From a virus (taxonomy: Duplodnaviria > Heunggongvirae > Uroviricota > Caudoviricetes): a stretch of 5,655 nucleotides of DNA. Positions 1 through 5,655 of the stretch are shown one piece after another. The stretch covers positions 1 to 5,655 of the IMG/VR virus record IMGVR_UViG_2802429221_000003; one strand, written 5' to 3'. The notes beneath the pieces were generated by a model. That model was not told the origin of the DNA. It did no database searches and worked only from the letters and a program-made list of their open reading frames with translations. The translations under genes and the position numbers were made by a program. How positions within the stretch are numbered: the first letter of the stretch is position 1; every line of letters starts with the position of its first letter.

Positions 1-117
1 ACCTATCACGTCAATAAGAATATCATCCTGCATCGACTCGTCATCATAATAGCCAATACTCTCCATAAAGGCCGAAAAGTCGGCCCTGTCGGCAAATTTG
101 AGTGTTAAATCTTTCAT
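1..117 (-). CDS. Hypothetical protein, N-terminal 39 codons only; translationally coupled to stf; not recognisable as lambda Tfa
   Basis: The ATG at 117..115 overlaps the stf stop by one base (TAATG). The frame is open to the window edge and translates as MKDLTLKFADRADFSAFMESIGYYDDESMQDDILIDVIG. It occupies the position where lambda has tfa, but the sequence does not match the Tfa N-terminus as I recall it ([20 protein letters not shown]...). Confidence 0.5.
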   Translation of the reverse strand, partial: MKDLTLKFADRADFSAFMESIGYYDDESMQDDILIDVIG

Positions 118-2330
118 TAGATTGACTCCCCCATCTGGGCATCAGTCAATGCCTTGTGCCAAATACGCAGATTTCGAACGTGTCCAAATAGGTGACGGTT
201 GCCGGATGATGATTGACCACCAATATTAATGAAACCTCCTGTATATTTGTGTTTTTTATAAGGAGAAACTGCCTTAGCACCAATATTACCGTTAACCACA
301 ACACACAACTCTCGACTTTCTGTGAATCTAAAGCCGATAATGCATTTTCTCTCTGGTCGTTCTACAACACTTTTATATTCTGTTTTAGTGCCTTTACCAT
401 TTGTAATGATTGCGCGTGCTCCCAACGATGTATATCCCAAATACATATAACTTTCATCTGCAATTTCAGTTGTATCTCCCGTAGTGGAAATATTAAGAAT
501 ACGTGCGCTACCTTCTTTGTTTGGCGATTCATCCCAATTGGTATTAACTTCTGCTAATGAACTAATAGCGGGATTGCACCAGTTTAGAGAAATGGGGACC
601 GTTACAATATCGCTGGCGCGTGTTACAGGGGATGCGCCTGTTATAATAAACGATGAAGCGCACGCCCCACCTTCAACTTGAGGGGTCGCAATATAAATAT
701 AATCATCCGCGCCAGTGCCCACTCCTTTTGCCGGGGTATACTGAACCATTCCACCTATCATATTTTCTGTATCAAGTGCCTTAATTGTCGCCTCAAAAAA
801 GATCCATTTGCTTGCTTCATCTTTAACAGCCCTAGCAGTAATGCGATTAGCGGCCACCCCCGTCTTATCAATAGATAAATCTGTCGTATTTAAGTAAGCG
901 TCACCTAAGAATGTGTAGGTAGAACCATCATAGTTTTCAAATCGTAATCGACATCTTAAATTTGGAGTGCCACTTTGCACTCTGCATGATACGGTTACAT
1001 ACTTTTCTCCGCCTGTTACGTCAAAACCTTTACTGCCAGAAACGGTTACTATGTTAATCGATGAAGTTTGCCCTACCATTTCTGGTTTTAATGTAAATTT
1101 TGCGTACTGGAATCCGAAATCATCTACACCTGATGCACTTAAGATCATATTTGACGACTTGTTCCATTTAGTCGGATTGGTTGAATTGATTAGCAGGTTA
1201 GTTCTCTGCCCTTCAATAAGCAGGCCGTTGCGTTCAAATCGTGCTTCATCGATTGCAGCCTCTGTCAGCATCCCCGCCTTATTAATATAGGTTGCTTTCG
1301 ACGCTCGTTTAAATTTAACAACCTTATCGCTAGGCATTGTTATTTCATCATCACCAATAACAATCTTTTTATATGATGGCGAAAAGCCCGCAATCATATC
1401 CAGTGAATCGTTAAACGGTATCCACACATCAGGCAGCGGCTGTAAGACATATTTATACGGCTCTGCTGCCTGGCTTGCATACTCTCTGGCTGCGTCTTCA
1501 CTTGCTTTAGCTGCCGTCTGGCTTGCTGCCGATGCTTTCGCTGAGTTCGCAGCCGCTGTTTCGCTCGCCTGTGCGTTGGTTTCACTGGTTTTTGCTGCTT
1601 TTTGGCTGTTGGCTGATGCAGTGGCAGAAGTAGCCGCCGCACTTGCAGAACCAGCTGCGGCACTCTCGCTTTCGGCTGCTGCATCCTGACTGCTTTTCGC
1701 CGCAGTTTCGCTGGCTTTGGCATTCGTTTCGCTGGTCTTCGCTGCCGTCTGGCTGGACTTTGCGTTGGTTTCGCTCGTCTTTGCTGCTGTCTCGCTGTTT
1801 TTCGCGTTGGTTTCTGATTTTTTGGCTGCTGTCGCGGAGTTTGCCGATGCAGTCTGTGAGGCCGCTGCCGCCTGGGCGCTGTTAGCTGCATTCGTTTCTG
1901 AGCTTTTCGCCGCGTTCTTCGATGATGCCGCAGCCGTTTCGGATTTCTTTGCCGCCGCTGCGCTCTGAGAGGCGGCTTCGGCGTTGCGTGCCGCTTCTTC
2001 CACCATTTCCTCAAAACGACGCAATGCCTCCGGCATGACATCATCTTCCGTCATGGCACCGAGAAAATCATTCAGCGTACCTGGTCTGGAGCCTTCATAG
2101 ACGGTAATGGTCCCGGCATGTGAAGGCGGAAAACCTTCAACCAGCAGGATGACGCTGTACTGGCCATACTCAACATCCATGCTGTAACGCCCGGCTTCAT
2201 CCGGATTTTCTGAGGCCAGCGTGTTCACCACCACCGTGGTGCTGTTACGTTTTGCTTTCAGCTGGATTGTGCAGTTCTGTACCGGTTTACCTGCACCGTC
2301 TTTCAGTACACCTGAAATCTTTACTGCCAT
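117..2330 (-). CDS. stf: Side tail fiber protein, mosaic: lambda Stf-like N-terminal domain, heptad-repeat shaft, non-lambda distal domain
   Basis: Long minus-strand ORF with TAA at 119..117. The first ~100 residues (MAVKISGVLKDGAGKPVQNCTIQLKAKRNSTTVVVNT...YSMDVEYGQYSVIL...GFPPSHAGTITVYE...) match the lambda Stf N-terminus. I place the start at the ATG 2330..2328 (MAVKIS, preceded by GGGGTG) rather than the GTG at 2336 used by the track. Residues ~120-292 are Ala/Ser/Thr-rich heptad repeats. The C-terminal ~445 residues sit in low-GC DNA and lack the His-rich GAHAH-type motifs of the lambda fiber tip. Confidence 0.85.
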   Translation of the reverse strand: MAVKISGVLKDGAGKPVQNCTIQLKAKRNSTTVVVNTLASENPDEAGRYSMDVEYGQYSVILLVEGFPPSHAGTITVYEGSRPGTLNDFLGAMTEDDVMPEALRRFEEMVEEAARNAEAASQSAAAAKKSETAAASSKNAAKSSETNAANSAQAAAASQTASANSATAAKKSETNAKNSETAAKTSETNAKSSQTAAKTSETNAKASETAAKSSQDAAAESESAAAGSASAAATSATASANSQKAAKTSETNAQASETAAANSAKASAASQTAAKASEDAAREYASQAAEPYKYVLQPLPDVWIPFNDSLDMIAGFSPSYKKIVIGDDEITMPSDKVVKFKRASKATYINKAGMLTEAAIDEARFERNGLLIEGQRTNLLINSTNPTKWNKSSNMILSASGVDDFGFQYAKFTLKPEMVGQTSSINIVTVSGSKGFDVTGGEKYVTVSCRVQSGTPNLRCRLRFENYDGSTYTFLGDAYLNTTDLSIDKTGVAANRITARAVKDEASKWIFFEATIKALDTENMIGGMVQYTPAKGVGTGADDYIYIATPQVEGGACASSFIITGASPVTRASDIVTVPISLNWCNPAISSLAEVNTNWDESPNKEGSARILNISTTGDTTEIADESYMYLGYTSLGARAIITNGKGTKTEYKSVVERPERKCIIGFRFTESRELCVVVNGNIGAKAVSPYKKHKYTGGFINIGGQSSSGNRHLFGHVRNLRIWHKALTDAQMGESI
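1461..1979 (-). repeat. In-frame tandem array of ~22 degenerate 21-bp units encoding heptad repeats (consensus roughly K-x-S-E-T-N/A-A) within stf
   Basis: Translation shows consecutive 7-residue units (KKSETAA, KSSETNA, KNSETAA, KTSETNA, KSSQTAA, KASETAA ...). The plus strand shows the corresponding periodic gct/gcc-rich 21-nt units (e.g. ...tttcgctggtcttcgctgccg...). Confidence 0.8.
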
Positions 2331-2341
2331 ATTCACCCCAC

Positions 2342-2368
2342 AAAAAAGCCCGCCTGAACCGGCGGGCT
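2342..2368 (-). terminator. Intrinsic-terminator-like hairpin plus T-run downstream of lom, immediately before the stf ribosome-binding site
   Basis: Minus strand reads AGCCCGCC-GGTTCA-GGCGGGCT followed by TTTTTTGTGGGG: an 8-bp perfect GC-rich stem, a 6-nt loop and a 6-T run. It lies 27 nt after the lom stop and ends ~11 nt before the stf ATG. Confidence 0.6.
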
Positions 2369-2394
2369 GTCATAACACTGTGTTACCTGGCTAA

Positions 2395-2994
2395 TCAGAA
2401 TTTATAACCGACACCCACGATGAAACCGTCAGTGCGCCAGTCACCACTGCCGGAACCTTCATAAGCAATATCAATGGCCAAGGATTCGGTCGGGTTAAAC
2501 TGCACGCCAGCCCCCCACGCCAGAGACGTGTTGCTGTGGCGACCGTCATCACTTCCGGTCAGCACATCGTGCGTTTTCTCCTTGTTGTCAGTTACGCGGA
2601 GGTAATCCCCGGAAAAAGTCGACACACGGCTGTAAGCCATACCCGCCATCGCATACGCGCTGAACCATTCATTCACGCGCACAGACGGCCCCGCCATCAC
2701 GCTGAACCAGCGGTTACGCACGGAATCTTCATGCCAGCGGGTATCGCTGTAACGGGTAAGCTGGCGATTCTTGTCTCCTGCATAGCTGAATGACGTCACC
2801 ATCCCCAGTGTGTCCGTAAACTCATAACGGTATTTCACGTTAATCCCGTTCAGATCATCGCTGCCGGGAACGTTGGTCCGGGCATGAAGATACCCCGCGC
2901 TCAGCGTGGACTGATGTTCAGACGCCCATGCAGGCACACCGGATACGGCCAGACAAATGGCTGCGGACAAAATGGCGGCATAAAGTTTACGCAT
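2395..2994 (-). CDS. lom: Lom outer membrane protein (Ail/Lom/OmpX/PagC family 8-stranded beta-barrel); lysogenic-conversion 'moron' gene
   Basis: ATG at 2994..2992 ([24 protein letters not shown], a signal peptide ending in AWA) with an SD 4 nt upstream. The ~199-aa product ends in ...GVGYKF, the terminal aromatic residue typical of OMP beta-barrels. It is near-identical to lambda Lom as I recall it. The track's ORF start at 3033 is a 13-codon upstream extension (MTPFFIAEKREVL) that runs through the terminator hairpin and is unlikely to be real. Confidence 0.9.
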
Positions 2995-2998
2995 AAGT

Positions 2999-3004
2999 AC
3001 CTCT
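2999..3004 (-). promoter_or_regulatory. Shine-Dalgarno sequence for lom
   Basis: Minus strand GAGAGG, 4 nt upstream of the lom ATG at 2994..2992. Confidence 0.5.
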
Positions 3005-3018
3005 CGCTTTTCTGCGAT

Positions 3019-3043
3019 AAAAAAAGGCGTCATTTCTGACGCC
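3019..3043 (-). terminator. Intrinsic-terminator-like hairpin plus T-run just downstream of J and upstream of the lom ribosome-binding site
   Basis: Minus strand reads GGCGTCA-GAAA-TGACGCC followed by TTTTTTT: a 7-bp GC-rich stem, a GNRA-type tetraloop and a 7-T run. It lies between the J stop (3062) and the lom start (2994). Confidence 0.55.
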
Positions 3044-3061
3044 CGTTCTGGGTTATAAAAT

Positions 3062-5655
3062 TCAGCTGATACTGATACCTGCTGTGGATTTCTTCATCAC
3101 CACAACCAGCAGATCACTGATACTGGTTGTTGGTGTCCAGTCATTCGCTCCTGATGAAGATACGGTGAATGTCAGTGTCAGCGTCCCCTGTCCGGCAGGC
3201 ATATCTATAACCGAGGAAAATACGCCCTGAGCATCCGTCGTGGACTGATTAAAAATCTCCTGACCATTGCGGGTCACTCTTAACCGGCAGGTTGAATACC
3301 AGTATGACTGTTGGTTATTACTGTTGAAATTCTCATGCTTACCACCACGGAACAACACTGGCGGTATCATGACCTGCCGATCAAATTTCTGATCATCACT
3401 GATTCTTACCGTGATGGTGCCGCTGGCATAAGTGCTCGTGCGGGGGAAAGACTTGCTGACCGTTTTGACAATATCGCCTTCAATCTGGTTGGCTGACAGT
3501 CTCCCCTTAATCTGACAGTTCTCATTTATCGTGACGTTGTTGAGCGTCCCGGAGTTCGCATTCACGTTACCGCTGATATCAGCATTTCTCGCCGTCAGCC
3601 GCCCGTCCGGTGTCAGGGAAAATGCCGGAGGATTACCGCCGCTGGTAATGGTGGGAGCCGTCAGATATTTCAGGAACACTTCGTTCATGAATATCTGATC
3701 GCCCTGACCAACAAACATCGGCTTTGTGTTGCCATTCGCAGGATTAATCATCGCAATCCTGTCTGCCGCCAGCAGCACCTGACTCTGCATTCCTGCTGGC
3801 GTATTCTCAATACCGGCACCGATGCCCGCGATATAAAGGCGTCCGTCCTGCACCTGCTGCATCTTCACAGCCCACATGCTGTTCAGGTTATTATTTGTAT
3901 CAACCTGAACCTTCTGTATCTGCTGGATTGCCGCACTCTGGTCTTCCAGTTTCTTATTGACAGTCTGCGTGATTTCATTGCTGACATCCGTAATGGACGT
4001 CCTGATTTCAGTCAGGTCAGGCGCAAGCTGACCGTTATCAATTTGCGTCCACAGCTCCTGAGCCAGATGGGTTTTCCCTATCTCTCCTTTGAAAAAATCC
4101 AGATAGCCGGAAGCATCATCACTCGGCTGACCAACAGCCTCCACGAATGCCGATTTGCCAACGGTGTTCACACTGCGAACGTAAAAATAATAATCATGGC
4201 CCGGCCTGATATTGATACTGGCAGCTATCCAGTACAGCGCCGTGCCAAGATAGCGGGCTGTGGTTTCAACCTGCCTGATATCCGCAATCCGTTTTTCCGA
4301 GAACCAGAACTCAAACTGTACCGTCGGGTCATAAACCGCAAGATGCGGCGTGGCGGTTATCTGAAAATAGCCCGGTGTCAGCTCAATCCGAGACGGCGCT
4401 GCCGGTGCGGCAATCCGGAACGATACCGATGCCGGATCGCCCTGCTGTCCCCACGCATTTACCGCCCGGACTGTCAGCCTGTAGTTCCCCAGCGCCAGCT
4501 GCCTGAAGCGGTATGTGGTTTCCGCCGTCCGGGCCGTGCTGACCAGCCGCTCACTGCCGTCATCCGCTGCCACGGTCAGGCGAAGCAGGAAACTCACGCC
4601 CTTCACCACCTTCGGCGTGTCCCAGCGGGCCAGTACCTGATACTCCCCGCTGTCTGCGGTGACTTCGGCAGTCAGGTGCTGCACCGCTGGCGGCGTGACA
4701 CCATTCACCGTGCCGCTCTGGTCGCCGTCAAAGTGCGCCCCGTTATCCACGATGGCTTTTTTTTCCGGTACATGCTGCACGGCAGTGATGGCATACGTGC
4801 CGTCATCGTTCTCACGGATACTCACACAGCGGAACAGGCGCTGGCGCAACGTCGGCAACTTCAGCCCCCACACGCTGTATTCTGCAACGCCGTCAGGAAC
4901 ACGGCTCACTTTTACCTTCACGCCGTCGGTGACGGACTGGACCTCCACGCTGACCGGATTGCCACTTCCGTCAACCAGGCTTATCAGCGTGGTACCGGAG
5001 GATGGCAGCGTGATTTCACGGTCGAGCGTCAGCGTCCGGGTCTGGCTGTTCACCGCCAGCACGCGCCCGCCGGTGCTGATCCCCGCATAGTCATCATCAC
5101 AGATTTCAATGACATCACCCGGTACATGGCGAAGCCCTTCTGCGCCCACGCTGAAGTCCACGGTCTGCGTTTCCAGCAGCTCCGTTTTAATCAGCCACAG
5201 CCCGGCGCGGTGTGCCTGTCCCCGGCTGGTACAGCCAAAGGCATCCATCTTCGTGACGTTACGACCGTAACGGGCAATGGCCTGCGTGTCCTCCACAAGC
5301 TCTGTTGCCGTTTCCCAGCCGTTATCCGGGTCAATCCAGTTCACCTCAACGGCATTATGGCGGTCCTTCAGGGCGCTGAAGCTGTAGCGGAACGGCGCGC
5401 CATCATCCGGCATCACCACATTACTGCGGTTATAGGTCCACACCTTATCCGACGGTCGGTCCTGCACGAACGTCAGCGTCAGCCCGTTCCATACCGGCAT
5501 ACAGCGCATCGCCGAGCAGAAATCGCTGAGCACATCCCACGCCTTACGCTGTGTGGTCAGCCAGGCATTACAGGTGATGCGCGGCTCCGTGCCACCAAAA
5601 CCGTCCGGCACCGACTGGTCGCAATTCTGGCCGATGACATACAGCGCCCATTTGT
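3062..5655 (-). CDS. J: Central tail fiber / host specificity protein J, C-terminal ~860 codons; 5' end lies beyond the window
   Basis: Open minus-strand frame from the window edge to a TGA at 3064..3062; it stays open upstream of the track's start (codon 5611..5609 is GTG, preceded in frame by ...[14 protein letters not shown]). The translation ([27 protein letters not shown]..., FN3-like segments, ...[20 protein letters not shown]...) matches lambda gpJ as I recall it. The last ~150 residues look diverged. Gene order J-lom-stf is that of lambda. Confidence 0.9.

Follow-up and report, generated by a model that had tools for sequence, protein, structure and literature searches.

The side tail fiber gene stf of phage lambda is followed by tfa, which encodes the fiber assembly chaperone Tfa. 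Tfa, Mu gpU, and P2 gpG are Caudo_TAP proteins. They are small and acidic, and their genes occupy the slot directly 3' of the fiber gene, with a TAATG stop/start junction in lambda stf/tfa. In Tfa proteins, the region that binds the fiber varies with the fiber tip. Other fibers, e.g., endosialidase, T5 Ltf, DT57C LtfA and LtfB, and rV5 gp41, carry the Peptidase_S74 chaperone, which is covalently attached to the fiber protein and cleaved off. T4 gp38 and gp57A are chaperones, and gp38 of T2 and T6 is an adhesin. These proteins are small, are encoded adjacent to the fiber gene, and are needed for formation of the distal fiber. Two-protein or branched fibers are represented by DT57C LtfA-LtfB, phiEco32 gp14-gp15, and IrisVonRoten Gp22-Gp24.

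The DNA analyzed here, referred to as the window, is a stretch of 5,655 nucleotides from a member of the Caudoviricetes (IMG/VR record IMGVR_UViG_2802429221_000003, positions 1 to 5,655). In the ORF list, the genes of interest are all on the minus strand, and coordinates below refer to that strand unless stated otherwise. The 3' part of the J tail-tip gene (3062..5655) runs off the high end, where it is open to the edge, and has a gpJ annotation in the related prophage locus L001. Between J and stf, the ORF list places a lom-like outer-membrane protein gene (2395..2994, also given as 2395-3033), annotated as Lom in PhiR46_1 and PhiR49_2. This gene is variably present: it is found in the window as in lambda, and it is absent from the E. 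coli 2D relative, where J is directly followed by stf. The stf gene (117..2336) encodes 737-739 aa. Its true start is likely the ATG at 2330, based on the RefSeq start in L001. At the low end of the window is the ORF in the tfa position, the product of which is named S here. Its first 39 codons (1..117) are within the window, and it is a phrog_1361 protein of 93 aa in relatives.

Stf begins with the prophage tail fiber N-terminal domain (1938..2330; Pfam PF08400 phage_tail_N, E 5.5e-68), which is the anchor to the lambdoid tail. Next is an Ala/Ser-rich shaft of KTSETNAK-type repeats, read from the sequence (1461..2000; aa about 113-292). Two alternative-frame ORFs in these repeats, 1394-2044 on the minus strand (216 aa, Arg/Gln-rich) and 1717-1968 on the plus strand (83 aa), are by-products of the repeat composition and are not genes. 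The remainder of the protein, aa 300-739, is referred to as the distal module and is composed of a GTA-spike-like domain and a LamG-like end. The mid part of this module (624..1439; aa 300-571) begins with PLPDVWIPF and contains a GTA head-spike-fiber-like domain (aa 373-574; NCBIfam NF048003 GTA_spike_fiber, E 1.4e-16, 61.6 bits against a cut-off of 36). The mid part also matches phrog_1419. The C-terminal LamG/galectin-like domain (120..623; aa 572-739) extends from a TRASD motif to ...HLFGHVRNLRIWHKALTDAQMGESI. Within it, aa 676-734 match Pfam Laminin_G_3 with an E-value of 5.9e-4, below the gathering score. Peptidase_S74 (PF13884) is absent from the Stf of the window in a Pfam search.

Positions 601-1200 of the window share 87-89% DNA identity with fibers of virulent T5-like (VSe12, Baret) and T1-like (EC195, tuinn, swan01) phages. 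The last ~230 nt of stf, together with S, match the lambdoid phages PhiR46_1 and PhiR49_1. Because the mid module is T5-/T1-like and the end with S is lambdoid, DNA identity indicates that stf is a mosaic recombinant and that the exchange between temperate and virulent phages was recent. In some relatives, the fiber gene is broken by IS elements. In phage 4A7 (L089, 3376-5792), stf is split by three transposase ORFs that probably belong to a single IS element, and IS1A interrupts the fiber gene in E. coli SCU-172 (hit H24). S is stranded downstream of the split fiber gene in both.

The stf/S junction reads ...GGGGGAGTCAATCTAATGAAAGAT... on the minus strand. The stf stop codon (TAA, 119..117) and the S start codon (ATG, 117..115) share one base and form a TAATG overlap at 115..119. 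The earlier note had described this overlap, and reading the minus strand confirms it. S is thus in the tfa position, immediately 3' of stf, with the same junction as lambda stf/tfa. A GGGGGAG Shine-Dalgarno-like run within the end of stf (126..132), 8 nt upstream of the S ATG, is a putative ribosome-binding site for S. Since no promoter-like or terminator-like site was found between stf and S, the two are co-transcribed on one late transcript. Location downstream of a fiber gene and co-expression with it are features expected of a Tfa/Caudo_TAP protein, and S has both.

The visible part of S, the translation of 117..1, is MKDLTLKFADRADFSAFMESIGYYDDESMQDDILIDVIG and comprises 39 codons that are stop-free to the window edge. 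An open frame of this length occurs by chance in about 15% of cases and is not significant, and S is recognized as a real gene from homology, i.e., identical N-termini, the 2D coding sequence, and dN/dS, and not from frame length. The exact 39-residue N-terminus is present in 29 database proteins, 28 of which are 93 aa long. The E. coli 2D prophage (98% DNA identity) has a 282-nt coding sequence at the S position (WP_109897025.1, 'hypothetical protein'). A protein search returned 228 S relatives, and those that are named are called 'hypothetical protein' or 'Prophage protein'. Across 56 distinct S alleles, dN/dS is about 0.32. On these sequence comparisons, S is a genuine gene under purifying selection. 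The earlier note saw only the N-terminus and allowed that the frame might end within a few codons of the edge. Near-identical E. coli prophages instead complete S at 93 aa, with 54 further codons past the window edge. The full protein is acidic (pI about 4.1) and has a mass of 10.7 kDa. The stf-S end of the window (1-1200) matches, at least in part, 981 of 5,426 complete E. coli genomes.

S belongs to phrog_1361, which it matches over its full length (E 3.3e-46, 156 bits, residues 1-93 against positions 1-92 of the 92-position profile); phrog_18574 is also cited. Because phrog_1361 has no function annotation, membership names the family and does not explain S. A HMMER search over 1.84 billion cluster representatives recovered only 51 relatives, nearly all of 85-110 aa, and by this measure S is a narrow family without fusions to larger proteins. 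Single divergent S sequences used as queries retrieved 1-2 loci each, and the alignment of diverse members contains no conserved stretch of 7-10 columns. The S sequence has no N-terminal hydrophobic stretch and no evident signal peptide or membrane segment.

The earlier note had judged that the product does not resemble Tfa, and this now holds for the full protein and extends to gp38 and the other known fiber chaperones, with no such relation in Pfam, NCBIfam, hhalign, PDB, and fold searches. At E<=1, neither S nor any of 18 diverse homologues (n=19 in total) had a Pfam match, and PF13884 (Peptidase_S74) is likewise absent from S. NCBIfam, PADLOC, and a PDB sequence search gave no match for S. 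Alignment of the S family against lambda Tfa with hhalign gave a probability of 0.07%. An AlphaFold2 model of S, built with 19 homologues, is confident (pLDDT 87.4, pTM 0.74). The predicted topology is beta1-alpha1-alpha2-beta2-beta3-beta4-beta5, and the C-terminal tail that comes after it is less certain. The model resembles no solved fiber assembly protein, and a fold search with it returned no fiber chaperone or adhesin among the matches listed. Compared with Tfa, S has no sequence or profile similarity, is half the size, and is predicted to be a single small alpha/beta domain, although both are presumed to act on the distal end of the fiber. S also has no family or fold match to T4 gp38 and gp57A or to the gp38 of T2 and T6. 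Membership of S in Tfa/Caudo_TAP was considered, and the hhalign result and the lack of profile similarity in all 19 members speak against it.

S is tightly linked, at the gene level, to the distal module of the fiber, which is horizontally exchanged. In a reverse test, 80 IMG/VR loci were fetched via the fiber C-terminal motif alone. Over all fetched loci, which are mostly related E. coli prophages and not independent events, an S-HMM-positive ORF follows 169 of 170 LamG-motif fiber ends. The single S-less end belongs to a contig that stops 27 nt past the fiber stop codon. Deduplication left 100 distinct junction contexts, and the S start overlaps or abuts the fiber stop in 98 of them (59 TAATG, 38 with a 4-nt ATGA overlap, and 1 abutting). 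Because related E. coli prophages dominate the loci, lineage breadth is a stronger argument than these counts.

The fiber module and S are found together in lambdoid prophages and phages, including PhiR46_1 and PhiR49_2, and in the T1-like phage EC195. They are also found in the T5-like phages Baret, mar004NP2, AKFV33, and IrisVonRoten, in the Dhillonvirus Ioannina, in the Seuratvirus KurtStettler, and in the rV5-like phage JeffSchatz, where the lateral fiber is 1,479 aa. In the Aeromonas T5-like phage AhSzq-1, the module is only 27% identical, and the S-HMM match has an E-value of 8e-12. Escherichia ruysiae carries the pair as well. The distal module recurs behind quite different N-terminal anchors, with an S gene after each. 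Fibers with only the GTA-spike-like domain (RcapMu58, S-CAM4) are without S. A GTDB scan returned only E. ruysiae, with S, and an unrelated LamG-ended protein of Endozoicomonas, without S. In phage records, tblastn found S in 183 and the distal module in 226. AKFV33 orf136 matches the S HMM yet is not among the tblastn matches listed, and divergent copies of this kind probably explain some of the difference. S is therefore shown to be an obligate companion of one fiber distal module in at least seven phage groups.

Some records in this set are unusual. 'Campylobacter phage' records such as C12, C14, and A12a (MG0656xx) contain coliphage rV5-/T5-like modules with S at up to 100% identity, and 'Listeria phage LM 4-14-1' (OR84xxxx) has a B protein (described below) with an N-terminus 97.5% identical to the coliphage type. 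Both sets of records look mislabeled or contaminated. The 25-kb IMG/VR contig 2724679539_000001 (L005/L006) carries the fiber-S-B module twice, in inverted orientation, and this duplicate is possibly an assembly artifact.

A gene for a second fiber protein, B, comes after S in 88 of 96 usable contexts and starts 9-12 nt past it (e.g., L001 7375-8064, L002 5345-7096, L004 4406-5446). B has the N-terminal sequence MxTxTxIPxDIxxLK, and the copies scanned end in the Peptidase_S74 intramolecular chaperone. Among the matches listed, alignments of the 26-residue N-terminal peptide of B that begin at residue 1 are confined to records with the module or to close matches of such records; in other phages, they begin at residue 27 or later. 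From residue 27 on, this N-terminal region of B is reused in other fibers, such as DT57C LtfA, phiKT, and Dhillonvirus fibers. Judged from this distribution, the 26-residue peptide is probably a docking peptide. The remaining 8 of the 96 contexts have no B-type gene after S. S is found without B in JeffSchatz-type Vequintavirus, the phage isolate PhiR49_2, 4A7, E. ruysiae, two prophages (L117/L118), Ioannina, and AhSzq-1.

In lambdoid prophages, the last gene after fiber-S-(B) encodes a hydrophobic protein of 95-97 aa (L001 8090-8377; also L004, L118, L178, and L179), which would lie beyond the low end of the window. It belongs to phrog_1443, whose function is unannotated, and searches of Pfam, NCBIfam, and PADLOC gave nothing significant. 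It is probably a membrane protein and could be an exclusion or lysogenic-conversion gene.

The earlier note had suggested that the gene might be matched to a foreign distal domain of the fiber. This part was not borne out. S, LamG, mid-module, and B types were cross-tabulated over 72 unique combinations, with S clustered at >70% identity and LamG clusters <70% identical to one another. The lambdoid S type lies behind at least 8 LamG clusters and several mid-module types, and the prophage copies of this S type that were fetched share 92-99% identity with P0007. Conversely, LamG type 5 precedes S of three types, T5-like, lambdoid, or T1-like, depending on the phage lineage. Pairwise identities of S correlate (Pearson) at 0.15 with LamG, 0.26 with the mid-module, and 0.72 with the B N-terminus. 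The last value may merely reflect phage lineage. A match between S and the variable distal domain is rejected, as one S type serves at least 8 LamG types with a correlation of 0.15. By these identities, S follows phage lineage and is conserved, whereas the cassettes on either side of it vary. S thus differs from Tfa in that it does not co-vary with the variable domain. A gp38-type adhesin would vary with host specificity and with the fiber tip; S is conserved across receptor-domain variants, which is the opposite behavior.

A natural allele swap is observed in Vequintavirus. The first 700 aa of the fiber are 97-99% identical in JeffSchatz, AlexBoehm, and FV3, and the gene downstream of the swap is the same for both alleles. 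In the AlexBoehm and FV3 alleles, S is absent and the fiber gene is followed directly by the next conserved gene. Of these two, the AlexBoehm allele was scanned and has a Peptidase_S74 end (E 8e-14). In the JeffSchatz allele, the end is a LamG-type module, Peptidase_S74 is absent, and S is inserted with a TAATG overlap. DT57C LtfA and LtfB, products of the adjacent genes gp108 and gp107, are both described with an intramolecular chaperone (PMC4728585; PMC10713586), and DT57C is without S. The Vequintavirus swap and DT57C together indicate that S is present where the fiber end has no built-in chaperone. S and Peptidase_S74 thus have the same functional slot, although Peptidase_S74 is part of the fiber protein, whereas S is a separate and dissimilar gene. 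The B protein of the S loci carries Peptidase_S74 itself.

No functional work on S was found in the literature searched. The same locus type has been described in phages with two-part fibers. AKFV33 and mar004NP2 are discussed as having 'two-gene' fibers (PMC3326045, PMC6563131, PMC4728585), and in the passages on such fibers, the small gene in the middle is given no role. For AKFV33, the two genes are ORF137 and ORF135, and ORF136 goes unmentioned in the passages describing the fiber (PMC3326045). For mar004NP2, 'two genes upstream of ltfB' are noted, and the passage leaves the matter there (PMC6563131). Virion mass spectrometry of mar004NP2 detected the fiber and neither S nor LtfB (B) in what are shallow data (PMC6563131). 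In AKFV33, where only four gel bands were identified, the fiber was detected and S was not (PMC3326045). rV5 carries the other fiber allele and the EE09 fiber is without S, and proteomics of these two phages is silent on S.

IrisVonRoten (Bas32, MZ501075) encodes a 796-aa fiber (gp22), a 92-aa S homologue (gp23), and B (Gp24). Humolli et al. (2025) describe Gp22 as the proximal fiber with a C-terminal galectin-like domain and model Gp24 as a distal T-shaped fiber that attaches to the proximal fiber; gp23 goes undiscussed in the passages on this fiber (PMC11990801). In those passages, the proximal fiber is named 'Gp22' once and 'Gp23' elsewhere, and the annotation corresponds to gp22 (PMC11990801). 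In GenBank, gp23 is labeled 'tail fiber protein'. For T5-like, T1-like, and Dhillonvirus phages, O-antigen has been proposed as the target of this type of fiber (PMC8594841, PMC11990801).

The favored reading, with about an even chance of being correct, gives S a trans-acting role in assembly of the LamG-ended distal module. S, a 93-aa acidic, soluble alpha/beta protein, would then be a dedicated accessory of lateral or side fibers with a GTA-spike-like domain and a LamG/galectin end. The stop/start overlap would couple translation of S to that of stf. S may assemble or fold the LamG-ended module in trans, the job done by Peptidase_S74 in other fibers and by Tfa for lambda Stf. It would recognize the conserved core of the module, e.g., the invariant ...IGGQ..G.RHLFGH.RN.RIW... 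end, and not the variable receptor-binding surface, and core recognition would let a single S serve many receptor-domain variants. This reading follows from the independence of S from B, the swap with an intramolecular chaperone allele, and the tfa slot. The chaperone idea comes from context only, because the S fold resembles no known chaperone. The absence of S from the mar004NP2 and AKFV33 virion data weakly favors an assembly factor, and data this shallow are also compatible with a structural S. Other evidence pulls toward the structural side. S co-varies little with LamG and more with the B N-terminus, and the confinement of the 26-residue B peptide to module-type records, among the matches listed, fits docking of B on a fiber-S complex. 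The main rival, less likely than the assembly factor, is a structural adaptor or hinge that stays on the LamG-ended tip of the proximal fiber and would form or complete the docking site for this peptide. Such an adaptor would give a two-part or branched fiber, comparable to T4 gp35/gp36 between gp34 and gp37. It would account for the order fiber-S-B in 88 of 96 contexts, with B 9-12 nt after S, for the reuse of the rest of B, e.g., in DT57C LtfA, and for the 0.72 correlation with the B N-terminus. It also agrees with the joint-like conservation of S between two variable receptor cassettes, with the 'tail fiber protein' label of Bas32 gp23, and with an overlapping stop/start that could favor near-equal synthesis of S and fiber. 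S is, however, kept without B in JeffSchatz-type Vequintavirus (33 phage records, at least 95% identity) and in PhiR49_2, 4A7, E. ruysiae, Ioannina, and AhSzq-1. Moreover, the passages of Humolli et al. have Gp24 attach to the proximal fiber with gp23 undiscussed (PMC11990801), the phage for which branched-fiber attachment was inferred, DT57C, is without S (PMC4728585), and S went undetected in two virion proteomes, which is weak evidence. The roles of assembly factor and adaptor are not mutually exclusive.

Two further explanations find less room in these data. S is small, acidic, and function-unannotated, and fiber loci often carry cargo such as the 95-aa membrane protein downstream, so an unrelated accessory gene (a moron, anti-defense, or exclusion gene) riding with the fiber cassette was weighed. 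It is improbable: S lies within the late structural operon of virulent T1-/T5-/rV5-like as well as temperate phages, its start overlaps the fiber stop in almost all cases, and it is gained and lost together with one fiber module. Defense or counter-defense cargo would be expected to belong to a known family or to lie outside structural operons; S has no PADLOC family match and no evident signal peptide or membrane segment. Less probable still is a highly diverged member of Tfa/gpU/gpG (Caudo_TAP) or gp38, or a gp38-like receptor-binding adhesin. The lambda tfa position and the TAATG junction are shared, but 19 diverse members gave no Pfam or NCBIfam match, the hhalign probability with Tfa is negligible, and S, at 93 aa, is about half of Tfa (194 aa). 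Host specificity should be reflected in the sequence of an adhesin, whereas no gene of the locus is more conserved than S, and one S type accompanies at least 8 receptor-domain types. The assembly-factor reading can also be put more strongly. S could, somewhat tentatively, have a new small alpha/beta fold and be the founding member of a hitherto unrecognized class of trans-acting factors for fiber assembly, a generalist that folds or oligomerizes LamG/galectin-ended lateral fibers through their conserved core. In a more novel variant, S may stay on the fiber as a hub that recruits an optional second fiber and so gives rise to branched fibers.

The family itself was on record before, under phrog_1361 and in hundreds of entries named 'hypothetical protein', and its type of locus was also known. 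The new element is the evidence that S is an obligate, lineage-spanning partner of LamG-ended fibers that is not matched to their specificity. S may represent a new class of fiber helper. Fibers with this distal module are common, occurring in about 226 sequenced phage records. A helper role for S would fill a gap in the two-part fiber models of AKFV33, mar004NP2, and IrisVonRoten, in which the middle gene is unexplained. If S is instead a structural adaptor, it would define how the second fiber attaches. Host-range engineering by receptor-binding domain swaps usually fails without the correct chaperone. If S is a required generic helper, it should be carried along when LamG-ended tips are transplanted onto lambda-, T5-, or rV5-type chassis. 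If S is a true generalist, no chaperone would have to be re-matched when receptor cassettes move between temperate lambdoid phages and virulent phages of the T1-, T5-, and rV5-like groups, and these cassettes could be swapped freely.

Follow-up and report, generated by a model that had tools for sequence, protein, structure and literature searches.

Can the shaft of a phage tail fibre gain and lose whole repeats, and do the ends of such a shaft act as joints between exchangeable fibre modules? These questions are raised by a tandem heptad array in a side-tail-fibre gene (the query) carried by a 5,655-nt stretch of phage DNA, which was analysed at full length (the window). The sequence-only reading of this DNA had placed about 22 heptads at 1461-1979, interpreted them as the fibre shaft, and regarded the array both as a hotspot of length variation and as the crossover point between a lambda-like N-terminus and a foreign distal domain. 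Our analysis indicates that a shaft of heptads, with recombinational length change and module junctions at the tract ends, is very probably the best explanation of the locus.

The stf gene and its heptad tract

The window carries the genes J, lom and stf, in this order and all on the minus strand (Table 1), an arrangement identical in related phages and prophages. The exact 737-aa product of stf is present in two NCBI draft assemblies, GCA_013369175.2 and GCA_002965085.1, and matches PHROG tail and tail-fibre families. The top match of the window to a complete E. coli genome was 95%, and no Chi sites were found within the window. The window reaches 117 nt into a small downstream ORF, complete versions of which (92-93 aa) occupy the equivalent position in MSB1_4I, tuinn, BUCT632, L011 and L012. 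In relatives the small ORF is accompanied by a second fibre gene; downstream of stf, close relatives carry a 93-aa ORF and a gene for a 234-aa fibre-domain protein, not tfa.

Residues 1-131 of the protein match PF08400 (E = 5.5e-68; 227.6 bits against a Pfam cut-off of 26.6), and the first 94 are almost the same as in Ur-lambda gpStf (PDB 9e7m), where the corresponding domain forms a collar on the tail (Wang et al., Sci Adv 2025, PMC12617516). As in Ur-lambda, the gene follows J and lom, and an Ala/Ser-rich heptad helix comes right after the collar and a short linker. In contrast, the tract is shorter here (~190 helical residues versus ~290) and of a KTSETNAK-rich sub-type, and the distal part is a LamG-like tandem beta jelly-roll instead of a T4 gp37-like tip with a Tfa chaperone. 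N-terminus and shaft mark the 737-aa protein as an Stf, whereas its distal module is of another kind.

Within this distal module, segment C2 (Table 1) gave an NCBIfam GTA_spike_fiber match (residues 371-572; 61.6 bits against a cut-off of 36), and its AF2 model (pLDDT 86, pTM 0.85) matched the folds of (i) baseplate-fibre proteins of phages Pa193/E217, (ii) LamG pairs and (iii) CBM40. The hypervariable segment C3 is, from its sequence, a likely specificity determinant. A weak Laminin_G_3 match was detected on residues 674-732.

Table 1. Features of the window, with coordinates in the window and the evidence used
Feature	Position	Strand	Evidence or remark
Small conserved ORF (~93 aa), 5' part only; overlaps stf stop (TAATG)	1..117	-	gene calls in L014
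stf (Stf-like side-tail-fibre gene), 737 aa	117..2330	-	ORF list; start MAVKISG; downstream of J and lom
C4, conserved C-terminal end (residues 701-737), part of LamG / concanavalin-like domain	120..230	-	~80% identity across homologues
C3, hypervariable segment (residues 578-700)	231..599	-	24-31% identity in most of 120 homologues; flanks 80-97%
C2, first beta jelly-roll region (residues 379-577)	600..1196	-	~84.5% DNA identity with T1-like and T5-like phages (blastn)
C1, first 90 residues of C-terminal module (289-378)	1197..1466	-	91-93% identical in closest lambdoid homologues
Distal junction: last heptad plus AREYASQAAEPYKYVLQPLPDVW	1416..1490	-	homology with T1-like/T5-like phage fibres begins
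Heptad tract, 25 in-register repeats (residues 113-288)	1467..1994	-	consensus A-[A/K]-x-S-[E/A/Q]-T-[A/N]; register and statistics
Interval holding the 189-bp unit junction relative to the common two-unit allele (residues 191-210)	1701..1760	-	two-register comparison with phage 2G7b
N-terminal collar / attachment domain (residues 1-94)	2049..2330	-	lambda Stf residues 1-94 in PDB 9e7m/9mgh, E = 3.4e-50
Terminator-like hairpin between lom and stf start	2347..2368	-	pattern scan: 8-bp stem, 7 GC pairs, then TTTTTG
lom (Ail/Lom outer-membrane protein)	2395..2994	-	PF06316, E = 1.6e-119
Tail tip protein J, 5' end truncated at contig end	3062..5655	-	Pfam Phage-tail_3, Ig_J, Phage_Tail_Tip, Ig_GpJ_C

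The tract keeps a single register, with zero indels, from AARNAEA (residue 113, window 1994) through AREYASQ (residue 287, window 1470). Ala occupies heptad position 1 in 23 of 26 rows, Ser position 4 in 23 of 25, and Ala or Asn position 7 in 24 of 25, and the core positions are without Leu, Ile or Val. For detection of the array, autocorrelation with codon-shuffle controls replaced Tandem Repeats Finder, which recovered fragments only (periods 21 and 42, 67-80% matches, window 1624-1814) as adjacent DNA units share just ~50% identity. The DNA self-match at lag 21 was 0.497, against 0.359 +/- 0.022 in 1000 codon-preserving shuffles (any-lag shuffle maximum 0.444), and the protein self-match reached 0.49 at lag 7 and 0.525 at lag 14 (shuffle maximum 0.33). 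These statistics and the single register confirmed the 21-bp DNA and 7-residue protein periodicity on the minus strand, whereas the earlier extent of the array had to be revised to 25 heptads at 1467-1994.

An AF2 monomer model predicted one continuous helix spanning residues 98-288 (mostly pLDDT > 90), which starts at window 2039; no experimental structure of either the tract or the C-module turned up when the PDB was searched by sequence. The equivalent regions of three related fibres are published trimeric coiled coils: (i) residues 102-393 of lambda Stf form the proximal coiled coil of a trimeric fibre (PMC12617516), (ii) the EPclA (EHEC) region homologous to the tract is a trimeric coiled coil (PMC3368898), and (iii) in DT57C LtfA a coiled coil of three helices starts at residue T40 (PMC10713586). 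The tract is therefore best read as the proximal fibre shaft, as had been proposed from the letters, and by analogy with PMC12617516 and PMC3368898 it presumably trimerises as a coiled coil.

The periodic DNA might instead encode something else, in another plus or minus frame or as RNA, and ORFs of 80-216 aa do span the tract (1394-2044 on the minus strand, 1643-1885 and 1717-1968 on the plus strand). However, homologues, domains and a conserved register were found in the Stf frame only, the other frames yield low-complexity Arg/Gln-rich or Phe/Ala-rich strings, as the repeat predicts, and the window matches zero Rfam families. Moreover, the wrong-frame database proteins P0137 and P0161 cross into the Stf frame where the tract ends, a pattern suggestive of frameshift or annotation artefacts. 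The probability of such alternative coding is negligible.

Length alleles and the 189-bp unit

Shaft length was measured as the spacing from RRFEEM to PLPDVW, which is 194 aa in the query. The 120 closest homologues displayed nine spacings (194, 208, 229, 250, 251, 253, 256, 257 and 320, with n = 105 for 257 and n = 5 for 320), some of them derived from short-read or metagenome assemblies prone to repeat mis-assembly. As many as 116 of the 120 differ from the query by 0, 14, 35, 56, 63 or 126 residues (0, 2, 5, 8, 9 or 18 heptads), the dominant differences being 9 and 18 heptads, and four are out of register by 1-4 residues. Between the genes of MSB1_4I, P0008 and P0001 the DNA is 99.9-100% identical over the C-domain and 98.7-100% over the N-domain, yet their tracts measure 567, 609 and 945 nt (25, 27 and 43 heptads). 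In finished or phage genomes we counted 25 heptads in MSB1_4I, 25-26 in IdasGreatGrand, 33 in PhiR55_1, 35 in 2G7b and 19 in ev243, while Stf-type fibres overall range from 13 to about 48. That shaft length differs by whole repeats between near-identical prophages is strongly supported. The tract shares with the PCoil of Ghosh et al. (2012) an Ala-x-x-Ala/Ser-x-x-Ser heptad periodicity with few large hydrophobic residues and length steps of seven residues; that paper independently reports coiled-coil length differences in multiples of seven (PMC3368898). Literature searches by SETNAK-type peptide motif, or by length variation and repeat number, returned irrelevant papers only.

Comparison of the alleles revealed a higher-order unit of nine heptads (189 bp), present in one, two or three copies per allele and in one copy in the query. 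The query differs from 2G7b by exactly 189 nt, and the junction lies within nt 571-630 of the query gene. Homology also breaks repeatedly in the corresponding interval, 1701-1760, and the best GC3 change-point is close by. Unit-to-unit identity is 87% in 2G7b and 94.6% in P0001. Exact direct repeats reach 26, 47 and 251 bp, the 251-bp repeat of P0001 being suspicious, and their lags are always multiples of 21. In the query the longest exact direct repeat is 14 bp (lag 231), and repeats of 12-14 bp occur at lags of 189-231; with only such short repeats, the instability of this allele is probably low.

A slipped-strand contingency repeat was considered as a candidate and rejected (lag-21 identity 0.50; Tandem Repeats Finder matches of 67-80% over fragments; longest repeat 14 bp). 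According to this model, single heptads would come and go by slipped-strand mispairing of 21-bp units, as at a classical contingency locus, and it draws on the 21-bp periodicity itself and on two alleles that depart from the one-unit form by a few heptads (+2 and +5). The latter, however, are explained by the joining of distant KAAKTSETNAK motifs. Adjacent 21-bp units are only about 50% identical and score low in Tandem Repeats Finder, the longest exact repeats (12-14 bp) lie at lags of 189-231 bp rather than 21 bp, differences of 9 and 18 heptads dominate, and among the 120 homologues no alleles one heptad apart at adjacent near-identical units were seen. Slippage of this kind is thus very improbable, and it is strongly supported that the main substrate of length change is the 189-bp unit, together with scattered in-register motifs. 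The earlier suggestion that fibre length may vary is borne out by the nine spacings and the 116 in-register homologues, but its slipped-strand route through 21-bp units is not.

It could also be argued that the tract is a purely structural coiled coil without any hotspot, and that the copy differences reflect assembly artefacts or rare, old and neutral events. Thousands of database Stf fragments end at the tract start, so assemblies do break there; a search with the N-domain alone yielded for the most part incomplete proteins of 100-196 aa (certain clusters exceeding 1000 members) and, consisting almost entirely of contig-end fragments, was unusable for a survey of tract length across Stf types. 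The window is itself an entire 5655-bp draft contig, the 43-heptad P0001 resides on a 4.5-kb metagenome contig with its 251-bp exact internal repeat, and the query carries just 12-14-bp exact repeats. Against this stand the various lengths in finished or phage genomes (19 to 35 heptads), the 27-heptad allele repeated on 12 contigs, the 320-spacing allele found in 5 clusters that include isolates with contigs of 300-580 kb, the genes with near-identical flanks and different tract lengths, and the published differences in multiples of seven (PMC3368898). We consider the artefactual or neutral origin of these differences improbable.

Module junctions and base composition

The comparison of homologues, proposed in the sequence-only reading as a check, revealed that copy number clearly varies and that homology breakpoints lie at the tract. 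Among lambdoid relatives the commonest break is the proximal end of the tract (about 1981): in an even sample of 40 E. coli records, the match ends at 1978-1996 in 20 and within the tract in 6 more. Homology with ev243 and DS566 stops at residue 208, that with PRO_A at residue 204, and for 2G7b, ev243 and DS566 homology ends at window 1197. At the distal end, blastn homology begins in or just past the last heptad, at window 1484 for tuinn and 1442 for BUCT632, phages which carry their own heptad tracts on unrelated N-termini. Identity to tuinn, calculated per 15 nt, steps up at about 1478, and across diverse representatives the C-module opens with a conserved PLPDVW. These sequence comparisons support the tract end as a putative crossover point for exchange between phage families. 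Since strong breakpoints also occur outside the tract (about 1197 and about 600, plus the hypervariable 231-599), the tract is one junction among several. The proposed lambda-like/foreign crossover thus agrees with the start of T1-like and T5-like homology, but the junctions at 1981, 1197 and 600 deprive it of an exclusive role.

The earlier argument for this crossover had relied on a drop in GC content at the end of the repeats. Total GC indeed drops around window 1400-1470, from about 0.57 to about 0.42, but most of the step at the tract end comes from amino-acid composition: GC2 of the tract is 0.69, due to Ala, Ser and Thr codons. Total GC was rejected as a marker of foreign origin, the step being driven by codon position 2. 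The change-point in GC3 is real and can be located only to window 1139-1736, so the crossover argument is confounded by GC2 and loosely placed by GC3.

Alternatively, the lambda-like/foreign join might fall within the tract or past it, in which case the tract's distal third would have entered together with the 90 residues that open the C-module. GC3 is already low (0.37-0.47) across the last 75 tract residues, its best change-point falls at 1655-1697 (with a near-equal alternative at 1379), a recurrent breakpoint is present at residues 204-208, and the last heptads and EPYK accompany the C-module in T1-like phages. The support interval of GC3 is nevertheless wide (window 1139-1736), nucleotide identity to tuinn climbs only at about 1478, and many representatives fuse PLPDVW straight to non-repeat domains. 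We regard this placement of the join as possible but doubtful, and retain the tract ends as the preferred junctions.

Relation to known fibres and possible meaning

Several known systems resemble the query in part. In EPclA/EPclB the PCoil likewise follows a PF08400 domain, and modular recombination among prophages has been proposed for these proteins (Ghosh et al., PLoS One 2012, PMC3368898). The present protein differs in having neither the collagen (G-X-Y) domain nor the PfC domain; a collagen Pfam match and a G-X-Y run were both absent from the 737-aa translation. In the accessible part of the same paper we found no description of a nine-heptad higher-order unit whose copy number differs, from one to three, between alleles with identical flanks. 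Relative to the E. coli K-12 StfR-type, DNA homology of the tract is lost at the tract start.

DT57C LtfA and the L-shaped, branched lateral fibres (PMC10713586, PMC4728585) share a long helix of AAKTSETNAK-type heptads, presumably trimerising in the query as well. The LtfA-position protein of T5-like BUCT632 shares C-module residues 297-577 (84.7% DNA identity), and there too a small ORF and then a second fibre gene follow. The anchors, however, are unrelated (an LtfA lasso in the LtfC collar versus the Stf collar domain): the N-terminus of the query is PF08400, DNA homology to BUCT632 is limited to residues 297-577, and the T5-like tract is longer and interrupted. T1-like (Drexlerviridae) phages such as tuinn and swan01 have the C-module and the last heptad (EEYAKQAAEPYK) in common with the query (84.5% DNA identity), and a heptad tract also joins the C-module to the N-terminal part, but this tract has just 13 heptads of another sequence type (AESARDAANTAK) and follows an unrelated N-terminal domain.

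Temperate and virulent phages that are not related to one another are on record as swapping fibre segments horizontally (Haggard-Ljungquist 1992; Sandmeier 1992, 1994; in PMC3945230), and lambda stf has been reported to recombine with defective prophages (De Paepe 2014). Those mosaic genes centre on distal gp37/H-type tips and invertase-associated segments, whereas the junctions found here flank the coiled-coil tract and a LamG-type module. The coiled-coil shaft and modular exchange are ordinary and largely published (Ghosh 2012; Ur-lambda 2025).

In the explanation that we favour, each chain would fold its Ala/Ser-rich heptads into a single long alpha-helix, and three such helices, judging from homologues, would run parallel in a coiled coil of about 28 nm, which would link the tail-docked N-terminal collar domain with a C-terminal module of two lectin-like beta jelly-rolls. 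Interchangeable heptads recur at the DNA level, most alleles holding two or three 189-bp blocks, so that homologous unequal recombination, or replication slippage between in-register repeats, could add or remove whole heptads and leave the coiled-coil register intact; this mechanism is one that we infer. The outcome would be fibres of differing reach on otherwise identical genes, the window allele representing the short one-unit form. Heptads of the AAKTSETNAK kind occur also in fibres of unrelated phages (lambdoid, T1-like, T5-like), with close resemblance in the T5-like tract only, and the two tract ends may be junctions that re-assort anchoring domains and receptor-binding modules.

Any functional effect of shaft length is likewise something that we infer. 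It is conceivable, although rather unlikely, that the shaft is a fast-switching "ruler", in which jumps of the 189-bp unit (~26/35/45 nm) would outpace point mutation, with selection fitting the reach of the fibre to how thick the O-antigen or capsule layer of the host is. If true, a contingency-like mechanism would act on fibre length instead of expression. A side implication of the ruler would be recent traffic of LamG-type modules between temperate lambdoid and virulent T1-like/T5-like phages, the end of the coiled coil acting as a universal splice site.

For a region that automatic annotation leaves nameless, the analysis provides a function, that of a coiled-coil shaft, and a map of boundaries. 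Because stf genes from short reads are often broken or possibly collapsed at the tract, copy numbers should be determined from long reads. In the engineering of chimeric fibres, the safe splice points would be (i) the proximal tract edge (~residue 117), (ii) in-register positions within the tract and (iii) the EPYK/PLPDVW junction. The occurrence of 25, 27 or 43 heptads on near-identical genes offers a modest, testable lead as to whether selection acts on fibre reach.

Gene context and extent of the heptad tract

All genes of the window lie on the minus strand (see table). The Stf-like ORF starts with the domain that Pfam names 'prophage tail fibre N-terminal', and its residues 1-94 are near-identical to the lambda Stf segment seen in PDB 9e7m/9mgh. 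The window sequence constitutes one complete 5655-bp contig that two NCBI draft assemblies contain; among complete E. coli genomes, MSB1_4I comes closest, with 95% identity over the stf region.

Features of the window and their coordinates
Feature	Position	Strand	Evidence
J, tail-tip gene, 5'-truncated	3062-5655	minus	Pfam Phage-tail_3, Ig_J, Phage_Tail_Tip, Ig_GpJ_C
GC-rich hairpin and T-run, downstream of J, before lom	3025-3044	minus	
lom	2395-2994	minus	PF06316, E = 1.6e-119
GC-rich hairpin and T-run, directly downstream of lom, just before stf start	2347-2368	minus	
Stf-like ORF, 737 aa, start MAVKISG	117-2330	minus	PF08400 on residues 1-131, E = 5.5e-68
Hypervariable segment, residues 578-700	231-599	minus	24-31% identity in most close homologues, flanks 80-97%
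Small conserved ORF, ~93 aa, overlapping the stf stop codon (TAATG)	1-117; relatives' loci L001 3336-3617, L002 3263-3541, L003 3260-3538	minus in window	

The number of terminator-like sites in the window, the two tabulated hairpins (putative terminators) among them, was not above shuffle expectation. The small ORF gave no Pfam match. Downstream of it, lambdoid, T1-like and T5-like relatives carry a second fibre gene (234-579 aa), in one case with a weak Peptidase_S74 match; this gene order suggests a branched fibre resembling DT57C LtfA/LtfB. Within J, GC content around the Ig-like domains (window 4300-4700) reaches 0.60-0.67, clearly higher than elsewhere in the window and in contrast to 0.37-0.46 in the part of stf distal to the heptads (the C-module, beginning PLPDVW).

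Written in sevens, the protein keeps a single, gap-free register from residue 113 (AARNAEA, window 1994) to residue 287 (AREYASQ, window 1470). The tract therefore comprises 25 heptads with the consensus A-[A/K]-x-S-[E/A/Q]-T-[A/N] (window 1467-1994). Lag-21 DNA self-identity was 0.497, versus 0.359 +/- 0.022 in 1000 codon-preserving shuffles, none of which exceeded 0.444 at any lag; protein self-identity was 0.49 at lag 7 and 0.525 at lag 14 (shuffle maximum, 0.33). The array recognized in the sequence-only reading is thus confirmed, but its size (about 22 heptads) and borders (1461-1979) required small corrections. Tandem Repeats Finder recovered only fragments of it, because neighbouring units are just about half identical as DNA. 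The Rfam search yielded no family match, and the other open frames over the tract (1394-2044, minus; 1643-1885 and 1717-1968, plus) were dismissed as by-products of the repeat. Two database proteins (P0137, P0161) begin in the wrong tract frame, as Arg/Gln-rich strings, and shift into the Stf frame near EPYK; the annotation of the DS566 gene (locus L010, 1947-4008) records a frameshift. Frameshifts or errors of sequencing seem to arise easily in this tract.

Given residues 92-310 as a single sequence, AlphaFold2 predicted one unbroken helix (residues 98-288, pLDDT mostly above 90) that ends exactly with the heptads. About 191 helical residues at ~0.148 nm give a predicted shaft length of ~28 nm. 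A homologous element is carried by three published systems, including Ur-lambda gpStf, which consists of a collar (1-91), linker, proximal coiled coil (102-393), hinge and distal domain, each side fibre being a trimer (PMC12617516), and LtfA of the T5-like phage DT57C, with a three-helix coiled coil starting at residue 40 (PMC10713586). By this homology the tract is read as the proximal fibre shaft, and it would be trimeric as in its published counterparts.

Length variation of the tract

Tract length was taken as the spacing between the motifs RRFEEM (N-domain) and PLPDVW (C-module), which is 194 residues in this allele. The best 120 homologues showed distances of 194 (2), 208 (1), 229 (1), 250 (2), 251 (1), 253 (1), 256 (2), 257 (105) and 320 (5), and 116 of them lie 0, 2, 5, 8, 9 or 18 whole heptads from this allele. 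The remainder (P0003, P0004, P0006, P0112) are off register by 1-4 residues, e.g. through one Ala missing in SAAAASA, which could reflect tolerated coiled-coil stutters or sequencing errors. The distances 194, 257 and 320 correspond to one, two and three copies of a nine-heptad unit (63 aa, 189 bp; TAAKTSE TNAKSSQ TAAKTSE TNAKASE TAAKNSQ VAAAQSE SAAAGSA TSAAGSA TAAANSQ). Phage 2G7b carries the two-unit form: its left register matches this gene at 97-100% up to gene nt 630, and the register shifted by exactly 189 nt at 93-100% from nt 571 onward. Since both fit over nt 571-630, the junction lies in residues 191-210 (window 1701-1760). The units are 87% identical to each other in 2G7b and 94.6% in a three-unit allele.

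MSB1_4I and the homologues P0008 (found on 12 contigs) and P0001 carry 25, 27 and 43 heptads, respectively, on flanks 99.9-100% (C-domain, 1347 nt) and 98.7-100% (N-domain) identical as DNA; changes in length have thus outpaced point substitution. The expectation that fibre length varies between related phages is borne out by these alleles. In the examined tracts, every exact direct repeat of at least 12 bp has a lag equal to some multiple of 21 bp. The longest such repeat has 14 bp in the present gene, 26 bp in 2G7b, 47 bp in P0008 and 251 bp in P0001. Whole heptads would be gained or lost by unequal homologous recombination, or by slippage, between distant in-register repeats, the 189-bp unit being dominant. 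Slipped-strand mispairing, which the sequence-only reading had offered alongside unequal recombination, does not fit this pattern if it acts heptad by heptad. Having lost the long repeats, the one-unit allele should be comparatively stable.

Part of the length alleles derive from short-read assemblies, and the 251-bp repeat of P0001 could be an assembly artefact. A search with the N-domain returned mostly 100-196-aa fragments whose ends lie at the tract start or slightly within the tract (P0271-P0390), some clusters exceeding 1000 members. With thousands of Stf fragments ending there, short-read assemblies evidently often break at this site, and repeat counts from draft genomes are therefore unreliable; finished phage and bacterial genomes carry 19, 25, 33 and 35 heptads.

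Homology breakpoints, base composition and the distal module

Forty E. coli records were sampled in even steps through 4999 hits. Half of the matches (20/40) end at query 1978-1996, the proximal tract edge, 6 inside the tract (1563-1758) and 5 in the first 90 residues past it (1197-1346), while 8 reach the window start with gaps. Pairwise blastn agrees with this pattern: homology to K-12 StfR (90%) ends at residue 117; that to PRO_A ends at 130 and restarts for 138-204 at a 19-heptad offset; that to ev243 and DS566 ends at 208 and restarts at 246. At the distal edge, tuinn (T1-like) and BUCT632 (T5-like) share ~84.5% DNA identity with this gene over residues 283-577 and 297-577, so homology sets in within the final heptad or right behind it; in tuinn, identity per 15 nt steps up at ~window 1478. 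Both carry the same C-module on unrelated N-terminal anchors, joined via their own heptad tracts. Among 1.8 billion representatives searched, the C-module always starts PLPDVWIP, preceded often directly by Ala/Glu/Lys/Asp-rich heptads and sometimes by non-repeat domains. Across the 120 closest homologues, identity is 91-97% in the N-domain, in the tract and in residues 289-378; from ~residue 378 the sequences diverge, extremely so in 578-700 (24-31%), before ~80% identity returns over the final 37 residues. The proposal that the tract served as the crossover point thus holds in part: breaks at both ends and within argue for it, but junctions such as that near residue 378 lie outside, and the tract is one junction among several.

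The same proposal had invoked the fall in GC content. Total GC does drop at the tract end, but largely for compositional reasons, since codons for Ala, Ser and Thr bring GC at codon position 2 to 0.69 in the tract. The N-domain has a GC3 of 0.53, the tract 0.52 (~0.6 over its first 100 residues, 0.37-0.47 over its last 75) and the C-module 0.34. A two-segment likelihood scan placed the best GC3 change-point only loosely, at codons 211-225 (window 1655-1697; 2-log-likelihood support interval, window 1139-1736). C-module GC3 is likewise low in the T1-like (0.32) and T5-like (0.29) genes, in line with a possible source among virulent phages of low GC.

Over window 600-1484 (minus strand), the C-module shows ~84.5% nucleotide identity with virulent T1-like Drexlerviridae (e.g. 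tuinn, swan01) and T5-like Demerecviridae (e.g. BUCT632, VSe12). Sequence comparison suggests that temperate and virulent phages exchanged it fairly recently; exchange of this kind is described as rare outside stf (De Paepe et al. 2014). NCBIfam places a GTA_spike_fiber domain on residues 371-572, and Pfam a weak Laminin_G_3 match at the C-terminal end. An AF2 model from a 47-sequence alignment is all-beta (pLDDT 86, pTM 0.85), and its Foldseek matches (baseplate-fibre proteins of Pseudomonas phages Pa193/E217, laminin LG pairs, sialic-acid-binding CBM40 modules) point to tandem lectin-type jelly-rolls, which may bind carbohydrate. The hypervariable segment is probably the receptor-specificity determinant of this LamG-like distal domain.

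Relation to known fibre genes

PMC3368898 reports the heptad periodicity, a trimeric coiled coil that follows PF08400, lengths that differ by multiples of seven, and modular recombination among prophages; PMC12617516 describes the proximal coiled coil in lambda Stf. Mosaic fibre-gene exchange across phage families, and lambda stf recombining with defective prophages, are dealt with in PMC3945230 and in the Haggard-Ljungquist and Sandmeier papers cited there. The heptad element and its behaviour are therefore already in the literature; the finding is real, correctly interpreted in outline, and ordinary. The present analysis adds a higher-order unit of nine heptads whose one-, two- and three-copy alleles share near-identical flanks, maps the deletion junction of this allele and corrects the GC argument.

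Follow-up and report, generated by a model that had tools for sequence, protein, structure and literature searches.

A lambda-like tail-tip gene J whose receptor-binding module is assigned by sequence to the A8, OmpC-binding class

Phage lambda attaches through the C-terminal receptor-binding domain (RBD) of its tail-tip protein gpJ. In the scheme described for lambda, loops of the RBD enter the porin, the domains spread, the shaft flips, and the tip opens; loops of OmpC clash with lambda's open RBD (PMC11101478). The closest described system to the locus reported here is A8, the gpJ C-terminus of a natural E. coli prophage; Brödel et al. (Nature 2024, PMC11338833) joined it to lambda gpJ at residue 964. 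The A8 chimera and a second one, 1A2, use OmpC in place of LamB (PMC11338833). In MG1655 delta-ompC delta-lamB supplied with OmpC of MG1655 (K-12), A8 reached 95.2% of cells, as compared with 1.9% for wild-type lambda and 2% for 1A2 (PMC11338833 source data). Delivery by A8 into MG1655 delta-lamB delta-ompC requires that ompC be supplied, and the wild-type gpJ of lambda fails even then (PMC11338833). When 23 natural OmpC variants were compared in the delta-ompC delta-lamB background, A8 delivery exceeded 90% for 19 (PMC11338833); it was partial on OmpC G55 (77%), G67 (62%), and G56 (46%) and failed on G40 (7%) (PMC11338833). Delivery by A8 is therefore independent of LamB and dependent on the OmpC variant that is present.

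Two PDB entries, both released on 2026-01-28, hold the A8 protein itself: 9WCA, titled "Closed state of A8 gpJ 713 central tail fiber", and 9WCB, titled [quoted passage not shown]. The latter contains three chains of OmpC (outer membrane porin C) beside A8 gpJ. A literature search found no paper describing either entry. Taken together, the delivery data and the 9WCB complex establish that A8-class tips have OmpC as their receptor. For this class, the literature or the PDB already covers the switch of receptor, the point of exchange, and the complex with the receptor, and the value of the present analysis lies mainly in annotation; it advances no open question. A 2026 receptor-prediction preprint deals with GpJ tips of the Drexlerviridae type, to which it states that the lambda tip is non-homologous.

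We analyzed a 5,655-nucleotide stretch of viral DNA (IMGVR_UViG_2802429221_000003:1-5655), referred to below as the window. Its three large ORFs, all on the minus strand, encode J, a Lom-like protein, and a side-tail-fibre-like protein, Stf (Table 1). The J-lom-stf order is that of lambda, YYZ-2008, PhiR70_1, and BP-4795; the tail-assembly gene I, which would precede J, lies outside the window. The J ORF was listed as 3062..5611 (-), with the stop codon at 3062..3064 (-), and the reading frame is still open as far as 5653. The alignment to lambda begins at residue 298, which places some 297 N-terminal codons past the window end. Throughout its 863 codons in the window J is uninterrupted, and the RBD carries neither a frameshift nor a stop.

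Table 1. Features of the window, with strand and the evidence for each.
Feature	Coordinates	Strand	Evidence
Tail-tip / host-specificity protein J gene, partial	3062..5653	-	863 codons plus stop; ORF list, frame extension, alignment to lambda gpJ
Lambda-like J body (part of hub domain and two FNIII/Ig-like domains)	4156..5653	-	90-99% nt and 90-100% aa identity to lambda per block
Diverged block A: alpha-helical shaft and top of beta-prism fibre, long form	~3728..4087	-	J residues ~523-642; alignment, nt identity
Conserved island (lower beta-prism)	3539..3727	-	44/50 aa identical to lambda (~920-975); kept in all ten J aligned
J receptor-binding module (neck and Ig-like RBD), putative A8/OmpC class	3065..3538	-	Identity to A8, PF12421, low identity to lambda
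Lom (Ail/Lom outer-membrane beta-barrel)	2395..3033	-	PF06316, 396.9 bits, from ORF residue 14
Side tail fibre (Stf-like)	117..2336	-	PF08400, 227.6 bits, residues 3-133

Alignment to lambda gpJ (J02459) with MAFFT, with identity counted in 50-residue blocks, gave 45-50 matches of 50 in every block from residue 298 to residue 797, i.e., 90-100% at the amino acid level. Pfam places Phage-tail_3 at J residues 33-201, Ig_J at 313-417, and Ig_J_second at 419-521; along the whole of J the families run PF13550, PF24421, PF24489, PF09327, and PF12421, each exceeding its cut-off. This is the domain order of a lambda-type J (hub, two FNIII/Ig-like domains, tail-tip fibre, C-terminal RBD), the N-terminal 297 residues being outside the window. 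The J of the window belongs to the lambda J family. The initial annotation described the visible J product as near-identical to lambda gpJ apart from its end. That description holds from the window end down to about position 4150; beyond it, a second diverged block lies upstream of the tip, at ~3728..4087.

The tip itself departs strongly from lambda. Its last 152 residues are 42.9% identical to lambda J by tblastn, in line with the earlier claim that about 150 residues are heavily substituted, and the comparison with lambda J that had been proposed as a check thus gave 43% over the last 150 residues, well short of the more than 90% that would have contradicted it. Block by block over lambda residues 970-1132, the counts are 28/50, 19/50, 20/50, and 9/18. 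A fall in identity from more than 90% to 43% within one ORF is far beyond chance. The architecture is nonetheless retained, as was first proposed: PF12421 (Tip attachment protein J, C-terminal receptor binding domain) matches J residues 740-863 (window 3065..3436) over profile positions 16-135 of 135, scoring 124.8 bits where the cut-off is 26.2. A LamB-binding RBD of the lambda type would be recognized by high identity to lambda residues ~975-1132, among them the loops that enter LamB; the window tip instead shows the 42.9% given above together with indels in all four of the stretches that are hypervariable among J proteins. It belongs to the PF12421 RBD family and is not a lambda-type LamB tip.

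Base composition changes along the same gene. GC content is 0.481 over 3062..3520 and 0.599 over 4156..5653, confirming that the tip DNA is less GC-rich than the upstream part of J; lambda's own tip stands at 0.549. The position first given for this change, 3520, needs correction. The drop in GC already begins at ~4150, and the boundary of the tip module falls some 30 nt upstream of 3520, at ~3553 (lambda residues ~964-975).

The closest characterized relative of the tip is A8. A phmmer search with distal J returned "A8 gpJ 713" (9WCA/9WCB) as the top PDB match (E 2.4e-171), and between the fusion point and the C-terminus the window agrees with it at 157 of 161 residues (97.5%). Identity over the swapped module is thus near-complete, and the next class, 4A7, is 80% identical. 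The DNA listing headed "GpJ A8" in the supplement of PMC11338833 also aligns with the window up to the stop codon. We note that the A8 and 1A2 supplement DNA was machine-read from a PDF, in which bases were dropped or confused, and the clean comparison was taken from the PDB sequence; two further apparent differences from A8, a Q-to-E change and an S-to-stop change, proved against that sequence to be OCR errors. A single-sequence AlphaFold2 model of window 3062-3745 had a mean pLDDT of 48.5, and the Foldseek PDB search run with it was used for titles, dates, and sequence identity, with TM-scores disregarded. By sequence, then, the window tip falls in the A8 OmpC-binding class. The initial annotation had suggested that the substituted tip altered receptor specificity and had named the closest characterized homologue as one deciding comparison; that homologue is the gpJ of A8, an OmpC user and not a LamB user, and the suggestion gains support accordingly from similarity to A8, which predicts a change of receptor.

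The four differences from A8 are R/K, S/N, T/S, and D/N. The R/K change is in the neck (IKGRLSAN), the ST/NS pair is in PRT-ST-Y, and the D/N change is in GAN-D-W. Natural alleles carry three of the four residues: PRTSTY occurs in YYZ-2008 and, together with GANDW, in E. coli W2-5, whose RBD differs from that of the window by R-to-K and A-to-V alone. The Arg of IKGRLSAN was absent from every other J examined, and exact 34-36-mers carrying the window-specific Asp and Arg variants had zero matches in species-representative genomes. When ten J proteins are aligned, substitutions and indels cluster in four hypervariable stretches, with ST/NS in the first and D/N in the fourth. We infer that these stretches correspond to the receptor-contact loops L1-L4; since the texts of PMC11101478 and PMC12617516 do not give residue numbers for the lambda loops, the placing of the substitutions in L1-L4 stays at that level. 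With ST/NS and D/N in putative contact loops, an altered preference among OmpC variants is therefore possible.

Upstream of the tip, the diverged shaft block (lambda residues ~820-911) has a 28-29-residue insertion and 17-59% nt identity to lambda, against 91-98% to PhiR70_1 and 93-98% to VT1-Sakai. The alpha-helical shaft of lambda includes residues 841-861 (PMC11101478). A counterpart of the inserted residues was found in no solved gpJ chain of the PDB. Among the ten J proteins aligned, the short form of the shaft occurs in lambda, 4A7, PhiR49_1, and Fels-1 and the long form in the window, YYZ-2008, PhiR70_1, BP-4795, VT1-Sakai, and 1720a-02; shaft form and tip class sort independently. Between the shaft block and the tip lies the conserved island, where modules have recombined in nature and where the engineered fusion was also made (lambda residue 964).

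The relatives of the window illustrate how these modules are exchanged. PhiR70_1 resembles the window DNA across the whole of J (91-100% nt). Lambda, 4A7, and PhiR49_1 have the J body in common with it, while the J of YYZ-2008 is 56-91% identical in nucleotides upstream and 97-99% from ~3553 on, so that only the RBD is common to both. VT1-Sakai shares only the shaft block and the island (92-98% nt, ~4353 to ~3554), after which its tip diverges. The best phage record for the whole window reaches 91.5% over 78%, and the best complete E. coli genome, JNEC-KY178 (NZ_AP045174.1), 94.7% over 95%. The gpJ of KY178 (locus 4754..8233) has a similar body and is 91% identical in amino acids overall, but it bears a tip of the VT1-Sakai/1A2 class; lom and stf are also similar, stf being annotated as a pseudogene. 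KY178 is a natural example of tip exchange on one backbone. That the VT1-Sakai-type tip is the donor class of 1A2 follows from exact 6-mers of the translated 1A2 listing, which cover 157 of the last 170 residues of VT1-Sakai J. Given the module patterns of YYZ-2008, VT1-Sakai, and KY178, phages in nature therefore switch modules at the point chosen for the engineered fusion. We found no literature on the closest natural phages, PhiR70_1, PhiR46_1, PhiR49_1, Chlobot, and IdasGreatGrand.

In the Stx1 prophage VT1-Sakai (AP000400.1, locus 484..3956), the annotation divides J into two overlapping truncated CDSs ("truncated protein by a mutation"), so that J is disrupted in at least one well-known carrier of a 1A2-class tip.

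The tip allele of the window is widespread. Its DNA (the last 459 nt of J) is 97-98% identical to that of YYZ-2008, CP-1639, 2H10, PhiR70_1, and many Stx1a- and Stx2a-converting phages, which gives the tip class its relevance. A search of 5,426 complete E. coli genomes returned 1,504 records at 95-99% nt identity, more than a quarter. Lambda's own tip was found in 98 of the 5,426, all at 99% identity or above, and the top matches are the laboratory strains K-12, B, and DE3. The textbook lambda tip is thus the atypical case in E. coli and the "divergent" allele the usual one, which reverses the novelty that the initial annotation implied for this tip. For this prophage, host range would be better predicted from OmpC and the targets of the side fibres than from LamB. 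We also considered whether the low GC content marks a recent foreign acquisition peculiar to this element; this was ruled out, as the 1,504 E. coli records carry this same low-GC allele at 95-99% identity.

The neighboring genes complete the picture of a lambdoid tail-fibre region. The true lom start is probably an internal ATG at ~2994, giving a protein of 199 aa (MRKLYAAIL..., signal-peptide-like); a lom of 600 nt occupies the same position in YYZ-2008, PhiR70_1, and BP-4795. Likewise, the ATG of MAVKISG is the probable start of stf, in place of the listed ORF start (2331..2336). The Stf protein has a prophage tail-fibre N-terminal domain and an Ala/Ser/Thr-rich shaft encoded by 21/42-nt tandem repeats (1624-1814), followed by a low-GC tip domain (0.38-0.45) that makes up the C-terminal ~437 aa (117..1430, -) and whose best match in the phage collection is 70% identical in amino acids (IdasGreatGrand). 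This domain is also 35-66% identical to lateral tail fibres of the BASEL phages KurtStettler, IrisVonRoten, KarlJaspers, and JeffSchatz, and it shows weak matches to the Rhodobacter GTA head spike fibre (6TB9, E 2.8e-4) and, below the cut-off, to Pfam Laminin_G_3. A 216-aa ORF rich in Arg, Gln, and Lys (1394..2044, -) overlaps stf in another frame across the tandem repeats, where the AT skew reaches -0.66 to -0.71; the ORF is most likely a by-product of repeat composition and not a gene.

Taken as a whole, the data make it highly probable that window 3062..~3553 (-) is an exchangeable gpJ receptor-binding module of the A8 class that would recognize OmpC and not LamB, would act through a lambda-like trigger, and would have been acquired by recombination at the conserved island. 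On the lambda model, three J chains would make up the central tail fibre, and their three C-terminal Ig-like domains would place the distal loops on the extracellular face of the trimeric porin OmpC. Binding of the porin would splay the Ig-like domains into the "open state", and the conformational change would then move up the beta-prism to the helical shaft, which would flip so that the tail tip opens for DNA ejection. The closed and the OmpC-bound open states of A8 indicate, by analogy, that a lambda-like scheme may operate with OmpC. Homologous recombination at the adjacent upstream island (lambda residues ~920-975) is presumably how the module entered the J gene. The sequence class and the mosaic junctions are shown directly, as are the OmpC dependence, the LamB independence, and the OmpC complex of the A8 allele; the reading further supposes that the allele with its four substitutions would behave as A8 does, that the prophage would be functional, and that its trigger would be that of lambda.

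Three other readings were weighed against this one, and the first keeps OmpC as the receptor. The four substitutions could alter the spectrum of OmpC variants accepted, as a product of fine-scale co-evolution with the polymorphic OmpC loops of the host. A8 and 1A2 do accept sharply different OmpC variants, A8 itself is weak or fails on 4 of the 23, the S/N, T/S, and D/N changes are in the hypervariable stretches that may form the contact loops, and natural alleles are polymorphic at exactly those positions; the substitutions are, however, conservative (R/K included), and A8 is broadly tolerant, with 19 of the 23 variants above 90% delivery, so we consider such a shift rather unlikely. The compound version, in which the neck Arg and the loop Ser-Thr and Asp change the OmpC range relative to A8 and the long shaft in addition alters fibre reach or trigger, appears quite improbable. 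If it held, the J of natural A8-class phages would act unlike the engineered lambda-A8 chimera.

A second reading would have the tip use, alone or additionally, a receptor other than OmpC, such as a LamB variant, OmpF, FhuA, or another outer-membrane protein. J tips with several receptors exist, as the J of Gifsy-1 binds OmpC, OmpX, and BtuB (PMC12312913), and a few point mutations give lambda J the use of OmpF (discussed in PMC11101478). The Gifsy-1 C-terminus is, however, only 18% identical to that of lambda (PMC12312913), and the Fels-1 tip, from the Salmonella J included in our comparison, has 45% identity to that of the window, whereas the window tip is 97.5% identical to an OmpC-dependent allele solved with OmpC; we regard another receptor as scarcely credible. 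The remaining reading sees J as a relic of a defective prophage, its tip without current function and its divergence inherited mosaicism. Many EHEC lambdoid prophages are defective, the mutation-split J of VT1-Sakai and the stf pseudogene of KY178 are examples among the relatives, and the window shows part of the prophage only. Within the window, on the other side, J, lom, and stf are all uninterrupted, and the intact RBD is a nearly exact match to a functional allele, which makes a relic very unlikely; relic status would in any case leave what the tip binds unchanged. We thus retain an OmpC-directed module of the A8 class as the preferred reading.

Compared with the known J systems, the window J is closest to A8 gpJ, which it resembles in the conserved junction, in the Pfam family of the RBD, and at 157 of 161 residues. 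Wherever the window departs from A8 in these residues, at four positions, the J tail of PhiR70_1 has the A8 residue. The A8 chimera has the short shaft of lambda, whereas the J of the window has the long helical shaft, as do natural A8-class phages. Lambda gpJ (8XCJ/8XCK, PMC11101478) belongs to the same family, with the same domain order and PF12421 fold family, and its trimeric fibre binds a trimeric porin; the closed-to-open trigger is presumably common to both. The two differ in that the receptor of lambda is LamB and that of the A8 class OmpC, with the indels in all four hypervariable stretches. The 1A2/VT1-Sakai class likewise uses OmpC (of the EDL933 type only) and is a natural J tip of lambdoid phages; it shares the long shaft and the island with the window at 92-98% nt. 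Its tip is ~58% identical in amino acids over the last 152 residues, and its OmpC-variant range is narrower than that of A8 and different from it, with none delivered through K-12 OmpC. The J of Gifsy-1 (Salmonella, PMC12312913) is also lambda-like, with a diverged C-terminus that switches to OmpC and whose irreversible binding triggers ejection. It represents a C-terminal class far more distant than that of the window, and binding to several receptors is a feature of Gifsy-1.
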